Shown here: piece after piece, positions 1 to 64,000 of the stretch
Layout: each line of letters opens with the position of its first letter
Numbering within the stretch: position 1 is the stretch's first letter
Source of the DNA: a virus
Direction: 5' to 3' (one strand)
Length of the DNA stretch: 64,000 nucleotides
IMG/VR virus record: IMGVR_UViG_3300024054_000269
Location: 1 to 64,000 of that record
Position numbers and translations under genes: made by a program
The notes under the pieces: model-generated
Told to the model about the DNA's origin: nothing
Databases searched by the model: none
The model's input: only the letters and a program-made list of their open reading frames with translations

Positions 1-300
1 GTCACGGGTCCGCAGGGAGCCACTGGTCCGCAGGGAGTAACGGGTCCGCAGGGAGTAACGGGTCCGCAGGGAGTAACGGGTCCGCAGGGAGCTACTGGTC
101 CGCAGGGAGTCACGGGTCCAACGGGTCCAACGGGTCCAACTGGTGCGGTTGGTCGAACGGGAGCAACGGGTCCGCAGGGAGTAACGGGTCCGCAGGGAGC
201 AACTGGTCCGCAGGGAGCTACGGGAGCAACTGGTGCGGTTGGTCGAACGGGAGCAACGGGTCCGCAGGGATCGCCAGGCGTAACCGGTGCAACGGGTCCT
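1..300 (+). repeat. 9/18-nt coding tandem repeats (GGTCCGCAGGGAGTAACG and variants) encoding collagen triplets
   Basis: Repeats are visible directly and in phase with the Gly-X-Y frame. Confidence 0.9.
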
Positions 301-621
301 GGTGTTGGTGCTTGTGAGCATGCAACAATAAGACAACTAATACATTTTGTTGATGATGGTCCGGCAAAAGGATTCCCATCTGGTTCAACTAAAGTTGTAT
401 ATGGCAGGCCTTTTCCAACTTCTGTTATTTGGTATGAAAATTTTGCAATGACTAAGAAAATCCTTGAAAAAATATATTATGCTCCGCTTGTTACTCCAAC
501 GGCTGTAAGATGGAATCTTTATGCAACTGGTGGCACTTCGATTGTTGAAACTATAACTGATTTTATAGTTTATACCGGGGTGTTTGAAGCTTATAGAATT
601 AGATCGATAGATCCTTGTTGA
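1..621 (+). CDS. Collagen-like (Gly-X-Y, Thr-rich) fibre protein, 5'-truncated by window edge
   Basis: Frame 1 reads [15 protein letters not shown]... for ~100 codons, then a non-repetitive C-terminal domain ending RSIDPC-TGA at 619-621; absent from ORF track because it has no start in the window. Confidence 0.85.
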
Positions 622-3051
622 GTGGTAGCGTCGTTTATGTCTTTCGTTGCTCCAATTTCTGCGTGTTTAATAGTTAAAAATGAATCAGGTCAATTAAAAT
701 TTTGTCTTCAGTCTATTAGACCATATGTTGAAGAAATTGTTGTTGTTGATACTGGTTCTGTTGATAGTTCACAAGATATAGCTAAAGAATTTGCTGATAA
801 ATTTGAAATTTTTACTGATTGTAATGATGATCAAGGTCGAATAGTTTCTTTTGCTCTTGCTAGACAAAGAAGTTTTGATTTAGCTACTAAACCATGGTGT
901 TTTTGGGTTGATGGTGATGATGAAGTTGTTGGTGCAAATAAGCTAATCGACGTTGTTAACAAAGCTGAAAAAGAAAAAGACGGAAGACCAACAATGATAA
1001 TGCTTCCGTATGAATATTCACACGATGAAAATGGTAATGTTACTTGTTTGCATTATAGAGAAAGGATAATTAACCCAAAATCTGAATTTGAATGGAAGGG
1101 TCCTGTACATGAAGTTTGTTCTCCAAAATCATCTGCACAAGCATTGCAATCTGATGCTGTTAAAATTGTTCACAAAAGACAAAAGTCTGGGAAAGTCATA
1201 GAACCGAACAGAAACTTAAGAATTCTTAAATCTCATTATGAAAAAGTTGGCGAATCTGATGTTCGTCAATTGTATTACCTTGGTCTTGAATATGGCAATG
1301 CTGGCGATATTGGAAATTCTATTAAATTCCACAAAAGATATGTTGAGTTATCTGGTTGGGATGATGAGAAATTTTTAGCATGTATGAAAATATCAGAACA
1401 TTATCAAGGATTTGGCGATTACGAAAATGCCATTCAATGGGCATTAAAGGCTTTAACAGTTAGAGAAGGTTGGTCTGAGGCTTATTTTTCATTGGGTAAA
1501 AGTTATTATTTTATGGCTCAACGTGGTGGGCCAGAAGAAAAAAGAAATTGGGAAAAATGTGTACATTTTATTCGTCTTGGGTTGCAAATGCCACCGACTC
1601 GAACGGTTTTGTTTATAAATCCAATGGAACGTCAATTTGAAATGCACAGATTTTTGAATCTTGCACTTAACAAGATTGGTGATGTTCGAGGTGCATTGGA
1701 AAGTTGTGATACCGCTTTAAAAATTAAACCTGATTCATCCATTGAATTAAATAGAAATCTTTATGTTAGTTTTTTAGCCAAAAGTGACATAACAAACAAA
1801 ATCAATGACCTTGTTAATGCTGGTGGACTTAGTCAAGAAGTTAAAAATACTGTTCTTGACTTAATAAATTCGAATGATATTTCAAAAATAAACAACACAA
1901 AAATTGAACCAATTGCTGTTCCTTCAAATAAACTTGATATTGTTTTTTATGTTGGTCCAGGTGTTGAGCCATGGAATCCCGACATTATTAAGAAAAATGG
2001 TATCGGTGGATCAGAGACAGCTGTTTATGAGATGTCTCGCCGTTTAGTCAAATTTGGTCATTCAGTCCGTGTGTTTGGTCATTGTGAGAATATTGAAGGC
2101 AATTTTGATGGTGTTAATTATTTAAATTTTACTAAATATAGGAATATAAGCTGTGATGTTTTAATAACTTCACGAAGGCCACGTGCCATTGATGATGAAT
2201 TCAACGTAAGTTCTAAGGTTTCATTTTGTTGGGTACATGACATACATTGTGGCAACGATTTAAATCATTCGAGATCTTTAAGAATTGACAAGTTTTTAGT
2301 TCTTAGTAATTGGCATAGAGAATTTTTTTTAAACCACTATAAATTTATTCATCCAAGTCAAGTGATTACTACTAGAAATGGCATTGATTTGAGCAGATTT
2401 GATCATAAAATTCAAAGAAACCCGCATAGAGCTGTATATAGTTCTAGTCCTGATCGTGGTATGGAAGTAGTTACAAAAGTTTGGCCAAAAATTAGAGAAG
2501 TTATACCTGATGCTGAACTTCATTTGTTTTACGGATTTGAAACTTGGGAGTCATGCGCACGTTCTGCTGGTGACAACGGTCAATTAGACCTTATTCAACG
2601 TTTGAAACAAATGATAAAAGATTATGAAAAATATGGTGTGTATTATCATGGTAGAGTCGATCAAAATCAATTGGCTAAAGAATTTTTAGCAAGTGGTGTT
2701 TGGGCATACAGCACCTGGTTTTCTGAGACAAGTTGTCTAACTGCTATGGAAGCTCAGTGTGCTGGGCTTAGAATTGTTACTTCACCAATTGCTGCCTTGA
2801 ACGAAACAGTTGGTTCAAGGGGTAAAATGATACCAGGTGATTGGTTATCTGAAGAATATCAAAGGCAATTTACTGAGTCTGTTATTGAAGTCATGCTAAA
2901 ACCTGATAACGGTGACCGTTCTGAATTACAAGATTATGCAAAGAAACATTTCTGTATTGATAAATTGGCGTCTCAGTGGGATGAAATGTTTAGAAATGTA
3001 ATTGAGGAAATTTCAATAAACATTGTGCCGCCATACAAAGAGGCATGCTAA
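622..3051 (+). CDS. Multidomain glycosyltransferase: GT2 (GT-A) + TPR-like region + GT-B (GT4-like)
   Basis: ACLIVKNE / VVVDTGSVD / VDGDD / WKGPVHE GT2 motifs; helical TPR-like middle (YYLGLEY, EAYFSLG); C-terminal GIGGSE, YSSSPDRG, ETSCLTAMEA. Confidence 0.85.
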   Translation: MVASFMSFVAPISACLIVKNESGQLKFCLQSIRPYVEEIVVVDTGSVDSSQDIAKEFADKFEIFTDCNDDQGRIVSFALARQRSFDLATKPWCFWVDGDDEVVGANKLIDVVNKAEKEKDGRPTMIMLPYEYSHDENGNVTCLHYRERIINPKSEFEWKGPVHEVCSPKSSAQALQSDAVKIVHKRQKSGKVIEPNRNLRILKSHYEKVGESDVRQLYYLGLEYGNAGDIGNSIKFHKRYVELSGWDDEKFLACMKISEHYQGFGDYENAIQWALKALTVREGWSEAYFSLGKSYYFMAQRGGPEEKRNWEKCVHFIRLGLQMPPTRTVLFINPMERQFEMHRFLNLALNKIGDVRGALESCDTALKIKPDSSIELNRNLYVSFLAKSDITNKINDLVNAGGLSQEVKNTVLDLINSNDISKINNTKIEPIAVPSNKLDIVFYVGPGVEPWNPDIIKKNGIGGSETAVYEMSRRLVKFGHSVRVFGHCENIEGNFDGVNYLNFTKYRNISCDVLITSRRPRAIDDEFNVSSKVSFCWVHDIHCGNDLNHSRSLRIDKFLVLSNWHREFFLNHYKFIHPSQVITTRNGIDLSRFDHKIQRNPHRAVYSSSPDRGMEVVTKVWPKIREVIPDAELHLFYGFETWESCARSAGDNGQLDLIQRLKQMIKDYEKYGVYYHGRVDQNQLAKEFLASGVWAYSTWFSETSCLTAMEAQCAGLRIVTSPIAALNETVGSRGKMIPGDWLSEEYQRQFTESVIEVMLKPDNGDRSELQDYAKKHFCIDKLASQWDEMFRNVIEEISINIVPPYKEAC

Positions 3052-4022
3052 ACATGCGCATTTTAGTAACCGGTGGGGCTGGTTTTATAGGTTCTCATTT
3101 GTGCGAGGTTCTTGTTTCTCAAAATCATGATGTGATATGTATAGATAATTTTTTTACTTCACATCGTGAGAATATAAGCCATCTTTTTAAATTCAAGAAT
3201 TTTGAGTTTTTTAGGTATGATGTATGTGATCAATTTCACATAGAATGTAATCAAATTTATCACCTTGCTTGTCCAGCAAGTCCGGTACATTATCAAAAAA
3301 ACCCGGTACGTACTATAAAAACTTCTGTTCTTGGTACATTGAACGCCCTCGAATGTGCGCGTGATGTATCAGCCAGGTTAGTAATTGCTTCAACTTCTGA
3401 AATTTACGGTGATCCAACGGTTCACCCTCAAGTTGAGTCTTATCTTGGCAACGTTAACCCGATCGGTACTAGGTCATGTTATGATGAAGGAAAACGTGTT
3501 GGTGAAAGTCTTGCTTTTTCTTGGTCACAACAATATAAAACTGATGTAAGAATAGCAAGACTTTTTAACACGTTTGGTGAACGAATGGCCATGAAAGATG
3601 GTCGTTTGATACCAAATTTCATAACTCAAGCCATAGAAGGTAAAGATTTAACAGTTTATGGCGATGGAAAACAAACCAGGAGTTTTTGTTATGTTTCTGA
3701 TACTGTATCAGGATTAATTAAATTGATGAATGCTGATAGGATTTCAATCATAAGAAATTCTGAAGAAATTCCTGTGTTTAATATAGGTAATCCAGACGAA
3801 AGAACAATTTTAAACGTTGCGAATGATGTTGTCAGATCATTTGATAACAAAATTGGTGTGTGTTTTGAACCGTTGCCGTTAGATGACCCAAAACAACGGT
3901 GTCCTGATATAACCAAAGCAAAAGAATTATTGAATTGGTATCCAAAAATCAGTTACGAAGAAGGTATGAAGCGTACCGTTAATTGGTTCGTTGATTATAT
4001 TAAAAACCATAACAGTGTTTGA
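3045..4022 (+). CDS. uxs: UDP-glucuronate decarboxylase (UDP-xylose synthase)-like NAD-dependent epimerase/dehydratase
   Basis: GGAGFIG, HLACPASPVHYQKNPVRT, STSEIYGDP, RSCYDEGKR, DDPKQRCPDI; probable start ATG 3054. Confidence 0.88.
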   Translation: MLNMRILVTGGAGFIGSHLCEVLVSQNHDVICIDNFFTSHRENISHLFKFKNFEFFRYDVCDQFHIECNQIYHLACPASPVHYQKNPVRTIKTSVLGTLNALECARDVSARLVIASTSEIYGDPTVHPQVESYLGNVNPIGTRSCYDEGKRVGESLAFSWSQQYKTDVRIARLFNTFGERMAMKDGRLIPNFITQAIEGKDLTVYGDGKQTRSFCYVSDTVSGLIKLMNADRISIIRNSEEIPVFNIGNPDERTILNVANDVVRSFDNKIGVCFEPLPLDDPKQRCPDITKAKELLNWYPKISYEEGMKRTVNWFVDYIKNHNSV

Positions 4023-5173
4023 TGTCAAAGAAACTTAGATTAGGGTTTTTTTATCATCCTTCCTGCGTTAGGTTGCCATTTAACCCTAATGAACTTTGGT
4101 CGTCAAATCGTGGATTAACTGGATCAGAGCTTGCTTTCTTTATGTATGCAATAGAACTCGCGAAATTTGGTCATGGTGTGACTGTTTTTTCAAAATTTAC
4201 ACATCCGTCTAATATAGACAATGTTGTATGCTGTCCATATCAAGAATGGGAGAATGTATACAAAGATCAGAGTTGGAACGCTTTATGTTCTTGGATGGTT
4301 CCGACACCATTAAAATTTGCAAAAGATGGTGTTTTTAGATTTTATAATCAACAAGTTTCAGACTTTAACATGTGTGAGCCTGGTTGGGAACAATATATTG
4401 ACATTGTTGCACCTTTGTCTTTCTCACATGCAGAACACATGATTGGTAAATGTTCCGTTCCTAAAGAAAAATGGAGAATATTGTACAACGGTGTTGATAC
4501 TTCATTGTTCAAACCTTCTAATAAAATACGCGGTAAGATGATATGGGCTTCATCTCATGATAGAGGTTTGCATTGGCTTTTAGAGGCTTTCCCAAAAATT
4601 AAAAAAGAATCACCGCATGCGAATCTTCACATATTTTACGATTTTAACGGTGTTAATGTATTTTCGAAATGGGAAAATCTAGATAAGAATACGCAAAGTG
4701 GTAGGTATGGCAATGAACTTGGACAAAGATCAAGATATGTTTTAGAAGCTATTAGAAGACTGAAAAATTATGATGTGTTCGTTCATGAATCTGTAAGTCG
4801 TAAACGAATCATTGAGGAAATGTCAACTTCGGAGGTATTAGCTTACCCACTTGACCCAATACATTATACTGAAACGTTTGGCGTGACTGTTCTTGAAGCT
4901 TGTGCATCAGGGGTTGTTCCAGTTTTGTGCACATCCGATGCTTTTGGTGAATTGTGGGGGAATGTTTCTGAAACTGTTCTGCCACCTTATACAGAACACA
5001 AAGAAGAATTTATTGATAAAACTGTCAAACTATTGAATGACGACGAATACAGGGCTAACATGTCAATTAAATGTGTTCGTGAATCACAGAAATTTGACTG
5101 GTCAGTCTTATCAAAAAATTTGAATGAGTGCATAGAGTCCAATGGTGTTTCTGGGTTACCGATTATTTGCTAG
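4019..5173 (+). CDS. GT-B (GT4-like) glycosyltransferase
   Basis: GLTGSE, ILYNGVD, WASSHDRGL, ETFGVTVLEACASG. Confidence 0.8.
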   Translation: MMSKKLRLGFFYHPSCVRLPFNPNELWSSNRGLTGSELAFFMYAIELAKFGHGVTVFSKFTHPSNIDNVVCCPYQEWENVYKDQSWNALCSWMVPTPLKFAKDGVFRFYNQQVSDFNMCEPGWEQYIDIVAPLSFSHAEHMIGKCSVPKEKWRILYNGVDTSLFKPSNKIRGKMIWASSHDRGLHWLLEAFPKIKKESPHANLHIFYDFNGVNVFSKWENLDKNTQSGRYGNELGQRSRYVLEAIRRLKNYDVFVHESVSRKRIIEEMSTSEVLAYPLDPIHYTETFGVTVLEACASGVVPVLCTSDAFGELWGNVSETVLPPYTEHKEEFIDKTVKLLNDDEYRANMSIKCVRESQKFDWSVLSKNLNECIESNGVSGLPIIC

Positions 5174-5184
5174 TATTGTTATAA

Positions 5185-6327
5185 GTGCGCATTGGGTTTG
5201 TATACGGTCGTTGGATTGCATCTGGTAAGAAATATAATTTTTCAGATCTATTCAATGATAAACGTGGCTTAACTGGGTCTGAACTTTCTTGTTTTAGTTT
5301 TGCTCGTGAGATGTCACGAAAAGGAAATAAGGTAAGTTTATTTCTTGATTCAGAAGCTAACTACCACGAATGGGAAAACATTAATATACGTCCGTTAGAT
5401 GATGTTACTAATGCAGAGCTTGATGTTGTTTATTCATGGAATGAAGCAGATGTTTTAAGGTTTGTTAGAAATAGTTCATTACGAATGGTTAATTTACAAA
5501 TCAATGATTTTGCTCATTGTATGTCTGGTTACGATGATTTTGTTGATATTTGGACTAGTCCATCTGAATCTCACAAAAACTATATTCTATCAACATTTAG
5601 GTATCATTTGTCAAATAAATGGAAAGTTCTTCCAAATGGGTGTGACTCAAGTCAATATGAATATAACATAAAAGTCCCTGGAAGAGTTATCTACGCTTCG
5701 TCACCAGATCGTGGTTTACATTGGCTTTTACAACAATGGCCAAAAATTAGAAAGTCAGTACCGAATGCAAATTTAAAGGTGTTTTATAGACTTAATCCAT
5801 GGATAGACCATTTTATCAATGTTTATAATTCTCCAAATAAGGGTTACCCAGAACTTGGTATGAGAGCTAGGTACATAAAGGAAGCTCTTAGGCGTTTATC
5901 TAGACATGGTGTTGAAGCTGTTGATTCAGTTAGTAGAAGACAAATTTCTAAAGAAATGTCAGAGGCTATGGTTTTGGCTTATCCATGTGATACAGTGTTT
6001 TATACAGAGGGTTTTTCTGTAACGACCTTAGAGGCCTGTGCAGCTGGTGTTGTTCCAGTCATAACTGATGTAGACGCACTCGGTCAAGTTTATTATGGAA
6101 ACGTACCGATGGTTAGATCACCAATTAAACATAATATTGATGAATTCACTGATTTTGTGATTAGAGGCCTTGTTGATGAGAAATTTGTAAAAGAAACAAC
6201 AGAAAAACTGAAAGAATTTTCAAAACAATACGAATGGACAATATTAGCCAATAAATTGGAACAGATAATAAAGGAAGCGCTAAGTGAGAATAGTACTAGT
6301 AATACCACCAAGCCCGTTTCTGCTTGA
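5185..6327 (+). CDS. GT-B (GT4-like) glycosyltransferase, paralogue of 4019..5173
   Basis: GLTGSE, VLPNGCD, YASSPDRGL, EGFSVTTLEACAAG. Confidence 0.8.
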   Translation: MRIGFVYGRWIASGKKYNFSDLFNDKRGLTGSELSCFSFAREMSRKGNKVSLFLDSEANYHEWENINIRPLDDVTNAELDVVYSWNEADVLRFVRNSSLRMVNLQINDFAHCMSGYDDFVDIWTSPSESHKNYILSTFRYHLSNKWKVLPNGCDSSQYEYNIKVPGRVIYASSPDRGLHWLLQQWPKIRKSVPNANLKVFYRLNPWIDHFINVYNSPNKGYPELGMRARYIKEALRRLSRHGVEAVDSVSRRQISKEMSEAMVLAYPCDTVFYTEGFSVTTLEACAAGVVPVITDVDALGQVYYGNVPMVRSPIKHNIDEFTDFVIRGLVDEKFVKETTEKLKEFSKQYEWTILANKLEQIIKEALSENSTSNTTKPVSA

Positions 6328-8860
6328 TGATAGGGCTTTCCCATTTTTAGGGCCTTTGCAAATTTCAGCTTTGGCTCGTGAATTAGGTCACGACGTTAAT
6401 GTTGCTGATTTGACTGGATACAAGCAAAGAAACCCAAATGTTATTCATGCTAACTATGACGATGTTATGCATGAAGCTAAACAAAGACTTTCTGAACATG
6501 TAAAAGATGCTGATCTTGTTGGGTTTTATTCATTGGCGGCTCAACATCCGCAAGTTGTTAAACTTCATAATTTTGTTAAACAAAATTTTGGTTGTATTAC
6601 TGCGTTGGGCGGACCACATGCTAATACAACACCAGAGCGTTGTTTAGATGATGGATTTGATTATGTTGTTGTTGCAGATCAAGGTGGAGGAGGAGGGGAA
6701 CAAGGATTTTTAGAGTTGTTAAATAGAGTATCAAATAACAAAAAATATTTATCCAATGGGAGAATTATTAAAATACCAAGTCGTTCTAGTAATGAAATTT
6801 ATTTAAATGACAAGTGGCCGTTACCAGCACGTGATTTAATAGATTTAAATAGCTATTATTATTATATAAATGGAGAACGTGCAACTTCTATTGTATCAAC
6901 GACCGGCTGTCCATTTGCTTGCTCTTTCTCGGTAACAGGCGATACTCTAATATTTACCGATCGTGGGTTTGAAAGAATTGATTCCTTAATTGCAGGACAA
7001 CATGAAGTAAAAGCGTGTAATCATGGTGGCCATATTTTGAGGTATAAATCTGATAGAATTGTTTCTACCCATCTTGGCCAAAAAACTATAACATATGCAA
7101 TAAAGGAAGGAATTCGTCCAGTATTTCATATTAAGACAGATAATGGTCTTATTGTTAAGGCCACCAAAGAACACCTGTTTTTATCTGTTGATCATGGGCA
7201 ACTAATTTGGAAATCTGTTGGCAACTTGAAGATTGGTGACTGGCTTGTTTTGAAATCACCTGATCACAAATGGCCGCATGATTATGTTAAAATTCCTTCA
7301 CCCCATCCAATAACAAAATTTGCAAATGGTCCTCGTGTAGTCCCATCTTTTTTAACTGAGGATGTAGCATGGTTAACAGGTTTTATAATTGGTGACGGAT
7401 GTTTGCCAGCTGATGGTAGACCAGCAATTCATTTTAGTGTGACGCCAAAAACTCATTGGAAACTAATCAAAATTATTAAAAATTTGTTTGGCGTTCGTCT
7501 AAAAACATATAAAACGCATCATACTAAGAAATGTCGTCATGGTTGGGTTTATGGGCGAGCGATTTACGATTTTTTTGTTAAGTGTCTTGGTATATCACCA
7601 AGTTCAAAATTACGAATACCAGAATTGATCAGACAATCACCAAAATCGGTAGTAGAAAGTTTCATTGACGGGTTGTTAGATGCTGATGGATATAGTGGAA
7701 AAGGTAGAACGCCATATTTAACAACAGTTTCAAATGATTTGGCAGTCGAATTTTCTCAATTACTTTTAATGCTTGGGAAAACCCCGTATATACATCATTG
7801 TGGGCCATACGATTCTTTTTCTGCGCGGAGCCATTATCGAGTTGGATACTATGCTCATGACAGAATTCCAACAAAAAAAGCACTATATAAATCACCAAAA
7901 TCTGATGCTTGGTATTGGAGAACACCTAGAAAAAAAAGTGGGTTTTTAGGTGTTCGACGAACTACGTTAAATAAATCTGGTTTACTTCATCAATTGAATA
8001 TTGATGGGTATCATTATGTTAGAGTTTCTTCTATTACAACCGGAATTTCGGAGCCTGTGTATGATTTAGAAGTTTTAGGTGATCATAGCTTTCTTGCTAA
8101 TGGATTCATATCTCATAATTGTTCACATTGGGATGGTTACAGAAAATTAGAAATGAAATCTCCGAAAAGAATTAATGAAGAAATTAAATTAATAAAATCA
8201 AGTTATGGGTGGAATTCGATTATGTTTTATGATGATGAAATTAATTTAAGGTCCGATTTTAAAGACGAATTTCTTAATATGTTGAGAGATGCCAAAATAA
8301 CCTGGAGAGCTTTCTTTAAAAATGGGAAAAATTTGACGATTGAATCAATTTTTAAATTGATGGCTGAATCAGGCTGTGTTCAATTGTGTACTGGTGCAGA
8401 AAGTGCTGACCCAAAAATTCTTAGAGATACTAAAAAAGGTGCTACTTTAGAGGATAATACTAATTTTGTTAAATATTGTGTTAAATACGGAATAAACGCG
8501 AAGCTATTTACCCAGGTTGGTTTACCTGGCGAATCTCCAGAAACGATAGAGGCTTTGAGAATTTGGTTAATACAAATGGCGAATGAAGGACTTGCTGATG
8601 CTGATGTGTCAATTACGACGCCATATGAAGGAACACCTTTATTTAACAATCCAGAAAAATTCGACATACATTTTGATAAAGATAAATTAGATTACTCAAA
8701 TGACCAGATATTATATAAAGGAACGCCGGGCGAATACCAGTCTTGGGTGTGGCATGATAAACTATCAAAAGAAGATATAGTTTCAGCACGCCAAATGATT
8801 GAAGATGAATTTAGGAAGGCGGCTGGTCTTAAACCTCTGCTAGCCAAGGATGATGGATAA
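6284..8860 (+). CDS. Cobalamin-binding radical SAM protein interrupted by an intein
   Basis: N-terminal B12-binding-like region (PFLGPLQIS, ALGGPHA); CPFACSF|C motif split by intein; FYDDE, GAESAD, GLPGES. Confidence 0.85.
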   Translation: MRIVLVIPPSPFLLDDRAFPFLGPLQISALARELGHDVNVADLTGYKQRNPNVIHANYDDVMHEAKQRLSEHVKDADLVGFYSLAAQHPQVVKLHNFVKQNFGCITALGGPHANTTPERCLDDGFDYVVVADQGGGGGEQGFLELLNRVSNNKKYLSNGRIIKIPSRSSNEIYLNDKWPLPARDLIDLNSYYYYINGERATSIVSTTGCPFACSFSVTGDTLIFTDRGFERIDSLIAGQHEVKACNHGGHILRYKSDRIVSTHLGQKTITYAIKEGIRPVFHIKTDNGLIVKATKEHLFLSVDHGQLIWKSVGNLKIGDWLVLKSPDHKWPHDYVKIPSPHPITKFANGPRVVPSFLTEDVAWLTGFIIGDGCLPADGRPAIHFSVTPKTHWKLIKIIKNLFGVRLKTYKTHHTKKCRHGWVYGRAIYDFFVKCLGISPSSKLRIPELIRQSPKSVVESFIDGLLDADGYSGKGRTPYLTTVSNDLAVEFSQLLLMLGKTPYIHHCGPYDSFSARSHYRVGYYAHDRIPTKKALYKSPKSDAWYWRTPRKKSGFLGVRRTTLNKSGLLHQLNIDGYHYVRVSSITTGISEPVYDLEVLGDHSFLANGFISHNCSHWDGYRKLEMKSPKRINEEIKLIKSSYGWNSIMFYDDEINLRSDFKDEFLNMLRDAKITWRAFFKNGKNLTIESIFKLMAESGCVQLCTGAESADPKILRDTKKGATLEDNTNFVKYCVKYGINAKLFTQVGLPGESPETIEALRIWLIQMANEGLADADVSITTPYEGTPLFNNPEKFDIHFDKDKLDYSNDQILYKGTPGEYQSWVWHDKLSKEDIVSARQMIEDEFRKAAGLKPLLAKDDG
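6929..8119 (+). mobile_element. Intein (397 aa) with LAGLIDADG homing endonuclease
   Basis: Starts SVTGDTLIFTDRG, block B VKATKEHLF, LAGLIDADG-like WLTGFIIGDG and FIDGLLDADG, ends VYDLEV...FLANGFISHN followed by Cys+1 (8120-8122). Confidence 0.88.
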
Positions 8861-9489
8861 TGGCGTCCGAATCACCAGCCGCAGTTTTAGTTTACGAAGC
8901 TGGCGGAATAATAATTGGACAGAAGCCTATGGCTTCTTCAATACCTGTTACTATGGCAATAGATCAAGTTGCCATACCAGTTTTAATATCATCTATTAAT
9001 CCATTAAATCTTGTTACTGATTATTTAAAAGATGGGTCGACTACTAGCATGAAAGTTGATGGTTCAGCAACACCAAAAGTTTATGTGTATAATGCTGATA
9101 GTACTAAAGATATATACATATTCGAAATTAGGTTCGTGTTTTCCGCTCAATCTTTTGATTGGTCTGGTGCTGGTTTTGGTAAGGCTGCTTCTGCAACACT
9201 CACAAATGGTATACTTGTAGAATTAATCATAAACAGTGGTTCAACGGTTACACTTAATAATATTAAGATCAATGAAGATTTTTTGAGAACCTTCGGCGAT
9301 AACCCAGTTGTGGAACAAGCCGGTGCTAATGACATTTTGGTTGCTTCATACAGGTTTGGTGGTAATACTGCAGTTTTAAAAGCTGGAACAGCTGATAAAG
9401 TCAGAGTGACAATTCGTGACAATTTAACGCCGGGTTCACTTGGTGTTAATTATTTAACCGCGACTTTTTTCGGTAATAAGGTTATATAA
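8860..9489 (+). CDS. Hypothetical protein, possibly virion-associated
   Basis: 209-aa beta-rich ORF translationally coupled to neighbours. Confidence 0.6.
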   Translation: MASESPAAVLVYEAGGIIIGQKPMASSIPVTMAIDQVAIPVLISSINPLNLVTDYLKDGSTTSMKVDGSATPKVYVYNADSTKDIYIFEIRFVFSAQSFDWSGAGFGKAASATLTNGILVELIINSGSTVTLNNIKINEDFLRTFGDNPVVEQAGANDILVASYRFGGNTAVLKAGTADKVRVTIRDNLTPGSLGVNYLTATFFGNKVI

Positions 9490-9983
9490 TGCCAACAACA
9501 ATTAACACATGTGAAAAACCAACCTATTCAGCTGAGGCTGCTCTTACTGGCGCTAACAATAAAGATATGTTTTGTATCATGAATCCGAGTGGTTCTGGAA
9601 AAGTATTTAGAGTTTGTGAAGTTTGGGCAGTTGTGTCATCACTAAACGGTTCTAATTATTTCATTCCATTTGAAATTAGAAAAACTACCACTTTGACAGG
9701 TGGTACATCTGTTACGCCCATGAAATGGGATTCAAATGACGCAAGTTCTGCAGCTAACTTCAGACACACACCAACTGGTCTTACAGACGCAGGTATTTGG
9801 TCTACATTTGTAAAAGAAATAGACAAAGAAGTAAGTTCAATCTCAAATATTCGTGGTTTTAAACCAACTTCTTGGGTGAAACCTTTAATACTTTATCCTA
9901 ATGAAGGTTTATATCTTAAACAAATATCAAACAACTCTAGTACGTTCCGTGTGGGCGCTCTCTGGACAGAGGATGTATTGTGA
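9489..9983 (+). CDS. Hypothetical protein, possibly virion-associated
   Basis: 164-aa ORF, stop/start overlap with previous gene. Confidence 0.6.
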   Translation: MPTTINTCEKPTYSAEAALTGANNKDMFCIMNPSGSGKVFRVCEVWAVVSSLNGSNYFIPFEIRKTTTLTGGTSVTPMKWDSNDASSAANFRHTPTGLTDAGIWSTFVKEIDKEVSSISNIRGFKPTSWVKPLILYPNEGLYLKQISNNSSTFRVGALWTEDVL

Positions 9984-9998
9984 TTCAGATGATGAATT

Positions 9999-11099
9999 GT
10001 GATTCAGAGGATTGACATGACTATTCGAATAGTCAACGGTATAATTGTCAATTACACTGTTGACGAGTGGGTAGAATTTAAGAAGTGGCTGGATGGTACG
10101 CATGCAAAATTGCGTTATGTTTGGTCTGATGATGGTGTTTCATATACTATAATTGCTGTAGATGAGCAGATTTACCGTGCAATATCAATCGTAAAGACTG
10201 AAGCAGCTGATTTTGAATCAAATTATAAATCAAAATTTGCACAAATTAGTAACAAAACACAAGATGATGGTGTTCCACAGGTTGCTTTTTCTGGCCGTCT
10301 TGGGAACGAAGTTATATACGCTACGCATAATTTTTGTGATCCAACAACTTGGTATTCTGAATCAATTCGTGTGACTAATGAAATATTGGTTGACTCCGGT
10401 AACGGTTTAGTTTTCAACTCCAACCATGAAAATTGGATTGACATGACCCACGGGAAGGTCTTAGACGAAGAAGCTGTAGCAGAAGAGTCTGATCCGGATT
10501 ATAAATATTTAGTAACAGTTACTGTTGATAATATTGACAAGATTCAGAGAAACCCATTCGCAGAATCTGGAGGTGATTACGATGTTAATTATACAACTGG
10601 TCAAGTTACTTTTTTTGGTTCACAATCTGGTAAAACTGTCAAAGCTTCGTATAATTATGCAAACGGCTCGACTTGGGTAATGAAACCTAGTTCTGGTAAA
10701 CAACTTAGAATTGAACAGGCTGAAGCTCAATTTTCTGGAGATGTGGTATTGAATGACACAATAAAATTTGGCGCGTGGGGTCTAGTTGATGTTTTTGCAC
10801 CGCAACTTGTTCCTGACGTTATACCGTCTGGCACGCTTATAGAGTTGTTGTCTACTCGTTATCAACGTTTAGACCAAATAATTGATGAAGCTCTTGGCAG
10901 TTATCCAGTCATACCAGCGATTGGTGGAAGTCAACGTGGGAATTCGACGGCTCGTTATGGTTTTCCATTTCGTTATGGAACTGTTAGAGTTATCTCGTCA
11001 TCTGCTGGCATGGAACTTCGAGTCAGATTAGAAAATGATATAAAATACGGTGGTGAGAGAGCTACTGCTACATTTTATTGTTTGTCTGAAAATGAATAA
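9999..11099 (+). CDS. Hypothetical protein, possibly virion structural
   Basis: 366-aa ORF; DYDVNYTTGQVTF segment typical of beta-sandwich virion domains; start could be ATG 10017. Confidence 0.6.
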   Translation: MIQRIDMTIRIVNGIIVNYTVDEWVEFKKWLDGTHAKLRYVWSDDGVSYTIIAVDEQIYRAISIVKTEAADFESNYKSKFAQISNKTQDDGVPQVAFSGRLGNEVIYATHNFCDPTTWYSESIRVTNEILVDSGNGLVFNSNHENWIDMTHGKVLDEEAVAEESDPDYKYLVTVTVDNIDKIQRNPFAESGGDYDVNYTTGQVTFFGSQSGKTVKASYNYANGSTWVMKPSSGKQLRIEQAEAQFSGDVVLNDTIKFGAWGLVDVFAPQLVPDVIPSGTLIELLSTRYQRLDQIIDEALGSYPVIPAIGGSQRGNSTARYGFPFRYGTVRVISSSAGMELRVRLENDIKYGGERATATFYCLSENE

Positions 11100-11127
11100 T
11101 GTTGACAAGTGAAGTTTTTAATGATGT

Positions 11128-11997
11128 TTGTGTTGTATGAGAGCTTTAGTATTGAGTGGTGGCGGTTGTAAAGGTGCATATGAAGTTGGTGCAATTGAAT
11201 ATCTTTGTGGAAATTTAGAGAATAAATATGATGTTATTTGTGGTGTGTCAGTTGGAGCGTTAAACGGGTCTTTTCTTTCTCAATATCCGGTTGGTAAAGA
11301 AAAATTAGCGTCAGAAGCACTTGGAAAACTTTGGGACACAATTGACGACAAAAAAATTTATAAACATTGGTTTGGTTGGTATTTAGCTTCGTTGTGGAAA
11401 TCAAGTGTTTATGATAGTAAACCACTTCAAGATTTAGTCAGATCAAAACTTGACGTCAAGGCTGTTAAGAATAGTGGTAAAAAACTTTGTGTTGGTGCAG
11501 CTAATTTAGTCACTGGTGAATATAAAATATTTGACGAAAATTATCATGATATAGCTGGCGCAGTTTTGGCTTCTTCTTCATTTCCCGGCATGTTGTGCCC
11601 AATTGAACTTGATGGTCAATTGTGGACTGATGGTGGAGTAAGAGATATAACACCATTAAAAGCTGCTATCAACTTAGGAGCTGATGAAATTGATGTTGTG
11701 GTATGTTCACCGAATTTTGTTGATAAGTCTTTTCCAAAAAAACCAAACGTTTTATCAATAATGAAAAGGTCGATTGAAATAATGTCGGATGAAATTGATA
11801 GAACAGATTTAAACAAAGCCATGCTTTATAATGATTTAGTGTCATCTGGTGTAATTATTGATAAAAGAAATATACCTATTAGAATAATTAGACCAAACCA
11901 TCATCTAACAAATAATTCTCTTGATTTTTCACCAAAATTATTGAAAGAAATGAGAGAAATTGGATATTTTGACGCAAAGAAAATTTGTTCTTCTTGA
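11128..11997 (+). CDS. Patatin-like phospholipase
   Basis: LSGGGCKG, GVSVG (Ser), DGG (Asp) motifs intact; probable start ATG 11137. Confidence 0.9.
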   Translation: MCCMRALVLSGGGCKGAYEVGAIEYLCGNLENKYDVICGVSVGALNGSFLSQYPVGKEKLASEALGKLWDTIDDKKIYKHWFGWYLASLWKSSVYDSKPLQDLVRSKLDVKAVKNSGKKLCVGAANLVTGEYKIFDENYHDIAGAVLASSSFPGMLCPIELDGQLWTDGGVRDITPLKAAINLGADEIDVVVCSPNFVDKSFPKKPNVLSIMKRSIEIMSDEIDRTDLNKAMLYNDLVSSGVIIDKRNIPIRIIRPNHHLTNNSLDFSPKLLKEMREIGYFDAKKICSS

Positions 11998-12020
11998 TGT
12001 TTTATGTCTTAATTTAATGT

Positions 12021-12362
12021 ATGGATACTGGTCCAGCGTTAGGTGGTGCGTCCGAACTTTTGAAACAAGGTGTACTTGGAATAGTTTCTGCACTGTTAAT
12101 AGCTGCTTTAGTTTGGGTTACAAAAAATTGGAAGAAAGCCATGGAGGATCGTATTGAAGATGCGAAGGGTTTTGGTAATGCATTAAAAGAAGTTAACAAT
12201 GCAAACACAAATCTAATAGTTGAAACTAATAAATCAAGCGATGCAGCTAAAGCTTCAATTGAAGGTTTGAAAGCGGAGTCAATTAATGTTAGGTCAGAAT
12301 TAACGAAGCTTAGGGATGAACAAGTAAAATTAATTGTTGCAACCAAGGGAAGCAACGGATAG
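12021..12362 (+). CDS. Small membrane protein (one TM + coiled coil), holin-like candidate
   Basis: Hydrophobic GVLGIVSALLIAALVWV followed by a charged helical tail. Confidence 0.5.
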   Translation: MDTGPALGGASELLKQGVLGIVSALLIAALVWVTKNWKKAMEDRIEDAKGFGNALKEVNNANTNLIVETNKSSDAAKASIEGLKAESINVRSELTKLRDEQVKLIVATKGSNG

Positions 12363-12386
12363 TAGATAGTTGGAAGAGACATAATC

Positions 12387-12494
12387 ATGAAAATTATTCG
12401 ATCTTCTAAATGCACTTTAAAGTTATCAAATCAAGGAAAAATTAAATTATTGCGATCAACTTGTTGCAAACCTCTATTTATAGAGGAACGGTGA
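12387..12494 (+). pseudogene. 35-codon ORF resembling the N-terminus of phage TnpB/Cas12f-like proteins (possible remnant)
   Basis: MKIIRSSKCTLKLSNQGKIKLL...; resemblance recalled from the RSSKxxLKFxNxGK start of phage TnpB-like proteins, not searched. Confidence 0.35.
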
Positions 12495-12498
12495 AATC

Positions 12499-12759
12499 AT
12501 GGGCGTTGTTTCTTGGATAAAAGAATTAGTTTCGCTCAATTCTAAAACTGATGAAGCTATAGAAGAATTTAAACGAGAGAAAGAAAGAACACATGTAGTC
12601 ACGTCTGACATTGAGAAGATAACCGCGGACTTGAGAAGGGGTAGGGAAGCTATAAAAGCCAAAGCCAAAGGCCTAACAAATCACTTAACCCCTAGTGAGC
12701 AACAAAATGACATCAGAGAAATCCAACCCAGACAAGCCATCAAGTCTTCCGCCGGGTAG
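12499..12759 (+). CDS. Hypothetical protein
   Basis: 86-aa ORF, ATG preceded by GAGGA at plausible distance. Confidence 0.55.
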   Translation: MGVVSWIKELVSLNSKTDEAIEEFKREKERTHVVTSDIEKITADLRRGREAIKAKAKGLTNHLTPSEQQNDIREIQPRQAIKSSAG

Positions 12760-13462
12760 AAAACTTACTTCAACATCCGGAGAGCATAAACTTAATCTGA
12801 CTGGAACTTTGTCGTCTAAAGAATCAGAAGAGCTTGTCAAAAAAGGTCGTGCTCAAGTCGTTGCTTTATCACCAGAAGTAAAAGAAAACAACGAGGATAG
12901 GCCTTCTCAGACTAATATTGAAGAAGCTAGTGGTGACTTACAAGAGGCCGCCGGAGCATTTGTCCATGGTGTTGATGTAATAACTGATTCTTTGTTTTTC
13001 ATTATTGGAAAATTTGATAAAACAATATCAAGAATAAATTTCAGCATCATGTTTACGTCTGTTGCAATTGCTTGCTTGTCATATCTAATTATTAGAGTTG
13101 AAAAACTTACTTCCGAACTTGATAAAGGTCGTCAATCGAATGCAGAAATAACTGCCAAGCTTAAGGATACAACTGATAAACTTGATGGAATAACCCAGGG
13201 TCAAAAAGAGACTGATAAAAAAGTCGAAGAAACTAAACAAGAAGTTGCTAAACAGCAAAATATACAAATTGTAGCTGATGAAAAGACTGGACAAGCAAAA
13301 GTAGTAATTAAACCAAAAGAGAAACCAACAACAGCACCAACAATACCATCTGCTTCATCAGGCGTTCATTCGATAGAAATACCAATCAAATTACCACCCG
13401 GGTCCAAAACTGTTGAATCAGATTCAGGAGTAAATAGGTCTGAATCGATTCAAAAGAAATAA
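12695..13462 (+). CDS. Membrane-anchored coiled-coil protein
   Basis: TM segment (FSIMFTSVAIACLSYLII), coiled coil and Pro-rich tail; start uncertain. Confidence 0.55.
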   Translation: MSNKMTSEKSNPDKPSSLPPGRKLTSTSGEHKLNLTGTLSSKESEELVKKGRAQVVALSPEVKENNEDRPSQTNIEEASGDLQEAAGAFVHGVDVITDSLFFIIGKFDKTISRINFSIMFTSVAIACLSYLIIRVEKLTSELDKGRQSNAEITAKLKDTTDKLDGITQGQKETDKKVEETKQEVAKQQNIQIVADEKTGQAKVVIKPKEKPTTAPTIPSASSGVHSIEIPIKLPPGSKTVESDSGVNRSESIQKK

Positions 13463-13464
13463 AC

Positions 13465-14079
13465 CTAGAAGAAAATAATTTTCAGCCAATCCGGATGTTC
13501 AACACTTCTAACAGCGTTGTCACGACGCGGTGAGTCAAGTCTTTTCAACACGACACCGTGGATGAAACCAGACTTAGCGTTCGTGCTTTCTTTGTGCTTT
13601 CCAGCTTCTTTTTTAATTTCTAAACATTTAGATAGCGATACTTCCTCTTGAAGGACAAAGGAGAGGTCAGGGAGGCCATCCGGAATTACTTCTAACAGGA
13701 ACTTGCGTCTTTCAGATAGTGGAAGATTACTGATATTTTTATATCCAAACCTCATTGTGTCCCAAAAAGTCGCACTACATACTACATCTCTATTGTGTCT
13801 CCAACTACCACGTTTGGTCGGGGTCCAAATTTCACCGTCTAAAACTGTTCCTTTTGGAATATTCAAATATTGAAGTTGGTTCAAAAGATTAGTCGGAATT
13901 TCGATGATTCTCTTTTCTCTTGTATAAAATTTAATTGAATTTTCTTCCCTAATTAAAATTAGTCGATGCCCATCGAATTTTCTCTCAAGCGTATATTCAT
14001 CTGGATTAATTTCTTCAAAAATTGATTCGTTTACTCGAACTGGTTTTTGTGGATAGCGCCACCATTCGCCAAAGTTCAT
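13465..14079 (-). CDS. ATP-dependent DNA ligase-like nucleotidyltransferase domain (no OB domain)
   Basis: Motif I ERKFDGHR, motif III LDGEI, IIIa FWD, IV HGVVLK, V WLKI, then stop. Confidence 0.75.
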   Translation of the reverse strand: MNFGEWWRYPQKPVRVNESIFEEINPDEYTLERKFDGHRLILIREENSIKFYTREKRIIEIPTNLLNQLQYLNIPKGTVLDGEIWTPTKRGSWRHNRDVVCSATFWDTMRFGYKNISNLPLSERRKFLLEVIPDGLPDLSFVLQEEVSLSKCLEIKKEAGKHKESTNAKSGFIHGVVLKRLDSPRRDNAVRSVEHPDWLKIIFF

Positions 14080-14096
14080 AGTGTATTATATTTTGG
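14080..14096. promoter_or_regulatory. Overlapping divergent -10 boxes between two start codons 17 bp apart
   Basis: TATAAT on minus (14085-14090, 5 nt from ATG 14079) and TATTAT on plus (14084-14089, 7 nt from ATG 14097). Confidence 0.6.
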
Positions 14097-14363
14097 ATGC
14101 CTAGAAATTTACGATGGACAATTGAGAATGGATTAACAAATCAAATATATAGATTATATGTTAATGATACTCAGACGCATTCTATTCAAAGAATTGTAAA
14201 TGGTATTTTTGCAGCAATTAGGGTTCAATCTACATCATATCAGATTTGTAACAGCCATAAAACAATTGACGAGGCGCTTGTCTGGGCTGAAAATGATATA
14301 ACATCTGGCGATTATTTTGAATGGGCTAACAACGAAATTGTTGAAGAAATTATAAATTCGTAA
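14097..14363 (+). CDS. Small hypothetical accessory protein
   Basis: 88-aa ORF ending EEIINS. Confidence 0.6.
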   Translation: MPRNLRWTIENGLTNQIYRLYVNDTQTHSIQRIVNGIFAAIRVQSTSYQICNSHKTIDEALVWAENDITSGDYFEWANNEIVEEIINS

Positions 14364-14392
14364 GTTATTAAATAGTTCATGTAATATTTAGC

Positions 14393-14782
14393 ATGATCTA
14401 TGTTGAATGCAGGAAGGAATCTCCGACATACAAAATAACTTTTACGACTAAAAGTGCTGGCCATAGTGTTGACTCAGGAAAAATTGGATCTTATATCTTA
14501 CTGAGGTTCTCTGGTCCAGATTATCATGTCATTGCTAAAGTGTTCAAAAATCATAAGGAAATTGCTGAATTTATGTTTTTGCTTTCTGTCCCTGGTAACC
14601 CAATTGCTAATAATGCCATTCTTGGAATAATGAAAGGTGACGTTCATGGTGAGACCGCCAAAACCATTGTTTATTTGGCTATGAACGAAATCATTGACAA
14701 TTTATCCTGGTTCAAAGAATATTTTCCTGAGATTTATGAGCAGTGGCAGTTTGAAAAAACTGAATTTGTTTTGAAAGGTTGA
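14393..14782 (+). CDS. Small hypothetical accessory protein
   Basis: 129-aa ORF with TAATAT-N5-ATG. Confidence 0.6.
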   Translation: MIYVECRKESPTYKITFTTKSAGHSVDSGKIGSYILLRFSGPDYHVIAKVFKNHKEIAEFMFLLSVPGNPIANNAILGIMKGDVHGETAKTIVYLAMNEIIDNLSWFKEYFPEIYEQWQFEKTEFVLKG

Positions 14783-14806
14783 AGTTTTTATTTTTATTTC
14801 TAGAAA

Positions 14807-15406
14807 ATGGAAAAATTTTTTCGAATTGCAGCTATTGCAGCTAAAATCTCAGGGCCTTCAAAAAGACCCGATAGAACATCTATTTTAAAAAAGAAATTTC
14901 GTGAAGAAAAAGACCGTTCAGAGTGGGCTTTGTTCGATAGTAAAGGCAAGAAAGTTTTAAAATGGTTCGGGCCAGAGAAACCAAGTAAAGAACGTGTTCA
15001 AAAAGAAGAAAGAAGAATCCAATTTTTCAAGCATAAAAAAGGATCAAACATTAACATAGCAGATGATTTTGAACATGATGAAGATGTTTATTTTGAGTAT
15101 GAACGCGATGATTCTATAGAATATGGTGATTATTTTAGTTTTCTTTTAACTGAAAAGCCAGGCAGTCTTAATGAAATTGTTGAATACGCCATTTCCGAAA
15201 ATGAACACCCAGAATTAAAGAATTCTACTGTAAATGAAAAGGGATTTGATAATGGTTTTTGGAGTGACTATTGGACGAAAAAGGGATATGATTATACTGA
15301 TTTTTTGATGGAAATTCCAGAAAAACATGAAATAAAAGAAGGTCAACGTGTTCTGGACGCACTCAAGAAAGCAATTAGTGAAAAAGCCGGAGTTATGTTC
15401 ACATGA
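14807..15406 (+). CDS. Hypothetical protein (basic N-half, acidic C-half)
   Basis: 199-aa ORF. Confidence 0.6.
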   Translation: MEKFFRIAAIAAKISGPSKRPDRTSILKKKFREEKDRSEWALFDSKGKKVLKWFGPEKPSKERVQKEERRIQFFKHKKGSNINIADDFEHDEDVYFEYERDDSIEYGDYFSFLLTEKPGSLNEIVEYAISENEHPELKNSTVNEKGFDNGFWSDYWTKKGYDYTDFLMEIPEKHEIKEGQRVLDALKKAISEKAGVMFT

Positions 15407-15774
15407 AAATCAGAGCTAATTATGATGTGTGTGCCAATTGTGGTCAAAATTGTAAATGTGTCACAAAGATTGCAGCTAAAAATACTGAAGCATCAACTGC
15501 AGCCGCAACTATTATGATGGCTGCAATTAGCCAAGCTGTGCATCAAGCAGCTTCTAAAAATGCTGAAAAGGCCGTTAATAGCTCTGGACTTGAGTTGTAT
15601 AGCGATTTTGACCTTGGTGTGTTTAGGAATGCATTGCTCAATTCTTTGAAAGACCGAGACACTATTTGGAGTTTTTACAAACACGCAGAAGAATCAATTC
15701 GAGATGTTTTAATTAAACGCCAAAATGTTCGACGGGATGAAGAAGATGCTGCTAAAAGAGTTATTGAGGGATGA
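15403..15774 (+). CDS. Hypothetical protein
   Basis: 123 aa, CANCGQNCKC near N-terminus, ATGA overlap, ends RVIEG. Confidence 0.6.
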   Translation: MKIRANYDVCANCGQNCKCVTKIAAKNTEASTAAATIMMAAISQAVHQAASKNAEKAVNSSGLELYSDFDLGVFRNALLNSLKDRDTIWSFYKHAEESIRDVLIKRQNVRRDEEDAAKRVIEG

Positions 15775-16022
15775 ATCCTGAAAAGCGGGTCGTTTTCCGC
15801 AAAATTCCAAACGGTCCCAAATTAAACCCGCTGACTTGGATGGAATGGCCTGAGAATAAATCTGGTATCATTGCCGAATGTTGTTGTATATTCGGTCATT
15901 GCGGCACGTTGAGATCCCAAAACCATAATGTTGATAATGAAGGAAATGTTATGCCTTCATATGTTTGTCCAGTTCCCGGCTGTTCATTCCATGATTTTAT
16001 AAAACTTGATAGCTGGAAGTAA
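15771..16022 (+). CDS. Small Cys/His-rich protein, possibly DUF6527-like
   Basis: CCCIFGH ... HNVDNEGNVMPSYVCPVPGCSFHDFI; family resemblance from memory only. Confidence 0.45.
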   Translation: MNPEKRVVFRKIPNGPKLNPLTWMEWPENKSGIIAECCCIFGHCGTLRSQNHNVDNEGNVMPSYVCPVPGCSFHDFIKLDSWK

Positions 16023-16335
16023 CGTATACATGATTAAACCTGGTGTTCCAGCTGAAATTAAAATTGATTGTTATAGTATTAATTATGTAAAACACTTTAA
16101 TCAACCAGGGCTAGGAAGTTATGTTAGGGTAGTCTTGCCAGAAGTCACAAAAATTGGCGTGGTTGTTGGGTATGAAGATTCGTTCTTAAAAATTAAATTT
16201 ATATGTAATGCTTCACAAGATAACCACCGATCAAAGTATACAGATGATGAATATTATGTTCCGATTGATCTTATAACAGAATGTGAAGGTATTGATGCTG
16301 ATTTAATTGCCGTATCTGAGGTTGTAGAAGGTTAA
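16006..16335 (+). CDS. Small hypothetical accessory protein
   Basis: ORF ending SEVVEG; start probably ATG 16030. Confidence 0.55.
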   Translation: MIAGSNVYMIKPGVPAEIKIDCYSINYVKHFNQPGLGSYVRVVLPEVTKIGVVVGYEDSFLKIKFICNASQDNHRSKYTDDEYYVPIDLITECEGIDADLIAVSEVVEG

Positions 16336-16369
16336 CGTAAATAGCATAGTTTGTATTGTACATTTTGTT

Positions 16370-16747
16370 GTGATAGGAATCAATATTTTATATGTTTTGG
16401 GTGTAGCGTTTGGTTTTTCTCTATTCATGAATATTTTTCAGTATGTTAGATATAAACCAAGTAAAAAATATTGTGCTTCTGCTTACTGCAGATCTATTCA
16501 AGATCCGAGATGCGGTGGCGGTAATTGTTCACATCATTGTCATATGAATTGTTCTGGAAAATGTAAACCTAGTACATACGATTTTGGCGGGCATGAGTTT
16601 ATCGAATTTCCGACTGATAATAGAAGCATGAATTTAAAGTGCAAAAAATGTTGCCTATCAATTTCCTCAATCAATGATTTGAAAAACGCCAAAAGTTGTA
16701 GAACTGAGTTGGAGTTGATGAAGACCCAAGAAATTTTGGAGTCATAA
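16370..16747 (+). CDS. Small membrane-anchored Cys-rich protein
   Basis: N-terminal hydrophobic segment, multiple Cys/His, ends QEILES. Confidence 0.6.
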   Translation: MIGINILYVLGVAFGFSLFMNIFQYVRYKPSKKYCASAYCRSIQDPRCGGGNCSHHCHMNCSGKCKPSTYDFGGHEFIEFPTDNRSMNLKCKKCCLSISSINDLKNAKSCRTELELMKTQEILES

Positions 16748-16998
16748 TGGCAGAGTTAGAAGGATGCCCATTTTGCGGAAACAACGAAATTAGGGTTCTG
16801 CCACAAGTTGGCGGATTTAGTGTTGATTGCACAGTGTGCAATGCTACGAAGCGTGTTTTCACAGAACATGAAGAACAAGCTATAGCTAGTTGGAACAAAC
16901 GGGCTGACATTCATCTTTTGCTTGTATGCCCGCATTGTAAGTCTGATTTAGATGTTAAAATAGATCATAGTACTTGTGAGGAAATTGAGGTACACTAA
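16747..16998 (+). CDS. Lar-family (restriction alleviation)-like zinc finger protein
   Basis: ELEGCPFCG ... CTVCNA ... EQAIASWNKR matches the Lar_restr_allev pattern. Confidence 0.6.
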   Translation: MAELEGCPFCGNNEIRVLPQVGGFSVDCTVCNATKRVFTEHEEQAIASWNKRADIHLLLVCPHCKSDLDVKIDHSTCEEIEVH

Positions 16999-17183
16999 TG
17001 GCCGTTGTAACTGAAGCTGATGAACGACGAGACCAAGTTATTGTGCATATAAATGCAGCGTTGAAAGAATTGAATGTTATTATTTACAAACGTTGTTGGG
17101 GTTGGGAAGATTACAGACAAGACTATCGTGACAAATTAATAGAAATACAAGCAACGTTATTAAGATTTCGTGATGAATTATGA
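16998..17183 (+). CDS. Small hypothetical protein
   Basis: 61 aa, coupled to neighbours. Confidence 0.55.
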   Translation: MAVVTEADERRDQVIVHINAALKELNVIIYKRCWGWEDYRQDYRDKLIEIQATLLRFRDEL

Positions 17184-17506
17184 CTTTCAATAGGCGTTTG
17201 CCTTTACCTATAGTCGAAGATATTGATTTAGCTATTTTTCAAATCCAAATTTGTACGCCGGAATTTGAGTTCAAATTTGAAGATGAATTATATTTTATAA
17301 AATGTTTCTCAAATAGGTCGCAACGCGATTGTTTTTTTATTGGTTTCGGCCCTAAATCAGATTTTGATAATATTGCGTCTTATGCACCTCAAGTTTATGG
17401 GGCAAAGGCTGGATCTAAGGAAATGCGTTCACATTGTTTGACTTCAAAGGGTGACTTTATCAAAATTCTTAGAGACTTGAAAACTGAAGAGGTTGTTGAT
17501 GGATGA
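17180..17506 (+). CDS. Hypothetical protein, tandem paralogue 1
   Basis: Shares FEFxFExxxYFIxC, FFIGxGxKSDFD, EMxSxCLTSK with next ORF. Confidence 0.65.
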   Translation: MTFNRRLPLPIVEDIDLAIFQIQICTPEFEFKFEDELYFIKCFSNRSQRDCFFIGFGPKSDFDNIASYAPQVYGAKAGSKEMRSHCLTSKGDFIKILRDLKTEEVVDG

Positions 17507-17792
17507 TATTTTGGATACAGTGATTCATCAAATTCAAACTCGAACCGAAGGGTTAGAGTTTGAATTTGAGGAAGATTTTTATTTTATAAGATGCGATCTT
17601 ATTGGACGCGATAATTACTTTTTTATCGGTTTAGGAAAGAAATCAGATTTTGATTTTGATGTTTTGAAATTTACTAATGTGGTCGTTTCTCATATTTATA
17701 AAAAAGAAATGCATTCATATTGTTTGACTTCCAAATTTGAACTTATCCAGATTCTTAGGTGTTTAAAAGTCAAAGAAGTTATTGATGGGTAA
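17493..17792 (+). CDS. Hypothetical protein, tandem paralogue 2
   Basis: Same shared motifs; ends KEVIDG. Confidence 0.65.
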   Translation: MLMDDILDTVIHQIQTRTEGLEFEFEEDFYFIRCDLIGRDNYFFIGLGKKSDFDFDVLKFTNVVVSHIYKKEMHSYCLTSKFELIQILRCLKVKEVIDG

Positions 17793-17885
17793 GATATCAA
17801 ACGTCTTCAAATTAAATTTGTGTTGCCATCATTTTTTACCATTATTAAATTTACGTTAGACGTCCTTTGTTTAGTAGTATAAAAG

Positions 17886-18782
17886 ATGTCAAGCATTTTC
17901 TATCGTGGCCAGGAACTTAAACGTGGTGATCTAAATATATTTTTAAAGACAAGGGATGGATCACCTAAAAATGCAGCTGAAATATCATATAGCATAATCG
18001 ACTATACTTCAGGTGTTGAAGTATTAGTTCCACCATCCAATAGAATACCAATCAACCCAGCAATTGGTGAATATTATGCAAGTTTCTTAACACCACTTGA
18101 TGCAAATTTGGGCAAATATCGGGTTAGATGGTTTTTTAGAGAGTATACAAGTTCCCCACAAGTTCAGATTGTACAAGAATTTAATATTATCGGTGGTGAT
18201 GTTAAAATTGTTAATTTGCCTGGATCAACTGCAATTGAAACTGATTTAATCAGAAGTCTCAGAGTGTTACTACGCGATAACAATCCTGGCCGCAACTATC
18301 ATTTCTCTCCTCCTACTGGTGAGAGTTCAATAAATCAGTACACAAGGGTGTTTGGCTTTATTTGGGAAGATGAAGAGTTACTTGAATTTCTTAGGGTTTC
18401 AAATGATGCTATTAATATGTACCCACCTCAGACTTTCTACAGCACGCTTGATCAATTGATCACAAACAACAGAAATTGGCGAACGTTATTACTAACTGGT
18501 GGGATGGTTTATGCTATTCAAGCACTCACACTTAATTGGATTTTAGACGAATTTGATTACACGATTGGCGGCGTTTCACTTAGTATTGAAAAATCATCCA
18601 AATATCAATCTGTAATGAATGATGCTAACACTAGATTTTTGGAATTTATGACAAATGCCAAAGAAACGGTAAAAGTGATACGTGGGTTAAAACATTCCAA
18701 ATTTGGTGTTGGTATTAGGTCATCATTCGGTCCGTCGGTCGGGCGTGGCTCGCTTACCCCGCGCCGTTTCCTCGGTTTCTGA
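17886..18782 (+). CDS. Putative head-tail connector/neck protein
   Basis: Ig-like N-terminus (GEYYASF), helical C-domain with YTIGGVSLSIEKS as in head-completion adaptors; inference. Confidence 0.5.
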   Translation: MSSIFYRGQELKRGDLNIFLKTRDGSPKNAAEISYSIIDYTSGVEVLVPPSNRIPINPAIGEYYASFLTPLDANLGKYRVRWFFREYTSSPQVQIVQEFNIIGGDVKIVNLPGSTAIETDLIRSLRVLLRDNNPGRNYHFSPPTGESSINQYTRVFGFIWEDEELLEFLRVSNDAINMYPPQTFYSTLDQLITNNRNWRTLLLTGGMVYAIQALTLNWILDEFDYTIGGVSLSIEKSSKYQSVMNDANTRFLEFMTNAKETVKVIRGLKHSKFGVGIRSSFGPSVGRGSLTPRRFLGF

Positions 18783-18800
18783 AGCCTTCCGAGGCTTTTT
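18782..18800 (+). terminator. Putative intrinsic terminator
   Basis: AAGCC-TTCCGA-GGCTT followed by T-run immediately after stop. Confidence 0.5.
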
Positions 18801-18839
18801 CGTGTATTTTTAATATTTTTGAATTATCATTTGTAATTA

Positions 18840-19018
18840 ATGAATTCTGTAATCATCCAATAAGACACATAAACTGTTACTGTTATTAATCTATAATCAT
18901 CAAAAAATTTTAAATTCTGTAATCATCAAATTTTAACAGAAAATGTACTACTAAATAGTATTGGAATTAGATTGTAAATAAAATTTAATTGGTTGATTTG
19001 GGTGATTACAGAATTCAT
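18840..19018. repeat. 21-bp imperfect inverted repeat with internal direct copy
   Basis: ATGAATTCTGTAATCATCCAA (18840-18860) vs reverse complement of 18998-19018 (20/21); AATTCTGTAATCATC repeated at 18913-18927. Confidence 0.8.
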
Positions 19019-20671
19019 AGAATGTTAATCACCCAGTATAGTCATAAAATGGAAGCTCAAACATGTGTTGGTTGTTTTGTTGAAAAACCACTATCTGATT
19101 ATTTCAATAATGCAATTAAGAAAAATGGTAAAGATTCAAAATGCAAAGTATGTAGAAAATTAAGAAACAAAGAATGGTCAAAAGATAATGAAGAAAAATG
19201 CAAGTCAATACGGAAAGCATATTATGAAAAAACTTATTGGGATAATAGAGAAAAACGAAAAATAAGATATCAACTTGAACATGATAAAATATTAGAACAA
19301 AAACGTGAGTATGTGTCAAGAACAAGAGAAGAAAGGAAGAAATATCTAAAAGACTATAGAAATAGAAATAAAGATGAACTACAAATTCTCAGTAAATTGA
19401 ATAAACGATTCATAATTGATGGGGTATTGGATTTACTTGGTCCAATATGCATTGATTGTGGTGAATTGAACAGGCATTTTTTGACAGTTGACCATAAATT
19501 GAACAATGGGAACGAAGAGAGACACCTGAGCAGTATTGGATGGAAAAGGAGAATATTAAATGGTCAATCAAATAAAGATGATTATCAAATTTTATGTTTT
19601 AATTGCAATTTAGGTAAATATAGATTAAACCCAACAAACCATCAAAAAGGTAGACAAATTATTGGTGAATTAATACTATGTCCGAAATGTTTGTTTGAAA
19701 AAGATCGATCAGAATTTTCCAATGATTTATCTAAGAACAGATCTTGTTTTGAATGTCAGCGATTTATGGACACTTTTGTTAAAGTTAAAACAATAAATTT
19801 TGTTGGAGGTAAATGTGCATGTTGTGGAATGTCAGAACCACATAAATTAACAATTGATCATATTAAAGGTGATGGATGGTATAGAAGAAAATTTTTGAGT
19901 GAAGGTTCTGGCGTTGATTTTTATAAAAAAATCTTGAACCATACTATAGATTCTAAAGGTTTTCAAATCTTGTGTTGGAATTGCAATATGAGTAAACACA
20001 TAAATAATGGTGTTTGTTTGCACCAAATGCTATTTAAATCAGAAAAATTAAACAGAAATAGACCAACGCTGACCAAAAATAACAATAGCTCTGAAAATAA
20101 AGATTTTAATTTTATTAATATCACAATAATTAAGGGTTCTAACCTCCAGTCAAAGAAATTGTTCAAAGATTATCACTACAACAAATTCGGGCGCCCTCAA
20201 ACCGCTATCTATTCAGCCATTCTTGACGATAAAGTCATTGCAGCTGTCAAATTTTGTACGCCAGTTAGGTTAGAGGTTGCAACGACGCTTGGCTATGAAT
20301 ATAAAGATGTAATTGAGCTTGATCGATTTTGTATTCATCCTGAATATCAGAAAAAGAATTTTGCATCTTGGCTAATGTCGCGTGTGGTCAAACAGTTTAA
20401 AACTGACTTTCCTGACATCAAGGCTTTAGTTTCATTTGCTGATACTCGTTTTGGTCATGTTGGTACTATTTATAAGGCTTCAAATTGGAAGGAACTTGGT
20501 CAAACTTCACCAAGTTACGTCTACGTCGATCTTGATGGCAATGAAATAAACAAGAAAACTCTATATGGTTATGCAAAACGTAGAAACATGAAAGAACGTG
20601 AGTGTGCTGACCGGCTCGGTCTCAAGAAAGTGCCGACGCCGCCAAAAATCAAATATATTTACGAACTTTAA
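18989..20671 (+). CDS. Tandem HNH-like endonuclease domains fused to Mom-like GNAT domain
   Basis: CIDCG..LTVDH..N..ILCFNCN and CACCG..LTIDH..ILCWNCN; C-terminal IELDRF, SFADTRFGHVGTIYKASNW as in Mu Mom; likely start ATG 19049 (TATAGT 6 nt upstream). Confidence 0.75.
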   Translation: MVDLGDYRIHRMLITQYSHKMEAQTCVGCFVEKPLSDYFNNAIKKNGKDSKCKVCRKLRNKEWSKDNEEKCKSIRKAYYEKTYWDNREKRKIRYQLEHDKILEQKREYVSRTREERKKYLKDYRNRNKDELQILSKLNKRFIIDGVLDLLGPICIDCGELNRHFLTVDHKLNNGNEERHLSSIGWKRRILNGQSNKDDYQILCFNCNLGKYRLNPTNHQKGRQIIGELILCPKCLFEKDRSEFSNDLSKNRSCFECQRFMDTFVKVKTINFVGGKCACCGMSEPHKLTIDHIKGDGWYRRKFLSEGSGVDFYKKILNHTIDSKGFQILCWNCNMSKHINNGVCLHQMLFKSEKLNRNRPTLTKNNNSSENKDFNFINITIIKGSNLQSKKLFKDYHYNKFGRPQTAIYSAILDDKVIAAVKFCTPVRLEVATTLGYEYKDVIELDRFCIHPEYQKKNFASWLMSRVVKQFKTDFPDIKALVSFADTRFGHVGTIYKASNWKELGQTSPSYVYVDLDGNEINKKTLYGYAKRRNMKERECADRLGLKKVPTPPKIKYIYEL

Positions 20672-20952
20672 TGTATTATCACGTTATGGCTAAATTTGTT
20701 TATGTAGTTTATAAACCAGAACAGAGTTGGCTTGACATTCGAAAAGATGGTATAAATTTTAATGTTCTTGAAATGATTGCTGATTTTCCTGAATCTAGAC
20801 GTGATGAATTGATCAACAATCCTGAAAAATATTTGGACAGGGTCTTTGGTGATAGACTTATTTATTGGTCATTTATTCCTGATTTGAAATATAAAGAATA
20901 TGAAAAAACCCTAAATAACCTAAAAATTTGTAGTGAGATCTTAGAGGCGTAA
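20671..20952 (+). CDS. Small hypothetical protein
   Basis: 93 aa ending SEILEA. Confidence 0.55.
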   Translation: MYYHVMAKFVYVVYKPEQSWLDIRKDGINFNVLEMIADFPESRRDELINNPEKYLDRVFGDRLIYWSFIPDLKYKEYEKTLNNLKICSEILEA

Positions 20953-20953
20953 T

Positions 20954-21379
20954 ATGATTCATACTATAAATTTTCCAGTTTATATAGAAGATTGTGATCA
21001 GTTTTGGAAAAAAGTAACGGACGTGACAAACGTTCCCGAGTCTCTTCTTATCGATAAATTCCAAAAAGCGCTGGGAGATTTTATTATGTCAAATCCTAAT
21101 TTTGTGCCAGATTTAATGAAACCTACAGTAATAAATTTCGTTGACGCTAATGGATGTGAATGGAGTTCTGGTTATAAATTCTTTGACAAAGATGAAATTT
21201 CGTGCAGTGAGGTACTTGAAGAATCCCAACCTTGTTCTGCCATCGTTAAATCTTATGAAATTTTCATAAAGAAAAGATACGCAGTCATCCAAAGGGCCTT
21301 TAATTTACTAAAACTCAAACGAGACCCAAATTTGTATAGCCAACTAAATTTGGTTCAGATTATTTTTCATAGCATTTGA
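20954..21379 (+). CDS. Hypothetical protein
   Basis: 141-aa ORF converging on the CRISPR array. Confidence 0.55.
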   Translation: MIHTINFPVYIEDCDQFWKKVTDVTNVPESLLIDKFQKALGDFIMSNPNFVPDLMKPTVINFVDANGCEWSSGYKFFDKDEISCSEVLEESQPCSAIVKSYEIFIKKRYAVIQRAFNLLKLKRDPNLYSQLNLVQIIFHSI

Positions 21380-21401
21380 ACGCTTCGAAGTCATGCGTCT
21401 C

Positions 21402-21585
21402 GTTCCGGCTTTTTAGTTGCCGGACAAACTTTGATACCCCGTGAAGTCTCCGCCGTTCCACTTCTGGAGGTCGCGTTCCGGCTTTTGAGTTGCCGGACAA
21501 ACTTTGATACCTTGGCGTCGCCGAACGTTGGCTTCATGCCCTCCAACTCGTTCCGGCTTTTGAGTTGCCGGACAAACTTTGATAC
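21402..21585 (-). CRISPR. CRISPR array: 3 x 36-nt repeats, 2 full spacers (37 and 39 nt)
   Basis: Minus-strand repeat GTATCAAAGTTTGTCCGGCAACTCAAAAGCCGGAAC at 21550-21585, 21475-21510, 21402-21437 (last has one change); TCCGGC/GCCGGA hairpin at 3' end; could be 37 nt since a G follows each copy. Confidence 0.93.
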
Positions 21586-21591
21586 AATCAT

Positions 21592-23553
21592 TCACGATGA
21601 AAGCGTTTCTAGTGCTGTTTCGTTGGCGTTTTGCGAGATATTCTTATTTGATTTCGTATTAACATTCCTTTCTTGGTTTTTCAGTTGTTTTTCAGATGGT
21701 CCGTTAGGCTTGCGAGAAACTCCTGGGTTTGGAGAACCATTTGATTGCTCGCAACGTTTCAACAAAATATGGCAGGCATTTTCATCTTGATCCCAATATT
21801 TTTCACAGTTTGAGCATTGGAGAACCAAAATTTCTTGATTTTTCCATTTATTAATGTGTCCGCACAAATGACATTCCCTGGTTGTATTCTCTGGATCAAC
21901 CTTTATAATATTTGGTTTACCAAAAGCTTGAATTAACTCTAAACGAAGCTCACCAGGTGATCCAATTGACATAATGCAATGCGTATAATCTTTCGGGTTT
22001 TCATTCTCTGGGGTCGAGTTTTTTATAAATTTTCTAAGATCCATATCCTCAACAACTAATGTTTTATATCTTTGTGATAAATTAGAAGCTATGTTTCTGT
22101 ACAAATGTTGACGATTCGATATTGTCTTTTTGCGTTGATCGGCTGCCCATTGAATCAAATGCCGGTCTTTACGGCGCCAAAGTTCTAAATAAAACAACAG
22201 TTGAGTGGCTTGGTCTTTAATCCCAGCCAAATTCGCCCACGTAAATATTTCGTCCTTTGTCGCAAATAAATCTAATTTAGACGAAAATCGATAATTTTTC
22301 CAATCAGAACAAATTTTAAAAATAAGATCTTTGTCTGATTCAGTTAACCATCGATTAACAATCGAGGCTAATTTGCCATGCATTCTCCACTGCGAGATAT
22401 TTAACGTTGCTTCTGGCATCCAATTTGGCAAACCTGAAAGTTTAGATTTAATGGCTTCTGACAAAATTGATAAAGCAACATTAAAAAATTCATCTGAGTA
22501 ACCAATTAATTTAGACGAATGCTCTAAAGCCGTTTGAATGTGATTAGGAACTAAAATTTCTTGCTTGAACCCATCATTTCCAACCACGAATCCGACTCTT
22601 ATACCATCAGGACGAACACGCCAACCAAGATCGAACGCTATTGCACCGCTAGTTGGCCTGACTTTTACGAATTCATTTGATTCGAGTGTTAGTTGTAGTT
22701 CAAATTCAGTATGAAGACCAATTCTACGGGTTGAAATCCAAGCCCAAGTAATGATTGCATCATCTGGCAATTTTCTATGCAAAGTTATTGGAAATTCGGC
22801 CCAAATTGGATTTCGTGACTTGTCTGAACCAACTCGAATTCTGACTTTTGACCTTGATAAAGGCGGCCTTACTTTTTGCTTACCATTTTTAATAAAATAA
22901 GCCTCAGGCGAAACCGGGTTGATCTGAATCATAGTTGATTTTTGATCAAAAATATCTTTTACGGTCGGTTTGTTTTGTAGCTGAACACCAATACGACCAT
23001 TTCCATCCCAACGGTGAAATTTTTGATCAGCTTGAGATGACTTGGAAGATTCTACCGCCTTTTCAATTAAGAGATAAGTTCCAAAATAAACTCCACATTT
23101 TGATCTAGCCAATTTAACTTTCTCAAGCATATCAGAAGTCAGTTTTTTATCGGCAGCTTCCAAAACTTCATTTGAATTTGCTTCATCACGTGCTTGTTTA
23201 AGTGACTCGTAAACTTGTTTCTTTTCGGCTTTCAAGTCGGAAATATGCTTTTGTAGTTCAAGATTTGAAACGCGTTTTCGAACTGATTTTCTAATTGACC
23301 TAAGTTCATCAATTGCTTTATCAAGCCTTTCTGAAACGTCTTTATATTTAACTTCAAATTCGGCTAAGTTTGGACACAATGAAGAACGCACAGTACGATA
23401 GGCTGAGCGTCTTTCTTGTTCTATTTGAACAAGATCGTTGTAATATTTATGTGCAAGTTTTAATTGCTCCCAAACAATTTGGGCATTTGAGGTTGGGCGT
23501 TTGCAACTAAATGACCAGACTCGGACTGGCAAATCTGACATTCTACGACGCAT
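21592..23553 (-). CDS. cas12m: Type V CRISPR effector, Cas12m (V-U1/C2c4)-like, TnpB-derived; RuvC triad appears intact
   Basis: LAHKYYNDLVQIE, FHRWDGNGRIGVQLQ, VRIRVGS..PIWAEFPITLHRKLP resemble V-U1 proteins; RuvC-I AFD308LGWR, RuvC-II VVE502DM, CxxC..CxxC zinc finger, RuvC-III QD590ENA; array 6 nt downstream. Confidence 0.82.
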   Translation of the reverse strand: MRRRMSDLPVRVWSFSCKRPTSNAQIVWEQLKLAHKYYNDLVQIEQERRSAYRTVRSSLCPNLAEFEVKYKDVSERLDKAIDELRSIRKSVRKRVSNLELQKHISDLKAEKKQVYESLKQARDEANSNEVLEAADKKLTSDMLEKVKLARSKCGVYFGTYLLIEKAVESSKSSQADQKFHRWDGNGRIGVQLQNKPTVKDIFDQKSTMIQINPVSPEAYFIKNGKQKVRPPLSRSKVRIRVGSDKSRNPIWAEFPITLHRKLPDDAIITWAWISTRRIGLHTEFELQLTLESNEFVKVRPTSGAIAFDLGWRVRPDGIRVGFVVGNDGFKQEILVPNHIQTALEHSSKLIGYSDEFFNVALSILSEAIKSKLSGLPNWMPEATLNISQWRMHGKLASIVNRWLTESDKDLIFKICSDWKNYRFSSKLDLFATKDEIFTWANLAGIKDQATQLLFYLELWRRKDRHLIQWAADQRKKTISNRQHLYRNIASNLSQRYKTLVVEDMDLRKFIKNSTPENENPKDYTHCIMSIGSPGELRLELIQAFGKPNIIKVDPENTTRECHLCGHINKWKNQEILVLQCSNCEKYWDQDENACHILLKRCEQSNGSPNPGVSRKPNGPSEKQLKNQERNVNTKSNKNISQNANETALETLSS

Positions 23554-23558
23554 TTAAC

Positions 23559-23566
23559 AAATTACA
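23559..23566 (-). promoter_or_regulatory. TG-TAATTT -10 box 5 nt upstream of the cas ATG (leaderless)
   Basis: Same TAnnnT-N5-ATG geometry as many other genes here. Confidence 0.55.
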
Positions 23567-23596
23567 TTAGGGTCAAATAAATTTACAATTTTAGTA

Positions 23597-24289
23597 TTGT
23601 TGAACATGACAGTCATAGCTGTAGTCAATAAATCAAAACGTGTGACATCGTCGGAAATTAAACGTATGGTAAATGCCTGTAATATTCAAGTCAAACGAGA
23701 CGTTGCACCAATTTGGGATGCCACCCCATGGTCGGTTAAATACTACGAAAATAAATTACCAAAAAATTCAATATCAATAGTAATATTTGACAATGCCGAT
23801 GAAGCTGACACTTTAGGATATCATAGTGAAACGCCAGATGGTAAACGATATGGACGTGTATTTGTGAATCCAATATTGAGATCGGGCGGTGATATATTAT
23901 CTAAACCAAACAGCGTGTCAGTAACATTGTCGCATGAAGTGTTGGAAGCATTTATAGACCCAGATATCAATTTATGGGCTGAGGATGACAAAGGACGAAT
24001 GTGGGCGTATGAAATTTGCGACCCAGTCGAAGCAACATCATACCGTATAGCTAACGTAGCCGTTTCAAATTTTGTAACGCGTTTGTGGTTTGACTCTGAA
24101 AATCAGCCAGGATCAAAATTTGATTATTTACAGCTTACAAAGCGAGCTTTCCAGGTTCTACCAGATGGTTATGCAGTATGCCGCGCAGGAAATCAAAAAG
24201 AACAAATTGTTTGGGGCAAAAAATATCCAAAATATAAAAAATTAGCAAAACGCCACCCAGCAGCCAGAACAGCACAACGTCATTTTTGA
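23597..24289 (+). CDS. Putative zincin-like metalloprotein
   Basis: LGYH, SHEVLE (HExxE), YEICDPVE; probable start ATG 23606. Confidence 0.5.
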   Translation: MLNMTVIAVVNKSKRVTSSEIKRMVNACNIQVKRDVAPIWDATPWSVKYYENKLPKNSISIVIFDNADEADTLGYHSETPDGKRYGRVFVNPILRSGGDILSKPNSVSVTLSHEVLEAFIDPDINLWAEDDKGRMWAYEICDPVEATSYRIANVAVSNFVTRLWFDSENQPGSKFDYLQLTKRAFQVLPDGYAVCRAGNQKEQIVWGKKYPKYKKLAKRHPAARTAQRHF

Positions 24290-24295
24290 ATTTTT

Positions 24296-24832
24296 TTGAT
24301 AGATATAAATATGTTAAGCAAAATTGCGAACAAGATTGCGAACAAAATAGCACAAGATCATACAAAAAGCGACTTAAAAGATCTAATCACTAAGATCGTT
24401 TCGTTCGGTTACAAACCGATTATTGGGTTGATGGAACTTGGAGGCGGAAGTGTGTATGATGTTTGGGCTTTGTCAAAAAATCCAGACGCTTGGGAACCGT
24501 ATAAGGGCAACAGATACGTTAAAAACTCAGAAAGTTACGTTATTGGATATGAATATAATGATGAATTGACTTCACAAAATATGGCTGAGGAGATGATTTA
24601 CGAAGAAACTAGCCAAGATTGGCTTCTAGAAGGTGAAAAATCAAAAGAAGTGAATACTGAGAAGTATAGATTGATACCCATTGGTAATTTAATCTCCAGA
24701 ATTGAAGGGCATCCAGGTACTTTAGAAAGAATAAAAGACATACTGTCAGCAGTCGATCCAGAATTAAGTCAAACTGCGGAAGTTTTGGAAAAAGATATTG
24801 AATATTGGTCTGAAATCAGACTAGACAAGTAG
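24296..24832 (+). CDS. Hypothetical protein with N-terminal KIANKIANKIA repeat
   Basis: 178-aa ORF; 12-nt tandem repeat near start. Confidence 0.6.
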   Translation: MIDINMLSKIANKIANKIAQDHTKSDLKDLITKIVSFGYKPIIGLMELGGGSVYDVWALSKNPDAWEPYKGNRYVKNSESYVIGYEYNDELTSQNMAEEMIYEETSQDWLLEGEKSKEVNTEKYRLIPIGNLISRIEGHPGTLERIKDILSAVDPELSQTAEVLEKDIEYWSEIRLDK

Positions 24833-24833
24833 A

Positions 24834-24841
24834 TGTAAGTT
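24834..24841 (+). promoter_or_regulatory. TG-TAAGTT -10 box directly upstream of the degenerate array
   Basis: TAAGTT at 24836-24841; N5 spacing puts +1 near 24847, inside the degenerate 5' end of repeat 1. Confidence 0.5.
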
Positions 24842-24842
24842 A

Positions 24843-25068
24843 ATTTTGAAATTTGTCTGGCAATTCAAAGGCCAGAACGATGAGCCAAGGCGTTAAAGCT
24901 TGTTCGGTAGCCAAAAAACCGGAACACTTGTGCCCGTTTCTATCAAAGTTTGTTCGGTAACTCAAAAACCGGAACTACTGAGTACAAGTCATAAACCTAT
25001 CCGGTGGTTCAAAAACCGGAGCCACTTGTAGATGATTTAAGCTTGTCTAGTAGCTAAAAAACTAGAAC
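24843..25068 (+). CRISPR. Degenerate mini-spacer CRISPR-like array: five variant copies of the Cas12m-array repeat, 10-14 nt apart
   Basis: 36-nt units at 24843, 24890, 24940, 24987, 25033; unit 3 CTATCAAAGTTTGTTCGGTAACTCAAAAACCGGAAC is 32/36 identical to the canonical repeat; 6-bp stem and 9-nt loop kept in all five. Confidence 0.88.
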
Positions 25069-25078
25069 CGAACCTGCA

Positions 25079-25570
25079 TCACGATTCAATCATTTCCTTT
25101 GATAATTGTTCATTAACAAATTTCAATAATTCTGATCTTACATATGCACCGGCTTTTCTTAATTTTGGTCTGTGGGTCAATCTTCGACGTCTTCTACATG
25201 CCGCGAAAAAATGACCAGAAGTTGGCTTTGTTGAATAATCAATATAGTATATGTTTTGGTTTTGGTTTTGGTTTTGGTCAGCGTGTATGTCAACGCGAAT
25301 TAATAATGAATATTTTGATATTAATATTTGTATCACGCCTAGTTTTTGATTTAATTTATATTTTATGATATGATTTCCGCATGTCTGATTCGGTATAACT
25401 GATAATGGGTGTTTGTCAATTGATTTTATGAATGCCTTTATTCCATTTTCATGTTTCATGTTTCTGATAAATGCCACGATTTTGATTTTGTAACAGTCAG
25501 CCTGATCTCTGTGCGTCGCCATCGTGGCTTCACGTGCGCGGAGGATTTGAGGCCCAAATTTATTGTACAT
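25079..25570 (-). CDS. Hypothetical protein
   Basis: 163 aa, QN repeat, ends KEMIES; TACCAT-N5-ATG. Confidence 0.55.
   Translation of the reverse strand: MYNKFGPQILRAREATMATHRDQADCYKIKIVAFIRNMKHENGIKAFIKSIDKHPLSVIPNQTCGNHIIKYKLNQKLGVIQILISKYSLLIRVDIHADQNQNQNQNIYYIDYSTKPTSGHFFAACRRRRRLTHRPKLRKAGAYVRSELLKFVNEQLSKEMIES
25253..25276. repeat. (GTTTTG)4 hexamer repeat encoding QNQNQNQN on minus strand
   Basis: Visible directly. Confidence 0.85.
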
Positions 25571-25591
25571 TGATGATGGTAAAATTTACAT

Positions 25592-26008
25592 ATGAATTAT
25601 TATAAAGCAAGACAACGTGAATCAGATCAACGTTGGGATTACACATGTTCAAATAAAAGAACAGGTTGTTATCCTGTTGGGTATTGCCATGAATGGAGAG
25701 ATTGGTCAGAAAATCTTAAAAACAGCAAAGAATATGAAAAATATTTACAATTTAAACATAAACATCACTCAGATGGTCATGCCACAGCTGAAGAATCTGA
25801 AGGTTGCTACAAGGAATATTTAATAGATCATAGATTAAATTTGGACATGAAATTTAATAACATGCAAAGAAAGTGTGAAGTCTGTCAGTCTTATACAGAA
25901 AGTTTTGCTGAAATCGATGGTATTTCGATTGTACTTTGTAATGAACATAGAAGTTTAGAAGAAGTAAAAAAACGGTTTCAAGTCCATGAAAGTTGGAGTT
26001 CATATTGA
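25592..26008 (+). CDS. Hypothetical Cys/His-containing protein
   Basis: 138 aa; CxxC near C-terminus. Confidence 0.6.
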   Translation: MNYYKARQRESDQRWDYTCSNKRTGCYPVGYCHEWRDWSENLKNSKEYEKYLQFKHKHHSDGHATAEESEGCYKEYLIDHRLNLDMKFNNMQRKCEVCQSYTESFAEIDGISIVLCNEHRSLEEVKKRFQVHESWSSY

Positions 26009-26328
26009 AAACTATTGAAGTTGAAGATACCGATTTTGTGATTGTTTATAAAGGACCAATGGTTGGTTTAACTAAATGTTATATGGGTAATAAACAATTA
26101 TCATTGATAACCGCTTTGAGCTTTAGTACATTAGGTAAAACTTTTTACCCAGAAGTAAAAATAGAATTTGCTGGTAACACTGGTAATTTCGACCCTGACA
26201 TCGTTGGTAACCAAATAATAAATAGAATTTTTAAATTTTATGATATATTTCATAAACTTCCAGGTTTTGAAATAGAGTCACCAATTTTGGATGATTATGT
26301 CAAAACTAAAGAAGTAGTCGATTCATGA
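25993..26328 (+). CDS. Small hypothetical protein
   Basis: 111 aa ending KEVVDS. Confidence 0.55.
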   Translation: MEFILKTIEVEDTDFVIVYKGPMVGLTKCYMGNKQLSLITALSFSTLGKTFYPEVKIEFAGNTGNFDPDIVGNQIINRIFKFYDIFHKLPGFEIESPILDDYVKTKEVVDS

Positions 26329-26727
26329 TTCTAGCAATTCTTTAGTATTTCTTATATCTCGTAATTCTTTCTCAATCCTCAATAATTGTTCCGGTTCAAG
26401 TGCTTCAACTAAACCATATTTTGGTTTGTATTCTTTTTTAAATTTATACGTTGGTGTTTTACCAAACATGTTCGTGACAAATTCTTCTGGTATGTTGTAT
26501 TTTCTTGCGAAATTTAGTGACTTTATTCTTAGTTCTTTATGCATTTGTCTTCTAAATATTTGATATTTTTGCTTTTTTGGAAGTTTGTTTATGCGTTTGA
26601 ACACATTCCAGTGGCTTCCGTAAAAATCAACAATAAAATCAGAATTGTCAGATATCCATATTACATTTTCAACTTTTAGGATAAGGTTCTTTGTAATTAT
26701 CTTCAAATATTTTTTAGTATCATCCAC
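26323..26727 (-). CDS. Small hypothetical protein
   Basis: 134 aa ending KELLES; TATTAT-N5-GTG. Confidence 0.6.
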   Translation of the reverse strand: MDDTKKYLKIITKNLILKVENVIWISDNSDFIVDFYGSHWNVFKRINKLPKKQKYQIFRRQMHKELRIKSLNFARKYNIPEEFVTNMFGKTPTYKFKKEYKPKYGLVEALEPEQLLRIEKELRDIRNTKELLES

Positions 26728-26776
26728 ATAAAATAATACACATGAAAGTATTAAATTTTCTGGTGTATTGTAATGT

Positions 26777-26972
26777 GTCCCAGGCCAAACAGAGAAAGTC
26801 CTCTAAGGAGGTCGGTAAAGGTGGAACGAACGATCGAAAGATTGTTCATGGCACCACGCTCTTAAATCCTCAAACTCACTGGAGAGTCTAGGCAGCAACC
26901 ATTTGGTTCGCAGGTTAATAACCAAGTCTTGACTCAATGAAGGTGAGAAAAGCCGTAGTTTGGTCCTGGGAC
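26777..26972 (+). ncRNA. Unassigned structured ncRNA (~196 nt)
   Basis: GC-richer intergenic block; 5' GTCCCAGG-CCAAAC pairs with 3' GTTTGG-T-CCTGGGAC; internal GAACGATC-GAAA-GATTGTTC hairpin; TATTGT -10 exactly 5 nt before first paired G. Confidence 0.75.
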
Positions 26973-26973
26973 G

Positions 26974-27222
26974 CTATCTTCTCCAATTTGCATGTTTAAC
27001 AACTTCTTCATGTGTTTTGTTTTCTTGTTTACAAGCAGCTTCGTATATTATCTGTAATGATGTAATGACAAACCCGCTGGCTAATGACGCATGTATGCAT
27101 TTGTCCAAAACTTCCAGAACTTGAATAGCAGTTGGCGGGTTGGACCATTTACGAATTAATTTTTTCATTGAATCATCAAGCTGATCATCTGAAGCCTCCA
27201 ATAAGAGTTGACCGAAATTCAT
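26974..27222 (-). CDS. Small hypothetical protein
   Basis: 82 aa; TAAAAT-N5-ATG. Confidence 0.6.
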   Translation of the reverse strand: MNFGQLLLEASDDQLDDSMKKLIRKWSNPPTAIQVLEVLDKCIHASLASGFVITSLQIIYEAACKQENKTHEEVVKHANWRR

Positions 27223-27260
27223 ATAATATTTTACATTAAATTTTGAATGTAAACTGAAAT

Positions 27261-27704
27261 ATGGCTAATGAATTGATCAAAACAATAGGTAAGAGGGTGT
27301 CTAAAAATTTAGTTGAAAATGTAAAAATTCGGTTAACCGAGTTGGAAGTCGAGAAAACTAAATTGTTTAATATATTGGACGTATTTAGTAATTCTGGGCA
27401 ATCGTTAAAACGAAGAAAACCACGCTCTAAAGTTAGTGCACGAAGGAAGAAATCTCGTGTCAAACAAAACACACGAAAAACCAAAAAATTAACTAAAAAG
27501 GCGCACAAGCCTGGTCAAAACGGCATGTATAATAAAGTTGTGGCTTATTTAAAAGATAATCCTGGTTCATCTCTTCAAGACATATCAAAGGCCATGAAAG
27601 GCCATACATATGGTCAAGTAACCAGTTGTATAACATACTTAAAAAAGCGTAAGCGAATTAATATTGTTTCAAGAGCAAGGCCTTTTAAATATAATGCTAA
27701 TTGA
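27261..27704 (+). CDS. Basic protein with C-terminal winged-helix-like DNA-binding region
   Basis: K/R-rich linker, then KVVAYLKDNPGSSLQDISKAM..YGQVTSCITYLKK. Confidence 0.55.
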   Translation: MANELIKTIGKRVSKNLVENVKIRLTELEVEKTKLFNILDVFSNSGQSLKRRKPRSKVSARRKKSRVKQNTRKTKKLTKKAHKPGQNGMYNKVVAYLKDNPGSSLQDISKAMKGHTYGQVTSCITYLKKRKRINIVSRARPFKYNAN

Positions 27705-27975
27705 TATGTCACAATATCCTGAACACGACAAATTACGATTGATCAGGGATAAATCTCAAGCAATCGGTGAATTTTTATCGTTACTTGGTCAACACGGTTT
27801 AACATTATGTGAATTTCATGAAAAATATAATGAGTATTTACCAACTGGTATCACAATTCAAAAGTTGTTGGCCAAACATTTTGGTATTGATTTAGTCAAA
27901 CTAGATGATGAAAAACGTGATATGCTGGACGAATTACGTAGGCTTAATGATGCTGAAGATGTAATAGACAGCTGA
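27664..27975 (+). CDS. Small hypothetical protein
   Basis: Probable start ATG 27706 (MSQYPEHDKL); ends EDVIDS. Confidence 0.55.
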   Translation: MFQEQGLLNIMLIDMSQYPEHDKLRLIRDKSQAIGEFLSLLGQHGLTLCEFHEKYNEYLPTGITIQKLLAKHFGIDLVKLDDEKRDMLDELRRLNDAEDVIDS

Positions 27976-27999
27976 GATGTAGTTATATTATTTATCAAA

Positions 28000-28221
28000 T
28001 TGTATTGTATGTCAATGGCCAAGCAAAAGTTAGAAGAATCAAAAGTAAAAATTGCTAAGTTGGCTCTTGTGTTGGTTCATCATACTAAACTTGGTGATAT
28101 GTTTAATGATATCTTACACGCACCCAATCATGATTATCGCCTTGAAGGCAATCAAAAAGAAGTCCTTAGAGAATTTCTTGAAGCTATCAAAAATTATGAA
28201 TTTTGGGAAAGCAAGGTGTGA
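28000..28221 (+). CDS. Small hypothetical protein
   Basis: Probable start ATG 28015. Confidence 0.5.
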   Translation: MYCMSMAKQKLEESKVKIAKLALVLVHHTKLGDMFNDILHAPNHDYRLEGNQKEVLREFLEAIKNYEFWESKV

Positions 28222-28241
28222 GATAATTTTAATACATTAGT

Positions 28242-28658
28242 TTGATGGAAATGTCAACAGAGTCTAAATTTGCATTCGTAGCAGCTAGAGTTGCCAACGT
28301 TGGTCTAACTATTGCCAGAAAAAACAATAAGAAAACAACGAAAAAAAACAAGAAACCGGTTAAACCAAAGCCAGAAAAACCTGTAAAAGTTTCAAAGCCA
28401 AAAATCTCTGAAACTGACATAACCACGCCTTTTACTGAATTTTCTTGCAGAGCTGATATTTCTCTTAGTATGGATTTTGAAGGTCAAGCTTCAAAACAAA
28501 ATTTGGTGAATGCTGTTAAAAATGAAATTAATGCAACTATTAAAGAAACTGCCGTGTCAATAGCACGTGGTTTTCAACTAAATTTAACAAATATAACCGT
28601 TGGTCCAATGACAGTGGAGTGTGCTGTTACTGATTCTTTGAGTGGTGGAGAAGAATGA
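28242..28658 (+). CDS. Hypothetical protein
   Basis: 138 aa, Lys/Pro-rich linker. Confidence 0.6.
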   Translation: MMEMSTESKFAFVAARVANVGLTIARKNNKKTTKKNKKPVKPKPEKPVKVSKPKISETDITTPFTEFSCRADISLSMDFEGQASKQNLVNAVKNEINATIKETAVSIARGFQLNLTNITVGPMTVECAVTDSLSGGEE

Positions 28659-28707
28659 AATAATTTCAATTAAATTTGTTTAATTGCCAACTGTATAGTG
28701 TACGACA

Positions 28708-29001
28708 ATGGAAAAGAAAAATATAAAACTTGAAGATAAAGCATTTGAACATATTAAGCGTATAGACGCATCGATGCGTCATCATGCTACCCAGTATACT
28801 CAAGCTTCTGCGTATGCCCAAAAGCTTCTCATAACTTATATGTCAATGGAAGAAGCAAAGGTGACTTTTGTTTCTGAACAAATTAAAAAACACGGCATAG
28901 ACCAGGCTAAAGTTATTGGAGCAACCGTCAATTCCGACGGAACGGTTGACATTGAGTTAATGGATACGCCAGACAATAAAGAAATTCAACCTGTCGTTTA
29001 A
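28708..29001 (+). CDS. Hypothetical protein
   Basis: 97 aa. Confidence 0.6.
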   Translation: MEKKNIKLEDKAFEHIKRIDASMRHHATQYTQASAYAQKLLITYMSMEEAKVTFVSEQIKKHGIDQAKVIGATVNSDGTVDIELMDTPDNKEIQPVV

Positions 29002-29033
29002 TTTTGTACTCCTAATGGTTTATTATATCTAGG

Positions 29034-30383
29034 ATGCCAGGTCCTAGGGACAGAGACGTAATTAGAGATGACGTACCTCTAATTCTTGAAAATGAAGACT
29101 CAGCATACCCATTACCACCACTAAATATCCAGTGTTTTTCTTCCTTTCAAAAGGGATCTTATGATATTAGATGGTCTGATCCATCGGTTTTGTGTTCTAA
29201 CACAAAATTCAGTCTCATAGGTGTTAATGTATATAGGAGTTTTGATTCTGAATTTGGCCCTTTTATTAGATTGACACCAGTTCCAATCGGAACAACATTC
29301 TATAGAGATAGAACTGAGGTTACGGTCGCTCTTCAAGAAGATGTATCTAATTCATTCATAGCGCGCGGTGCGACTAAAGATGTTTATGGTAGATACATTT
29401 TCAGAGTTAAAAATGTGCCTATATTTGTTGAGCAATACCCTGGCATAACTGATTGCGAAAATTTGAGTGTCTTTGTTACTGTCAACAATATACAAGCAAC
29501 AGTTTCAGGACTTGACTCGGCAACCGGTGAAATTGAATTAAAAAATACCTCAAATTATGACGTTGCAAACCATAAAAAAACTTCACCAATATTACCAATT
29601 AATAACAATGACGTTGTTCTTTGCACATACAAATATATAAAAAACTTTGTTAAAAGTGATCTGCACGCTAGAATATTTTATAGGATAACGTCTGTTGCTG
29701 TTGATAATGAAACTGGTGAATTGGTTGAGACACCGTTAGACAAATCAGCAAGAACCAATAATTTGGAAGTTGAAAAATTAGATTGGATTTGGAGGGAGGC
29801 TGTAAGAAGAAATTCTTGGATATTGGATCAAGGCGGCGAACGTGTGAAGGTCTTTCTCAGAAAGACTGTCGGTGTTTTGTGTGGTTGTGTAACTGATTTA
29901 CATAAACAAGGAAAATCTGACTGTTTAAATTGTTTTGGAACACGTTATATTGGCGGGTTCGAAGGCCCCTTTAATATAATAATAGCACCTGACGACGGAG
30001 AAAAAGCGGTACGCCAAACGAATAGAGGCAGAACGCAAGATCATTCGTATGATACTTGGACTTACCCGAGCCCATTATTATCACAACGTGATTTTTTGGT
30101 TAAATTGAATGGTGATAGATATGCAATAGGACCAGTTCGTATGCCAAGCAACAGGGGCATGCAACTTCAACAATTCTTTTCAATTTCATCATTAGATGAA
30201 GAAGATATAAGATTTAAAGTCCCAATAATTGATCCGTTTGATCTTCCATACCCAAGAACAATCCATGTTGACCGTCAACACAGTGACTCTTACCCAATTA
30301 TGACGGATGCTGATGCCATTCCAGATGAAAGAGAGATACGAGGAAACACAGTTACACATGTTAATCATATTAGACGGTCATAA
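29034..30383 (+). CDS. Putative neck/head-closure protein
   Basis: 449 aa; C-terminal CGC..DCLNCFGT and beta-barrel-like TWTYPSPLLSQRDFLV..RYAIG region; sits at start of structural block. Confidence 0.5.
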   Translation: MPGPRDRDVIRDDVPLILENEDSAYPLPPLNIQCFSSFQKGSYDIRWSDPSVLCSNTKFSLIGVNVYRSFDSEFGPFIRLTPVPIGTTFYRDRTEVTVALQEDVSNSFIARGATKDVYGRYIFRVKNVPIFVEQYPGITDCENLSVFVTVNNIQATVSGLDSATGEIELKNTSNYDVANHKKTSPILPINNNDVVLCTYKYIKNFVKSDLHARIFYRITSVAVDNETGELVETPLDKSARTNNLEVEKLDWIWREAVRRNSWILDQGGERVKVFLRKTVGVLCGCVTDLHKQGKSDCLNCFGTRYIGGFEGPFNIIIAPDDGEKAVRQTNRGRTQDHSYDTWTYPSPLLSQRDFLVKLNGDRYAIGPVRMPSNRGMQLQQFFSISSLDEEDIRFKVPIIDPFDLPYPRTIHVDRQHSDSYPIMTDADAIPDEREIRGNTVTHVNHIRRS

Positions 30384-30988
30384 TGGTTGACTACACAACA
30401 ACTGTAGAAGCATTGGTTAACCGTGCAATTGTTCAGGTTACTGATGATATAGCAACAGAGGGACTTAAAGCCCTTCGAAGAATTTTGATTAAATCTGGAT
30501 TTTTAGAATCAGAACATTTAAAAAATTTTGAACTTTCGGCCGATATTTCTGGTGGTGTTATTACATTTAATATTACCATTGAAGCTGAAGCCATTGAAAT
30601 GGATGAAAAAGAACAAAAAGAACAAAAAGAACGAGAACAAAAGTTAAATGAAACAAAATCGATGCACAAAGTCGTTGAACATGCTATTAGAAGTTATAAA
30701 CTAGTTGGTGGAAGAGTTGTTAAGATTGGTGATTCCAGGTCAACGGCTGCTGATCGAATGGCTGCTCACACGGTTGCGCTTAGAAACCCACGTGGAATGA
30801 AAATTACACCAACTGGTAAATTGTTTATTTCTTTGAAGAAGAGTTTAAAAAAACTTGACACTAGAAAATTCAGATACCCAAAAAAAGGACCAGAAGGTAT
30901 ATCAAAAAATATAATAGATGAAATTACAAAAGTAGTGTTAAAAGAATTTTCACCTGAAATAATAAAAATAGCCAAGAGATTGATATGA
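30383..30988 (+). CDS. Hypothetical protein in virion morphogenesis block
   Basis: 201 aa, coupled to previous gene. Confidence 0.55.
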   Translation: MVDYTTTVEALVNRAIVQVTDDIATEGLKALRRILIKSGFLESEHLKNFELSADISGGVITFNITIEAEAIEMDEKEQKEQKEREQKLNETKSMHKVVEHAIRSYKLVGGRVVKIGDSRSTAADRMAAHTVALRNPRGMKITPTGKLFISLKKSLKKLDTRKFRYPKKGPEGISKNIIDEITKVVLKEFSPEIIKIAKRLI

Positions 30989-31569
30989 GATTATGTAAAA
31001 TAACAAACTTGGTAAATTATGCAATATCTGTTGAAGATATAGGCGTAATGTTACCAGGAAGGGGAAGCTCATGCATAGTTGAATTAGAAGCTGCTAATAA
31101 ATCTATAAATTTGTTAGAAAAAGTAAGATTAAAGCAAGTATTAGCTAAACCAGTTCAGCCAATCATGAGTGTGTGGCCATTCATAAAACGACAGCCAGAA
31201 CCTGTCGCAAAAGTTGAACAAATCGTACCTGTTCAAAAAGTTGAACAAACAAACAAAATTATGGAGGATAAATTTGATCAATTGAATCAACAAGTTAATA
31301 AATTAGTAGAATTGATTGGTAGTGGCGTTTCGATTTTATCATCTATTCCGCAAATTCAAACCGTTCAAACTCAAATTGCCACACAAATTCAATCTCAAAC
31401 AATTAAAGAAAACGAACTAAAAGTTAATATGCAAGAACCTATGTTTATACCAAGTAAAATAATTCCAGATGATGCGAAGGCAAATGTAAAAATTTCTAAG
31501 AGTGAAATTAAAACTGACGTTGACTCTAGCGTTGATGCTTTGAAAAAATTAAAAAAACGTCAGTTTTAA
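30985..31569 (+). CDS. Hypothetical protein
   Basis: 194 aa, ATGA overlap. Confidence 0.55.
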   Translation: MRLCKITNLVNYAISVEDIGVMLPGRGSSCIVELEAANKSINLLEKVRLKQVLAKPVQPIMSVWPFIKRQPEPVAKVEQIVPVQKVEQTNKIMEDKFDQLNQQVNKLVELIGSGVSILSSIPQIQTVQTQIATQIQSQTIKENELKVNMQEPMFIPSKIIPDDAKANVKISKSEIKTDVDSSVDALKKLKKRQF

Positions 31570-31600
31570 TTTAGTGTATAGTATTGAATTAGAGGTTTAG

Positions 31601-32611
31601 ATGTCAAAAGAGAATTCTGATAAAGTTGAACACGGCGTTGCAGTTGATATAGGTACAATGTTCATAGTTGGTGCCCGTCGTATTGGTAAGAAGGTCATAA
31701 CGTCAAGAATAAGGGATGCTTTTATTGATTTACCGCCAGAGCATAGACGAATGCTCAAGCTGTCAAACACAGCTTTCGCAGAAATTGATGGTCGTTTAAT
31801 AGTTGTTGGAGATGACGCACTGAATACCGCCAATCTTTTAAATAGAGAAATTAGAAGACCACTTCAAGGCGGTTTAATTTCGGCTGGAGAACTTGATGCG
31901 CAAACTGTAATAGCAATTATGATGAAACAAATTTTAGGTGAACCTAAAAAATCGGGCGAAAAGTGTTGTTATTCAGTGCCAGCTATGGCAGTTGACGTTA
32001 ATGGGTCTGATGTTACATACCATAGCGCAATTTTAGGCAAGATTCTTAGCGAACTTGGGTTTTCACCTGAACCTGCGAATGAAGCTATAGCCATAATTTA
32101 TTCTGAGTGTGCAGCTGAGAACTTTTGTGGTCTTGGAATAAGCTACGGAAGCGGTATGACAAACGTTTGTTTAGCTTATAATGCTATGTCGGCTTTGGAA
32201 TTTAGTTTAGGTCGTGGTGGTGACTTTATTGACAATGGAGCAGCAAAAGCTGTTGGGTCGACCAAAGCTAAAATGTGTGCTTTAAAAGAAAGTGGTATTG
32301 ACATAACTTCACCAAAAACTCGTGAAGAGGAAGCAATAGCTCTTTATATACAAACTTTAATTGATTACACAATAGATAACATCATACAACAATTTGTGAA
32401 AGTTAAAAGCGAACTCTTAGTTCCAAAACCAATCCCTATAATTGTGTCTGGTGGAACTTCTTTGGCAGGTGGATTTTTAGGTAAATTTAAGGAAAGATTT
32501 GAGCAGAAGAAAGAAAAATTTCCAATACAAATTTCAGAAATACGCCCAGCTAACGACCCGATGACTGCTGTTGCAACTGGACTATTAGTTTTGTCGCAGA
32601 TGGAGGATTAG
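31601..32611 (+). CDS. Actin-like (ASKHA/MreB-like) ATPase
   Basis: Phosphate-1 VAVDIGT, phosphate-2-like SYGSGMT, adenosine IIVSGGTSLAGGF, connect-2 DPMTAVATG. Confidence 0.75.
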   Translation: MSKENSDKVEHGVAVDIGTMFIVGARRIGKKVITSRIRDAFIDLPPEHRRMLKLSNTAFAEIDGRLIVVGDDALNTANLLNREIRRPLQGGLISAGELDAQTVIAIMMKQILGEPKKSGEKCCYSVPAMAVDVNGSDVTYHSAILGKILSELGFSPEPANEAIAIIYSECAAENFCGLGISYGSGMTNVCLAYNAMSALEFSLGRGGDFIDNGAAKAVGSTKAKMCALKESGIDITSPKTREEEAIALYIQTLIDYTIDNIIQQFVKVKSELLVPKPIPIIVSGGTSLAGGFLGKFKERFEQKKEKFPIQISEIRPANDPMTAVATGLLVLSQMED

Positions 32612-32634
32612 TCCTTTTGTATTGAATAATTTAT

Positions 32635-32892
32635 ATGGCAAATTTTGGAATTAAGGGTATTAAGGTGTTAAAATCTGTTGAACCAGCTGCGCCCCAACAA
32701 GTGGTGCCTGTTCCGGAACCAGTAGTACAGACTGTCCACGCACCAGTTGAAGAGTCAGTTAATTCATCAGATCAGGATGAAGCAGAAAGTTCTGAAGAAG
32801 AAGAGGAAGAAGAAGAGGAAGAAACTAAGTCCGAAAAGCCAAAACGCGCAAGAGGTAAAGGCGGGAAATTCTTGCCAAAGAAGTCTAAATAA
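32635..32892 (+). CDS. Small low-complexity acidic/basic protein
   Basis: Poly-Glu tract, C-terminal RARGKGGKFLPKK. Confidence 0.6.
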   Translation: MANFGIKGIKVLKSVEPAAPQQVVPVPEPVVQTVHAPVEESVNSSDQDEAESSEEEEEEEEEETKSEKPKRARGKGGKFLPKKSK

Positions 32893-32904
32893 TAAAGGCG
32901 TATT

Positions 32905-34116
32905 TTGTCTTATACTTGGTTAACAAGTGCTACTAAGAAGCGAGTAATCCGAGAATTACGAAAAATATTAGAAAAGCACCCGCGCTATAGATCATCAGCA
33001 CAAAACGTACAGGATAAATATTCATTTGATGAACGTCCGCAACGTGGGATAATTATAAATTCGACATCTGCAGACAGAGTTAGATTATCAGCAGACAATT
33101 ATATTGGAAGGATGATATCATTTGTTCAACTTGCAAAGGTTGGAGATGCTCCTAGTACAACTATTGAATGGGTCCGTGAAAATCAAGGCCATTTAGAAGA
33201 AATTTCACCTAAACGTAATATTTTCCCAACTCAATCAGGTGTTTACGTCGTTGAAGTCCTCAAAATACCAGACGAACCTGGCAACGTTCCTGGTCAGTTT
33301 ACTATTGATCCAATATTGACTATTATAAACGAACCATTAATAACTTTTAGTACTTCAGATGATAATGATGCACAATTATCAAATGTTAACATTTATCCAG
33401 GTTCAGTTCGTCTTTGGTTAGATCAGAAACGAATGTTAGTCGAGAATGTTGACTACATAGTTGATGTTGAAACAGGTTTAATACAATTTTTAAAAGAAAC
33501 GCCAACTGGCGGAATTATATTTGCTGATTACAGATACATAACGCCAAAACTTGGGCCATTCAATTTTAGATTTGAAGAGTTTAATGTGACGGCTTTACCA
33601 GGCGTTGTCATAGCTTTTGGTGATAGAGCTGAAAAATGTGATAAACAAGCAATAGTTATAACCGACGAAAGGACTGAGACTGCTGAAATTTATGGTGGAA
33701 AGTTTGAGGTTGCGCTCGAACTTTTAGTGTTTACAAGAGATTCAGAAGATCGTAACAAAATGGCAGATTTTGTTATTACTGAATTTCTAAACATTCAAAA
33801 TATGCTTGGATTCGAAGGTATTGAATTAATTGATATTTCGCCTGGCGGAGAAGTGGAAGAAATATACAATGAAACTGATGACTCATATTATTATGATACT
33901 CCAATATCACTCTCTTTAAGAGTTGATTGGGAAACCCATGTTCCATTGCCAATAAATATTGATAGAATTGAAATGACATCAAAGGCTATTGAAGATGAAA
34001 GAGGATATCTTGACGGGTCAGCAATAATTGATTTGATTAGAGTTGGGAGTATGTCCCAAATTATCGGACATTATACCTCAATCGGAAAAGGGATTTCTTA
34101 CGAAAGAATATTGTAG
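32905..34116 (+). CDS. Putative tail completion/neck protein
   Basis: 403 aa, upstream of sheath; DYIVDVETGLIQF Ig-like segment. Confidence 0.45.
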   Translation: MSYTWLTSATKKRVIRELRKILEKHPRYRSSAQNVQDKYSFDERPQRGIIINSTSADRVRLSADNYIGRMISFVQLAKVGDAPSTTIEWVRENQGHLEEISPKRNIFPTQSGVYVVEVLKIPDEPGNVPGQFTIDPILTIINEPLITFSTSDDNDAQLSNVNIYPGSVRLWLDQKRMLVENVDYIVDVETGLIQFLKETPTGGIIFADYRYITPKLGPFNFRFEEFNVTALPGVVIAFGDRAEKCDKQAIVITDERTETAEIYGGKFEVALELLVFTRDSEDRNKMADFVITEFLNIQNMLGFEGIELIDISPGGEVEEIYNETDDSYYYDTPISLSLRVDWETHVPLPINIDRIEMTSKAIEDERGYLDGSAIIDLIRVGSMSQIIGHYTSIGKGISYERIL

Positions 34117-34241
34117 CATTTTGTAACCTGTAACATCAAATCAAACGGTTCCTAATTCAACAAGACAAAATCAACAGGTACACAGATTAGTGACTTTGTT
34201 CAATTGTTTTAAGCTGTATAGTCCTTATAGGAGTTTACAAA

Positions 34242-34643
34242 ACGCCTTCATACGAATATGAATGTGGTGGTTGTGGGTACACTTTCGAAGAATTGCATTT
34301 AACTATATCTGACGCAAAGAAGTATGAAAAAGAATTTAACTGTCCAGAGTGTGGTGATTTAGCTATTAGAATAATGTCTGCAACAAATTTTACTTTTAAA
34401 ACTGGGAAAACCCCAGGGAACTCTGGTGTGTATGGCATTGATTATAATGCTGATATAGCTGTTGGCAGATCAGCAGCTAAAAAATGGGAAAAAGTAAACC
34501 AAGAAAAAAATGAAAAAGATAAGGCTAGGAAAGAATTTGGCACAAATGCACTCAGAAAAACTGAAAATGGTTATGCTCCATTAACAAAAGAACAATCAGT
34601 ATTAAGAGATAAAGCATTTACTATGTTGAAAAAACCGAAATAA
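34242..34643 (+). CDS. FmdB-family zinc-ribbon protein, apparent ACG start codon
   Basis: ACG-CCT-TCA-TAC-GAA-TAT-GAA-TGT = (M)PSYEYECGGCG..CPECG; AGGAG 8 nt upstream; no in-frame ATG/GTG/TTG back to stop at 34191. Confidence 0.7.
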   Translation, partial: TPSYEYECGGCGYTFEELHLTISDAKKYEKEFNCPECGDLAIRIMSATNFTFKTGKTPGNSGVYGIDYNADIAVGRSAAKKWEKVNQEKNEKDKARKEFGTNALRKTENGYAPLTKEQSVLRDKAFTMLKKPK

Positions 34644-34683
34644 TTTCATTTATAATTTTACTTTTATTGATCCGTATAGTTTA

Positions 34684-36237
34684 GTGATGCTTACGCCAGT
34701 ACCTGGTCAAAACCTGCCATCAAGAGGTTCCAACAAGTTAATTTATTTTGATTGTTCATGTGGCAGGAAAAACAATGCAATAAAATGGAAATATTACACG
34801 CTTGGTCACACAAAAACATGCGGAAAATGTGGTCTAAAACCAGTTAGTTTTTGGGAAAATTCAAAATTTGGAAAGCTTAAATTAAAAGAACCGATTGAAA
34901 CTTATGAATTCTCAAATAAGAAAGCTGATTGGGTTTGTGATTGTGGCAATACAACTAGAGTTCAAATAAATTTAGTAACAACTGGAAACACAAACTCTTG
35001 TGGTAAATGCAATGTTCATGTTGCTTCTTATTGGGAAAATTCAAAATTTGGGAAATTAAAGTTAAAAACGCCAATTAATATTCACAAATTTTCTGGCCAA
35101 AAAGCTGATTGGGTTTGTGATTGTGGTAGAGAAGCAAATATTATAATCCACAATGTAACAAGAGGCCTTCAAAAAACATGTGGTAAATGCAATTTGTTAA
35201 GTGCTGAAGATTTAGCAAACAAAAAATTTGGAAAATTGAAAATAAAAACTCCGACAGTTATTGATCTTATTTTAAACACAGAAAAACCAATTCGTACGTT
35301 GTGTCTTTCGTGTGGAAATGAATATAAACCTGTACTAAACAATGTAAGACTTGGCAGATCTTTAACTTGTGGGTGTTCATCAAAAATTTCATCTTCACAA
35401 ATTGACATAGCAAATTTTATCAAATCGTTTGGTGTTGGCGTTGTTTCTGAATATAAGATTGACGGATTAAAATATGACATTTTTGTTCCAGATGTTAATC
35501 TATTGATTGAATATAATGGTCTAAAATGTCATTCGATGCCAGAGTCAAAAAAGAGAGACATATTTAAATATCAAAATGCACTAAATAATGATTTCGATTA
35601 TATCATGATTTTTGGGGATGAATGGCTGAGAAATAAACAGAAAGTTAAAAATTACTTAATTAACAGACTTTGTTTGGGCAGACCAAAGTCTGTTAGACCA
35701 TCTAAATGTTCAATAAACAATATAAACTCAGATTTGGTTAACGAATTTTATGAAAAATTCCATTATATAGGTGCTGTTAAAGCCAAAATAAATTATGGTG
35801 TGTTTTTTGATGGCAGACTTATTGCGTGTGTTTCTTTTAAACGACCAACTAGGCAATCAAAATACGACTATGAATTGATTCGAATGGCTTCTGACCCAGA
35901 ATTTAGGATTCATGGTATTTGGTCAAAAATCATAAAACAATTTTTATCTAATAATGAGTGTTCTTCAATTGTTTCTTTCTCAGACAATCGACTTTTCTCA
36001 GGGAAAGTTTATGAAAAAATTGGTTTCAAATTTGATGGTGAAATTCGACCTGATTATTATTGGGTAAAAGGTAACAGACGATTTCACAAGTCAGGTCTTA
36101 GGAAAAAAGATTATGAAAAGACATCAGGGTTTACTGAGTACCAGCTCCGTGAATCACAGGGGTATTCTAGAATTTGGGATTTAGGAAAGAAGCGTTGGGT
36201 TTTTGACTGTAATCAAGCCTTTAATTCAACAATTTAA
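34684..36237 (+). CDS. Zn-ribbon repeats + PD-(D/E)XK (Hef-like) endonuclease + GNAT-like domain
   Basis: Repeated WVCDCG / CGKC; YDIFVP..LLIEYNG; YELIRMA, VSFSDNR, YEKIGF, RIWDLG. Confidence 0.7.
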   Translation: MMLTPVPGQNLPSRGSNKLIYFDCSCGRKNNAIKWKYYTLGHTKTCGKCGLKPVSFWENSKFGKLKLKEPIETYEFSNKKADWVCDCGNTTRVQINLVTTGNTNSCGKCNVHVASYWENSKFGKLKLKTPINIHKFSGQKADWVCDCGREANIIIHNVTRGLQKTCGKCNLLSAEDLANKKFGKLKIKTPTVIDLILNTEKPIRTLCLSCGNEYKPVLNNVRLGRSLTCGCSSKISSSQIDIANFIKSFGVGVVSEYKIDGLKYDIFVPDVNLLIEYNGLKCHSMPESKKRDIFKYQNALNNDFDYIMIFGDEWLRNKQKVKNYLINRLCLGRPKSVRPSKCSINNINSDLVNEFYEKFHYIGAVKAKINYGVFFDGRLIACVSFKRPTRQSKYDYELIRMASDPEFRIHGIWSKIIKQFLSNNECSSIVSFSDNRLFSGKVYEKIGFKFDGEIRPDYYWVKGNRRFHKSGLRKKDYEKTSGFTEYQLRESQGYSRIWDLGKKRWVFDCNQAFNSTI

Positions 36238-36331
36238 ATTGAGGTCCAACCTCAAAAACATATACATAAACTAGTAATTTTCAATAAACACATACGTAGA
36301 CACAAATGGCTTCTGTGAAAGAGGTTAGACC

Positions 36332-39300
36332 ATGGCGATTGGACCGTTTACCACGTATGCCCCACCAGGTGTATATACCAGAACTTTAACTGAACCTTCT
36401 TCAGCCCAACTTCTTGGCGGTCTCAGAGTTCCTACCCTAATTGGAACTGCCCAAGAGTCTTTATCTCAAGATAACGTTGAGATAATTCGAGGTTCAAGCA
36501 GCGTTGCTGACACCGCCATCTTCAATGAAGATGTGTCTGGGCGTTGGGTGACAGGCGGTACTAATGTCAACCCAACTCTTGGAAATCAAGATGGGTCTTT
36601 AGCAAAGTTTCGTGTTAGAAACTATCCGATTGTTGATGGAAATGGTACTGGAACAGCTACTTTTGAAGCCAGCAAAGTATCTGTAACAGTCAATAACCAA
36701 CCGGTTACTGTTTCATCTGTTGACGGTCAGAACGGGATAGTAACACTTTTACTACCAACCGAGATAACTGATGTTGTTTTGGTTTCGTATTATTTCAAAC
36801 GTACAGACACACGTATCACTGATGATCTGAGTGACCAAGTTACTGATGGTCTTGCCATCTTAATTGCTACTAAGGCACAAACTTATGAAGTAATATCAGG
36901 AACGAGTGATACCTTAGAAGTATTTGTAAATGATAGCGCTTCGGCTTCTATCATAACATTTGTTGCTGGGGCTACTAAAACCGCAGCTGAAGTTGCTAAC
37001 GAAGTCAACTCAGCTGCAATTTCTGGTTTGTCAGCGTCAATACATATTGATAACCAGGGATTTAGCCATGTTCAACTTGTTGCTACAGGAAATGTTCGTA
37101 TAGGTTCTGGTAATGCCAACGGTGCCCTTGGCTATAACGCCGGTGATTACACAAACCGCAATAAAGATTTTCGTGTTTTCAACGGCCCAATTGTTGACGG
37201 CTCAAACGGTGGTATAACAACTACAGATCCGTCAAAGGTAATAGCCAAAGTTGATGGTGTAACTGTGTCTGTTAGCGTTGTTGATGGTGCTAACAGCTTA
37301 GTTACATTAGCAGCTGCTCCTGCTAGCGGTACAACGGTTGAAATAACATACTATTTCAACACATATCAAGACACCTTTGATTATTTGCCAAACAATAATA
37401 TACTTGAGGTTGGGAATGTTGGTATAGCACCAGGAAGACGTGATTATTTAAATGGTCCGGATTTTATTGTTATAAATCAAGGTGATCAGTCTGTAATCCA
37501 ATGGGGAACGGCTTTTCAAGTCAATTCTGGTGTTACAACCGGAGGTTCAACGTTTGACAGCACACAGGTTCTTGGTTTGTTGGTAGACAACAGAATTTAT
37601 GCTACTGAATGTACAAGATATACTGATCCAACGACAAATCAGGTATCAACCACTGAATGGGTTCTTCCACTAAAGCCGACGACCGGTAACGGACGCGATA
37701 CGCCGCTCGGTCTAAGTCTATATCAGACTGTTTCGAATGGTCGTATAGACCTTCCAACTAATAGACCTGACCTCGTCATTGCGTATGTTGGTAAAAACAT
37801 TCGTGATGCCTTGGCTAAGGCACCTGTTACGGTTCTGTCTGTTGATTCGTCAAATAACAGAATCAAACTTAAGGAACCTGTTCCGGCCGACTATGTTGTG
37901 TTTGCCACATTCTGGTACAACACAATCCAGGATGATAATTACACTCTGAAAGTTGTTATTCCGGGACCGTCTGGCACGGGCGTGTACACTGTTGAATCAG
38001 AAATTCAACAGGCTGCTCTGTTTAATATCAGATTCGGAACTAAGTCTGCTTTGCCACAGACTGTTCAATTCCCAAGTGGGTCGCAGAGCAATCCAGATGC
38101 AATCCATTATGGTGGCAACCCGGTTGCAGAAACAGTTACCGTAACGTTCTCAACTGAAACCGCCACTCATGCTGATTTCACAAATGCTCTGGCAGAGCCA
38201 TATGACATTTACGCTGCGTTTAGTGCGTTTGCTGACGTGGTGATTGATGGTGTATCAGTTAACGCAGGCGCTGGCGTTGATATGGCGACGGCTTTCCCAG
38301 CAACACTGGTTAGCCAGCCGGTTTCTTCCCCAACGTTGTTAGCATTTGATTCAACTGATCGTTTGGCCTTTGAGATAGATGGCTACACGTATGGATCAGT
38401 TGACATCAGCGCTCTCACAACGTTGGCCACAGTTGCTACGGCTATCAACCAGCGAACGGTGATTGATTTAGCTAACGATTTGAAAGCACTTTATAACGCC
38501 CACTTGACTCAAACCGGCATTCATTTGGTGAACGACACGACGAACCCGGCGACGTCACCTGATGCAACAACATTAGCCACTGCCATAACGCTGATCAACG
38601 AAATTAGAACTGATTATAACGCCCACCGTACACAGGCTGGCGTCCATGTAAACGATGATACGGTAAACGTTGTAACTTCAGCGGCTGCTGTCACGTTAGC
38701 TGATGCTATCACACTGTCGAATGAAATCAAATTAGACTTCAATGCTCATTTGAGTGAGTTCAGTGTTGCAACCACTGGAAACGTTCATATAATTGATGAT
38801 ACGACCAATTTGGTTGATACACCGGATTCTGGATTGGTTGCGTCAACTATAACCTACGGAACAGAAGCTCTGTTGAAAGTTGAGAGTCTAACAACTCCAG
38901 CAACTTTCCAAGATCTGTCAAAGGTTGTTGTTCGAGTCCCGGTTGGATCGGGTGAAACTGATGCATCCGATAAGGTTGGGTTTGAACCAAACCTGACTGC
39001 CTATGGTTACATAAACTCGTTGAATAAACCGGCGGTTTCTGTTAGTGGAAATTCCGGGTCATTCAATATCACATCGGCTGTAAATGACACGTTCAAGTTC
39101 AATTTGGACGGAACTGATTACACTGTGGTGCTTCCACAGAGCACGGTAACAACTGTTGACGCATTGGTCGCACATATCAATGCTGGAGTTGCAAGTGCTG
39201 CAGATATAGCAACCGCAACGGCTGCATTGGTAACGCTGGCTGGCGAACTCGATACGGACTACGCTGCCCACAGAGCGTCTGCAGTGTTCCATACTGCCGC

Positions 39301-41329
39301 TGACGTTGTTAACACAACTGCAACTGTTCCAGTTTCACTTGCAACGTCAATTACGTTCCTGAATGAGCTGAAGACAGCATTTAACGCGCACCGTGTTTAT
39401 GCTGTTTCGCACCCAGTTTTGGACACTTTGGATGTTGTTACTTCGCCAAGTGCCACGGACCTGCCAAGCGCTATTGTCTTGGCCAATGAGTTGAAGGCCA
39501 GATATAATTATCACCTTCAAGTCGAAATGTCTGGCGGCAACGTACACGTTGCTGACGACTTGGTTAACGATGTAACTTCGGCTTCTGTTGTTTTTGCCAC
39601 ACCGGTTGCATACGTCGGAACGAGCCAATACTCTGGCAAGCTTGCCTTGAGATCGTTGATAAACACAGTTGATTCTCTCATAACTGTGTCATCCGGAAAT
39701 GCAAACTCAACGCTCGGATTTACGAATAACTCAAGTTCGTTCAGAACGCAGGCCGACGCTGGCTCAATAGCGTCGGCTTTGAACGCCGACGCTGGATTTG
39801 CAGCTTCAGCTGTTGCGTATAGAATTGTTCAAACTGGTTTGGGCGGATTCTTGAATATCAGGAGTCTGACGGCCGGCTCTACTTCGACGATTGCATTCGG
39901 AACTGCTACTGGTACGATATTCTTTGATGACACTGGAATTGGTATTGAAATTGGTGTAAGCGGAGACACTGGAGAAGCTGCTCAAAGCGGTTACACTGTA
40001 ACATCGTCTGACGCTGTTAATGGTTCATCAGGTGAAGGTCTTCCGGGTCAGACCTATACCGACGCCAGAACCGGTCTCAGGTTCACTGTTTTGCCGGCTT
40101 CAGCAGGTGATTACGCATCAGGTGGTTCATTTACCTTCAATATAACGTCGACATTCACAACTAACGGTTCCATACCGACCCGAGCCATACCTGGGTTGGA
40201 AATGACCGTTTTGAATACGAACGGCATGGGAGTTGATACAACTGCTATCCTGAGCACGTATGCGCGCGGTGGGGCTGAGCCGGCTATCGGTGACGTTTAT
40301 GACGTCTCGTACAAGTATGCCAAGACGGACTTGTCAACGGCTTTGTTCCGAGATCTGAAGAAGATTCAGACAAATTTCGGTCCTCCTACGCCAGAGTTCC
40401 CGTTAAGCTTGGCCGCCCGTTTGGCCTTGTTAAATGGTTCTGTGTTGGTTGGTCTAAAGCAAGTCCTTAGGATCCCAGGACAAGGTCAGGCTTCGGCAAC
40501 GTCATACGCTGCTGCAATTGATGAACAGAAAAAGCCGATGCCTGGAAACGTAAAACCTGACGTCATAGTTCCATTGACTAGCGACACAACGGTTTTTGCG
40601 TATTTGAATCAACATTGCATCTTCATGGGTTCGCCTCGTCAAGAAGGCGAACGCATAGGAGTTGTTGGTACTGCCGTCGGTACAACACCACTTGGTGTTC
40701 AGTCGATTGCCAGGGGCTTGGCTTCCGAACTTATGGTGGTTATGTACCCAGATTCATATGTGATAACGGTCACAGATTCTCAAGGCAATCAAGTTGATCA
40801 GGTCATTGATGGTTCCTACGCAGCTGCTGCAATGGCTGGTAGCGCAACATCACCAGCACTTGATGTTGCTACCCCATGGACTCGAAGAGTTCTGCTTGGG
40901 TTTAAGCGTCTCGGAAGGATTCTTGATCCAACTGAAGCAAATCAGACAGCAGTTTCCGGCGTGACAGTTATTGAGCAGGTTGACGCTGGTCTCAGGATTC
41001 GCCAAGGTTTGACAACGAATCTAGCAACTGTGATAACCCGTACGCCAAGCGTTATCACGACAATCCATTACGTTCAGCAGACAATGCGAGCAGTTTTGGA
41101 TCCATACATTGGTCAGAAATTCACTGGAGCCATCATTAAGTCTGTCGAAGATAAGATGCGTGGTGGCTTCCAGAACATGATAGACGGTGAGATCGTAGCC
41201 AAGGTGGCTGAGATTAACGCACAATCTGATGAGGTAGACCCAACAATTCTAAGAAGTGAAGCTGTATACGTACCGGTCTTTCCGCTCGAGTATATTGTGA
41301 CTACTCTCAGTATAAGAGTACGCATTTGA
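36332..41329 (+). CDS. Contractile tail sheath protein with large insertions (1665 aa)
   Basis: N-terminal YAPPGVYT; C-terminal sheath core (PTEANQTAVSGVTVIE, IRIRQGLTT, EAVYVPVFPLEYI). Confidence 0.85.
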   Translation: MAIGPFTTYAPPGVYTRTLTEPSSAQLLGGLRVPTLIGTAQESLSQDNVEIIRGSSSVADTAIFNEDVSGRWVTGGTNVNPTLGNQDGSLAKFRVRNYPIVDGNGTGTATFEASKVSVTVNNQPVTVSSVDGQNGIVTLLLPTEITDVVLVSYYFKRTDTRITDDLSDQVTDGLAILIATKAQTYEVISGTSDTLEVFVNDSASASIITFVAGATKTAAEVANEVNSAAISGLSASIHIDNQGFSHVQLVATGNVRIGSGNANGALGYNAGDYTNRNKDFRVFNGPIVDGSNGGITTTDPSKVIAKVDGVTVSVSVVDGANSLVTLAAAPASGTTVEITYYFNTYQDTFDYLPNNNILEVGNVGIAPGRRDYLNGPDFIVINQGDQSVIQWGTAFQVNSGVTTGGSTFDSTQVLGLLVDNRIYATECTRYTDPTTNQVSTTEWVLPLKPTTGNGRDTPLGLSLYQTVSNGRIDLPTNRPDLVIAYVGKNIRDALAKAPVTVLSVDSSNNRIKLKEPVPADYVVFATFWYNTIQDDNYTLKVVIPGPSGTGVYTVESEIQQAALFNIRFGTKSALPQTVQFPSGSQSNPDAIHYGGNPVAETVTVTFSTETATHADFTNALAEPYDIYAAFSAFADVVIDGVSVNAGAGVDMATAFPATLVSQPVSSPTLLAFDSTDRLAFEIDGYTYGSVDISALTTLATVATAINQRTVIDLANDLKALYNAHLTQTGIHLVNDTTNPATSPDATTLATAITLINEIRTDYNAHRTQAGVHVNDDTVNVVTSAAAVTLADAITLSNEIKLDFNAHLSEFSVATTGNVHIIDDTTNLVDTPDSGLVASTITYGTEALLKVESLTTPATFQDLSKVVVRVPVGSGETDASDKVGFEPNLTAYGYINSLNKPAVSVSGNSGSFNITSAVNDTFKFNLDGTDYTVVLPQSTVTTVDALVAHINAGVASAADIATATAALVTLAGELDTDYAAHRASAVFHTAADVVNTTATVPVSLATSITFLNELKTAFNAHRVYAVSHPVLDTLDVVTSPSATDLPSAIVLANELKARYNYHLQVEMSGGNVHVADDLVNDVTSASVVFATPVAYVGTSQYSGKLALRSLINTVDSLITVSSGNANSTLGFTNNSSSFRTQADAGSIASALNADAGFAASAVAYRIVQTGLGGFLNIRSLTAGSTSTIAFGTATGTIFFDDTGIGIEIGVSGDTGEAAQSGYTVTSSDAVNGSSGEGLPGQTYTDARTGLRFTVLPASAGDYASGGSFTFNITSTFTTNGSIPTRAIPGLEMTVLNTNGMGVDTTAILSTYARGGAEPAIGDVYDVSYKYAKTDLSTALFRDLKKIQTNFGPPTPEFPLSLAARLALLNGSVLVGLKQVLRIPGQGQASATSYAAAIDEQKKPMPGNVKPDVIVPLTSDTTVFAYLNQHCIFMGSPRQEGERIGVVGTAVGTTPLGVQSIARGLASELMVVMYPDSYVITVTDSQGNQVDQVIDGSYAAAAMAGSATSPALDVATPWTRRVLLGFKRLGRILDPTEANQTAVSGVTVIEQVDAGLRIRQGLTTNLATVITRTPSVITTIHYVQQTMRAVLDPYIGQKFTGAIIKSVEDKMRGGFQNMIDGEIVAKVAEINAQSDEVDPTILRSEAVYVPVFPLEYIVTTLSIRVRI

Positions 41330-41365
41330 CGCATTGCGTCATAATTTATTGATGTACCTTATAGC

Positions 41366-43021
41366 ATGTTGGATGTTGAAAAATATTCAATCTTGACTGA
41401 TAGTGGAAACAAAAAAATTATATTTAAATGTGAATTTTGTTCAAACAAATTTGAAACATTGTACAAGACTTTCTTACGTAGCAAACATGGTGCTTGTATC
41501 AAATGTAGATCATTAGCATCTGCATATTCACAAACCAATTCATCTAAAAATAAACATGAATTTTATCTTGAAAGAAGAAAAAACATAAATAAAAATCTGT
41601 TTAATATTGAAGCTACTATTGAAAAATTTGGTTATTCACCATTAGATCTGGTTAATGGTTCTAAGAAAAGAATAATAGCTAAATGTGAATTTTGTTTATT
41701 AGATTTCGAAACTCAATTTGACGTAATCAATAACGAATCAAATTTAATTGCTTGCAAAAAATGTGACGCTATTGCGTCTTCATATTCCAGGTCTAAAAGC
41801 ATTGAAAACAAACATGAATTTTATTTATCAAAAAGACCGAAATTAAACATTGATTGTCTTGATATTGAGGCTACAATTGAAAAATTTAATTATTCACCAC
41901 TGGATTTAAGCACATATTCTGCGAAAATTATAGTGGCTAAATGCGCATATTGTAGCAAAAAACTTGAAATTAGAATGTCTAAATATTCGCTTCGCGAAGG
42001 AAGGATTACGTGTTGGGGGTGTATGAGGAAAAAGACTGTCGAAACGCTAAAATTGAAATATGGTGTTGAATGCACATTGCAAATACCATCTGTTCTTAGC
42101 AAATTATCTAACCCAAAAACCGAGCAAATAGTCGAATCAGTGTTGAAAACTAGGTATAAATTAGATTATGTTCGCAATCATTCTATTGGTATTTATTCTT
42201 TTGATTTTTTCGTACCAAGTTGCAATTTGTTAATTGAATGTCATGGCGATTATTTTCATGACTTCAAAAAATTTGGTTATAGCGGGACACCAAAAGACAG
42301 AGCTAAGTCAACCTATGTTGAAAAATACACAAATCATAAATTAATTTGGGTTTATGAGCATGAAATTCACATAGGTAGAATCAATAAAATATTAGATTAT
42401 CATATACATAAGATTCTTGAACCACAATTGAATGTTGATTTGAAATATATAGAATTTAAACAAATAAATAACAAAGACGCACATACATTTTTATCTCAAT
42501 ATCATTACATTGGCAATCTCGGAACTGTTGCGACTTCGTTTGGAGCATTTTTCGGCGAAGTATTGATTGCTGTGTGTGTTTTTGGTGGTATTACACGTCA
42601 TCAATCAATTAAAAAGATTAACAAATTCTGTTCAACATCTTTTGGTCCAAAAGATGTTAGGGAATTAAGAAGATTTTGTATTAAACCGAACATCATTACT
42701 AAAAATATGGCAAGTTTCTGTTTGAAAAAATTTATTGATTTATATAATGATTACAATTCAAACATTAAAGCAATAATAAGCTTTTCAGATCCAACTGTAG
42801 GAGACATAGGAACTATATACAAAGCTTCAAATTGGAAACAAATGTCAGATTCAATCAAATCATATCATTATGTAGATCCAAAAACTAATCGTCAGATTCA
42901 TAAAAAGACAGTGTGGGACATGGCTAAAAGCAATCATATGAAAGAACAAGACTTTGTAAATAGTTGTGGATTGATAAAGGTTGTGGAATTGCCAAAAAAT
43001 GTCTGGCTGAAATTATTTTAG
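41366..43021 (+). CDS. Zn-ribbon repeats + PD-(D/E)XK (Vsr/DUF559-like) endonuclease + Mom-like GNAT domain
   Basis: CEFC repeats; YSFDFF..LLIECHGDYFH; RELRRF, ISFSDPTVGDIGTIYKASNW. Confidence 0.7.
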   Translation: MLDVEKYSILTDSGNKKIIFKCEFCSNKFETLYKTFLRSKHGACIKCRSLASAYSQTNSSKNKHEFYLERRKNINKNLFNIEATIEKFGYSPLDLVNGSKKRIIAKCEFCLLDFETQFDVINNESNLIACKKCDAIASSYSRSKSIENKHEFYLSKRPKLNIDCLDIEATIEKFNYSPLDLSTYSAKIIVAKCAYCSKKLEIRMSKYSLREGRITCWGCMRKKTVETLKLKYGVECTLQIPSVLSKLSNPKTEQIVESVLKTRYKLDYVRNHSIGIYSFDFFVPSCNLLIECHGDYFHDFKKFGYSGTPKDRAKSTYVEKYTNHKLIWVYEHEIHIGRINKILDYHIHKILEPQLNVDLKYIEFKQINNKDAHTFLSQYHYIGNLGTVATSFGAFFGEVLIAVCVFGGITRHQSIKKINKFCSTSFGPKDVRELRRFCIKPNIITKNMASFCLKKFIDLYNDYNSNIKAIISFSDPTVGDIGTIYKASNWKQMSDSIKSYHYVDPKTNRQIHKKTVWDMAKSNHMKEQDFVNSCGLIKVVELPKNVWLKLF

Positions 43022-43335
43022 TTTGAATGTTTTTCCAGACTTTTCATTAGCCTTTCTTTTAATTTTGTTTGGTCTAGCGGTCCAACCACCTTATGTTTAA
43101 TTCTAGACAAAAAAAGGGTTGCTTTCAGGTCACCGTCTACCATTTTTAAGCTGACTGTTATTGGTTCTATTTTTCCATGTATTCTTATAAACCCGTTTGC
43201 CCTATAAACATAATCACCGACTTGGGTTTCTTTGAGATTCTTGAAATCAAATGACTCAATAAATTTCTTTATTTTGTCAGATATTTCAATTCTTAACAAT
43301 TTTGATCTTATCTTATTCAATCTATACTTATCCAT
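43018..43335 (-). CDS. Small hypothetical protein
   Basis: 105 aa; TATTAT-N5-ATG. Confidence 0.6.
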   Translation of the reverse strand: MDKYRLNKIRSKLLRIEISDKIKKFIESFDFKNLKETQVGDYVYRANGFIRIHGKIEPITVSLKMVDGDLKATLFLSRIKHKVVGPLDQTKLKERLMKSLEKHSN

Positions 43336-43383
43336 AATTCATAATATTTAGGTAATGATTAAATTTTCAATGGTATTTTATGA

Positions 43384-44877
43384 TTGATGTTTAAGAAATT
43401 AGCAACTTATTTACCACTTATGAGTGGTGATGAATATAATATACCAAAACAAATAACATCTTTAGTTAATTTCTTCTACGATGTGTATTTCAATAAAATA
43501 GACGAACGCGAACGGATGTGGCGAGAGTTAAATCCGCCAAGTGACATCCCGATGGACCCCATTCTTGCCTTAAAAGAAGAATGGTTAAACGCTGAAGTTC
43601 ACGATTTCATATGTATTAACCAATCATATCCAGCTTATGCAAAATCAAGGAACGCTTGGGCCTTCTTTAACTTATTGTTTGGTAAGAGTGCTTTATACGA
43701 AGTTTTTCCAGTTGTTGAAAACTGTCGATTCAAGGATCTGATTAAGAGTTTCTTTAAAATCGAACGTGAGCAGTTAAACATTGACCTTGGTATACCAGCA
43801 ACACTTCCAGTTTTCGGGCGTTATTTTATCACACATAAAGCAACCGGAGCGCATCTAGTAGTTGATTTTGATTTTTGTTTCCAACAACCATATACTTGTG
43901 ATATAAAAATATCAGCTTCTCCTAAAGATCAAGAAAGAGCTGAGGAGTTTTTCAAGAATGTTATTTGTGCACTTGCTGAACACGACATTTATCATAAGAA
44001 AATTCTTTCTTACAACAAAGGTTTCCTCGATTTCCAAGGCATTAAACCAACTCTTTGGAATGATTTGGTTTTAAAACCTGAAACAATAGAAAAAATTCGT
44101 GTAAACTCGGTCTGCGTTCTTGATAATATTGACGGTCTGAAACGCGTTGGTATGTGCCCGAATCGGAACACACTTCTCATTTCTCCGCCTGGCATGGGTA
44201 AAACCACCATTTTCAGGGCAATTAGCTGCGAGATGGTTGGAAATGCAACTTTAATTTGGTGCACGGGCAAGTCAATCAAATACCCAGAAGACGTTACTTC
44301 TTTGTTTGAAGCGGCTCGTGGTTTGACGCCATGTGCTGTAATAATAGAAGATATGGATCTTTTTGGTCGTGATCGTGGATCACTTTCCAATATGGAGAGT
44401 CAAGTTTTTAATGAATTTTTGGCTTGTTTGGACGGTGCTCAAGATAACTCTGGTTTGATAGTTTTGGCATCAACCAACGATGCTAAATCAATGGATTCTG
44501 CGTTACTTCAACGTCCGGGCAGGTTCCATGCTAAGGTTGAAATCCCATACCCAGATTTGTCAGATCGTCTTGCAATAATGAGAAAATTTCTCCATAGTTA
44601 TAAATGCACACCTGATGATAGCGTCAACAAAGAAGTTCTGAATAATATCGCCCAAATGATGGATGGTATGACCGGTGATTATCTTAAAGAACTAGTAAGC
44701 AGCATAACTTTGCGGGCAATCTCAGATGGTAGATCAACCCCGCATGGCGTTATATTTAACGCGTCTGACATGATAGCAGCTGGTGAACAAGTTTTGGATA
44801 ATTATCGTATTGGGAAAATGTCAAAAATGCACCACAAATATGACTCAGCAACTGAAGGTCCAACAGAAGCAGCCTAG
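43384..44877 (+). CDS. AAA+ ATPase
   Basis: Walker A SPPGMGKT, Walker B IIEDMD, SRH ASTN..MDSALLQRPGRF. Confidence 0.9.
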   Translation: MMFKKLATYLPLMSGDEYNIPKQITSLVNFFYDVYFNKIDERERMWRELNPPSDIPMDPILALKEEWLNAEVHDFICINQSYPAYAKSRNAWAFFNLLFGKSALYEVFPVVENCRFKDLIKSFFKIEREQLNIDLGIPATLPVFGRYFITHKATGAHLVVDFDFCFQQPYTCDIKISASPKDQERAEEFFKNVICALAEHDIYHKKILSYNKGFLDFQGIKPTLWNDLVLKPETIEKIRVNSVCVLDNIDGLKRVGMCPNRNTLLISPPGMGKTTIFRAISCEMVGNATLIWCTGKSIKYPEDVTSLFEAARGLTPCAVIIEDMDLFGRDRGSLSNMESQVFNEFLACLDGAQDNSGLIVLASTNDAKSMDSALLQRPGRFHAKVEIPYPDLSDRLAIMRKFLHSYKCTPDDSVNKEVLNNIAQMMDGMTGDYLKELVSSITLRAISDGRSTPHGVIFNASDMIAAGEQVLDNYRIGKMSKMHHKYDSATEGPTEAA

Positions 44878-44922
44878 ATATAGTTTTAATGAGCCGTAGA
44901 AAACAGCAAATAGAGGATAAAT

Positions 44923-45459
44923 ATGAGCTCCATTCAGGAATCAGTTAAAATTTTAGTTGCTTCAACTCAGCGTTTAGCTGAAATGGATCCTAAGGACGAT
45001 GCAATTGCTCGTTCGGTTAAGAATCTTGAACAACAAGTTTCCATGCTTCGAGAACAACTGAAGGGATCACGTTCCTGGTCAAAAAACTCAATGGAACATG
45101 ATATTGAATTTCTTCAGGAAGAAATCAAACGTCTTCGTTCAGCAGCTGAAATTCCGTTGAATAATTGGAAGAGAATCAACACTATAATTGAAGGCCTGCA
45201 AAGGGTTGCAGCGTTAGCATCCAGACCACAAAATTCAGAGCTTGCACCGAAAATTAAAGAATTGACCATTAAAATAGCTGGCCTCTTTCAAGAAGTTGAT
45301 ACATCAGCCGATCTTGACCGCCCATTGGAACAGATTCAAGACGCAGTTTCAAAACTGTATGGCCCAGACTTGAATGATCCAATGGCTTACATGTTTGAAA
45401 AGCGTAATAAAGGTCATCACGAGAAAAGATATGATAAAGATCCTTATACAAAGAAGTAA
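44923..45459 (+). CDS. Helical/coiled-coil hypothetical protein
   Basis: 178 aa; AGAGG upstream. Confidence 0.65.
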   Translation: MSSIQESVKILVASTQRLAEMDPKDDAIARSVKNLEQQVSMLREQLKGSRSWSKNSMEHDIEFLQEEIKRLRSAAEIPLNNWKRINTIIEGLQRVAALASRPQNSELAPKIKELTIKIAGLFQEVDTSADLDRPLEQIQDAVSKLYGPDLNDPMAYMFEKRNKGHHEKRYDKDPYTKK

Positions 45460-45461
45460 TC

Positions 45462-45710
45462 TTGCCAATTGATACTACTCCTATAATCCCAAAGCTTTCC
45501 CCGGGCATAGGATGGCATTTAGGGGAAGATGGTAAATGGGCTGAAGAAAAGATTTCTGCAGACGTTTTAGAGACTGCAAAATTTACTAATTATTTAACTA
45601 TTTTTGGTTATAGGGCTTCGGTCTTCGAGACGCCAGAGGGCGACCTTTGGGCACAAAAGACTGATTTGAGTAAATTAGCCTTTATAGCTTCAAAAATAAC
45701 CAATCTGTAA
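45462..45710 (+). CDS. Small hypothetical protein
   Basis: 82 aa. Confidence 0.5.
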   Translation: MPIDTTPIIPKLSPGIGWHLGEDGKWAEEKISADVLETAKFTNYLTIFGYRASVFETPEGDLWAQKTDLSKLAFIASKITNL

Positions 45711-45739
45711 ATTTTAATTTTGGTTTTGTACATTCAGAT

Positions 45740-47050
45740 GTGAGTCTGGATCGAAATATTTGGATTTCTACTCTGAATTCGATGGCCGTGGCTGTCAATA
45801 AGATGGCCAAAGCAGATACAATTACATACGGTGAGTTATTTTCACATGTTAAAAAAGATAAAATTTCATATCTTTCGCCAATTATGCAGAAAGCAGTTTT
45901 ATCGTATTTGTCAAGTCAAAAAATTATAGATATAAAATTGTCTGACAATTTAGAGAATGACACAATAATATCACTAGATAAAGCTAATCTGATTAACATT
46001 TATAATTCATTTGTACGCGGCAATAGAAAAGAAATTGAGAAACTCTTTAATGAAGGTCAAAAAATAATTAAAGAAATTGCTGACAATCAATCGAAGTTGC
46101 ACGCTACAAAAGATGAACCTGAAAAATCTGAACCTGAAAAAGATGAACCTGAAAAATCTGATAAACTAATCGTTTCAGAGCCGGAGCCGAGTCCGGAGCC
46201 GAGTCCGGCCCCTCCAAACCGTTATCAATTTACTAAAGAACAAAAAGATCGGCTTGAATGGGCAGAATATGCAATTTTATGTTTGTCAGATTACAATTGG
46301 GTGACACGCAATGATTTGTTTCCTGATAAGTCCATCAATTCTGGATGGCGTGTTCGCTTTATGGGAAAGTTAAAGGCTGCTGGGTGCCTTAAAAAATCTG
46401 GAGTAAAAAAATATACAAAATGGAAAGGCGTAGAGGAAAAGATTGATAAACTATTAAAATATGATAATTTAGTTGAATTCTTGTTTCCAGGAATTGCTTC
46501 GCAGCCAATTTTAACTCAATCAAATACTGAAAAAATCAGAATTGGAAAGTCTGGCAGATTTATAATAAATAGCATCCAAGATAACTCTACTGTGTCATAT
46601 TGGGTTGATCATAATTCGTTAGTTGATTTATTAAAAAATAACGGACATAGGTCAGATAATATCACCAGAAGTATTAATCGTTTGATGGCTTACGGCATTT
46701 TGATTGAAAATGACGGTAAATACTCATTGAGCAAATTTGGTTCGGACGTTAAACATGGCAGACTTAAAGATGAACCAATATTTAATGATGATGAAGATGA
46801 AATAACAAACGATGATGAAAATGAAAATGAAAATGAAAATGAAAATGAAAATGAAAATGAAGAGTCGCTAGTTGTAAGTTCATCAAGTGATGATGCATTT
46901 AGCATGATCTTAGACAGGATGTCTAAATATCTTGAAATTTTTGAATCTCAATCTGAACAATTCAAAGAAATAAACAACAAAATTAGCGAGATTAATGGAA
47001 AACTAAATGCTATCTTAGATGCAATGAACGTGAACAAGCACCATGGATAG
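45740..47050 (+). CDS. Hypothetical protein, possibly multi winged-helix
   Basis: 436 aa with EPEK and EN repeats; TACATT-N5-GTG. Confidence 0.6.
   Translation: MSLDRNIWISTLNSMAVAVNKMAKADTITYGELFSHVKKDKISYLSPIMQKAVLSYLSSQKIIDIKLSDNLENDTIISLDKANLINIYNSFVRGNRKEIEKLFNEGQKIIKEIADNQSKLHATKDEPEKSEPEKDEPEKSDKLIVSEPEPSPEPSPAPPNRYQFTKEQKDRLEWAEYAILCLSDYNWVTRNDLFPDKSINSGWRVRFMGKLKAAGCLKKSGVKKYTKWKGVEEKIDKLLKYDNLVEFLFPGIASQPILTQSNTEKIRIGKSGRFIINSIQDNSTVSYWVDHNSLVDLLKNNGHRSDNITRSINRLMAYGILIENDGKYSLSKFGSDVKHGRLKDEPIFNDDEDEITNDDENENENENENENENEESLVVSSSSDDAFSMILDRMSKYLEIFESQSEQFKEINNKISEINGKLNAILDAMNVNKHHG
46817..46858 (+). repeat. (GAAAAT)7 in-frame hexamer repeat (EN x7)
   Basis: Visible directly. Confidence 0.9.
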
Positions 47051-47900
47051 ACCTGAATTAATAGCAAAATACCGTTTTGCGAAAACGGACCGAGAAAAAG
47101 CTGATATAGAGCTTCAAATCTGGAATGCCATACCAAGACATGAACGTACTGGCGTTGGTATGGCTAAACAACTTAGACCATTGCTTAATATTCCTTTATA
47201 TCAAATTTCAAATCGCTACCAAATTTCTTTGGCTGGTAAGGATTTTGAATTCCTTTGGGATAAAATCGAAAGTGGTATGACATTAGGAACCGCCACAAGA
47301 ATAATTAATGAAGCTAGGAATGCAGCAAAAAAGCATGATTTGAAAATCAAGGATGTAATACCAAAAATTGTAGAGGCCTATGATTCAATTGGGTACGGAA
47401 CGACGCTTAAATCTGGAAAGGTTATAAGGAAAAGAACGTTTCAAAATTTAATATTTGAACCACCAAACGCAGATATGTTGTCTGTTTTAACCGATCAAAT
47501 ATATGAAATTGTACTTAATGGATGTCGGGTTTACGAATATGATAAATATAAAATTCTTCAAGAATTGAAGATTGATCTTGAAATATTGGTCAAAGAATAC
47601 AAAAGAAAAATCAACAAACTTGACCGAAAGAATGCAATTGATCAAGAATCATTAATGATGGATGACGTTGTGAATGCTTGTGAAATACTTGGCATTGACA
47701 TTCCACAAATTGGTGAAAGTGTAAACTCAAATGAGGTAAAATCTAAAGTTAGGTCTAAGGCTAAGATTTATCATCCAGATGTACATGGCGGAAGTGAATC
47801 CACAAGACACAAATACGAAGAAGTTATGTGGTCGTATAAAGTTCTCCAAGAATATAACGAAAATTTTGCAAATCAAAAAATAAAAAGGTCTAGACGATGA
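47043..47900 (+). CDS. Protein with C-terminal J-domain
   Basis: ACEILGI..VKSKVRSKAKIYHPDVHGG..YEEVMWSYKVL (HPD motif). Confidence 0.75.
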   Translation: MDRPELIAKYRFAKTDREKADIELQIWNAIPRHERTGVGMAKQLRPLLNIPLYQISNRYQISLAGKDFEFLWDKIESGMTLGTATRIINEARNAAKKHDLKIKDVIPKIVEAYDSIGYGTTLKSGKVIRKRTFQNLIFEPPNADMLSVLTDQIYEIVLNGCRVYEYDKYKILQELKIDLEILVKEYKRKINKLDRKNAIDQESLMMDDVVNACEILGIDIPQIGESVNSNEVKSKVRSKAKIYHPDVHGGSESTRHKYEEVMWSYKVLQEYNENFANQKIKRSRR

Positions 47901-48433
47901 AACCAAAGAGGAATAAGATGGCGACGAATGTGAAAGTTACTGGATACGAAGCACCCGGTAAGATGAAGACCCTGTCGCATCGGGTCGCACATTTTCTGAA
48001 TTGGGGTGCTCAGCACATGCCTTATGTGTATTTTTCGTACAACGTGATTGTCCGAGAAATTAATGGATTTACTAATACTCCACGACACGACAACCCGCAA
48101 GTCGACGCAGTTAGAAAGTGCATGCAATCTGTGAAGCGCATTATGTTGCGCGATTCTGGGCGTGGCTTTCATGCTAAAAAGAATGAAGGCGTAAGAGCGA
48201 CGGTTGATGACTTGGACAAGATCGAATATGACATGGTCCCACGTCAAAGTCGCATCAACTCCTCAGTTCAGGTTCAGAAGCAAGTCGCCTCAACTGTAAA
48301 GCATGATCGTCTTCCAGCAACCGAGCGAGGGAAAATACTTTCTAAGTTCCTTCATGGTGTAAAGAACGAAATTCGTTTTTTGGAAGAAGAAAAACGAATT
48401 ATGGCTCTCTTGCCAGAGAAATCCAAAAAGTAA
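47897..48433 (+). CDS. Basic hypothetical protein
   Basis: 178 aa. Confidence 0.6.
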   Translation: MKPKRNKMATNVKVTGYEAPGKMKTLSHRVAHFLNWGAQHMPYVYFSYNVIVREINGFTNTPRHDNPQVDAVRKCMQSVKRIMLRDSGRGFHAKKNEGVRATVDDLDKIEYDMVPRQSRINSSVQVQKQVASTVKHDRLPATERGKILSKFLHGVKNEIRFLEEEKRIMALLPEKSKK

Positions 48434-48434
48434 T

Positions 48435-48656
48435 ATGGCGTTTACCCGAAAAGATCTGGACAGTTTTCGGTGCGATAACCCGAGTTGCACCGAAAAACAT
48501 GGTCCATTGATATTGCATAGCATTTGTCACCCGAATGACCCAACATGGTCATTCTATGATTATAACAATGGGATTTTGACTGTTAAATGTTCAATCTGTG
48601 AATCTGAAATAGCAGAAATTTTAGTTGCTGTGTGCAATGAATTGGATAAGAATTAG
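48435..48656 (+). CDS. Small Cys/His zinc-binding protein
   Basis: CDNPSC..HSICH..CSIC. Confidence 0.6.
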   Translation: MAFTRKDLDSFRCDNPSCTEKHGPLILHSICHPNDPTWSFYDYNNGILTVKCSICESEIAEILVAVCNELDKN

Positions 48657-48804
48657 CGGTCCAAAGTGGACTTTCGTTATAATTGAAAAAGACGGTGTTG
48701 TCGTTGATTCCCCGCCAATTTCAAAGTGGGCGATCGGAAAACCACTGGAAATGGTTCTTGTTTGGTGGGCCAAGAAGGGTGCCGATAAAATAACTAAACT
48801 TTAA
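48637..48804 (+). CDS. 55-aa hypothetical protein (below ORF-track cut-off)
   Basis: MNWIRISGPKWTFVIIEKDGVVVDSPPISKWAIGKPL...KITKL-TAA fills the gap. Confidence 0.55.
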   Translation: MNWIRISGPKWTFVIIEKDGVVVDSPPISKWAIGKPLEMVLVWWAKKGADKITKL

Positions 48805-49315
48805 CTTGGTCGATCTTTAATTGATGTTGCTTCCAGATTTTTATTCTATGACAATTAACGCATATTAAATCGCACTTTTCAATCTCCAGTATAATCTTTT
48901 CTTTTGAGTATTTGCTGTTTTTCATTTGTGATACTGGTTTAAATTTTTTCTTTTGGTTTCTATGATCGAAATTCAAACTCCAATATCTAAATTGATGGCC
49001 GCAATTTGAACATCTGCGGTTATCCTTGATTGAATTCAACCAATTTGTAAGTTCTACGAGCTTGTTGCTAACGCATGTGTTTTGCACGTTTTGATTAAAT
49101 TTATTACTGTTACAATTAGCACAAATAAGATGATGTTTTCTTATTTTGTTTAAAATGGTTTTTGTACTGACCGTATACATTTTGTGAAGTGATATTTGTA
49201 CATCAAATTCCATTGCTGAAAAATGGAATTTTCCACCACATTTATAACATGGCCCTGATTTCAAATTTTGAACAAAATTTCTTATTCTGTTTCGTTTAAT
49301 TCTTGTTTTCAACAT
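48794..49315 (-). CDS. HNH-like endonuclease (duplicated domain)
   Basis: CYKCG..LICANC and CSNCG..FDH..EIEKCDLICVNCH. Confidence 0.7.
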   Translation of the reverse strand: MLKTRIKRNRIRNFVQNLKSGPCYKCGGKFHFSAMEFDVQISLHKMYTVSTKTILNKIRKHHLICANCNSNKFNQNVQNTCVSNKLVELTNWLNSIKDNRRCSNCGHQFRYWSLNFDHRNQKKKFKPVSQMKNSKYSKEKIILEIEKCDLICVNCHRIKIWKQHQLKIDQVKV

Positions 49316-51251
49316 TAATAACCCATCTTTTTTTACCTAGATCCCAAATTTTGTAATAACCTTGAGCTTCTCTCAATTGAGTTTCAGTTTTTCCGCTTAA
49401 TTTCTCTTCTCCTTTCTTTCTTAGGCTTGATTTATGGTATCTTTTTTTGTTCTTTGTCCAGAAATAGTCAGAGCTAATTAAGCCATCAAATTTAAATCCT
49501 AATTTTTCATAAATTTTACCAGAAAACAATCTATTGTCAGAAAAACTAACTATAGATTTTAAATTATGCTCTAGAACAAACATGTTTAGCAATTTAGTCC
49601 AAATCCCGTGGACTCTGAAATTTGGATGTGAAACCATTCGAACTAATTCATAATCATGTTTAGATTGTCTAGTTGGATTTTTGAATGACATGCACGCAAT
49701 TAATTGATTTTTATACCAAGCGCCATAATTTAATTTTGATTTGGCTTTTCCTATATAATGAAACTGTTCATACAAAAAATCAGCTTCTTGTAATGATGTT
49801 TTACGCAAATCACATTGTTTTGGTCTAATGCTTATCGGTTTAAATTTATTTAACCGATTTTTTACCAAATTTTTTATTGATTCTTTCCTATATTTCCATT
49901 CATCTTCATATACAACCAAATAACTGTAGTCATGTTTAATAGCTAAATCATATTTAATTTTGTCTCGTTTTTTTGATTCTTCTGAACCATGCCACTTTAA
50001 ACCATGAAATTCAATCAATAAATTATTTTTTGGAACAAATATGTCATATTTATATCCAAATGTTTTATACTCAGATTCTACATCAATATTTAATGATTTA
50101 ATAAATTTCATCAATTCGCCCTGCCCAACTGAGAGTGAATTGTTTGATGTACACCCGCATGTTAAAGATTCACCAGTTTTTATTCCATGGAGTCTTGGGT
50201 AGTATATGTTTTTACAAACTTCGCATATAGCTTTAAACGGTTTTGATACTGATGTTATAGTTTCAAGGGCCTCAATACCGCCAAATATTTTTCCAGGTTG
50301 GACTGGGCATTTTAATGATTTTATTGCAATTTGATTTTCTATATACCAATTCTTAATGTTGTTTGAACACTTACCACAAGATTTTGTGTACCCTGAACAT
50401 ACGCTTGTTATACTTATCAATGCTTCATTTCCACAATCACATAACCATTCAATTTTTTTGTCTGAATGCTTCTTTATTGATTGTTGATGTTTGATTCTTA
50501 ATTTACCAAATTTTATCTCTAATGATTGTGTTGCTGAAATTTCGTTACATTTATTACATGTCTTTTTATATCCAGAAAATACTTCTCGTATCTTTAATAA
50601 TTCTTTTCTACCACATTTACAAATAAATAATTCTTTTGAATTTGATACTTTGTTTATTATAGTTTTGTCGCCTACATAAACAAAACTATTTATCTTGTCA
50701 CCATTTTTGATGTTTACTTCTTCACATTTGTTACATGTTGAATTTGGTGAATATCTGTTAAATTTTCTTGTATATGTTTTCCCGCAATTGCATAGGAAAT
50801 CAAATTTTTTATTTGTTCCAGCTGTCCATGAATTTGGTAGATTTTTATCCACCAAATTCGGCAGTTTCAATAGCCAGTCTTCTTTTTTCTTCGACTCATA
50901 ATGTGGTTTAATAATAATTATATTATGTCGTAAACATCCACAACTTTTGATTTTCCCACTCAAAACATGATGAGGTTTAATTAATTTTTCTTTTCCACAA
51001 TCACATTTCCACAAATATTTTTCTGTTAATTTTATTACATCTTCAATGTTGGTAATAAGTTTCAGGCTGTTGAATTTTGTTTGATTTGTTTTTTTCCACA
51101 AAAACAATTTGCATGAACCACAGCTTTTACTAGCTCCAGTTGCGAAATTTGCCCAGTTTGTTTTGAATTTATTACCACAATCGCAAACGAATTCAATTCG
51201 TTGTTTTGAATATTTATTACTTGGCAATTCAGAAGTAATTGGCGTTATCAT
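49296..51251 (-). CDS. Zn-ribbon repeats + PD-(D/E)XK (Hef-like) endonuclease + GNAT-like domain, paralogue of 34684..36237
   Basis: CDCG repeats; YDIFVP..LLIEFHG; YELVRM, VSFSDNR, KIWDLG. Confidence 0.7.
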   Translation of the reverse strand: MITPITSELPSNKYSKQRIEFVCDCGNKFKTNWANFATGASKSCGSCKLFLWKKTNQTKFNSLKLITNIEDVIKLTEKYLWKCDCGKEKLIKPHHVLSGKIKSCGCLRHNIIIIKPHYESKKKEDWLLKLPNLVDKNLPNSWTAGTNKKFDFLCNCGKTYTRKFNRYSPNSTCNKCEEVNIKNGDKINSFVYVGDKTIINKVSNSKELFICKCGRKELLKIREVFSGYKKTCNKCNEISATQSLEIKFGKLRIKHQQSIKKHSDKKIEWLCDCGNEALISITSVCSGYTKSCGKCSNNIKNWYIENQIAIKSLKCPVQPGKIFGGIEALETITSVSKPFKAICEVCKNIYYPRLHGIKTGESLTCGCTSNNSLSVGQGELMKFIKSLNIDVESEYKTFGYKYDIFVPKNNLLIEFHGLKWHGSEESKKRDKIKYDLAIKHDYSYLVVYEDEWKYRKESIKNLVKNRLNKFKPISIRPKQCDLRKTSLQEADFLYEQFHYIGKAKSKLNYGAWYKNQLIACMSFKNPTRQSKHDYELVRMVSHPNFRVHGIWTKLLNMFVLEHNLKSIVSFSDNRLFSGKIYEKLGFKFDGLISSDYFWTKNKKRYHKSSLRKKGEEKLSGKTETQLREAQGYYKIWDLGKKRWVINVENKN

Positions 51252-51370
51252 AATTCATAAATCTTACAATACAAGAAACTCAACATGTTGTTCGAATGTA
51301 TCAATTATACTATGAATACTATTTAACAATACGTTCTTTATTGAGTTCTCTTAAGTAAGGAAACTAAGAA

Positions 51371-52045
51371 ATGGCAAGAGTAAGTGATGGATACATATAC
51401 AGGCGGGGTTCTTCACCGAACACAAAGGTAGCCATTTCGCAGAAAAACCGTGTATTTTCAATTCCATTCCAACAAAATTCATTTAAACAAATTGGTGTGC
51501 TATCTACGTTTGATTGGTCAGAGTCAAGAGCTGTTGATCCAGTGAGAGGCGTCGGATTCGGTGACAAGATTCAGGAATTAGTTCCTGGTGTCACTGAGCC
51601 AATGACGCTTACTTTAAACCGAACTCTTTTGTACACTGCTTCTATTGCACAAGAAGTTGGATACGCTGGTGGAGTTGACGGACTTGTCAGATCTTTGCGT
51701 CAGCATAAATGGCCATTTGATATTAGATCAGAATTAGTTTTTTCTGAATTAATCAGCCAAGGTGCTGAATTTCAAAATGTTTTGGTTCAAACCCCCGGTT
51801 CTGATGGTGGGTTTGCACTTATTACTAGATATGAAGCTTGTTGGCTTAACTCAATTTCAGCTAGTTTTCCTTCTGACTCAGCCATAGTTGTTGAAGATGC
51901 CTCAGCAACATGTACGGATGTGCTTGACGGATTGCCCAGTTTCTATGGTCCAGGGCCACTTGATTATGGTGACAATCTTGAGTCTGGTAATAATCCGTTC
52001 AACACTGCTAATGGTGGTGGGTCGGCCCTTTTCACCGGAGCTTAA
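51371..52045 (+). CDS. Tail tube protein
   Basis: 224 aa; ESRAVDPVRGVGFGD..ELVPG, LNRTLLY, FDIR, YEACW pattern of myovirus tubes; SD-like AAGGA. Confidence 0.75.
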   Translation: MARVSDGYIYRRGSSPNTKVAISQKNRVFSIPFQQNSFKQIGVLSTFDWSESRAVDPVRGVGFGDKIQELVPGVTEPMTLTLNRTLLYTASIAQEVGYAGGVDGLVRSLRQHKWPFDIRSELVFSELISQGAEFQNVLVQTPGSDGGFALITRYEACWLNSISASFPSDSAIVVEDASATCTDVLDGLPSFYGPGPLDYGDNLESGNNPFNTANGGGSALFTGA

Positions 52046-52142
52046 TTAAAACTATTTTAATTGTAAATACCAAGGCTATGGTATGGTTAGCCAGAGGCTG
52101 GTTAGTATCTGTCTGGCGATCCAAAGACCGGAGCAATGAATT

Positions 52143-53108
52143 ATGGACGAAGATTTTCTTGTTGAATTAGATAACAAATTAGCAAACATAGGTTATGAAA
52201 CTGTTTGGAAGGTGGAAATTGGCGGTCATTTGATTTGGCTGTCTCCTCCGTCTCAAACTGAAAATATGAAAATTAATGAGACTATGACAAATCAGTCTCT
52301 TGGTATTCATATTTTGTCTGAAGTTAAACGCACAACTCTTTCATATGTAATAGTTGGTCTTGATGATATAGATTTTCGTCAACATGATAAATATGGACCA
52401 TTCCCATCAAAGAAAGACGGGAAACCAACTTATCTGTCAAGAGACAGATATATGTATGCAAAATTAGCAAATTGGCCAGCTCAAATGATTGATGATATAT
52501 TTTCAGTTTTCACCGATCTTATGACAAGTTATGAAATAGAAAATTTGAAAAATATTGAATTTAAGAATAAAAAGAGTCAACTTGAGGAACTTGAGGAACT
52601 TGAGATAAGGATCCAGAACATCAGAGCTGAGCTTGGCATGCCAAGGTTGATTGAAGCAACTGATGAACCTACTAAACAAGAGAAAAAAGCTGCAGAAGAG
52701 GCAGAAAAAGAATTTGAAGAAGAGTTAGAGGCTGAGGTGCTTAAGGCGCAAGAAGAAGCGCAAGAAGATACCGAAGAGGCGCAAGAAGATACCGAAGAGG
52801 CGCAAGAAGAGGTTGTTGAGATAAAGCCCGTTGCCCCAAGAATTGTTCCGCCAACCCAAGATCACCCAAAGCCTAAAATAGAGGATGTTGATCCAAAGGT
52901 TGCTCAACGTGCTCGTGAATTAGCTCAAATTGAAAGTGCGCCAGTTAGAGTAAGCGATGGCAAACAAGTTTATGTTGGTATGCCATCTGTTTCGAATGAA
53001 ACAATTGAAAAGAAGTCACAAGATAAACTTGATCCAAAGAAGATAGTAATAGACGCTCCGCCGCAAGGCGGTAGAAACCCGCGTTTCCAACCACCACCTA
53101 AGATTTAA
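52143..53108 (+). CDS. Putative tail assembly chaperone
   Basis: Position between tube and tape measure; acidic low-complexity C-half. Confidence 0.5.
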   Translation: MDEDFLVELDNKLANIGYETVWKVEIGGHLIWLSPPSQTENMKINETMTNQSLGIHILSEVKRTTLSYVIVGLDDIDFRQHDKYGPFPSKKDGKPTYLSRDRYMYAKLANWPAQMIDDIFSVFTDLMTSYEIENLKNIEFKNKKSQLEELEELEIRIQNIRAELGMPRLIEATDEPTKQEKKAAEEAEKEFEEELEAEVLKAQEEAQEDTEEAQEDTEEAQEEVVEIKPVAPRIVPPTQDHPKPKIEDVDPKVAQRARELAQIESAPVRVSDGKQVYVGMPSVSNETIEKKSQDKLDPKKIVIDAPPQGGRNPRFQPPPKI

Positions 53109-53111
53109 TTC

Positions 53112-54260
53112 ATGAACAATGGGCAAAGCGTCAAACCTGAACAGGAGCAAGATAATAAAAAAATAAAAATAAGTATACCTGAACAATATAAAAGGAATCT
53201 TGATGAATCAGTTTGGGAAGAATTAGAAGAATATTTATTCACTGGCTTTTTAACTAGCCAAGCTTACATAGCTGGTAATAGTTTTGTTTTCAAAACACTG
53301 AATTGGTATGAATCAAATTTTATTAATTATTTGAAACCTGCAAAAGAATCTGCAATAGAACAAAAGCTTCATTTTCAAGCTTCGTTTATAGCACACAGCA
53401 TTTTCATAACTGAAGGTGAAAATGTTTTATTTGACAGGCCTAACCATATACGTCGTCTTATAAATATAATTAAGAAAATTCCAACTTCATTCCAAAATGA
53501 GATTATTTTGAATCTTTCTTACATAAATAAAAAAGCTGTTAGGTTATATCCATTAGTTGAAGTTTATGTTCATGAAAATAAATCTAGATTAAAATGGCTT
53601 CAACTAAAAAATCTACCAATTCATTCACCACAATCTACCGGAATTTCAGGAACTGAACATTTGGGAATGAATCTATGCCAATCAACTTGGGTCGCTTTAA
53701 ATAGACTGATTGACATCAAAGATGAATCTGAACGTGACTGGAATAACGCAAAATTTGTGGGTTCATGCTTTGCAAAAGGCGTAAGAAGTATAGACCAACA
53801 AGATAAACAACAGAAAGACATAGAACGCCAAAAACTTGAAGATTTAAAAATTGAAGTTCTTTACAAATATTTAAACAGGATAGATGATGATAAATCAATG
53901 CCAAAACAGGTTTCTCTTCCTGACGGCAGAACAGCTGAAGTTGTTGAGGAAAAGCGTGCCCAAACAGTTGATGAATTAGCTGAGCAATTACAAAATGCAT
54001 TAAATGAAGAAAAAGATCATCACGATATTGTTATTGGACACACGATTGAAAAAATCAAACAACGTGCTAAATTGATAGATAAAAATCGACAGGCTATCCA
54101 GTCTGGAATGATAACAAATCCTGAAGGCGGAACTAAAATTATTGGTGGTCGTGTCGAGGCACAAGAAGTTATAGACAGAATAAAGAAAGCACGTCTTGAA
54201 TCAATACAGGCACATTATAGAAATCATACACCGAATTTAGAAGATATTGATAAACTTTAG
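53112..54260 (+). CDS. Putative tail assembly protein
   Basis: Directly upstream of tape measure gene. Confidence 0.45.
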   Translation: MNNGQSVKPEQEQDNKKIKISIPEQYKRNLDESVWEELEEYLFTGFLTSQAYIAGNSFVFKTLNWYESNFINYLKPAKESAIEQKLHFQASFIAHSIFITEGENVLFDRPNHIRRLINIIKKIPTSFQNEIILNLSYINKKAVRLYPLVEVYVHENKSRLKWLQLKNLPIHSPQSTGISGTEHLGMNLCQSTWVALNRLIDIKDESERDWNNAKFVGSCFAKGVRSIDQQDKQQKDIERQKLEDLKIEVLYKYLNRIDDDKSMPKQVSLPDGRTAEVVEEKRAQTVDELAEQLQNALNEEKDHHDIVIGHTIEKIKQRAKLIDKNRQAIQSGMITNPEGGTKIIGGRVEAQEVIDRIKKARLESIQAHYRNHTPNLEDIDKL

Positions 54261-54271
54261 AAAGGTGAACA

Positions 54272-57200
54272 ATGCCTATCAGAGACGAAAAGACGAACGT
54301 CACATTAGGTGTTAAACCAACAATTGTTGGTGAAAAAGAATTCGTCAAAGATGTAAAAGATTTACTTAAAAAAACTGGTAAGCTTCAAATTTCGATGAAG
54401 CAAATCGCCGGTCGATCCCAGGCGGCGTTTAAAGAAATATCACATTTAAGTGATGTAGCAGATGAATTCGGGAGAAATTTATCAAGGGCTGCCAAAGATA
54501 GCGTTGAAGAATTTAAAGATTTAGGAAAACAATTACAAGAAGCAGCCGAAGCAGCAGAGGAAGCAATAGAGATTGCCAAGTCGGCGGGCGATGTTGAGTC
54601 TGCAAAAGCCGCAGCTGAGTCAGTTTCAAAACTAAATGAATTAACAAAACAATATGATCTACAGAAAAAAGCTTCCCAATCACAATTAAGAGAAGTTCAA
54701 AAAGTAGTTAAATCATATAAAGAATTTTCAAACCAACTTGAAGGTTTTGCAAAATTTAAAGGAACCGACATGGTTAAAGGCTTAGGCGAAGGTCTAAGCG
54801 TAGCCATGAAAAGCCCGATGCAGGGCATTACTAAGATGCTTTCTGCAGCCGGTAAAGGTGCAACCGGTGTTGCTGCTCGTGGTGCGCTTTCCGGTATGGA
54901 AGGCGGCATTTCCCAAATGGGAATGATGGCGAAAATGTCTGGCCAGCTTGCAACAGCGGCTGGCGCTGTTGCAGGTGCAGCCGCTGGTATTGGGGTTCTT
55001 TGGAAAGTTTTAGAGGCTGTTAGTGACAACATATCAAAAATGAATAAAGCGTTAACTGAAGGAATTGCATTAGCTGGTGATTGGGGAGGAACAATTGCCA
55101 CAGCTGAGCGTTATTCAGAAGCATTGCAGAGTATGAGAAATGTTGCTTATGAAAATGAAATGGAATTTAGAAAGTTAGGATCAAGCGGTGAAGGTGCGTT
55201 AAAGGCTATTAGTGTTTTTGCTAAAGAATCAACTGGATCATTAATACAAACACATGATGCTTTATTGCAAATGGGCAAAGGTGAAGCTGGAATCAAAAAA
55301 TTTGCGACAAGCGCAATGTTGTATGGGAAGGCTCTTGGAATTACTACCGAAGAAGTTGCTCAAACGATGGGTACTTGGGTTAGTGAATTTGGTGTTGGTT
55401 CAAATCGTGTTCTTGAAATTATGGGCTCGGTTGCCGGTGCAGCCCGCGATTCTAGTATGCCTGTCCATAAATTTATGGATATATTCAGACAAGTGACGCC
55501 TCATTTAGATTTGTTCTCAAATCGAATTGAACAATTAACTGGAACAATCAAATTACTTAGTAAAAATATGAGTCCTGGTCAAGTCAGGCAATTTATGGAC
55601 GCCTTCGCAAAAGGTTTTAAAGGCGTTGATTTTAGACAGAGACTAAAAACCGCATTCATGGCCGGACCGGGCTTTGTCAGCTCTCAATTAGCAAAAGATT
55701 TTAGTGGTGCTGCCAAAGACATGGGCAAATCATTTGAAAAATACGGTTTAAAGCCCGGTGAATTTGAAGAAGCATTTAAGTCTGGTGGTGAAAAATTTTC
55801 AAAAACAATAGCAAAGTTGAAAGCTGGTGGTGCTGAAGGAGCCGAGATAGGAAGAGCGCTTGAAACTAGGAAATATGAACAAATAAGGAGAAAAGGTGAT
55901 GTTCTTAGCATAACAACGGCTATGAAAAAAGCCGGCATGGTGTCAACATTTATGATTTTGAAAAAACAAGCAGCTTTTACTGGGACCGGGTTATCTGGTC
56001 TTGGTGAACACGTTATGGATCAAATGGGAATATCAAAAGAACAACAAGAATCAATGTTACAAATGGAAGCTTCTCTTGATCAAATGAGAAGCGAAATAAG
56101 AGACACTGGGTTAACAACAAATAAATCAGTGAATGATCAATTAATATTGGCAGCTGCACAAAAAACAGGTATAAAAGGCATTGAAAAAATGTCGGCTGAA
56201 GACATAAGAAAGAATCCTCAGCTTTTCGCAAAAGTTGAACAAGCAATTAAAACATTGACAGACGAAGAAATTTTACGTGCATCTGATCTAGTAAAAGAAA
56301 CTGAGGAATCTAAAACAACTTTGGAAGATGTTGCACTTAAACAATATAATGAAACCAGAACATTATCAGAAAAAGTTGATGATGTTATATCAGCTTTAAT
56401 GTCAAAAATTTATCCGCATTTAGAATTTATTGTTAAGGGTGTTGAAGATATTCTTAATTGGCTTATGACTGGAGTATTTGGAGCAGATACTAGAAAGAAA
56501 CAAAAAGAAGTGCAAGAAATGAATGCAAGATTCCAAAAAGATTTTTCTGATTTTACAACTGCAACTGGTGATGTTGTGTCGAGAGCCGGTCAAAGAGAAC
56601 AATTCGATGTTGTATCAAGAGCAATTGTTAAAGGCATGGCGGCCGGTAAAACTGGATCAGAGTTAGGAAAACATTTAGAACAGTCTGGTGTATTTGATCA
56701 AGTTGATTTTAGTAAAGAAGGCAAAGAAACAATTCGAAAAGAAATGGCTTCTCTTGCTAAAGAGAAGGGCATAAAAGATGCTGATTGGGAGAAAGGGATG
56801 GGGGAAGCAATCAAGGAGGGTGACATAGGAAAGTTGTTAGAAATATTAGGTAAAACATTTGGACCAGATGCTGGTGAAGCCTTCATGAGGTTAGCAAAAG
56901 TTGGTGGCATTAGCACAGAAGCAAAAAAGAAAATCGAAGCCAGAACAGTTGAAAAAAGAGAAGTTAAAGGCCCCGGGACTATGGCCGCTGAAGCAAGATT
57001 AAAGAAACTAGACACAGAGTTGGCTGGCGTGAAAGATATAGACCCAGAATGGATTAAAAGAGCTGGCGGTGATAGAGCGCTTGCAGCTAAACAAAGAAAA
57101 GTTGCACTATTAGCGGAAAAACAGGCGTTAGAATCTGGAAAATCCGTTAAAGAAGCTGAAAAAATGGGTGCAGAAGCAGCTGAAGGCGTTACAACTGCTA

Positions 57201-57838
57201 GTCAAGCAGATGCACAAATTGCTAATTTAGAAGAACAAAATAAAAAAGCAGAAGAAGAAGGAAAGAAATCAGCTAAGAATCTTGAACTTACAAAGAAGGA
57301 AGAAAAAGCCGTAACGCACATGGATACTTTGATGACATCTAAAGGAATCAAACTTGAGCCTGCTGATACTGGAAAAATTTTTGAAAATGCAATGTATAAA
57401 GCCATAAGCCGCGGCCTTATGGAGTTTACGGTCATTCTGGCTTCAATGTGGGACGATAAAGCCGTTAGAGAAAAATTGGCTAGTGACAAAGCATTTCACG
57501 CCACTAGAGAAGGAGCTTCACTAGGAGATTTAATTAAATCAGCATCTGGTGCTACAGACATTGCATCTTGGGACGATACTAGATGGGATAAATTTATAAA
57601 AGAAGTTGGTGCTGCTGGCAAACAGCTTGGTACACCAGGCCCGATCGAAACTAAAACCGGACTTGCCTTGTTGCATCGTGGTGAAAAGGTTCTTACGGCT
57701 GCTGAGGCTGCTGGATACAATGCTGGTGGAGGAAGCCCAACAATAATAAACAATACAATTATAGTAAAAGGAACGAGCCCGATGGCAATAGCTTCAGAAG
57801 TCAAAAGACAGATGTCAGAATCAGCTAGGAGACATTAA
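54272..57838 (+). CDS. Tape measure protein
   Basis: 1188 aa, Ala/Gly/Lys-rich helical; C-terminal LLHRGEKVL motif. Confidence 0.8.
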   Translation: MPIRDEKTNVTLGVKPTIVGEKEFVKDVKDLLKKTGKLQISMKQIAGRSQAAFKEISHLSDVADEFGRNLSRAAKDSVEEFKDLGKQLQEAAEAAEEAIEIAKSAGDVESAKAAAESVSKLNELTKQYDLQKKASQSQLREVQKVVKSYKEFSNQLEGFAKFKGTDMVKGLGEGLSVAMKSPMQGITKMLSAAGKGATGVAARGALSGMEGGISQMGMMAKMSGQLATAAGAVAGAAAGIGVLWKVLEAVSDNISKMNKALTEGIALAGDWGGTIATAERYSEALQSMRNVAYENEMEFRKLGSSGEGALKAISVFAKESTGSLIQTHDALLQMGKGEAGIKKFATSAMLYGKALGITTEEVAQTMGTWVSEFGVGSNRVLEIMGSVAGAARDSSMPVHKFMDIFRQVTPHLDLFSNRIEQLTGTIKLLSKNMSPGQVRQFMDAFAKGFKGVDFRQRLKTAFMAGPGFVSSQLAKDFSGAAKDMGKSFEKYGLKPGEFEEAFKSGGEKFSKTIAKLKAGGAEGAEIGRALETRKYEQIRRKGDVLSITTAMKKAGMVSTFMILKKQAAFTGTGLSGLGEHVMDQMGISKEQQESMLQMEASLDQMRSEIRDTGLTTNKSVNDQLILAAAQKTGIKGIEKMSAEDIRKNPQLFAKVEQAIKTLTDEEILRASDLVKETEESKTTLEDVALKQYNETRTLSEKVDDVISALMSKIYPHLEFIVKGVEDILNWLMTGVFGADTRKKQKEVQEMNARFQKDFSDFTTATGDVVSRAGQREQFDVVSRAIVKGMAAGKTGSELGKHLEQSGVFDQVDFSKEGKETIRKEMASLAKEKGIKDADWEKGMGEAIKEGDIGKLLEILGKTFGPDAGEAFMRLAKVGGISTEAKKKIEARTVEKREVKGPGTMAAEARLKKLDTELAGVKDIDPEWIKRAGGDRALAAKQRKVALLAEKQALESGKSVKEAEKMGAEAAEGVTTASQADAQIANLEEQNKKAEEEGKKSAKNLELTKKEEKAVTHMDTLMTSKGIKLEPADTGKIFENAMYKAISRGLMEFTVILASMWDDKAVREKLASDKAFHATREGASLGDLIKSASGATDIASWDDTRWDKFIKEVGAAGKQLGTPGPIETKTGLALLHRGEKVLTAAEAAGYNAGGGSPTIINNTIIVKGTSPMAIASEVKRQMSESARRH

Positions 57839-58566
57839 TGCCGGCCGGTCTTAACCGCGTCCAAATTCCATACAACAAAAATCCGGAAGTTGGTAAATCT
57901 GCATTCTCGGAGAGACGCGGAAGACCGTTTTTATTTTTAATCCGTGATCCAAACGGTCAACCAGCTTTTGATGTTGCTCTAGCATTACATACAAACCCAA
58001 ATACGTTAAGTGAGAAAATGACAAAAGCCAAATCTGTTGTTATGACATATGGTGGGTTTGTTGAATTTCTTTGGCCAGACGAACTTGATGTTATAACAGC
58101 TTCCCACACAACTGGCGCTTTTCTTGGCGCCCATGGTTTAGTTTCTGGATTTGATAGTTTGATTCCGGCTGAAAATGACGCCGATAGAAAAAACACAATT
58201 GCGTGGGAACGACAACAAGATTTGCTTGAAATTTTTAGAAATAACGGTTTAATTTATGATGGGTTCGGAAAGCCAGTTTTACGCGGAACTGTTGAGATGA
58301 TTTATGACCGCGGAATTTTTAGAGGTTATTTCACAACTTTTTCAGTTGGTGAAGAAAGCATGTCTCAATTTTCTTTTAATTTGGATTGGGAGTTTAAAGT
58401 TGAACAAGCTATCTATAAATTCCCACCATTTAGATCAGATGATGCTGAAACGACTTTGACGGTTCCGGCTGGAATTCCAGCAGCCAATGAAATTCCACCG
58501 GCAACTGACGCCGGTGTTGTGTCTGGTGGCAGAATTGTATTTCCACCTGGCGTTGTTGGAGAATAA
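57838..58566 (+). CDS. Tail tube initiator/baseplate tube-like protein
   Basis: LHTNPNTL..GFVEFLWPDELD..FRGYFTTF..FSFNLDWEF; follows tape measure. Confidence 0.55.
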   Translation: MPAGLNRVQIPYNKNPEVGKSAFSERRGRPFLFLIRDPNGQPAFDVALALHTNPNTLSEKMTKAKSVVMTYGGFVEFLWPDELDVITASHTTGAFLGAHGLVSGFDSLIPAENDADRKNTIAWERQQDLLEIFRNNGLIYDGFGKPVLRGTVEMIYDRGIFRGYFTTFSVGEESMSQFSFNLDWEFKVEQAIYKFPPFRSDDAETTLTVPAGIPAANEIPPATDAGVVSGGRIVFPPGVVGE

Positions 58567-58568
58567 CG

Positions 58569-60575
58569 ATGCCAGCTTCTAACATATACGGAAAAATCAA
58601 GGACATGCGATCTATGATCGTTGATGTCCTTAGCACTGTTAATAAACAAGTAAGTTGGTTTGCTGCTAAAGATGGTGAAAATGTTCATTTTACAATGACT
58701 GGCGCACGAATTAGTACAAAACCATTCGTTATTGGATTTATACCACCTGATGACCCAGTTGATTTTATACCGATAGCACAGAAGAAAGCAAGACTTAGAA
58801 AACTTCCGATTGATTTAGTTGCTCAAGATCAATCGGGTAAAAGGGCTGTTAGAGTAAATAGGGTTGACTATGGTAAAAAAGAAGAAGTTGCATACGAAAA
58901 CAAGGGATTTTCACCTTCAGATTTGAGAAAAGCTTATTTTGCAGCTGGTAAAAAAGTTCTTGGCATGGAACCTTCTGAAGAGTTTGTTTGCTTTTTGTTC
59001 GGACAAGCTAGAAATGAAATCGGGTGCACGGCTGATAGACCAGGATGTGGTGCACCCGTATATAATTTAGGTGGTGTTCATGGATCGACTAAACAACTTA
59101 AATTGGCAGACCCGTGTGATAGAAAATCAGAAGTAGTTTCTTCCGATGAAGAAAAAGAAAAAGCACAACCAAAAACTGGAAAGTTTTATTTAAAAACCGA
59201 CACATTTGGTACACCTGGAAATTGTTCAAATGGAAAACGATGTGAAAATTTAATAACGCCAGGCGATAGAAAGCAGGGCTTGAATAGATGCGCGTTCGGT
59301 GTTTATTTTAAAGGATATAAAAACTTAGAAGAAGGGGCCGCAAGCAAAATACAGTTCGTAGCTTCTGGTTATCCAGAAGCTATTTTTGCAAAAACTCCTG
59401 AAGAATACGTCCAAAAAATTTGTCCAAAAGGTGCGACTGGTCAAGGAACTTGTTATTTTGACTGGCGCGCAATGGATGATTACACACAAGGCGTGAAAAA
59501 AGGTTGTGACACATATCAAAAGAAATTTTTAGGTAAAGAGGGAGCAATCCAACCGGATTCTCCTGAAGAGGAGGCAGCAACACCTGAAGAAACTTTAGAT
59601 GTAGTTATGAAAAATTCTGATGCCGCTGAAACTACTATTACTGAGGATGATACGTATTTTAGAACTGGTAGAGACATTGAAGTTGACGAGACAAGATTAT
59701 CATCTGTTTATGAACAAGTGACTGCTTTAAAACAACAAATCGACATCTTCAATAGAACTCCGCCCTTAGTTTTATTGATAAATCCGCAAGAATTCAATAG
59801 AAATTATGAAAGAGCAGTTGACGATGGAAACAAAGGACGTCAAAAAAACATAGTTCATATGTGGCTTGAACGTCCAATGACGTTATCAGCCAGTGGTCAA
59901 ACCGCTGCTCAGTACGTTCTCAATGCTGATAACACTGGCGGACTTACTCATCACAAACGCATTCATAGTTTGAGCTATTTGAATTTGATGTCGTTAGTTC
60001 AAATTTACAAAAATAACGGAGTTATATATACGAATTTACCAGAAAATGAAGGTGTTGCAGTTCTTCCAATGAGCATTTTTATTTATTATGACAATCATTT
60101 ATACATTGGTTCATTCGATGACTTCGAAGTTTCTGACTCAGGTGACAAACCATTCAATTTGAGCTATTCGTTTAAATTTACTGTTCGTTATGACATGGAA
60201 ACAACTCTTAGCGCAGGAAAAGCACCAACTATTCCGGATTCAATAGAGGATAAGATAGGAACTGTTGACGTAGAGGCTGAAATTGCAGCCGAAGAGAAAG
60301 CGGCCAATACTCAATTGTTTAAATTTTATACTGAAGAACTTGGTTTGTCTGAAACTGAGGCTATAGAACAAATACAACAATCACAGACTCAGCCATCTGA
60401 GGAAACGCTAAAACAATTCGAGGAAAATTTGTTGTCTGGGAAATTGAATAGCTTTAATGGTGAGGATGTTGTTTTTCCAAGTGACAATAAAACAACAAAG
60501 ACAAACAAAACATCTGGTTCAGGAAAAGCTAACACGGATTTATTAAACAAATTCAAAAGAGCTTTTGGTGATTAA
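58569..60575 (+). CDS. Baseplate tube-initiator-like protein with inserted GH73/glucosaminidase-like domain
   Basis: LLINPQEF..MWLERP..YIGSFDDF..FSYSFKF paralogous to previous gene; insert GQARNE..YNLGG..YFKGY..EYVQKI..CYF. Confidence 0.5.
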   Translation: MPASNIYGKIKDMRSMIVDVLSTVNKQVSWFAAKDGENVHFTMTGARISTKPFVIGFIPPDDPVDFIPIAQKKARLRKLPIDLVAQDQSGKRAVRVNRVDYGKKEEVAYENKGFSPSDLRKAYFAAGKKVLGMEPSEEFVCFLFGQARNEIGCTADRPGCGAPVYNLGGVHGSTKQLKLADPCDRKSEVVSSDEEKEKAQPKTGKFYLKTDTFGTPGNCSNGKRCENLITPGDRKQGLNRCAFGVYFKGYKNLEEGAASKIQFVASGYPEAIFAKTPEEYVQKICPKGATGQGTCYFDWRAMDDYTQGVKKGCDTYQKKFLGKEGAIQPDSPEEEAATPEETLDVVMKNSDAAETTITEDDTYFRTGRDIEVDETRLSSVYEQVTALKQQIDIFNRTPPLVLLINPQEFNRNYERAVDDGNKGRQKNIVHMWLERPMTLSASGQTAAQYVLNADNTGGLTHHKRIHSLSYLNLMSLVQIYKNNGVIYTNLPENEGVAVLPMSIFIYYDNHLYIGSFDDFEVSDSGDKPFNLSYSFKFTVRYDMETTLSAGKAPTIPDSIEDKIGTVDVEAEIAAEEKAANTQLFKFYTEELGLSETEAIEQIQQSQTQPSEETLKQFEENLLSGKLNSFNGEDVVFPSDNKTTKTNKTSGSGKANTDLLNKFKRAFGD

Positions 60576-63500
60576 ATGACAAGAGTTTCTGCATTCAAAG
60601 GAACCTATATACCTAATAGGAGACCCTATATAACACTTACCCCAGATGTTTATGTTTCGATACAGGGCGAGACCTCGGTCATCGGATGTGGTGAATGTCG
60701 TCGTGAAATATCATTTAATAGATATTTGACTTCAGTTAGTACTGAAGCCAGCGTTGATTCTCCGCCAGGGTCTGCAAATTTTACATTATCAATTCCTGAC
60801 ACTGACGTTAACGATTTTTATGTAAACGGACAATTCTTAATTGTTCCGATGATGGAGATTGAAATTTATGCTAAAGGTTATTTCACGGTTGGTGGTTTTC
60901 CACAATATTATAAAATTTTCTGGGGTTTAGTCTCATCAGTTACTAAAAATTGGTCAAATGGAACAACTACAATTACCGTCAATTGCAGAGATATTTTAAG
61001 GTGGTGGGAACTCACGTATCTAACGATGAACCCAGCTTTTGTTGATCCGATTGGAAGTTCAGCCGGAAATTTCCAATTTTGGGGAAATCAATTTGCTGGA
61101 TCAAATCCTTACGAAGTTATAATATCACTTGCTAAAGAATCTATGGGCGATTTTTCGCATACAACTGGTTCTTTTATACAGTATAGGCCTGATCAAGGGC
61201 CAGAAAGACAAGTTACTGGTGAATATGTAAAAGACATAATGGCTTATTGGCAATTGAAATTTGGTAACATATGGAACAATTTGGTTTTGTATGGATCGTC
61301 AGGAACTGCTTATACACTGAATGCTACCGATAAAAATATAAGGCCACGTCAAATTGCAATGTCAATATTTGAAGAAGAATCAAATATTGTAAGATATAAT
61401 CAACAAACAGCTATTTTTAGAATTCAACCAACTGAAGTCGCGGTTTTTAGAAAACAACTCGCAAAAGCCGCCGAGGTCGATTTCTTTCAGGCTGAACAAC
61501 GTAGCAAATTATCGATAGCAATGGATGCTAGAGACCAAGCTGGCAATTATGAATTCTATTGTGATACCACTGGTGACATAGTGTTCAAGCCACCGTTTTA
61601 TAATTTAAATGTTATGCCGAATAAACCAACTTCTTGGATTCAAGATTTTGAAATAATAGATGACAGCGTTACAGATTCTGAAGCGGAAGTTTTTACCCAC
61701 ATAACATCAAGTGGCAATGCTTTTGGTGGTGTTATGGATTGGGGCTTAAATGACGAAATAACAACACCGAGAACAGCGGTGTACGATTATCATCTTTTGA
61801 GAAGATATGGATGGAGAAGATTAGATTATCAAGTTGAGTGGGCTGGTAACCCAAGAAAATTATTCTTTCATTTGTTTGATGTTTTGGATAGAACAAATGC
61901 GAAACGCCAATATGGGAATATAACAATTCCCATGCGACCTGAGCTTCGCATGGGATTCCCCGTTTGGGTTCCAAAATATGATTCATTTTTTTACGTTTCT
62001 GGAATATCGCACAATTTCTCAGCTGGTGGACAAGCAACTACTGTTCTTACGCTTACTGCTAAACGCAGCAAATTCATAGCACCAAGAAACATAGGACGAG
62101 TTGACAAAACAGGCGCAAGTGATTCGCCCCCAAATAAAAATAAAAGCAAAATAAATAAGAAGCAAAAGAAAAATAGTAGTGTTGTTCTAAAAGAAGTTGA
62201 TGAAATACCAAATTCCGAAATAAATCCACTTTTTAGAATCGAATTCCCATCAGAGACCGGTGAAACGATCGGTTTAAATCAAGCCAATACGACAAGAGAT
62301 TGGGACCAACCAGTTATACTCCGACATCCAGAAACTGGAAGAATGCTCGGATTCCCAAATGCTGTTATGGTATATAGGACAACTTATGATGGTCAAAAAT
62401 TAGCAACTATATTAGCAAAATCCGGTAGCATGGAACATGACAATCCAAAAGACAAAAACCCGAAGTCTGCTGAGGGTACGCCTTTAAATTATAACAAAGT
62501 AATTGCTGAAGTTCGTGAGTTACTGCGCCAGCAAAAGAAATCTGAGTTAATTGGTAGGCTTAGATCACACAGATATGAAGCCGCTGTAACAAGTCTTGGT
62601 GCTTATGACTATGCACATGATACTAGCGGTTATTTTAAAGAAATGGCAATAGTTCCAACAGAAAGCGTTACTTATTCATCTGGAACTACTGATCCGAACG
62701 ATGCTATAAGAATTTCAAAGGCTTCTCCTAATGAAATAAAAAAGCAAAACACAGAGTTCAAAAAAACACGTAATGAACTTGAGAAAAAACTTAGAGACAT
62801 AAAGAAAAAAGAAAAAGACGCTGAAAAGAAATTCAATCAAAAATTGGTGGAGTTAAGAAGGAAATCAGGAAATGACACAACAAAACAAACAAACTCAACA
62901 AAAAAGCAGATATCGGATGTTGAAAAATCAATAAAAGAGTCTAAAACTAAACTTGAGAAGATACTTAAAGAGTTGGCTAAAGAAACTAAAAAACAATCGG
63001 ATTTAAGTATTGAACGTGATAAACTTGAACAGGCTATATTTAGTCTTGGGTACGTTCCGACTGCTAAAGGTTTTGTTTTACCGAAATCTGAATTAGATTC
63101 ACCAAAACAAGCCCTAAACGCAGACGCTAAAACTAAAATAAAAATTAATAAATCATCTCAATCTGGTAAGAATGCAGCCGAAGAGTATAAAAAACTAACA
63201 ACAAATCAAACGACAAACACAAATAACGCCGGAACTGACAGTGCACAATTTATTAAATTAAAGAACGACTATGATAAAGCTGTTTCAAATATTGAAAAAC
63301 AAAACGAAATAATAAACAAAATTCAAACTAGTCAAACTTCTGCGCAGCAAAAATTTAGTGAACTTGAAAATCAGTTGGCAGCTTTAAAAGTTTCACAAGG
63401 TGATTTCAAAACTGGTCAAATATCAAAATTAAAATCTGATATAAAAGAATTGGGAGAAAAAATAGATAAATTGCAAATCCGAATAGAAAAGCTTAAGTCT

Positions 63501-64000
63501 GGTGAAGAAGAAACATTAGATGAAACAGACAGAGCGAAAAAACTTTCTGATTCTAGAAGGGAACTCCAAAAGTTGGTAGTTGATTATGATCAATTACAGA
63601 AAAAATTAAGAGTAGCTGAAGATGAATTTGAGGAGGCCGCAACTGAATCTGACGATTTATTTAATATAAGAGTTCAACGTGCTGAACTTGAAAAACAATT
63701 AGATGACTTAAATAGCAAAATAGCAAAAAATAGAATTTTGCCAAATTTAAACATTATGATAAGGCCAGTTTCTGACGAATTTGGATTTGAAGTTATAGGC
63801 CATTATAGATACGGACGCGGAGCATTCATAGACAGAGGCAAAGTAAAAATCGAAGTTGGTGGTAAAGATCGTCCAATTGTGAATGATTTAGGCATTCAAT
63901 TTGCGGCGACTGGTTCATTAATTGAAAATTTTCCAATGGATGTTAACTTAGCAACCAACGGTCCTGAAACTTTAAACTTTGCTGAAGCATTCGAAGATAT
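60576..64000 (+). CDS. Baseplate hub-like protein with long coiled-coil insertion, 3'-truncated
   Basis: ATG directly after previous stop (MTRVSAFKGTY...); frame open at spot checks to the window end; RPELRMGFPVW typical of hub proteins; K/E-rich stretch ~62720-63730. Confidence 0.65.
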   Translation, partial: MTRVSAFKGTYIPNRRPYITLTPDVYVSIQGETSVIGCGECRREISFNRYLTSVSTEASVDSPPGSANFTLSIPDTDVNDFYVNGQFLIVPMMEIEIYAKGYFTVGGFPQYYKIFWGLVSSVTKNWSNGTTTITVNCRDILRWWELTYLTMNPAFVDPIGSSAGNFQFWGNQFAGSNPYEVIISLAKESMGDFSHTTGSFIQYRPDQGPERQVTGEYVKDIMAYWQLKFGNIWNNLVLYGSSGTAYTLNATDKNIRPRQIAMSIFEEESNIVRYNQQTAIFRIQPTEVAVFRKQLAKAAEVDFFQAEQRSKLSIAMDARDQAGNYEFYCDTTGDIVFKPPFYNLNVMPNKPTSWIQDFEIIDDSVTDSEAEVFTHITSSGNAFGGVMDWGLNDEITTPRTAVYDYHLLRRYGWRRLDYQVEWAGNPRKLFFHLFDVLDRTNAKRQYGNITIPMRPELRMGFPVWVPKYDSFFYVSGISHNFSAGGQATTVLTLTAKRSKFIAPRNIGRVDKTGASDSPPNKNKSKINKKQKKNSSVVLKEVDEIPNSEINPLFRIEFPSETGETIGLNQANTTRDWDQPVILRHPETGRMLGFPNAVMVYRTTYDGQKLATILAKSGSMEHDNPKDKNPKSAEGTPLNYNKVIAEVRELLRQQKKSELIGRLRSHRYEAAVTSLGAYDYAHDTSGYFKEMAIVPTESVTYSSGTTDPNDAIRISKASPNEIKKQNTEFKKTRNELEKKLRDIKKKEKDAEKKFNQKLVELRRKSGNDTTKQTNSTKKQISDVEKSIKESKTKLEKILKELAKETKKQSDLSIERDKLEQAIFSLGYVPTAKGFVLPKSELDSPKQALNADAKTKIKINKSSQSGKNAAEEYKKLTTNQTTNTNNAGTDSAQFIKLKNDYDKAVSNIEKQNEIINKIQTSQTSAQQKFSELENQLAALKVSQGDFKTGQISKLKSDIKELGEKIDKLQIRIEKLKSGEEETLDETDRAKKLSDSRRELQKLVVDYDQLQKKLRVAEDEFEEAATESDDLFNIRVQRAELEKQLDDLNSKIAKNRILPNLNIMIRPVSDEFGFEVIGHYRYGRGAFIDRGKVKIEVGGKDRPIVNDLGIQFAATGSLIENFPMDVNLATNGPETLNFAEAFED

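Follow-up and report, generated by a model that had tools for sequence, protein, structure and literature searches.

A huge phage of 35% G+C carries, at positions 21380-25090 of the 64,000-nucleotide stretch analyzed here (the window), a type V-M (former V-U1) CRISPR locus without an adaptation module, in which a single effector is accompanied by two distinct guide arrays (Table 1). Array A is uniform, and array B is compact, with diverged units that keep a Cas12m-type crRNA fold. On balance, we consider it probable that the guides of both arrays serve silencing by binding alone, with array B representing a set of hard-wired, space-minimized guides. An earlier, sequence-only reading had proposed one effector, a uniform array, a diverged array and two intervening genes, a layout that our analysis bears out in full. 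The available record covers 182 kb, with ~60% of the phage missing according to CheckV; cas12m is its sole Cas12-type gene, and neither Cas1 nor Cas2 was found within these 182 kb. Array B lies 1.3 kb upstream of cas12m on the opposite strand, beyond two unrelated genes. Three further contigs are 100% identical to this phage, with no array polymorphism among them, and an Rfam scan of the window returned no matches.

Table 1 Features of the type V-M locus and its immediate neighbors (positions in the window)
Feature	Position	Strand	Remarks
Neighboring ORF	20954-21379	+	stops where the possible orphan guide of array A ends
Possible third, orphan guide behind last array A repeat	21380..21401	-	no closing repeat; ~55% G+C
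Array A, three near-identical 36-nt repeats	21402..21585	-	covariance model 54-55 bits each
Array A repeats	21550-21585, 21475-21510, 21402-21437	-	differ at one loop base only
Array A spacer, 39 nt	21511-21549	-	
Array A spacer, 37 nt	21438-21474	-	
cas12m effector, 653 aa	21592..23553	-	Pfam; PDB homologues; RuvC D308/E502/D590; CxxC...CxxC zinc finger
Divergent intergenic region cas12m/HExxE gene, 43 bp	23554..23596	.	promoter-like hexamers on both strands, consensus matches only
HExxE protein P0032	23597..24289	+	SHEVLE motif; large unnamed family; confident model
Orphan protein P0033	24296..24832	+	begins with three KIAN/KIAQ repeats; low-confidence model
Array B, five diverged 30-nt scaffolds	24849..25068	+	covariance model 39-52 bits each
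Array B scaffolds	24849-24878, 24896-24925, 24946-24975, 24993-25022, 25039-25068	+	
Presumed fifth array B guide, after last scaffold	25069..25085	+	extent inferred from 17-nt rule
Convergent ORF	25079-25570	-	stop codon overlapped by presumed fifth array B guide

By homology, the effector is a Cas12m of type V-M. It matches the Pfam family Cas12f1-like_TNB (PF07282) and is homologous over its full length to characterized Cas12m proteins. The best solved relative in a phmmer search of the PDB was 23vw_A (E 5e-67, aligned in two stretches, residues 13-402 and 455-599), followed by the Cas12m structures 23vu, 8pm4 and 8hhl (E 1e-27 to 3e-23). The RuvC triad reads D-E-D (D308, E502, D590), consistent with the earlier description of the effector as catalytically intact-looking, and the TNB zinc finger is present as CxxC motifs at residues 561-564 and 580-583. 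Relatives of the protein number ~30. The PAM, processing sites and non-cleavage discussed below are carried over from orthologues that are at most ~35-40% identical, by analogy with which the effector would bind DNA in a PAM-dependent manner without dsDNA cleavage.

As in the characterized type V-M systems (MmCas12m2, GoCas12m, MsCas12m, PmCas12m; 8hhl, 8pm4, 23vw), a homologous effector is combined here with a 36-nt repeat containing a stem and a pseudoknot, with canonical spacers of ~36-39 nt and with no adaptation genes; the characterized Cas12m proteins need no tracrRNA (PMC10442227, PMC11013384, bioRxiv 10.64898/2026.03.26.714355). Unlike those systems, this locus lies in the genome of a huge phage rich in A+T and includes a second array of scaffolds with mature-length guides and compensatory divergence. 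We found no compact diverged array in the same three publications and no published description of one for a phage Cas12m. The closest phage-borne counterpart is MvCas12m of myxophage MV-1, a D-E-D protein whose gene adjoins a CRISPR array and is accompanied by none of cas1, cas2 and cas4 (bioRxiv 10.64898/2026.09.14.751636), for which, as here, no protospacers were found. In contrast to the present locus, MV-1 is described as having one consensus repeat and eight spacers, and a second, diverged compact array is not reported. The MV-1 authors assume nuclease activity for MvCas12m, an assumption that the biochemical literature does not support.

All eight units of arrays A and B carry a Cas12m-type crRNA fold, comprising a 6-bp stem (columns 14-19/29-34 of the 8-unit alignment) and a 4-bp pseudoknot (columns 8-11/20-23). 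The stem and pseudoknot are paired in 98.6% of cells in this alignment (69/70), compared with 87% in shuffles, where the observed value was reached in 0/500, and with 53% or less when the partners were slid against each other. Both sides were altered in a compensatory manner in 6/10 pairs, and double compensatory cells numbered 12, versus 4.0 ± 1.4 in shuffles. A covariance model scored the eight units at 39-55 bits. Judged by this pattern of pairing, the diverged units of array B are real scaffolds. The stem and pseudoknot lie inside a ~36-nt repeat, an architecture like that of published Cas12m crRNAs. The best additional covariance match in the 182 kb (20.7 bits, E ~0.009) falls at an extremely A+T-rich site, and was rejected as a scattered solitary scaffold and taken for low complexity given the 15% G+C of that site; the remaining matches were all at or below 16.3 bits, providing no solitary scaffolds elsewhere in the 182 kb. 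A generic hairpin-plus-pseudoknot scanner proved too noisy in G+C-rich loci and was discarded.

The two arrays differ in how their guides are organized. Array A agrees with the earlier account of a uniform-repeat array with 37-39-nt spacers, with two spacers (39 and 37 nt) between three repeats. Its spacers have 62-65% G+C, compared with 35% for the phage, and the stretch behind its last repeat may serve as an additional working guide. For array B, guide lengths were derived from the unit periods (47, 50, 47 and 46 nt) and the scaffold boundary, which yielded 17, 20, 17 and 16 nt between the 30-nt scaffolds. These lengths depend on the frame: the "very short spacers" noted previously hold for a 36-nt repeat frame (10-14 nt) but not for the 30-nt scaffold frame, in which the guides (16-20 nt) are of mature length. 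The pseudoknot begins at repeat column 8, and the first 6 columns are unconserved in array B. The array B scaffolds are pairwise 60-87% identical, with a longest common exact run of at most 12 nt, and share 63-90% scaffold identity and the same fold with the array A repeats. The sequence-only reading had suggested that repeat divergence guards against recombination, and identical runs this short, with the fold kept, would indeed hinder it. Its view of one effector with two guide classes likewise stands, in that the two guide sources are physically and evolutionarily distinct, and the second array does look like a fixed, probably regulatory guide set.

These features can be assembled into a model by analogy with characterized orthologues. 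Self-processing of pre-crRNA and guides of ~17-18 nt have been published for PmCas12m, MsCas12m and MmCas12m; in Cas12m, guide trimming occurs at positions 17-18, the heteroduplex spans 17 bp and a 17-nt guide is optimal (bioRxiv 10.64898/2026.03.26.714355). The array B guides are consistent with this trimming and duplex length, and trimming at 17-18 should bring the long spacers of array A (37-39 nt) and the compact guides of array B (16-20 nt) to an equal working length. Cas12m would thus process its own pre-crRNA by two cuts, one directly 5' of the ~30-nt scaffold and another ~17-18 nt into the guide. It would then bind PAM-flanked DNA through a 17-bp R-loop and, leaving this DNA uncut, block transcription or replication. 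The two or three spacers of array A (37-39 nt) would have been acquired conventionally, from coding DNA rich in G+C. Each array B unit would comprise one scaffold and one mature-length guide (16-20 nt), and the array probably shares a transcript with the two upstream genes or is transcribed directly after them. The array B scaffolds appear to have diverged while selection maintained their fold, suggesting old, fixed guides that are no longer renewed by spacer acquisition and leaving the repeats too dissimilar to recombine with one another. Silencing would therefore be the outcome of both arrays, which differ in origin and turnover, one acquired and the other hard-wired. Candidate targets would lie in the host, in a rival element or in the 60% of the phage that is unsequenced.

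More tentatively, and with somewhat less than even confidence, we propose that phages of this Cas12m clade use CRISPR as a hard-wired multiplexed silencer, in which a non-cutting effector is served by a natural, non-repetitive array of minimal crRNAs, with scaffolds diversified by selection against recombination and with fixed guides that repress chosen host or rival-element genes in the course of infection, and that in this phage such a device coexists with a small, conventionally acquired array. TldR proteins, the subject of work by Wiegand and colleagues in 2024, are reportedly TnpB-like nuclease-dead repressors with fixed guides; they are said to belong to a different protein family and to use a single long guide derived from omega-RNA, with no multi-unit CRISPR-type array. 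They resemble the system proposed here as compact RuvC-fold proteins on mobile elements that repress a chosen gene through a fixed, non-acquired guide. A study of Cas12m names them (bioRxiv 10.64898/2026.03.26.714355). If the compact array is functional, the virus keeps private, heritable CRISPR-interference guides apart from adaptive spacers, and RNA-guided reprogramming of a host or competitor by a phage becomes directly testable. The five natural scaffold variants, together with dozens in related loci, also constitute a catalogue of sequence-diverse, fold-equivalent Cas12m handles, which at 46-50 nt per guide suit stable, non-repetitive multiplex arrays for a DNA binder of 600-650 aa.

We searched for targets both within the phage and externally. 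No guide had a match beyond chance in the available 182 kb, and array B guides had no 11-nt anchored match anywhere in this sequence, no 5'-anchored match of at least 8 nt in the locus (20.5-26.5 kb), and no 9-mer or longer in four flanking regions including the cas12m promoter region. In cultured phages and plasmids, blastn of array A gave nothing better than E 0.7. Codon-degenerate patterns of guides A1 and A2 had 0 matches in 185,579 species genomes, and exact 24-mers had 0 matches in IMG/VR (A1) and in JGI metagenomes (A1, A2). The external search for array B covered guides B1-B3 in IMG/VR, where an 18-mer of B2 matched 0 times, a 17-mer of B1 once and a 17-mer of B3 four times, all four in a virion structural gene of one phage lineage; a reversed-sequence control gave 9 matches, and we therefore attribute the B1 and B3 matches to chance.

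These searches bear on the possibility that array B is a CreR/CreA-like regulator pairing partially with phage promoters (that of cas12m or others), or that its scaffolds titrate Cas12m. Degenerate mini-arrays beside cas genes autorepress systems of types I-B, I-E and V-A (bioRxiv 10.1101/2023.03.10.532045), and array B is separated from cas12m by a shared divergent promoter region. CreR/CreA and Cracr share with array B a location beside cas genes or on phages, degenerate repeats with a fold that still binds the effector, guides used for repression rather than cleavage and, sometimes, an arrayed organization (bioRxiv 10.1101/2023.03.10.532045; 10.1101/2024.10.29.618823). In contrast to array B, they act with a cutting effector, usually that of the host, through partial matches of ~10-12 nt to promoters of cas or toxin genes, and V-M is not among the types described; in the present locus, the phage supplies an effector that probably never cuts, and no partial match of ~10 nt to such a promoter was found within 20.5-26.5 kb. 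Autoregulation would, moreover, need fewer than five different guides, and taken together with the lack of anchored matches in the locus, its flanking regions and the 182 kb, we regard this explanation as unlikely.

Comparison with related loci addresses a second alternative, namely that array B is a decaying, now functionless relic of an old CRISPR array whose spacers were shortened by deletions. At least seven related phage loci (L007, L010, L011, L012, L015, L016, L017) have compact or diverged units downstream of their effector; compact units in relatives lie directly behind the phage cas12m and on its strand. In L010 and L011, 91% of scaffold cells are paired and 8/10 pairs show compensatory changes. 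A comparison of repeat divergence with unit period in L012 was obscured by register shifts in the alignment. The loci L050 and L051 encode effectors that are 90% identical, with a third-codon identity of 71.6%, and their short guides match at 24/26 and 13/13 positions, whereas their scaffolds change with compensation; in this one pair of relatives, the aligned short guides are thus better conserved than synonymous sites. Degeneration is common among trailer-end repeats, certain units of related loci carry guides of just 10-14 nt, which could not form a stable 17-bp R-loop, and no targets were found, all of which would fit a relic. Neutral decay, however, would break helices, and the near-complete pairing, the excess of double compensatory cells, the tight periods of 46-50 nt and the L050/L051 guide conservation render a relic improbable.

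We next consider the proposal of the sequence-only reading that guide length chooses between cutting and silencing, with an active D-E-D nuclease cleaving under the long array A guides and only binding under the short array B guides. The intact triad is in its favor, as is the behavior of Cas12a, which binds without cutting at ~10-nt complementarity (CreR, Cracr) and cuts at a full match (bioRxiv 10.1101/2024.10.29.618823); Omura et al. also left open DNA hydrolysis by Cas12m clades 3 and 4 (PMC10442227). However, no dsDNA cleavage was seen for eight Cas12m orthologues, four of them D-E-D, which bind DNA in a PAM-dependent manner (PMC11013384), and Cas12m2 remained unable to cut when its triad was converted back to D-E-D (PMC10442227). 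Trimming yields guides of 17-18 nt from spacers of any length, and those of array B are already 16-20 nt. Furthermore, the relatives L010, L011 and L007, which have Asn in place of the first catalytic Asp, possess similar arrays, including compact diverged units. The proposed switch is thus very improbable. An association of triad type with array type was likewise rejected, as D-E-D and N-E-D effectors both have uniform and diverged arrays, with compact units adjoining either. Surveys of genomes should not count the presence of an intact D-E-D triad in a Cas12m as evidence of cutting.

Host Cas proteins can be hijacked by multiplexed crRNA-like arrays that phages carry, and single repeat units act as RNA anti-CRISPRs (review PMC11656645), but the idea that array B is such an element (Racr/Cracr), sequestering or reprogramming a host-encoded Cas12m, is very improbable, given a cognate effector 1.3 kb away with repeats that have the fold of array B and 63-90% scaffold identity to it, and given the placement of compact units directly behind the phage cas12m in relatives, unlike a host repeat mimic on a phage without its effector.

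The two intervening genes, for which co-occurrence with cas12m across homologous loci was checked, are not conserved partners. No relatives of P0033 were found. A P0032 homologue is present at only 1 of ~20 Cas12m loci, and its family, with >1,165 relatives, is far larger than that of the effector; we therefore rejected the genes as Cas12m accessories, and P0032 is, on this distribution, probably not a CRISPR component. The predicted model of P0032 bears a weak resemblance to a zincin/metzincin-like fold.

The effector belongs to a phage record of 182,302 bp (G+C ~35%), whose first 64 kb make up the window; CheckV estimates this record to be 40% complete, and the source is therefore a huge phage. 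In a search against the PDB, the solved structures closest to the 653-aa effector were all Cas12m, led by 23vw_A ("CRISPR-associated DNA-binding protein Cas12m", E 5e-67), whose alignment falls into two stretches that together span most of the protein. UnCas12m4a, GoCas12m (8pm4) and MmCas12m2 (8hhl) matched at E-values of 1e-27 to 3e-23. Because subtype V-M was formerly named V-U1, the V-U1 assignment of the sequence-only reading was correct. The RuvC positions are occupied by D308, E502 and D590, the zinc-finger cysteines are retained, and no Cas1, Cas2 or further Cas12-type gene was found across the 182 kb, in line with the single effector with an intact-looking triad described earlier. The observed layout, with a uniform array (array A), a diverged compact array (array B) and two genes between, was likewise confirmed.

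Features of the locus and of diverged arrays at homologous Cas12m loci (L-numbers)
Feature	Position	Strand	Description
cas12m ORF, 653 aa	21592-23553	-	Cas12f1-like TNB domain
Array A, three 36-nt repeats	21550-21585, 21475-21510, 21402-21437	-	same strand as cas12m, directly downstream
HExxE protein gene	23597-24289	+	between cas12m and array B
Array B, five units	ending 24878, 24925, 24975, 25022, 25068	+	1.3 kb upstream of cas12m start, behind two genes
L007			diverged block followed by four uniform repeats
L010			five diverged units (periods 41-48 nt) followed by two uniform repeats
L011			11 diverged units
L012			16 units, periods 44-73 nt
L015, L016, L017			compact or diverged units

The array B units, spaced at periods of 47, 50, 47 and 46 nt, are only 60-87% identical to one another over the 30-nt scaffold, and their longest common exact run is at most 12 nt, compared with 23-36 nt within array A. 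Cas12m crRNAs fold into a stem and a pseudoknot inside approximately the 3'-terminal 29 nt of the repeat (PMC10442227; bioRxiv 10.64898/2026.03.26.714355). We aligned the eight units of both arrays, named these two helices and scored pairing per cell, which placed a 6-bp stem at columns 14-19/29-34 and a 4-bp pseudoknot at columns 8-11/20-23. Standard pairs filled 98.6% of cells, compared with 87.1 ± 2.1% after shuffling (observed value reached by 0/500 shuffles), pairing was at most 53% when the helix partners were slid, and both sides had changed at 6/10 pairs, three per helix. Neutral decay is unlikely, as it would not keep both helices intact to this degree, and the pattern of substitution argues that the array B units are under selection for binding by a Cas12m-type protein. 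With a stem-based covariance model, scores for the eight units were all 39-55 bits; the next match, in the rest of the genome, was a site of 15% G+C at 20.7 bits (E ~0.009), besides which no match exceeded 16.3 bits in 182 kb.

Among the weaker sites, a repeat-like match at 20686-20722 (+), at the start of ORF 20671-20952 (16.3 bits, E 0.33), is probably due to chance. The same may apply to a lone scaffold-like hairpin at 52099-52134 (+; 14.6 bits, E ~1), in which a 5-bp stem is combined with a 3-bp pseudoknot and a GC tail; it sits in an intergenic gap just 5' of the ATG at 52143, and its 3' strand may double as a ribosome-binding site. Within array B (24926-25038, +), the second and fourth guides have a common 5'-proximal hexamer, ACTTGT, and the third carries the reverse complement, ACAAGT, which may reflect a common target motif, intra-array pairing or chance.

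Columns 1-6 of the array B repeats are not conserved and the pseudoknot starts at column 8, and the working scaffold is therefore ~30 nt. In solved Cas12m complexes, crRNA nucleotides -36 to -30 are absent from the model (PMC10442227). Counted from this boundary, the array B guides measure 17, 20, 17 and 16 nt. For PmCas12m/Cas12m2, pre-crRNA is cleaved in the repeat and again at position 17-18 of the guide, a 17-bp heteroduplex forms, and the guide optimum is 17 nt, with efficiency dropping above 20 nt (PMC10442227; bioRxiv 10.64898/2026.03.26.714355). At 16-20 nt, the array B guides are therefore not sub-functional short guides, and the "very short" spacers taken for a distinct guide class have the published mature length. 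Once processed, the 37-39-nt spacers of array A would yield the same working guide length, and array B is, on this analysis, an array without wasted nucleotides.

The sequence-only reading had deduced cutting from the intact triad and proposed that guide length decides between cutting and silencing. Bigelyte et al. assayed eight Cas12m orthologues (four with a D-E-D triad, two H-D-D, two N-D-D), none of which cleaved dsDNA and all of which bound it in a PAM-dependent manner (PMC11013384), and rebuilding D-E-D in Cas12m2 did not regain cleavage (Omura et al., PMC10442227); an intact triad is thus no indication of cutting. The role of guide length is unsupported, since both arrays are expected to give the same working length. 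Among relatives of the effector (25-41% identity), Asn often replaces the first Asp and one member carries N-A-D; D-E-D and N-E-D effectors each occur with uniform and with diverged arrays, as in L012 (D-E-D, diverged array) and L020 (N-E-D, 22 uniform repeats). These variants and combinations indicate that the catalytic Asp is dispensable within the clade, with no relation to array type. Nothing in our analysis points to DNA cutting by this orthologue, and we read the locus most readily as a Cas12m that probably binds DNA without cutting it and draws its guides from two arrays, one acquired and one compact and hard-wired.

We compared about 20 homologous Cas12m loci, all in a phage-like context and with arrays that lie downstream of the effector and share its strand. 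Five of them (L006, L014, L019, L020 and L023) have uniform arrays with at most 23 repeats and seven (see table) have compact or diverged units, which makes the arrangement in the window one case of a clade-wide habit. Across the 18 units that L010 and L011 have together, stem and pseudoknot were paired in 91% of cells, with compensatory changes at 8/10 pairs. Distinctive in the window is the physical split of the two array classes into two transcription units. At L016, where the array otherwise has a 71-74-nt period and repeats of two or three variants, one 12-nt spacer is present twice (7307-7407 and 7642-7742) in units of 48-nt period. A 13-nt string present in the array regions of the unrelated loci L007 (8830-8854) and L018 (near 6740) could represent a spacer or target that both have in common.

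Three other contigs were all 100% identical to the phage. Guide conservation was compared between L050 and L051, two N-E-D subclade loci from different samples, with effectors 90% identical and third codon positions of genes 71.6% matching. Their homologous compact guides matched at 11/13, 13/13 and 13/13 positions, the scaffolds preceding the first two were altered with compensation, and L051 had gained two extra units. A binomial estimate at a neutral rate of 0.716 gave P ~0.01 when the first two guides were counted and ~3e-4 with all three, modest evidence, from relatives only, that compact guides of this kind are maintained. A promoter-like box, TTGACAAC, is conserved in the stretch that separates the first repeat from the compact array at these two loci (L050:2520-2680; L051:4830-4990); 3' of it lies a long conserved hairpin with ~20-nt arms and a variable centre, perhaps a structured RNA or an insulator.

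The HExxE protein has >1,165 unnamed relatives, about 235 aa long, in phages and bacteria; this family has no Pfam or PHROG entry. H110, E111, E114 and D118 are invariant among 27 sampled members (signature H..SHE..E...D), and the confidently predicted model (pLDDT 92) bears only a weak fold likeness to metzincin/zincin proteases (E 0.003-0.05, TM about 0.3). The two intervening genes are not conserved partners of Cas12m: among the ~20 loci, an HExxE homologue lies at one other only (L024, about 4 kb from the effector), and the KIAN-repeat protein is an orphan without relatives found. Both are taken as neighbours, probably not CRISPR components, that may share a transcript with array B.

Phage-borne V-M has been noted for prophages (review PMC11656645), and one case in a phage, where the array is canonical, appeared in a preprint of September 2026 (bioRxiv 10.64898/2026.09.14.751636). 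Silencing in place of cutting is established for the CreR, CreA and Cracr guides (bioRxiv 10.1101/2023.03.10.532045; 10.1101/2024.10.29.618823), described for types I and V-A and not for V-M; their defining promoter match was not found at the promoters of this locus. Full-text and term searches of the literature found no account of Cas12m accompanied by compact diverged arrays that conserve the repeat structure. The guides had no targets beyond chance in the phage's own 182 kb, and array B 17-mers matched IMG/VR no more commonly than a reversed control. Array A spacers had no targets in cultured phages, plasmids, species genomes or JGI metagenomes, and the first spacer, the one searched in IMG/VR, had none there.

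The array A repeats are identical save for one loop base, and a candidate orphan guide follows the last. The spacers (21438-21549, -; 39 and 37 nt) have 62-65% G+C, compared with 35% for the phage, and we conjecture from their composition that they derive from G+C-rich coding DNA of a high-G+C host or rival element. The phiKZ-like phages on Pseudomonas offer a parallel for a high-G+C host. Both spacers are stop-free and read as coding sense strand. Two genes from array A, a 560-aa protein (18989-20671, +) carries a C-terminal Mom-family GNAT domain, and a paralogous domain of 36% identity lies at 42431-42997 (+).

What the first reader, a model, noticed from the sequence alone, without database searches (positions are those of the whole stretch)
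21402..23553. Phage-borne stand-alone Cas12m-like effector with an apparently intact RuvC D-E-D triad
Seen: V-U1-like motifs with D308, E502 and D590, a C4 zinc finger, no cas1/cas2/cas4 nearby and the array 6 nt after the stop. Known: characterised Cas12m proteins (MmCas12m, GoCas12m) have substituted RuvC residues and bind DNA without cutting. Inference: a nuclease-active member or a TnpB-to-Cas12m intermediate domesticated by a phage.
Basis: partly seen in the sequence, partly recalled or inferred. Interest (0 to 1): 0.8.

Follow-up and report, generated by a model that had tools for sequence, protein, structure and literature searches.

The report
Giant-phage Cas12m DNA-binding CRISPR effector
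A giant lake-water phage carries a genuine member of the small CRISPR protein family Cas12m with its own guide arrays; its intact "cutting" residues are the normal state in this family and, in the relatives tested so far, do not make the protein cut DNA, so it most likely silences rival DNA by binding.

Summary
ORF 21592-23553(-) encodes a 653-aa protein with D308/E502/D590, a CCCC zinc finger and a 3-repeat array 6 nt after its stop. No Cas1/Cas2/Cas4 was found in the 182-kb phage record.

It is a full-length type V-M Cas12m:
- Best solved-structure sequence match: a "DNA-binding protein Cas12m", E 5e-67.
- The AlphaFold model (pLDDT 91) superposes on Cas12m2 and GoCas12m at TM 0.71-0.80. Against Cas12f/TnpB the model-normalised TM is about 0.35.

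- D-E-D is the majority state: 92 of 127 nearest cluster representatives, and 23 of 25 in the query's own clade.
- Bigelyte et al. 2024 tested four D-E-D orthologs and found no dsDNA nuclease activity. Purified D-E-D MsCas12m showed neither target nor collateral cleavage.
- Omura et al. 2023 reported that converting HDD to DED in Cas12m2 did not restore cutting.
- It is not a TnpB intermediate.
- Phage-borne Cas12m is not new. 44 IMG/VR loci carry relatives, and a 2026 preprint describes a phage D-E-D Cas12m.

Most likely it is an RNA-guided DNA binder used against rival elements. A second compact array at 24850-25068 keeps the crRNA pseudoknot by compensatory changes. Two of its guides match a syntenic 512-kb phage. 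An earlier report of this scan covers that array.

This is a new member of a known kind. Nuclease activity remains possible (about 15%).

The parts
21592..23553 (-). cas12m gene, 653 aa (type V-M effector)
   Evidence: ORF. phmmer against PDB chains: Cas12m 23vw E 5e-67, UnCas12m4a 1e-27, GoCas12m 8pm4 5e-27, Cas12m2 3e-23. AF2 model pLDDT 91.4. Foldseek top hits are Cas12m2 and GoCas12m, TM 0.71-0.80.
22630..22632 (-). codon of D308 (RuvC-I)
   Evidence: Aligned with D of 23vw and the H of GoCas12m's HLGWR motif, numbered H322 in Bigelyte et al.. Invariant in the 12 closest homologs.
22048..22050 (-). codon of E502 (RuvC-II)
21784..21786 (-). codon of D590 (RuvC-III)
   Evidence: Nearly invariant across 127 representatives.
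21805..21873 (-). TNB zinc ribbon, C561/C564/C580/C583
   Evidence: Pfam PF07282 Cas12f1-like TNB, E 7e-08. The cysteines are at least 90% conserved.
21595..21741 (-). disordered C-terminal tail (about residues 605-653), absent from most relatives
   Evidence: pLDDT below 50 for residues 608-653. The best solved relative is 577 aa.
21402..21585 (-). CRISPR array 1: three 36-nt repeats, spacers at 21511-21549 (39 nt) and 21438-21474 (37 nt), both 62-65% GC
   Evidence: Starts 6 nt after the cas12m stop, so it is probably co-transcribed (inference).
24850..25068 (+). Array 2: five degenerate repeat scaffolds of about 29 nt, spaced 46-50 nt apart, leaving guides of about 17-21 nt. It begins 17 nt after the stop of ORF 24296-24832.
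   Evidence: The pseudoknot is kept by compensatory changes: 96.7% of cells paired, 6 of 10 pairs changed on both sides, 0 of 500 shuffles as high. U-G wobbles fit only the + strand RNA.
52098..52134 (+). possible solitary repeat unit just upstream of ORF 52143-53108; borderline
   Evidence: 68% identity to the repeat core, about 0.85 such matches expected by chance (my own binomial estimate). Two compensatory pairs present.

Best explanation
This is a phage-encoded type V-M CRISPR-Cas12m system without an adaptation module.

Cas12m is made from the minus strand. Its pre-crRNA probably continues directly from the cas12m mRNA, since array 1 starts 6 nt after the stop. A second compact array is read from the opposite strand.

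By analogy with characterised orthologs, Cas12m processes the repeats itself and keeps a pseudoknotted 5' handle of about 30 nt plus a guide of about 17-20 nt. It then recognises a PAM-flanked double-stranded DNA target, forms an R-loop and stays bound. Binding blocks transcription or replication of the target rather than cutting it.

The targets are most likely competing mobile elements, in particular related giant phages co-infecting the same host. The D-E-D triad is the ordinary state of this branch of the family. Its role here is probably metal-mediated holding of the displaced strand, or another non-cleaving function.

Shown: family membership, fold, triad, arrays, RNA fold conservation, lack of cas1/2/4 in the record, and matches to a related phage. 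Inferred: self-processing, binding without cleavage, and silencing of rivals.
For: Family and fold:
- Full-length sequence match to solved Cas12m proteins. The best is deposited as a 'DNA-binding protein' and itself carries D-E-D in the alignment.
- The model superposes on Cas12m2 and GoCas12m at TM 0.71-0.80.

Triad:
- D-E-D in 92 of 127 nearest representatives.
- D-E-D in 23 of 25 members of the query's clade, support 0.987.

Published tests:
- D-E-D, H-D-D and N-D-D orthologs all bind dsDNA without dsDNA nuclease activity.
- Purified D-E-D MsCas12m shows no target or collateral cleavage.
- MsCas12m D274A still processes pre-crRNA (PMC11013384).
- HDD-to-DED conversion of Cas12m2 did not restore cutting (PMC10442227).

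RNA:
- The repeat has two stems, at positions -29..-26 with -17..-14 and -23..-18 with -8..-3.
- This matches the pairing described for PmCas12m crRNA.
- It is kept by compensatory changes in nine copies.
- Array 2 units are about the size of a mature crRNA (33-nt handle plus 17-18-nt guide).

Targets:
- Array 2 guide 2 matches 17 of 17 nt in G001, 15-31 nt upstream of the start codon of a 1253-aa glycosyltransferase gene.
- Guide 3 matches 15 of 17 nt elsewhere in G001.
- G001 is a complete 512,571-bp phage, syntenic with this one (41 ORFs at 23-58% aa identity) and without Cas12m.

Stability: the locus is letter-identical in lake-water metagenome contigs filed in 2018 and 2025, which is consistent with a fixed array.

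Spread: 44 other IMG/VR loci encode relatives, most with an array directly downstream.
Against: - No protospacer was found for the two long, GC-rich spacers of array 1. The only lead is a marginal 22-nt match.
- The PAM is unknown. The flanks of the candidate protospacers (AGT, GAT) are not the TTN/YTN or C-rich PAMs published for other orthologs.
- 16-nt matches in IMG/VR occur by chance (3, 7 and 17 hits). The rival-phage match is therefore meaningful only because G001 is a relative.
- The strict conservation of D-E-D in the clade argues that the site does something. No member of this particular clade has been assayed.
- Only about 40% of the phage genome is in hand, and the host is unknown, so self or host targets cannot be excluded.
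Confidence: 0.7

Rival explanations
1. Same system, but this clade of D-E-D Cas12m is catalytically active. It cuts or nicks the target, or degrades the displaced strand.
For: D308, E502 and D590 are invariant in the 12 closest homologs, and 23 of 25 clade members keep D-E-D, which implies selection on the site. Omura et al. speculated that clades 3 and 4 might hydrolyse DNA. No member of this clade has been tested.
Against: In Bigelyte et al., none of the four D-E-D orthologs tested showed dsDNA nuclease activity. Purified MsCas12m also showed no RNA or collateral cleavage. Restoring DED in Cas12m2 did not restore cleavage. The closest solved relative carries D-E-D and is deposited as a DNA-binding protein. 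N/H substitutions arise repeatedly among relatives, so the family works without the triad.
Confidence: 0.15
2. It is a hard-wired RNA-guided transcription factor for the phage's own or the host's genes (like TldR or dCas-type regulators), not a weapon against rivals.
For: The arrays are small and did not vary across samples or years in the contigs compared. There is no adaptation module. Array 2 guides are short. The one exact match lies just upstream of a start codon.
Against: None of the guides matches anywhere else in the 182 kb in hand at up to 2-4 mismatches. The only good matches are in another phage that lacks Cas12m. However, about 60% of the genome and the host are unseen.
Confidence: 0.1
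3. It is a decaying relic: a captured Cas12m locus with a shrinking array and drifting repeats, no longer functional.
For: There are only two spacers in array 1. The repeats in array 2 are degenerate. No targets were found for array 1.
Against: The ORF is intact and models at pLDDT 91. The repeat drift is compensatory in both stems, which is the signature of selection on the RNA fold. The gene's GC content equals the phage's. Similar compact degenerate arrays recur next to relatives.
Confidence: 0.04
4. It is an IS-associated TnpB, or a TnpB-to-Cas12 intermediate using an omega RNA.
For: There is a weak NCBIfam IS607_TnpB match on the C-terminal RuvC/TNB part.
Against: That match scores 24.6 bits against a cut-off of 350. 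TnpB structures match at E 0.15 by sequence and about TM 0.35 (model-normalised) by fold, on the core only. The protein has the Cas12m coiled-coil REC insertion (helices 24-152). The guides are CRISPR repeats, not a 3'-overlapping omega RNA. No family hit of any kind, transposase included, was found among the seven flanking ORFs from 20671 to 26727.
Confidence: 0.01

Closest known systems
Cas12m of PDB entry 23vw ('CRISPR-associated DNA-binding protein Cas12m', 577 aa)
   Same: It is the best sequence match, E 5e-67 over residues 13-599. It has the same D-E-D residues (DLGWR / LEEF / WDQDYNA) and the same CxxC...CxxC ribbon.
   Different: The match is divergent (substantially lower score than the closest metagenomic homologs). 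The query is 76 aa longer, mostly through a disordered C-terminal tail. The source organism and paper of 23vw were not found.
D-E-D Cas12m orthologs of Bigelyte et al. 2024, e.g. MsCas12m (Meiothermus silvanus)
   Same: Type V-M, about 600 aa, D-E-D triad, single crRNA, array next to the gene and no cas1/2/4. They bind PAM-flanked dsDNA and do not cut.
   Different: They are bacterial, not phage-borne.
MmCas12m/Cas12m2 (8hhl) and GoCas12m (8pm4)
   Same: The fold matches over the full length at TM 0.71-0.80. The crRNA architecture and array layout are the same.
   Different: They carry H-D-D instead of D-E-D. Sequence identity is 19-20% in the structural alignment.
MvCas12m of myxophage MV-1 (bioRxiv 10.64898/2026.09.14.751636)
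   Same: It is a phage-encoded Cas12m with an intact triad (D305/E463/D555), an adjacent array, no cas1/2/4 and no protospacers found.
   Different: It comes from a different phage lineage and host and has a single array of eight spacers. It has not been assayed. Its authors claimed the first phage Cas12m, but IMG/VR holds at least 44 such loci.
Cas12j (CasPhi) and Cas12l (CasLambda) of huge phages
   Same: They are compact type V effectors carried by huge phages with small arrays and no adaptation genes, thought to target competitors.
   Different: They belong to different Cas12 families (model-normalised TM 0.23-0.30) and are active nucleases.

Membership tests
Cas12m (type V-M, formerly V-U1) | Full-length sequence homology to characterised Cas12m proteins | tested here: met
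   phmmer against PDB chains gives four Cas12m sequences at E 5e-67 to 3e-23, each covering both lobes.
Cas12m (type V-M, formerly V-U1) | Bilobed fold with WED, coiled-coil REC insertion, RuvC and TNB zinc ribbon | tested here: met
   AF2 model pLDDT 91.4, with long helices at residues 24-152. Foldseek TM 0.73/0.80 to 8hhl and 0.71/0.76 to 8pm4. PF07282 match.
Cas12m (type V-M, formerly V-U1) | RuvC triad positions occupied by one of the family's known combinations (clade 3/4: DED, NED, DND) | tested here: met
   D308/E502/D590. Clade definitions are quoted in PMC10442227.
Cas12m (type V-M, formerly V-U1) | Adjacent CRISPR array with about 36-nt repeats that fold into the crRNA pseudoknot handle; no tracrRNA | tested here: met
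   The array starts 6 nt after the stop. Both stems show compensatory changes in nine copies, at the positions described for PmCas12m crRNA. Absence of a tracrRNA was not tested directly. U-G wobbles make array 2 repeat-sense rather than anti-repeat.
Cas12m (type V-M, formerly V-U1) | No adaptation genes in the locus | tested here: met
   No Cas1, Cas2 or Cas4 Pfam match in the 182-kb record. The record is incomplete.
Cas12m (type V-M, formerly V-U1) | PAM-dependent dsDNA binding without cleavage; self-processing of pre-crRNA | not testable with these tools
   Known only from orthologs.
TnpB (IS200/IS605, IS607) | About 400-aa protein without a REC2 insertion that passes the family model cut-off | tested here: not met
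   The protein is 653 aa. NF038280 scores 24.6 bits against a cut-off of 350. Model-normalised TM to TnpB structures is 0.33-0.36.
TnpB (IS200/IS605, IS607) | Transposon context (TnpA, IS ends) and an omega RNA overlapping the 3' end of the gene | tested here: not met
   The seven flanking ORFs from 20671 to 26727 have no family hit, transposase included. The 3' flank is a CRISPR array. There is no Rfam match.

The most novel reading that the evidence does not exclude
The phage-borne D-E-D clade that contains this protein is a catalytically active Cas12m, a nuclease or nickase. The phage would then use two guide classes with one effector: long spacers in array 1 and mature-size guides in the compact array 2, for cutting or silencing rival giant phages. 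That would overturn the current view that binding without cleavage is a family-wide property of Cas12m.
Probability: 0.12. Interest if true: 0.65.

Novelty: new member of a known kind. Interest (0 to 1): 0.33.

Why it matters
The report corrects an attractive but mistaken inference: an intact D-E-D triad is the rule in this branch of Cas12m, not a sign of a nuclease-active outlier. It adds a well-modelled, divergent member of the family (at most 43% identity to anything in the databases searched) from a giant lake-water phage. It also shows that Cas12m is widespread on viral contigs.

The open question it sharpens is why non-cutting Cas12m proteins keep D-E-D under selection. A phage clade with an invariant triad and fixed guides against an identifiable rival phage is a convenient natural system for testing that. 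Such compact binders also interest tool builders working on CRISPRi, base editing and epigenome editing.

Tried and rejected
1. Protospacer searches for array 1. Codon-degenerate patterns for both spacers found nothing in viral, genome or metagenome contigs. Exact 18-mers gave one chance hit (L088) and one 22-nt match in a 68% GC viral contig (L089). I estimate the latter at p about 0.03, too weak to claim. Its ORF has no annotation.

2. Self-targets. None was found for any guide in the 182 kb at up to 2-4 mismatches. One match of 2-3 mismatches in 17-20 nt, at 94989, lies inside an ORF and is about what chance allows.

3. Array 2 guide 1. It gave 17 scattered 16-mer hits with no extension. 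The 366-kb phage among them (G002) had no match to a marker protein conserved between this phage and G001, so this is chance.

4. ORF230 (23597-24289), divergent neighbour of cas12m, as an accessory gene. Homologs lie near Cas12m in 3 related loci. However, the family is a widespread phage protein, and none of the three other contigs examined has Cas12m nearby. Rejected.

5. Cas12m C-terminal tail as a carrier of the phage's shared C-terminal tag. It scores only 3.5 bits against at least 12.9 for true members. Not established.

6. Named-reference phylogeny. No reference Cas12m sequences were available as ids. The genome-contig scan returned only six MAG loci at 23-31% identity.

7. Source of PDB entries 23vw and 23vu. 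No paper was found.

8. Expression. No RNA holder was listed among the public runs.

9. Rfam: no match. tRNAs: none in the window.

10. The promoter/terminator scan was uninformative.

11. The first related-loci run, with the 28-sequence alignment, failed for lack of a conserved stretch.
Full report
**Observation**

The window is the first 64 kb of a 182,302-bp IMG/VR virus record that CheckV rates about 40% complete. That implies a giant phage. The record shares long collinear stretches with a complete 512,571-bp phage with terminal repeats.

On the minus strand, ORF 21592-23553 encodes 653 aa. It has the following features:
- D308 sits in AFDLGWR, E502 in LVVEDMDL and D590 in WDQDENA.
- Cysteines lie at 561, 564, 580 and 583.
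- The stop codon is followed by six bases and then by three 36-nt repeats. These are separated by spacers of 39 and 37 nt.
- Cas1, Cas2 and Cas4 profiles find nothing in the whole record.

**What the protein is**

Pfam recognises only the TNB zinc ribbon, but the other evidence is decisive.
- Sequence: four solved Cas12m sequences match across both lobes. These are 23vw ("CRISPR-associated DNA-binding protein Cas12m", E 5e-67), UnCas12m4a (1e-27), GoCas12m 8pm4 (5e-27) and Cas12m2 8hhl (3e-23). TnpB and Cas12f reach only E 0.13-0.35, on the C-terminal core.
- Fold: an AlphaFold2 model built on 127 homologs has pLDDT 91.4 and pTM 0.86. It shows the long coiled-coil helices (residues 24-152) typical of the Cas12m REC insertion.
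- Structure comparison: Foldseek puts Cas12m2 and GoCas12m first, at TM 0.73/0.80 and 0.71/0.76 over about 640 columns. Cas12f and TnpB follow at a model-normalised TM of about 0.33-0.36.
- TnpB model: the NCBIfam IS607 TnpB model scores 24.6 bits against a cut-off of 350.

So this is a bona fide type V-M effector, not a TnpB or an intermediate form.

**The D-E-D triad**

The family is large. There are 1,824 cluster representatives at E <= 1e-30, and the nearest is 43% identical.
- Among the 127 best representatives, 92 have D-E-D, 12 N-E-D and 6 N-D-D.
- In a FastTree phylogeny of 164 sequences, the query sits in a 25-member clade with support 0.987. In that clade, 23 members have D-E-D.
- Of 32 viral homologs, 25 have D-E-D.

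The literature agrees.
- Wu et al. 2022 defined clades 3 (DED, NED) and 4 (DED, DND, NED), as quoted by Omura et al. 2023. Omura et al. also report that converting HDD to DED in Cas12m2 did not restore cutting.
- Bigelyte et al. 2024 chose eight orthologs, four of them D-E-D. They concluded that D-E-D, H-D-D and N-D-D variants all bind dsDNA in a PAM-dependent way without dsDNA nuclease activity.
- In the same study, purified D-E-D MsCas12m cleaved neither target DNA or RNA nor collateral substrates. Its D274A mutant still processed pre-crRNA.
- The two nearest solved relatives also show D-E-D in the alignments, and one is named a DNA-binding protein.

The inference of a nuclease-active outlier loses its basis. 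Even so, the invariance of the triad in the 12 closest homologs says the site is under selection for something. No member of this clade has been assayed. I leave about 15% for cutting or nicking.

**Phage carriage**

- A pattern scan of IMG/VR returned 44 distinct loci encoding relatives at 24-37% identity. Most have an array directly downstream of the gene.
- The two nearest metagenomic homologs lie in phage-like contigs, with neighbours such as a RuvC resolvase, DUF3310, an M15 peptidase, SLT and HNH.
- A landfill virome paper placed viral effectors with Cas12m/V-U1.
- A September 2026 preprint describes a myxophage Cas12m with D305/E463/D555, an adjacent array and no cas1/2/4.

A phage-borne, stand-alone D-E-D Cas12m is thus already a described situation.

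**The guide RNAs**

The repeat contains two interleaved stems. Counted from the 3' end, positions -29..-26 pair with -17..-14, and -23..-18 pair with -8..-3. These are the same places as the pairings reported for PmCas12m crRNA.

A second set of five repeat-like units lies 1.3 kb upstream of cas12m on the other strand (24850-25068). It begins 17 nt after the stop of ORF 24296-24832.

Aligning all nine copies shows strong conservation of the fold:
- 96.7% of cells are paired.
- 6 of 10 pairs show changes on both sides.
- None of 500 shuffles reaches the observed covariation.
- Sliding the partners destroys the signal.

U-G wobbles in three copies would be C-A mismatches on the other strand. The + strand RNA is therefore the functional one, and the units are handles, not anti-repeats.

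The units recur every 46-50 nt. That leaves a 29-nt handle plus a guide of about 17-21 nt. This is about the size of the mature PmCas12m crRNA, in which the guide is cut after position 17-18.

Comparable compact or irregular arrays occur next to relatives:
- L002 has periods of 48-74.
- L013 has two 12-nt spacers.
- L091 has hairpin units with spacers of about 20 nt.

An earlier report of this scan (e1-5809245) already covers array 2 and proposed rival-phage targeting. I tested that lead.

**Targets**

Array 2 guide 2 matches 17 of 17 nt in IMGVR_UViG_3300028654_000001 (G001). The site lies 15-31 nt upstream of the ATG of a 1253-aa glycosyltransferase gene. Guide 3 matches 15 of 17 nt elsewhere in the same genome, with both mismatches at the PAM-distal end.

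Sixteen-mers hit IMG/VR by chance (3, 7 and 17 hits), so these matches alone prove little. What gives them weight is the nature of G001:
- 41 ORFs of this phage have homologs in G001 at 23-58% identity.
- Most of these lie in one collinear, inverted block.
- G001 has no Cas12m.
- By contrast, a 366-kb phage hit by guide 1 lacks the marker protein tested.

By my estimate, an exact 17-mer from five guides falling in one pre-specified 0.5-Mb genome has probability of about 3e-4. I take the rival-phage reading as moderately supported.

The two long spacers of array 1 are 62-65% GC, whereas the phage is 36%. They found no convincing target. No guide matches the 182 kb in hand.

Contigs from lake-water metagenomes filed in 2018 and 2025 carry the locus without a single difference. 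The collapsed repeat contig has about three times the flanking depth, consistent with three repeat copies. This fits a fixed array without adaptation.

**Mechanism**

The mechanism I commit to, at confidence 0.7, has four steps:
1. cas12m and array 1 are transcribed together. Array 2 is transcribed behind the two divergent ORFs.
2. Cas12m trims the transcripts to a handle plus a guide of about 17-20 nt.
3. The complex binds PAM-flanked dsDNA and stays bound.
4. Binding silences promoters or blocks replication of competing phages.

Steps 1-3 are inferred from orthologs. The targets rest on the G001 matches.

The rivals are:
- an active nuclease or nickase (0.15);
- a hard-wired regulator of phage or host genes (0.10);
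- a relic (0.04);
- a TnpB element (0.01).

**Verdict**

This is a new, divergent member of a known kind, and interest is modest. Its main value is as a natural system for asking why non-cutting Cas12m proteins keep D-E-D.

Noticed in passing
window 24850-25068 (+): A second, inverted compact array holds five degenerate Cas12m repeat handles. Both pseudoknot stems are kept by compensatory changes, and the guides are about 17-21 nt. Two guides match the related 512-kb phage G001. It is already the subject of earlier report e1-5809245.
   Followed up: partly
whole record G000; in the window e.g. 14097-14363, 16006-16335, 20671-20952, 25079-25570(-), 26323-26727(-), 27664-27975: 29 ORFs end in the motif [DE][ILVM][ILVM][DENS][SGAC]-COOH, against 0.24 expected from internal windows. 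The cas12m locus lies inside a cluster of such tagged small genes. The Cas12m disordered tail ends in ...ALETLSS, which resembles the tag only weakly (3.5 bits against at least 12.9).
   Followed up: partly
window 18989-20671 (+): A 560-aa fusion combines an HNH/endonuclease VII-like domain with a Mom-like DNA-modification (GNAT) domain. It lies 0.9 kb from the CRISPR array and is a likely anti-restriction DNA modification function.
   Followed up: no
window 52098-52134 (+): A possible solitary Cas12m repeat unit sits immediately upstream of the start of ORF 52143-53108. It is borderline by sequence but has two compensatory stem pairs.
   Followed up: partly
L002:6979-7868, L013:6805-8172, L091:8200-8380: Arrays next to phage Cas12m relatives are irregular. 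L002 has degenerate repeats with periods of 48-74 nt. L013 has a 12-nt spacer present twice. L091 has short hairpin units with spacers of about 20 nt. Compact or mixed-length guide arrays may be a general trait of phage V-M loci.
   Followed up: partly
window 21438-21549 (-): Both array 1 spacers are 62-65% GC in a 36% GC phage. Each reads as an open frame with GC-rich third codon positions, so they derive from high-GC DNA of unknown origin. Spacer 2 has a 22-nt match in a 68% GC viral contig (L089:10055-10076).
   Followed up: partly
window 23597-24289 (+): The ORF divergent from cas12m belongs to a family of at least 77 uncharacterised phage proteins (up to 55% identity). Members are often near lysis genes and are not specifically linked to Cas12m.
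   Followed up: yes

Follow-up and report, generated by a model that had tools for sequence, protein, structure and literature searches.

The closest described counterparts of the locus analyzed here are the type V-M CRISPR arrays of MmCas12m (Cas12m2), GoCas12m, and PmCas12m, which are borne by plasmids or prophages and used in competition between mobile elements. Cas12m proteins carry D-E-D, H-D-D, or N-D-D catalytic triads, all of those tested bind DNA without cutting it, and Cas12m is regarded as a natural repressor (PMC11013384). PmCas12m tolerates no mismatch in the first 12 nucleotides (nt) of the guide. Its mature crRNA comprises ~33 nt of repeat and ~17 nt of guide, the cuts falling after repeat nt 2 to 3 and near guide position 17 to 18 (bioRxiv 10.64898/2026.03.26.714355). 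Cas12m2 forms a heteroduplex of 17 bp; in its crRNA, two helices stack coaxially, A(-2)C(-1) is read by base, and the seven nt at the 5' end are disordered (PMC10442227). Phage-encoded Cas12m was first reported in a 2026 preprint.

Short arrays are also carried by viruses such as the Sulfolobus portogloboviruses, in which spacers matching related viruses imply exclusion of competitors (PMC11656645; Faure et al. 2019); these mini-arrays borrow the Cas proteins of the host, and have host-identical repeats and full-length spacers. Degenerate repeats near cas genes and short guides characterize CreR/CreA, scaRNA, tracr-L, and cas-locus mini-arrays, in which short or partial guides give binding rather than cleavage (bioRxiv 10.1101/2023.03.03.530964); in the CreR type, two repeats usually flank a single spacer that partially matches a promoter of the same locus. 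Racrs, in turn, mimic host repeats, have no meaningful guides, and occur in phages that lack the cognate effector.

Here, we describe a compact array of five Cas12m repeat variants (24843 to 25068, plus strand) that lies 1.29 kb from a phage cas12m gene on the minus strand, within a window (the whole stretch of DNA analyzed) corresponding to the first 64 kb of a 182,302-bp IMG/VR phage record. It resembles the type V-M arrays in effector family, in the two stacked helices, terminal AC, and dispensable 5' end of its units, in a used guide of ~17 nt, in the predicted binding and transcription block, in the lack of adaptation genes, and in having candidate targets in other mobile elements. Unlike in those arrays, (i) the repeats are 67 to 90% identical in their core and covary; (ii) the spacers are trimmed to the used length, giving units of 46 to 50 nt instead of 72 to 75 nt; (iii) the array stands apart from cas12m, on the opposite strand and next to a normal array; and (iv) the flanks of the candidate targets are not TTN/YTN. 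As in the virus-borne mini-arrays, the array is short and its spacers match a related virus (guides 2 and 3 match the related phage G002, see below), but this phage encodes its own effector and its repeats are divergent. Compared with the CreR type, the array likewise has degenerate repeats near cas and short guides, but it has five units, no cis target, and full-length matches to another phage. Similar to Racrs, its transcript would comprise phage-encoded repeat-like RNAs that an effector should bind; here, however, the effector is encoded and the linkers have matches. We found no description of compact, divergent-repeat Cas12m arrays in the searchable literature. With moderate confidence, we favor the interpretation that this is a compact type V-M guide array with which the phage would silence related giant phages in inter-phage conflict.

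Anatomy of the cas12m locus

The elements of the locus are as follows.

21402 to 21585, minus strand: canonical array of three 36-nt repeats and two spacers of 37 to 39 nt, a few nt after the cas12m stop codon
21592 to 23553, minus strand: cas12m effector gene (phmmer against PDB, Pfam, RuvC alignment)
23554 to 23616, no strand assigned: divergent promoter-like stretch flanked by cas12m and the pair of plus-strand ORFs
23597 to 24832, plus strand: two ORFs (230 and 178 aa) between cas12m and the compact array
24833 to 24838, plus strand: ATGTAA gene-start-associated motif, candidate compact-array promoter, 4 nt before R1
24843 to 24878, plus strand: unit R1, conserved handle core at 24849 to 24878
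24879 to 24892, plus strand: guide 1, 14 nt if the RNA is cut 3 nt into R2
24890 to 24925, plus strand: unit R2 (repeat alignment, covariation)
24926 to 24942, plus strand: guide 2, 17 nt, exact match in phage G002
24940 to 24975, plus strand: unit R3 (repeat alignment, covariation)
24976 to 24989, plus strand: guide 3, 14 nt, exact match in phage G002
24987 to 25022, plus strand: unit R4, the most diverged, terminal GC instead of AC
25023 to 25035, plus strand: guide 4, 13 nt, exact match in phage G035
25033 to 25068, plus strand: unit R5, the last (repeat alignment, covariation)
25069 to 25085, plus strand: guide 5, of undefined length because no unit follows R5, overlapping the 3' end of ORF 25079 to 25570

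The ORF at 21592 to 23553 is, judging from its sequence, a genuine Cas12m. Its product (653 aa as an ORF, 649 aa in public assemblies, which place the start at 23541) retrieves Cas12m chain 23vw_A (E = 5e-67) and Cas12m2 8hhl (E = 3e-23) in phmmer searches of the PDB, matches the Pfam entry Cas12f1-like_TNB, and has D308, E502, and D590 as a D-E-D RuvC triad when aligned to the PDB Cas12m chains. A single-sequence scan of viral contigs yielded no close relatives of this effector, and no cas1, cas2, or cas4 gene was found near the locus. The canonical array has three identical repeats at a period of 73 to 75 nt, and its spacers are GC-rich against the 36% G+C of the phage. We did not detect its repeat core in viral or metagenome contigs other than the phage's own record, nor a target of its spacers in reference phages, plasmids, viral contigs, or metagenomes. 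A 20-mer match in a Hyphomonas MAG and four 18-mer near-matches in relatives did not extend and were dismissed as chance; spacer 2 had no match in the relatives. The two ORFs between cas12m and the compact array belong to no Pfam or PHROG family and finish 10 nt ahead of the compact array. They have a single distant homologue among more than 80 Cas12m loci and are not conserved beside other cas12m genes.

The compact array sits between two convergent ORFs (24296 to 24832, plus strand, and 25079 to 25570, minus strand). The initial annotation had reported five repeat variants ~1.3 kb from cas12m on the opposite strand, with a loop of always 9 nt and a period of 46 to 50 nt versus 73 to 75 nt in the canonical array, and we confirmed these features: the coordinates of R1 to R5 hold, the periods are 47, 50, 47, and 46 nt, and the loop is 9 nt throughout. 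Four of the five units end in AC. The unique gaps, previously given as 10 to 14 nt, have that length in a rigid 36-nt register (11, 14, 11, and 10 nt), but not as the RNA between conserved cores, which is 16 to 20 nt long; only columns 7 to 36 of each unit are conserved (67 to 90% identity to the canonical repeat), columns 1 to 6 being unconserved. A structural scan of the 182 kb revealed no further units, and no Rfam family was found in the window. The array thus departs from the canonical layout of near-identical repeats, a period of ~72 to 75 nt, and spacers of 35 to 40 nt, and it is missed by CRISPR finders that rely on repeat identity, as had been suspected. Compared with reference phages, it gave one 29-nt cyanophage match (E = 0.9), which we treated as chance.

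The array was originally described as separately promoted from a "TG-TAAGTT box." This box is not a sigma-70 promoter, and no sigma-70-like promoter was found before R1; it overlaps the motif ATGTAA, which lies 13 to 16 nt before the ATG of 15 phage ORFs, cas12m included (23562 to 23567, minus strand, 14 nt before the cas12m ATG). The interval between motif and ATG usually lacks a Shine-Dalgarno sequence, and ATGTAA may be a -10-like element yielding leaderless messages. As an array promoter, the copy before R1 is suggestive only: its next base is G, whereas the 30 ORF-linked copies listed have A or T. A start from this motif would begin the RNA at about R1 column 4 to 5. The divergent region at 23554 to 23616, in which the two ORFs at 23597 to 24832 begin and which they share with cas12m, holds six sigma-70-like sites versus 1.0 ± 1.0 in shuffles, and read-through from these ORFs is an alternative source of an array transcript. 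Separate promotion of the compact array stays conjectural.

CheckV rates the phage record as 40% complete, so that ~60% of the genome lies outside the 182 kb, and the full genome is probably well over 400 kb. The array stretch is 100% identical in three other public assemblies from independent samples. Such identity across assemblies of the phage leaves zero variation to analyze. Samples containing the phage are JGI 3300056844, ENA ERZ27250211, and SRR7617225.

Covariation of the units and their recurrence in other phages

We aligned the three canonical and five variant units (eight units, alignment A1). The compensatory changes in the stem are as the initial annotation described them, and a second helix, overlooked there, is formed by columns 8 to 11 and the first four loop bases (columns 20 to 23), giving a 4-bp pseudoknot. 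This pseudoknot covaries as well: R4 differs at both partners in three of the four pairs. Across the alignment, 98.6% of pair cells are paired, versus 87.1 ± 2.1 in shuffles, and both-sided changes occur in six of the ten pairs (12 cells), which was matched by none of 500 shuffles; sliding the partners by 1 to 3 columns lowered pairing to 10 to 53%. Substitutions relative to the canonical repeat are unevenly placed, affecting 18 of 30 positions in columns 1 to 6 and 29 of 100 in paired columns, with one unpaired cell left in the alignment, and 5 of 50 in the unpaired part of columns 7 to 36. Such a pattern is as expected of an RNA that a protein recognizes by shape and by a small number of bases. 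Moreover, the layout of the compact units is that of the published Cas12m2 crRNA (PMC10442227). Pair retention and the distribution of substitutions support the earlier proposal that the structure is under selection, and the common plan supports the view that the units are Cas12m crRNA handles.

The same architecture recurs elsewhere. We retrieved 74 phage loci with a profile of Cas12m relatives and searched them with a unit detector motif (stem, pseudoknot, and AC). The period of neighboring units is bimodal: the long class (239 neighbor pairs, 66 to 80 nt, peak at 71 to 76 nt) has cores 97% identical, whereas the short class (32 neighbor pairs, 40 to 56 nt, in 14 loci) has cores 67% identical. 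More specifically, in G001, a complete phage of 180,179 bp, the sole array follows cas12m and consists of 28 compact units with a period of 45 to 51 nt, all cores different, and guides of 15 to 21 nt; pairing holds in 96.8% of its pair cells, with both-sided changes in 45. Both unit types are mixed within one array at two other loci (L064 and L031), and compact units lie directly upstream of cas12m at L082/L083 and L078. Hairpins of the same kind are therefore kept at other phage Cas12m loci, which the initial annotation had proposed to check.

These data bear on two alternatives. The compact array may be an old decaying array or a recombination remnant, in which hairpins persist by chance or through gene conversion. 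Its repeats, just 67 to 90% identical to the canonical one in columns 7 to 36, would fit this idea, as would the missing Cas1/Cas2 genes nearby and the two of five guides that have no targets. However, neutral decay would break pairs, and the 29 paired-column substitutions left one unpaired cell, while the unpaired core is near-invariant; the pattern also recurs in many phage lineages, and the locus is unchanged in three independent samples, although the latter is a weak argument. We consider decay quite unlikely. The second alternative, a cluster of terminators between the convergent ORFs, draws on that position, on the five G+C-containing hairpins, and on a fold z-score of -2.4 for the whole region. 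Yet no T-run follows any hairpin, AC and unique sequence come next instead, and a terminator scan of 24836 to 25090 finds none; neither similarity to CRISPR repeats that includes unpaired positions nor pseudoknot covariation is a terminator feature. This explanation is extremely improbable.

Guide matches in related giant phages

Guide 2 (24926 to 24942) has a single exact 17-nt match in a scan of all viral contigs, located in G002 (IMGVR_UViG_3300028654_000001), a 512,571-bp genome with terminal repeats that is rated 100% complete. G002 is kin to our phage: 40 of 212 phage ORFs of at least 100 aa have G002 homologues (25 to 58% identity), and the structural block at 17.9 to 122 kb of the phage is collinear with G002 379 to 298 kb. 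Within this block, the cas12m island (18.8 to 29.0 kb) corresponds to 2.6 kb in G002; we found neither Cas12m nor handle-like units in the G002 genome. The G+C content of G002 (49% versus 36% in the phage) argues against a shared host.

The guide 2 site (G002 384425 to 384441, minus strand) falls in a 331-bp divergent intergenic region, 15 to 31 nt upstream of the ATG of a 1,253-aa protein with several GT2 glycosyltransferase domains (PF00535, 5e-67). It begins 3 nt downstream of GGTGTAAT, an occurrence of the G002 gene-start motif GGTGTAA, which lies 15 to 18 nt ahead of 59 G002 start codons; Rfam shows no family at the site. The first 14 nt of guide 3 also match G002 exactly (237305 to 237318, minus strand), inside a 183-aa ORF, and two mismatches follow. 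Allowing up to two mismatches, G002 is the sole match of guides 2 and 3 among 35 to 50 relatives (~10 Mb), and reversed-pattern controls gave two and zero matches, respectively. Only 17 of ~182,000 phage 17-mers are present in G002 (9e-5), and 0.49% of 14-mers. The joint chance of the two matches is estimated at roughly 3e-4, allowing for four guides and ~50 genomes. For guide 4, all 13 nt are matched in the complete 411,618-bp genome of the relative G035 (201749 to 201761, plus strand); the site precedes the ATG of a gene for a 319-aa Myb-like protein by 8 to 20 nt and abuts its GAGGAG ribosome-binding site. Taken alone, this match is at chance level, a 13-mer being expected ~0.3 to 0.4 times in ~10 Mb, and it therefore counts through its position and end point only.

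The remaining guides and weaker matches were set aside. Guide 1 has no match in the relatives, and its sole exact viral match is in an unrelated 40-kb contig that is not a credible target. Guide 5 has just two-mismatch matches, at the level of controls, and no target.

The matches of guides 2, 3, and 4 (17, 14, and 13 nt) all stop exactly 3 nt into the next unit, indicating guides of 13 to 17 nt and units each sized like a mature Cas12m crRNA. The period accordingly equals 33 plus the guide length, that is, 47, 50, 47, and 46 nt as observed, with a length of 14 nt assumed for guide 1. We have thus revised the earlier description of the guides as 10- to 14-nt fragments. The suggestion that short guides give binding without cutting is also unneeded, since all tested Cas12m proteins bind without cutting (PMC11013384). 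Guides of 13 to 14 nt fall below the 17-nt optimum, which counts against the reading we favor, as does the failure to find targets for guides 1 and 5 and for both canonical spacers.

Type V-M guides are expected to match foreign DNA beside a T- or C-rich 5' PAM (TTN, YTN, TTV, or YTTS). The 5' flanks of the guide 2, 3, and 4 sites are TAGT, TGAT, and TCCT, and not the TTN/YTN of characterized Cas12m, which also counts against our reading; T at -4 and -1 is common to them, across three sites only. The corresponding flank within the array is GAAC or GAGC.

These matches also weigh on the proposal that the array supplies decoy or Racr-like anti-CRISPR RNAs, whose handles titrate the phage's own Cas12m (for dosage) or a rival's and whose inter-handle RNA is a mere linker. 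In its favor, short linkers that share no sequence alternate with conserved handles, the variety of handles might serve to imitate more than one repeat family, and viruses are known to carry solitary repeats that act as decoys (PMC11656645). Against it, the linkers match a related phage in a way very unlikely to be due to chance, these matches stop where processing is predicted, the phage itself encodes the cognate effector, and the compact array of G001 is the only guide source for the effector of that phage. Cas12m is, moreover, sporadic in this giant-phage family: among the 49 relatives examined, a distant Cas12-like gene accompanied by a normal array occurs in one (G038), Cas12 being absent from the others, so that G038 alone would offer a Cas12 to titrate. 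Decoy crRNAs, which the initial annotation had put forward, are consequently disfavored, and we hold them to be very unlikely.

The other proposal made there was a regulatory arm akin to CreR/CreA or scaRNA, in which short guides would repress cas12m, other phage genes, or host genes. Several observations speak for it: repression is what Cas12m does naturally (PMC11013384), cas12m and the array have a promoter class or region in common, compact units lie directly upstream of cas12m at L082/L083 and L078, and 60% of the phage genome, as well as the host, lie outside the sequence examined. In contrast, we found no guide seed of at least 7 nt in the cas12m promoter region or anywhere in 20.5 to 27 kb outside the array, and no partial, PAM-flanked match to a promoter of the same cas locus or to a linked toxin or cargo gene. 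Across the 182 kb (~40% of the genome by CheckV), the best matches are no better than those of shuffled guides. Likewise, the 28 guides of G001 have no self-target beyond shuffles, no target lies within ±5 kb for the compact guides at five other loci, and it is in another phage that guides 2 and 3 find their matches. These searches thus do not bear out repression of cas or of other genes of the phage itself, and a regulatory arm as a whole appears unlikely. One self match of guide 4 (18/20, position 94989, TTA flank) was rejected for its mismatches at guide positions 7 and 9, and a motif common to guides 2 to 4 (ACTTGT/ACAAGT) shows no enrichment upstream of genes.

Proposed use of the compact array and its meaning

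Under the favored interpretation, that of a guide array directed at related phages, the five head-to-tail units would each consist of a handle of ~33 nt and a guide of 13 to 17 nt, the size of a mature Cas12m crRNA. The RNA would arise from the ATGTAA-type start located 4 nt before R1 or by read-through of the ORF pair divergent to cas12m, and the phage Cas12m may cut it a few nt into each unit. The handles differ among themselves as well as from the canonical repeat. They keep the two coaxial helices (stem and pseudoknot), an unpaired loop rich in A, and a terminal AC, the features that Cas12m proteins read. Guide-loaded complexes are predicted to bind matching DNA and to block transcription there. 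Guides 2, 3, and perhaps 4 would be aimed at related giant phages that lack Cas12m, two of the sites falling just ahead of a start codon, after a promoter-like motif or a ribosome-binding site. In this way, the array would help the phage to compete with others infecting the same cell.

How such an array might be built is a matter for speculation. Instead of deriving from ordinary arrays by wear, units sized like mature crRNAs (33-nt handle and 13- to 17-nt guide, directly abutting) could have been copied back into DNA, or captured from the arrays of other phages, and strung together without Cas1-Cas2. Such a route would account for the distinct handle variant of every unit, for a period that is exactly the sum of handle and guide, and for unrelated guides beside similar handles; even so, we regard it as improbable.

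The matches reported here provide the first candidate targets for the compact array class, making its function testable. If our interpretation is correct, Cas12m works in nature with guides of 13 to 17 nt, packed without waste, and its handle tolerates wide sequence change as long as the two helices are kept. Short guides and tolerant handles would be useful for short, non-repetitive multiplex Cas12m arrays in repression or base editing. For the phages themselves, it would mean that giant phages carry hard-wired sets of guides against their own relatives and, should units indeed be captured without Cas1-Cas2, that they possess a heritable, recombination-proof library of guides against rivals.

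Compact arrays and a Cas12-like gene in other phages

Units carrying Cas12m handles at a short period were also found in other phage Cas12m loci, and a family relative was observed to carry a Cas12-like gene:
L029 6776-8104: compact array of G001 (a complete phage genome of 180,179 bp), 28 Cas12m units
L082 4793-4940: three compact units, immediately upstream of a phage cas12m
L217 3356-4593: locus of a distant Cas12-like ORF (764 aa; 26% identity, E 1e-37) and its array in phage G038

The 28-unit compact array is the sole array of G001, and it contains two near-duplicate guide pairs (units 4 and 12, and units 9 and 19), which suggests that it grew by block duplication. The guides of the three L082 units are near-identical, differing at a few positions, as if they tracked variants of one target. 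In G038, a single relative within the giant-phage family, a regular array with a period of 71-75 nt follows the Cas12-like ORF.

Promoter-like elements and the surroundings of cas12m

Throughout the whole record, 15 ORFs have the motif ATGTAA 13-16 nt upstream of their ATG, usually with no Shine-Dalgarno sequence in between. Copies of the motif in the window include the following:
14379: ATGTAA
23562-23567 (minus strand): ATGTAA
24833: ATGTAA
27247: ATGTAA

ATGTAA looks like a -10-like element yielding leaderless or near-leaderless messages. The counterpart motif in the related phage G002, GGTGTA(A), lies 15-18 nt upstream of 59 start codons. Several high-G+C phage Cas12m loci (L008, L010, L013, and L015) share a TTGAAAA-like box just after cas12m, ahead of the array's first unit; this conserved box is probably the -35 element of the array promoter.

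Compared with G002, this phage has an insertion that spans all of 18.8-29.0 kb. Next to the cas12m island lies the following gene, for which a role in DNA modification is possible:
18989-20671: 560-aa protein with a C-terminal Mom-like/GNAT domain (PF25680, 7e-21)

Guides and spacers of the two arrays

In the compact array, 7 nt towards the 3' end of guide 3 (24983-24989) are complementary to 7 nt towards the 5' end of guide 4 (25024-25030), and the helix that they form in the predicted fold encloses unit R4; in addition, guides 2 and 4 begin with an identical hexamer at their 5' ends. These features may reflect coincidence, a trace of duplication, or processing. The site matched by guide 3 lies in a palindrome within a 183-aa G002 ORF without assigned function:
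G002 237299-237320 (L210 about 1498-1519): guide 3 site, near-perfect 8+8 palindrome

Both canonical spacers and the sequence past the last repeat (21402-21585, minus strand) begin with G, and their G+C content is far above the 36% of the phage. Because these G+C-rich spacers matched nothing in the reference phages, plasmids, viral contigs, and metagenomes searched, the canonical array seems to be directed at quite different, high-G+C DNA.

Follow-up and report, generated by a model that had tools for sequence, protein, structure and literature searches.

What is the compact, strongly folded stretch of about 200 nt that lies between two small genes at positions 26777–26972 of this phage, and on which strand does it act? 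The DNA analysed here, referred to as the window, covers positions 1–64,000 of an IMG/VR record of 182,302 bp. A previous sequence-only reading of the window had taken the stretch for a discrete functional RNA with its own promoter, and could not assign it to a family. We refer to the stretch as the element and to its two neighbours as ORF A and ORF B. Four answers were weighed: an RNA gene on the + strand, a control element within a − strand mRNA of the two neighbouring genes, a functionless insert, and coding sequence.

Genomic setting of the element

As the 182,302-bp record is about 40% complete, it belongs to a huge phage, with a G+C content of about 36%. The structured element is surrounded by small orphan genes, and its immediate neighbours encode proteins of 82–147 aa. 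To its left, a Cas12f/TnpB-type effector is encoded on the − strand (21592–23553), with two small CRISPR arrays near it, and to its right the conserved genes start at 28242. We collected 23 related huge-phage loci through the 449-aa protein encoded at 29034–30383 (46–58% identity), and synteny with these loci was found rightwards from 28242 only. Thus, the element is located within a hypervariable accessory island.

ORF A (26974–27222, − strand, 82 aa) lies outside the RNA. A phmmer search of the A–B read-through product against 1.84 billion representative proteins retrieved 237 relatives, which matched residues 1–83. Nearly all of them are stand-alone proteins of 82–95 aa, at which the alignment ends at their own C-terminus with W-R invariant; the family ends at a conserved A.WR. 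As judged from these alignments, ORF A is complete and belongs to a family of small proteins (82–95 aa) that is widespread. ORF B (26323–26727, − strand) encodes 134 aa from a GTG, and its frame is open back to 26802. The encoded protein is basic and helix-turn-helix-like, and ORF B is possibly a regulated gene. It showed no relative but itself in the search against the 1.84 billion representatives and in further protein searches, and a protein atlas returned nothing for ORF A or ORF B. No Shine-Dalgarno-like sequence was detected for ORF B.

Read on the − strand, the element begins 2 nt past the stop codon of ORF A. ORF A and ORF B share one frame, which is interrupted between them by two TAG codons only. 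We also examined 26 other loci with an A homologue, mostly from huge phages; in these the next gene begins at or over the stop codon of A, and none of the 26 has a structured insert after the A homologue.

Predicted fold

The minimum free energy (MFE) of the element was −71.0 kcal/mol, compared to −51.4 ± 4.6 for 200 dinucleotide shuffles, none of which folded as well (z −4.28). After correction for G+C content, it ranked 5th of 1821 segments of 200 nt from the 182-kb genome (z −3.0); among the segments ranked above it, at least the one at 110975 is a plain long hairpin. The G+C content of the element is 0.455–0.485, against 0.28–0.30 in its flanks, in agreement with the earlier remark that it is GC-richer than its surroundings; a GC island in an AT-rich genome is typical for structural RNA genes.

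The MFE fold has 59 pairs (26777 being base 1). All helices and motifs listed in the sequence-only reading, including the terminal helix, CCTC-TAAG-GAGG and the GAAA hairpin, were found in their places; GAGAAAGUCC indeed follows the 5′ strand, and GAGAAAAGCC precedes the 3′ strand. The terminal helix, P1, pairs 26777–26790 with 26958–26972 over 14 bp, with U26964 bulged. Two further pairs that were new with respect to that reading, U26776·G26973 and G26775–C26974, lengthen it to 16 bp (5′ strand 26775–26790, pair probability 0.99). The outermost base, C26974, doubles as the last base of the stop codon of ORF A on the other strand.

P1 opens into a purine-rich junction (26791–26819), composed of AGAGAAAGU, the weak hairpin CCUC-UAAG-GAGG (P2, 26800–26811) and UCGGUAAA. 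Half-buried in P2 is UAAGGAGGU (26804–26812), a complete Shine-Dalgarno 9-mer that occurs nowhere else in the 182 kb. The P4 hairpin follows at 26820–26855, where GGUG/CACC (26820–26823 with 26852–26855) and a 4 × 4 internal loop, GAAC/AUGG, enclose GAACGAUC-GAAA-GAUUGUUC, an 8-bp stem with one G·U, a pair probability of 1.0 and a GAAA tetraloop at 26836–26839. A GNRA loop on a stem of at least 4 bp was found in 85 of 2500 shuffles. The 19-nt linker ACGCUCUUAAAUCCUCAAA (26856–26874) is predicted to be unpaired and leads to the P5 domain (26875–26947), closed by CUCACU/GGUGAG (26875–26880 with 26942–26947). Inside P5 lie a kink-turn-like loop (GGA opposite AAUGAA), the helix GAGUC/GACUC (26884–26888 with 26931–26935) and AGGC/GUCU; the domain ends in a three-way junction bearing the hairpins AACC-AUUU-GGUU and GGUU-AAU-AACC. 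The AAAAGCCGUA junction and the 3′ strand of P1, with its bulged U, complete the fold (26948–26974).

Pair probabilities were 0.91–1.0 for P1, P4a, P5 and P5a–d, and 0.74 for P4 (GGUG/CACC). They were low for the P2 hairpin (CCUC/GAGG, 0.42) and for the 4-bp P3 (CGGU/GCCG, 0.10), so the region from P1 to P4 is the uncertain part of the fold.

A candidate kink-turn and the strand of the element

On the + strand, the loop between P5 and P5a is formed by 5′-GACUC-AAU-GAA-GGUGAG (26931–26947) opposite 5′-CUCACU-GGA-GAGUC (26875–26888). It comprises a 5-bp Watson-Crick C stem (GACUC/GAGUC), a 3-nt bulge (AAU), the G·A and A·G pairs with A·G at 3b·3n, and an NC stem (GGUGAG/CUCACU) with C-G at −1b·−1n, and both stems have pair probabilities of at least 0.94. 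As predicted, this loop fits the standard kink-turn consensus given in PMC5061560, and it does so on the + strand only. A kink-turn formed here would bend the helix axis to an included angle of about 50°, with A-minor contacts.

When the pattern was defined formally and sought in MFE folds, it appeared in 2 of 2500 dinucleotide shuffles and, combined with a GNRA hairpin, in none of the 2500. Among 3642 real 200-nt segments of the genome, counted on both strands, 3 had the pattern, and it was absent from the fold of the element's own − strand. The p-value for the kink-turn is post hoc, as several motif types had been tried first, and stands at about 0.01 after a rough tenfold correction. A·G at 3b·3n is the variant that folds best in Mg2+ without protein, and it is present in the natural Kt-7 and in 60% of the SAM-I k-turns (PMC4382518). 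In the 182 kb, which represent about 40% of the genome, no gene for an L7Ae-family protein was found. A turn of the A·G type does not require such a protein.

Fold energies were also compared between the strands. For a 207-nt piece, the z-scores were equal on both strands (−4.28 on + and −4.38 on −). Over 196 nt, the + strand reached −71.0 kcal/mol and the − strand −65.9, with the mirrored + strand structure at −63.0 on the − strand; in a 321-nt context, the values were −95.2 (z −4.19) on the + strand against −85.6 (z −3.40) on the − strand. Six G·U pairs of the + strand (four in the MFE fold, one in the P1 extension and one in an outer stem described below) become A·C mismatches on the − strand, whereas the reverse case, a − strand G·U lost on the + strand, was found once only. 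The loop of the 8-bp stem reads GAAA on the + strand and UUUC on the − strand. Taken as a prediction, the + strand is favoured by the kink-turn, the GAAA loop, the six G·U pairs and a folding better by 5–10 kcal/mol.

The outer inverted repeat and a possible A–B mRNA

Outside P1, a second repeat pairs 26730–26746 with 27007–27023. Its arms are Watson-Crick complementary at 15 of 17 positions, with one additional U·G on the + strand; none of the 400 shuffled sequences scored as high, and of 3000 placements drawn at random from this genome 3 did (p ~0.001), and the stem is present in the + strand centroid fold. Only the gapless 15/17 measure is unusual, since the RNAduplex energy of the flanks, with loops allowed freely, was ordinary against the genomic background. 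The right arm lies inside ORF A, over the codons of the conserved ..NKTHE.., and the left arm, read on the − strand, occupies positions −3 to −19 before the GTG of ORF B.

The placement of these arms speaks for a different reading, in which the element would act in cis on the − strand, as an intercistronic element of an A–B mRNA that controls ORF B. It is proposed that the outer stem closes the initiation region of ORF B until a ribosome translating ORF A opens it, and that P1 and the core bring the stop codon of A, at the base of P1, near the start of B, for coupling or re-initiation across a knot of 200 nt. The long duplex could double as an RNase III site, like those of the T7 early genes. 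Such an mRNA would agree with the − strand orientation of both genes, with the 2 nt between the stop codon of A and the element, and with an ORF B that is devoid of a Shine-Dalgarno-like sequence and has its frame open back into the element. In the 26 other phages, the next gene is placed as expected if it were coupled to A, and the − strand fold of the element is itself far beyond chance (z −4.38). In addition, a promoter-like site was detected upstream of ORF A on the − strand. On the other hand, the kink-turn, the GAAA loop and the six wobble pairs are lost on this strand, and the fold is weaker in energy and, in the 321-nt context, in z-score. A simple hairpin would suffice for such a control, which leaves a 59-bp, multi-junction GC island unexplained; a P1 of 14–16 bp is too stable for a switch helix, and nothing like it was found at any other A locus. 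We regard control of ORF B from the − strand as the main alternative to a + strand RNA, though as unlikely, at about one part in four of our belief.

Transcription signals and coding potential

Since the element had been described as having its own promoter, with the +1 exactly at the first paired base, we scanned its upstream region on the + strand. The consensus scan found no sigma-70-like site just upstream, where the best fit by eye is about 8 of 12, and no terminator was found after the element on this strand. The proposed start at the first paired base was likewise unsupported; with its outer stem, the element looks more like a piece excised from a longer transcript. The upstream region has no recurrent motif that would mark the element, and no promoter motif of the phage could be defined. 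Two candidate words were rejected, namely AATTTTCTGG, which recurs within coding sequence, where it reads K-F-S-G, and TTGTAA[AT], which is 1.85-fold enriched in non-coding DNA only and has no shared context.

Could the element be coding? Three forms of this were considered: a 49-aa ATG frame on the + strand (26742–26891), a frame of 14 codons, and a read-through or split gene joining A and B on the − strand. The first was called as a gene on a contig in ENA and had no relative among 5.8 billion proteins; thus, the earlier statement that no credible ORF is present holds in substance, with the exception that one gene caller did annotate this frame. The second has in its favour that UAAGGAGGU is unique in the genome and that a GUG at 26821, nine nt after it, opens the 14 codons. 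As for the third, a − strand frame of 57 codons between A and B is in phase with both, with TAG stops only, but this middle stretch had no protein relative (phmmer against the 1.84 billion representatives), ORF B had none either, and a G+C content of 0.455–0.485 is foreign to flanks of 0.28–0.30.

The family of ORF A bears most directly on an intron or a split gene. Since its 237 relatives are stand-alone and end where A ends, at the A.WR, A is a whole gene and not an exon, and the element is no intron or recoded segment. Read-through or recoding of TAG was rejected as well, as reading TAG as sense barely lengthens the frames genome-wide and the sole tRNA in the 182 kb is a tRNA-Gly, which leaves no suppressor. 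A protein-coding role in any of these forms is, in our judgement, very improbable.

Search for homologues and the possibility of a relic

No match was obtained with Rfam 15 at gathering thresholds over the whole 64-kb window. With the cutoff relaxed to E ≤ 10 over 26600–27150, only a chance match to a snoRNA appeared, outside the element. ARAGORN detected no tRNA, tmRNA or tRNA-like structure. The element had no blastn match among GenBank phages and plasmids, and blastn and nhmmer searches against the 23 related huge-phage loci gave chance words only.

A covariance model, R1, was built from the single sequence of the element and its fold. It retrieved nothing from 35 whole related phage records (~6 Mb; eight of them at least 90% complete), nothing from about 75 loci that included the related loci and those with A homologues, and, apart from the element itself, nothing from the 182 kb of this phage. 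Larger collections were covered by pattern scans in which loops and junctions were fixed and helices left free; as these require about 17–20 exact bases, distant relatives are missed. The IMG/VR scans gave only chance matches, which R1 turned down. A scan of 241 million metagenome records gave 16 matches, all unrelated according to R1 and by eye, and a scan of the 185,579 species genomes of GTDB gave 3 chance matches, also turned down by R1. Eight of the 16 metagenome matches represent one conserved gene end before a 'MAYPTV..' protein. A 16-kb ENA contig that carries ORF B is identical over 301 bases and so offers no variation. A literature search for structured RNAs in huge or jumbo phages yielded no relevant report.

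No homologue was thus found in any of the collections searched. The absence of homologues is weak evidence against function, because ORF B is equally orphan, the closest phages are 46–58% identical in the conserved protein, and the exact-pattern scans are blind to distant relatives.

A functionless relic was considered as well, a foreign, GC-richer insert that this lineage alone would have received between A and B. Such an insert might derive from part of a structured-RNA gene or represent a miniature inverted-repeat element, for which the 14–16 bp of P1 would be the terminal inverted repeats. In line with an insertion, the element is unique to this phage and starts and ends in inverted repeats, and its base composition sets it apart from the flanks. 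In addition, synteny with the related phages stops at 28242, to the right of the element, and at other loci the A homologue is directly followed by the next gene. However, it is present in one copy in the 182 kb and was found in none of the collections scanned, and its ends show no target-site duplication. The interior is not one long hairpin; it has perfect helices of its own, together with the kink-turn and the GNRA loop, and none of its parts gave a match to rRNA, to an intron or to an Rfam model. In addition, the outer repeat involves the conserved coding sequence of A, so that the left arm looks as if selected to match it. We consider a relic improbable.

Comparison with known RNA systems

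The predicted kink-turn has the same 3-nt bulge, the same G·A/A·G pairs, A·G at 3b·3n and C-G at −1b·−1n as the k-turns of the ribosomal Kt-7 and of the SAM-I, lysine, glycine and cobalamin riboswitches. The layout is shared as well, with a k-turn on the helix to a distal domain, an RNA closed by P1 and A-rich junctions, the kink of our element being predicted from its sequence. In RNAs of this layout, the k-turn folds the distal arm back onto the core (PMC4382518, PMC5061560, PMC4316175). The element differs from a riboswitch in that no Rfam riboswitch model matched it at E ≤ 10, in that no gene of the + strand follows it (A being antisense), and in its P1 of 14–16 bp, which is far longer than that of a switching riboswitch.

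A 6S-like polymerase decoy had been among the functions suggested earlier. Like 6S RNA, the element measures about 190–200 nt, has a long stem that joins its 5′ and 3′ ends, and would be a stable non-coding RNA. The rod shape of 6S RNA, with a large bubble at its centre, differs from the nested three-way junctions and kink-turn predicted here; this architecture contradicts the suggestion, and neither the 6S models nor any others in Rfam were matched at E ≤ 10.

With RNase P RNA, the element shares a size near that of type T and, right after P1, the CR-I-like AGAGAAAGUCC (26791–26801), which resembles the universal CR-I string of RNase P, GAGGAAAGUCC, at 10 of 11 positions. Archaeal RNase P RNAs also carry k-turns. 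RNase P was nevertheless rejected, as P4 requires CR-I to pair with a distant CR-V (..GGCUUA), for which the element has no counterpart (no GGCUU or GGACUU downstream), and the A/B, archaeal and type T models were unmatched at E ≤ 10.

Other candidates were rejected on account of missing partners. The paired ends recall a retron, but an RVT_1 domain is absent from the 182 kb and the neighbours encode only 82–147 aa. A bacterial Y RNA (YrlA-like) was dismissed, since the TROVE domain of a Ro60/Rsr partner was not detected in the 182 kb (~40% of the genome), Rfam gave no match and nothing in the element is tRNA-like. As for a tracrRNA of the neighbouring Cas12m locus, the best match of the element to either of the two arrays measures 8 nt (E 1.5) and reads like the crRNA repeat itself instead of complementing it. 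The 19-nt linker, tried as an antisense seed, found no complementary site in the phage genome, with up to 4 mismatches allowed.

The outer stem and P1 together resemble the RNase III stems of rRNA precursors and T7 early mRNA, with which they have in common a long irregular flanking duplex and an intercistronic position. Whereas each T7 RNase III site is one hairpin of some 60 nt, the duplex here encloses a folded core of 170 nt, and its cleavage is putative. For the − strand alternative alone, a further comparison can be made with devices of coupling or bypass, such as the MS2 coat–replicase pairing, the T4 gene 60 hop and the CaMV ribosome shunt. What is similar is that the first ORF stops at the foot of a stable structure and that the start region of the next ORF pairs with coding sequence lying before it; with about 250 nt, the spacing far exceeds the bacterial cases of coupling or bypass known to us.

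A proposed + strand RNA excised from a longer precursor

Our preferred reading, to which we give a little less than an even chance, is that the element is a lineage-specific, self-folding RNA of the + strand that is excised from a longer precursor. Transcription of the precursor would start to the left of the outer repeat (before 26730), whose arms would then form one long irregular duplex together with P1. This duplex would either be cut by enzymes of the RNase III type or block exonucleases, and the capped RNA left over would measure about 200 nt. The A·G at 3b·3n would allow the kink-turn to fold in Mg2+ without protein, bending the distal P5a–d domain back to lie against the A-rich junctions and the linker, so that a compact tertiary fold results. 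The compact RNA may act in trans, as a scaffold, decoy or sponge for a protein of the host or the phage, and its gene would be placed in the hypervariable accessory island beside the phage's Cas12m locus.

In favour of this + strand RNA we also count that the frames inside the element have no relatives. Against it we count the promoter and terminator missing from the + strand, the missing homologues, the equal z-scores of the 207-nt piece and the post hoc nature of the kink-turn. We further count against it that both flanking genes lie on the − strand, where co-transcription of A and B, if assumed, would copy the − strand of the element, and that no L7Ae-family protein was found in the 182 kb. 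A slim share of probability is kept for readings that we have not thought of.

The earlier proposal of a discrete functional RNA is accordingly upheld in part: the robust fold, the kink-turn, the GNRA loop on an 8-bp stem and the six G·U pairs agree with it, whereas its promoter and the 6S-like version of it are not upheld. The element is real, unusual and in no known family, and it is better supported as an RNA than before, owing to the kink-turn, the strand asymmetry and the outer stem. Perhaps it is the founding member, from a single lineage, of a new class of trans-acting phage RNAs of about 200 nt with a kink-turn, serving as a decoy, a scaffold or possibly a ribozyme. This wider claim, which includes the processing stem, the accessory island by the Cas12m system and a target protein of the host or of a rival phage, is more doubtful, and we put it forward tentatively.

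As a single sequence without relatives, the element has its value as a well-defined candidate rather than as an established finding. Huge phages are known for their tRNAs, tmRNAs and CRISPR systems, but reports of stand-alone structured RNAs from them are, to our knowledge, very rare. Should the − strand alternative be true, the locus would represent an unusually long-range coupling of the translation of two phage genes. If, on the other hand, the element is a true RNA gene, it would provide a compact natural k-turn RNA to study, and it would mean that the hypervariable islands of these phages hold lineage-specific structured RNAs besides orphan proteins.

Proteins encoded around the structured element

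ORF A (26974-27222, minus strand), which borders the GC-rich predicted structured RNA at 26777-26972, belongs to a widespread family with 237 relatives at E ≤ 0.001, stand-alone proteins of 82-95 aa, many of which are encoded on huge-phage contigs of 100-455 kb. Residues W26, L36 and D40 and a C-terminal W-R are invariant in the family, for which no Pfam or PHROG model was found. A few members reach 250-280 aa and carry the ORF A-like domain at their N-terminus.

ORF A and ORF B (26323-26727, minus strand), on the other side of the element, share one reading frame across 26323-27222, and the 57 codons which separate them are interrupted solely by two TAG codons (26976-74 and 26805-03). An intron or a recoding event joining both ORFs was considered and rejected, the common frame being a coincidence.

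Further along, a 138-aa protein (28242-28658, plus strand) is conserved beside the 449-aa core gene (29034-30383) in 16 related phage loci; it showed a weak, sub-threshold match (E 0.005) to PF02940, the mRNA triphosphatase (triphosphate tunnel) family.

Shine-Dalgarno signals in the element and upstream of genes

At 26804-26812 (plus strand) the element contains UAAGGAGGU, and nowhere else in the 182-kb record does a complete 9-nt Shine-Dalgarno sequence occur. A GUG (up to 26823) located 9 nt 3′ of this string starts a 14-codon frame which ends at a TAA (26863-65, plus strand). Shine-Dalgarno signals of the other phage genes are weak and partial, with GAGG present in 13% of upstream regions vs 2% of the background.

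Other folded and conserved sites

The most extreme folding site of the genome (z -5.3) lies outside the window, at ~111070-111110 of the same phage record, where a perfect 17-bp hairpin (AAAGCCCUGAUAGGAG .. CUCCUAUCAGGGCUUU) has U/A runs on either side. It looks like a bidirectional intrinsic terminator and shows the form that such a terminator takes in this phage; no terminator of this kind was detected at 26777-26972. Second in the genome by GC-corrected folding energy (z -4.6) was the segment holding a long stem of ~22 pairs at 3490-3580 (plus strand). This stem lies within an intact ORF (3045-4022), presumably an SDR-type sugar epimerase/decarboxylase-like protein, as judged from the GAGFIG and GDGKQTRSFCYVSD strings alone.

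Among the metagenome contigs matched in the pattern scan for homologues of the element, eight (L054, L055, L057, L061, L063, L066, L068 and L069) had a conserved block in common, ..GAGAGA.CGA.CC..GGATGCC.. AGAGAAAGTC..TCGGTAAAGG, positioned ~25-40 nt upstream of a gene whose product starts with MAYPTV. The block was rejected as a homologue of the element, to which it is unrelated, its match to the pattern being a chance one. It represents either a conserved gene end or a conserved leader.

Putative regulatory 8-mers

In the upstream regions of ~92 genes of the phage's own genome with a spacer of at least 40 nt, the 8-mers AATACATT/ATACATTT and TGTAATTT/GTAAATTT/TTGTAAAT were enriched 6- to 12-fold within 100 nt upstream of the gene. 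No consistent motif of greater length was extracted from this set. These 8-mers may be pieces of a phage promoter or operator.
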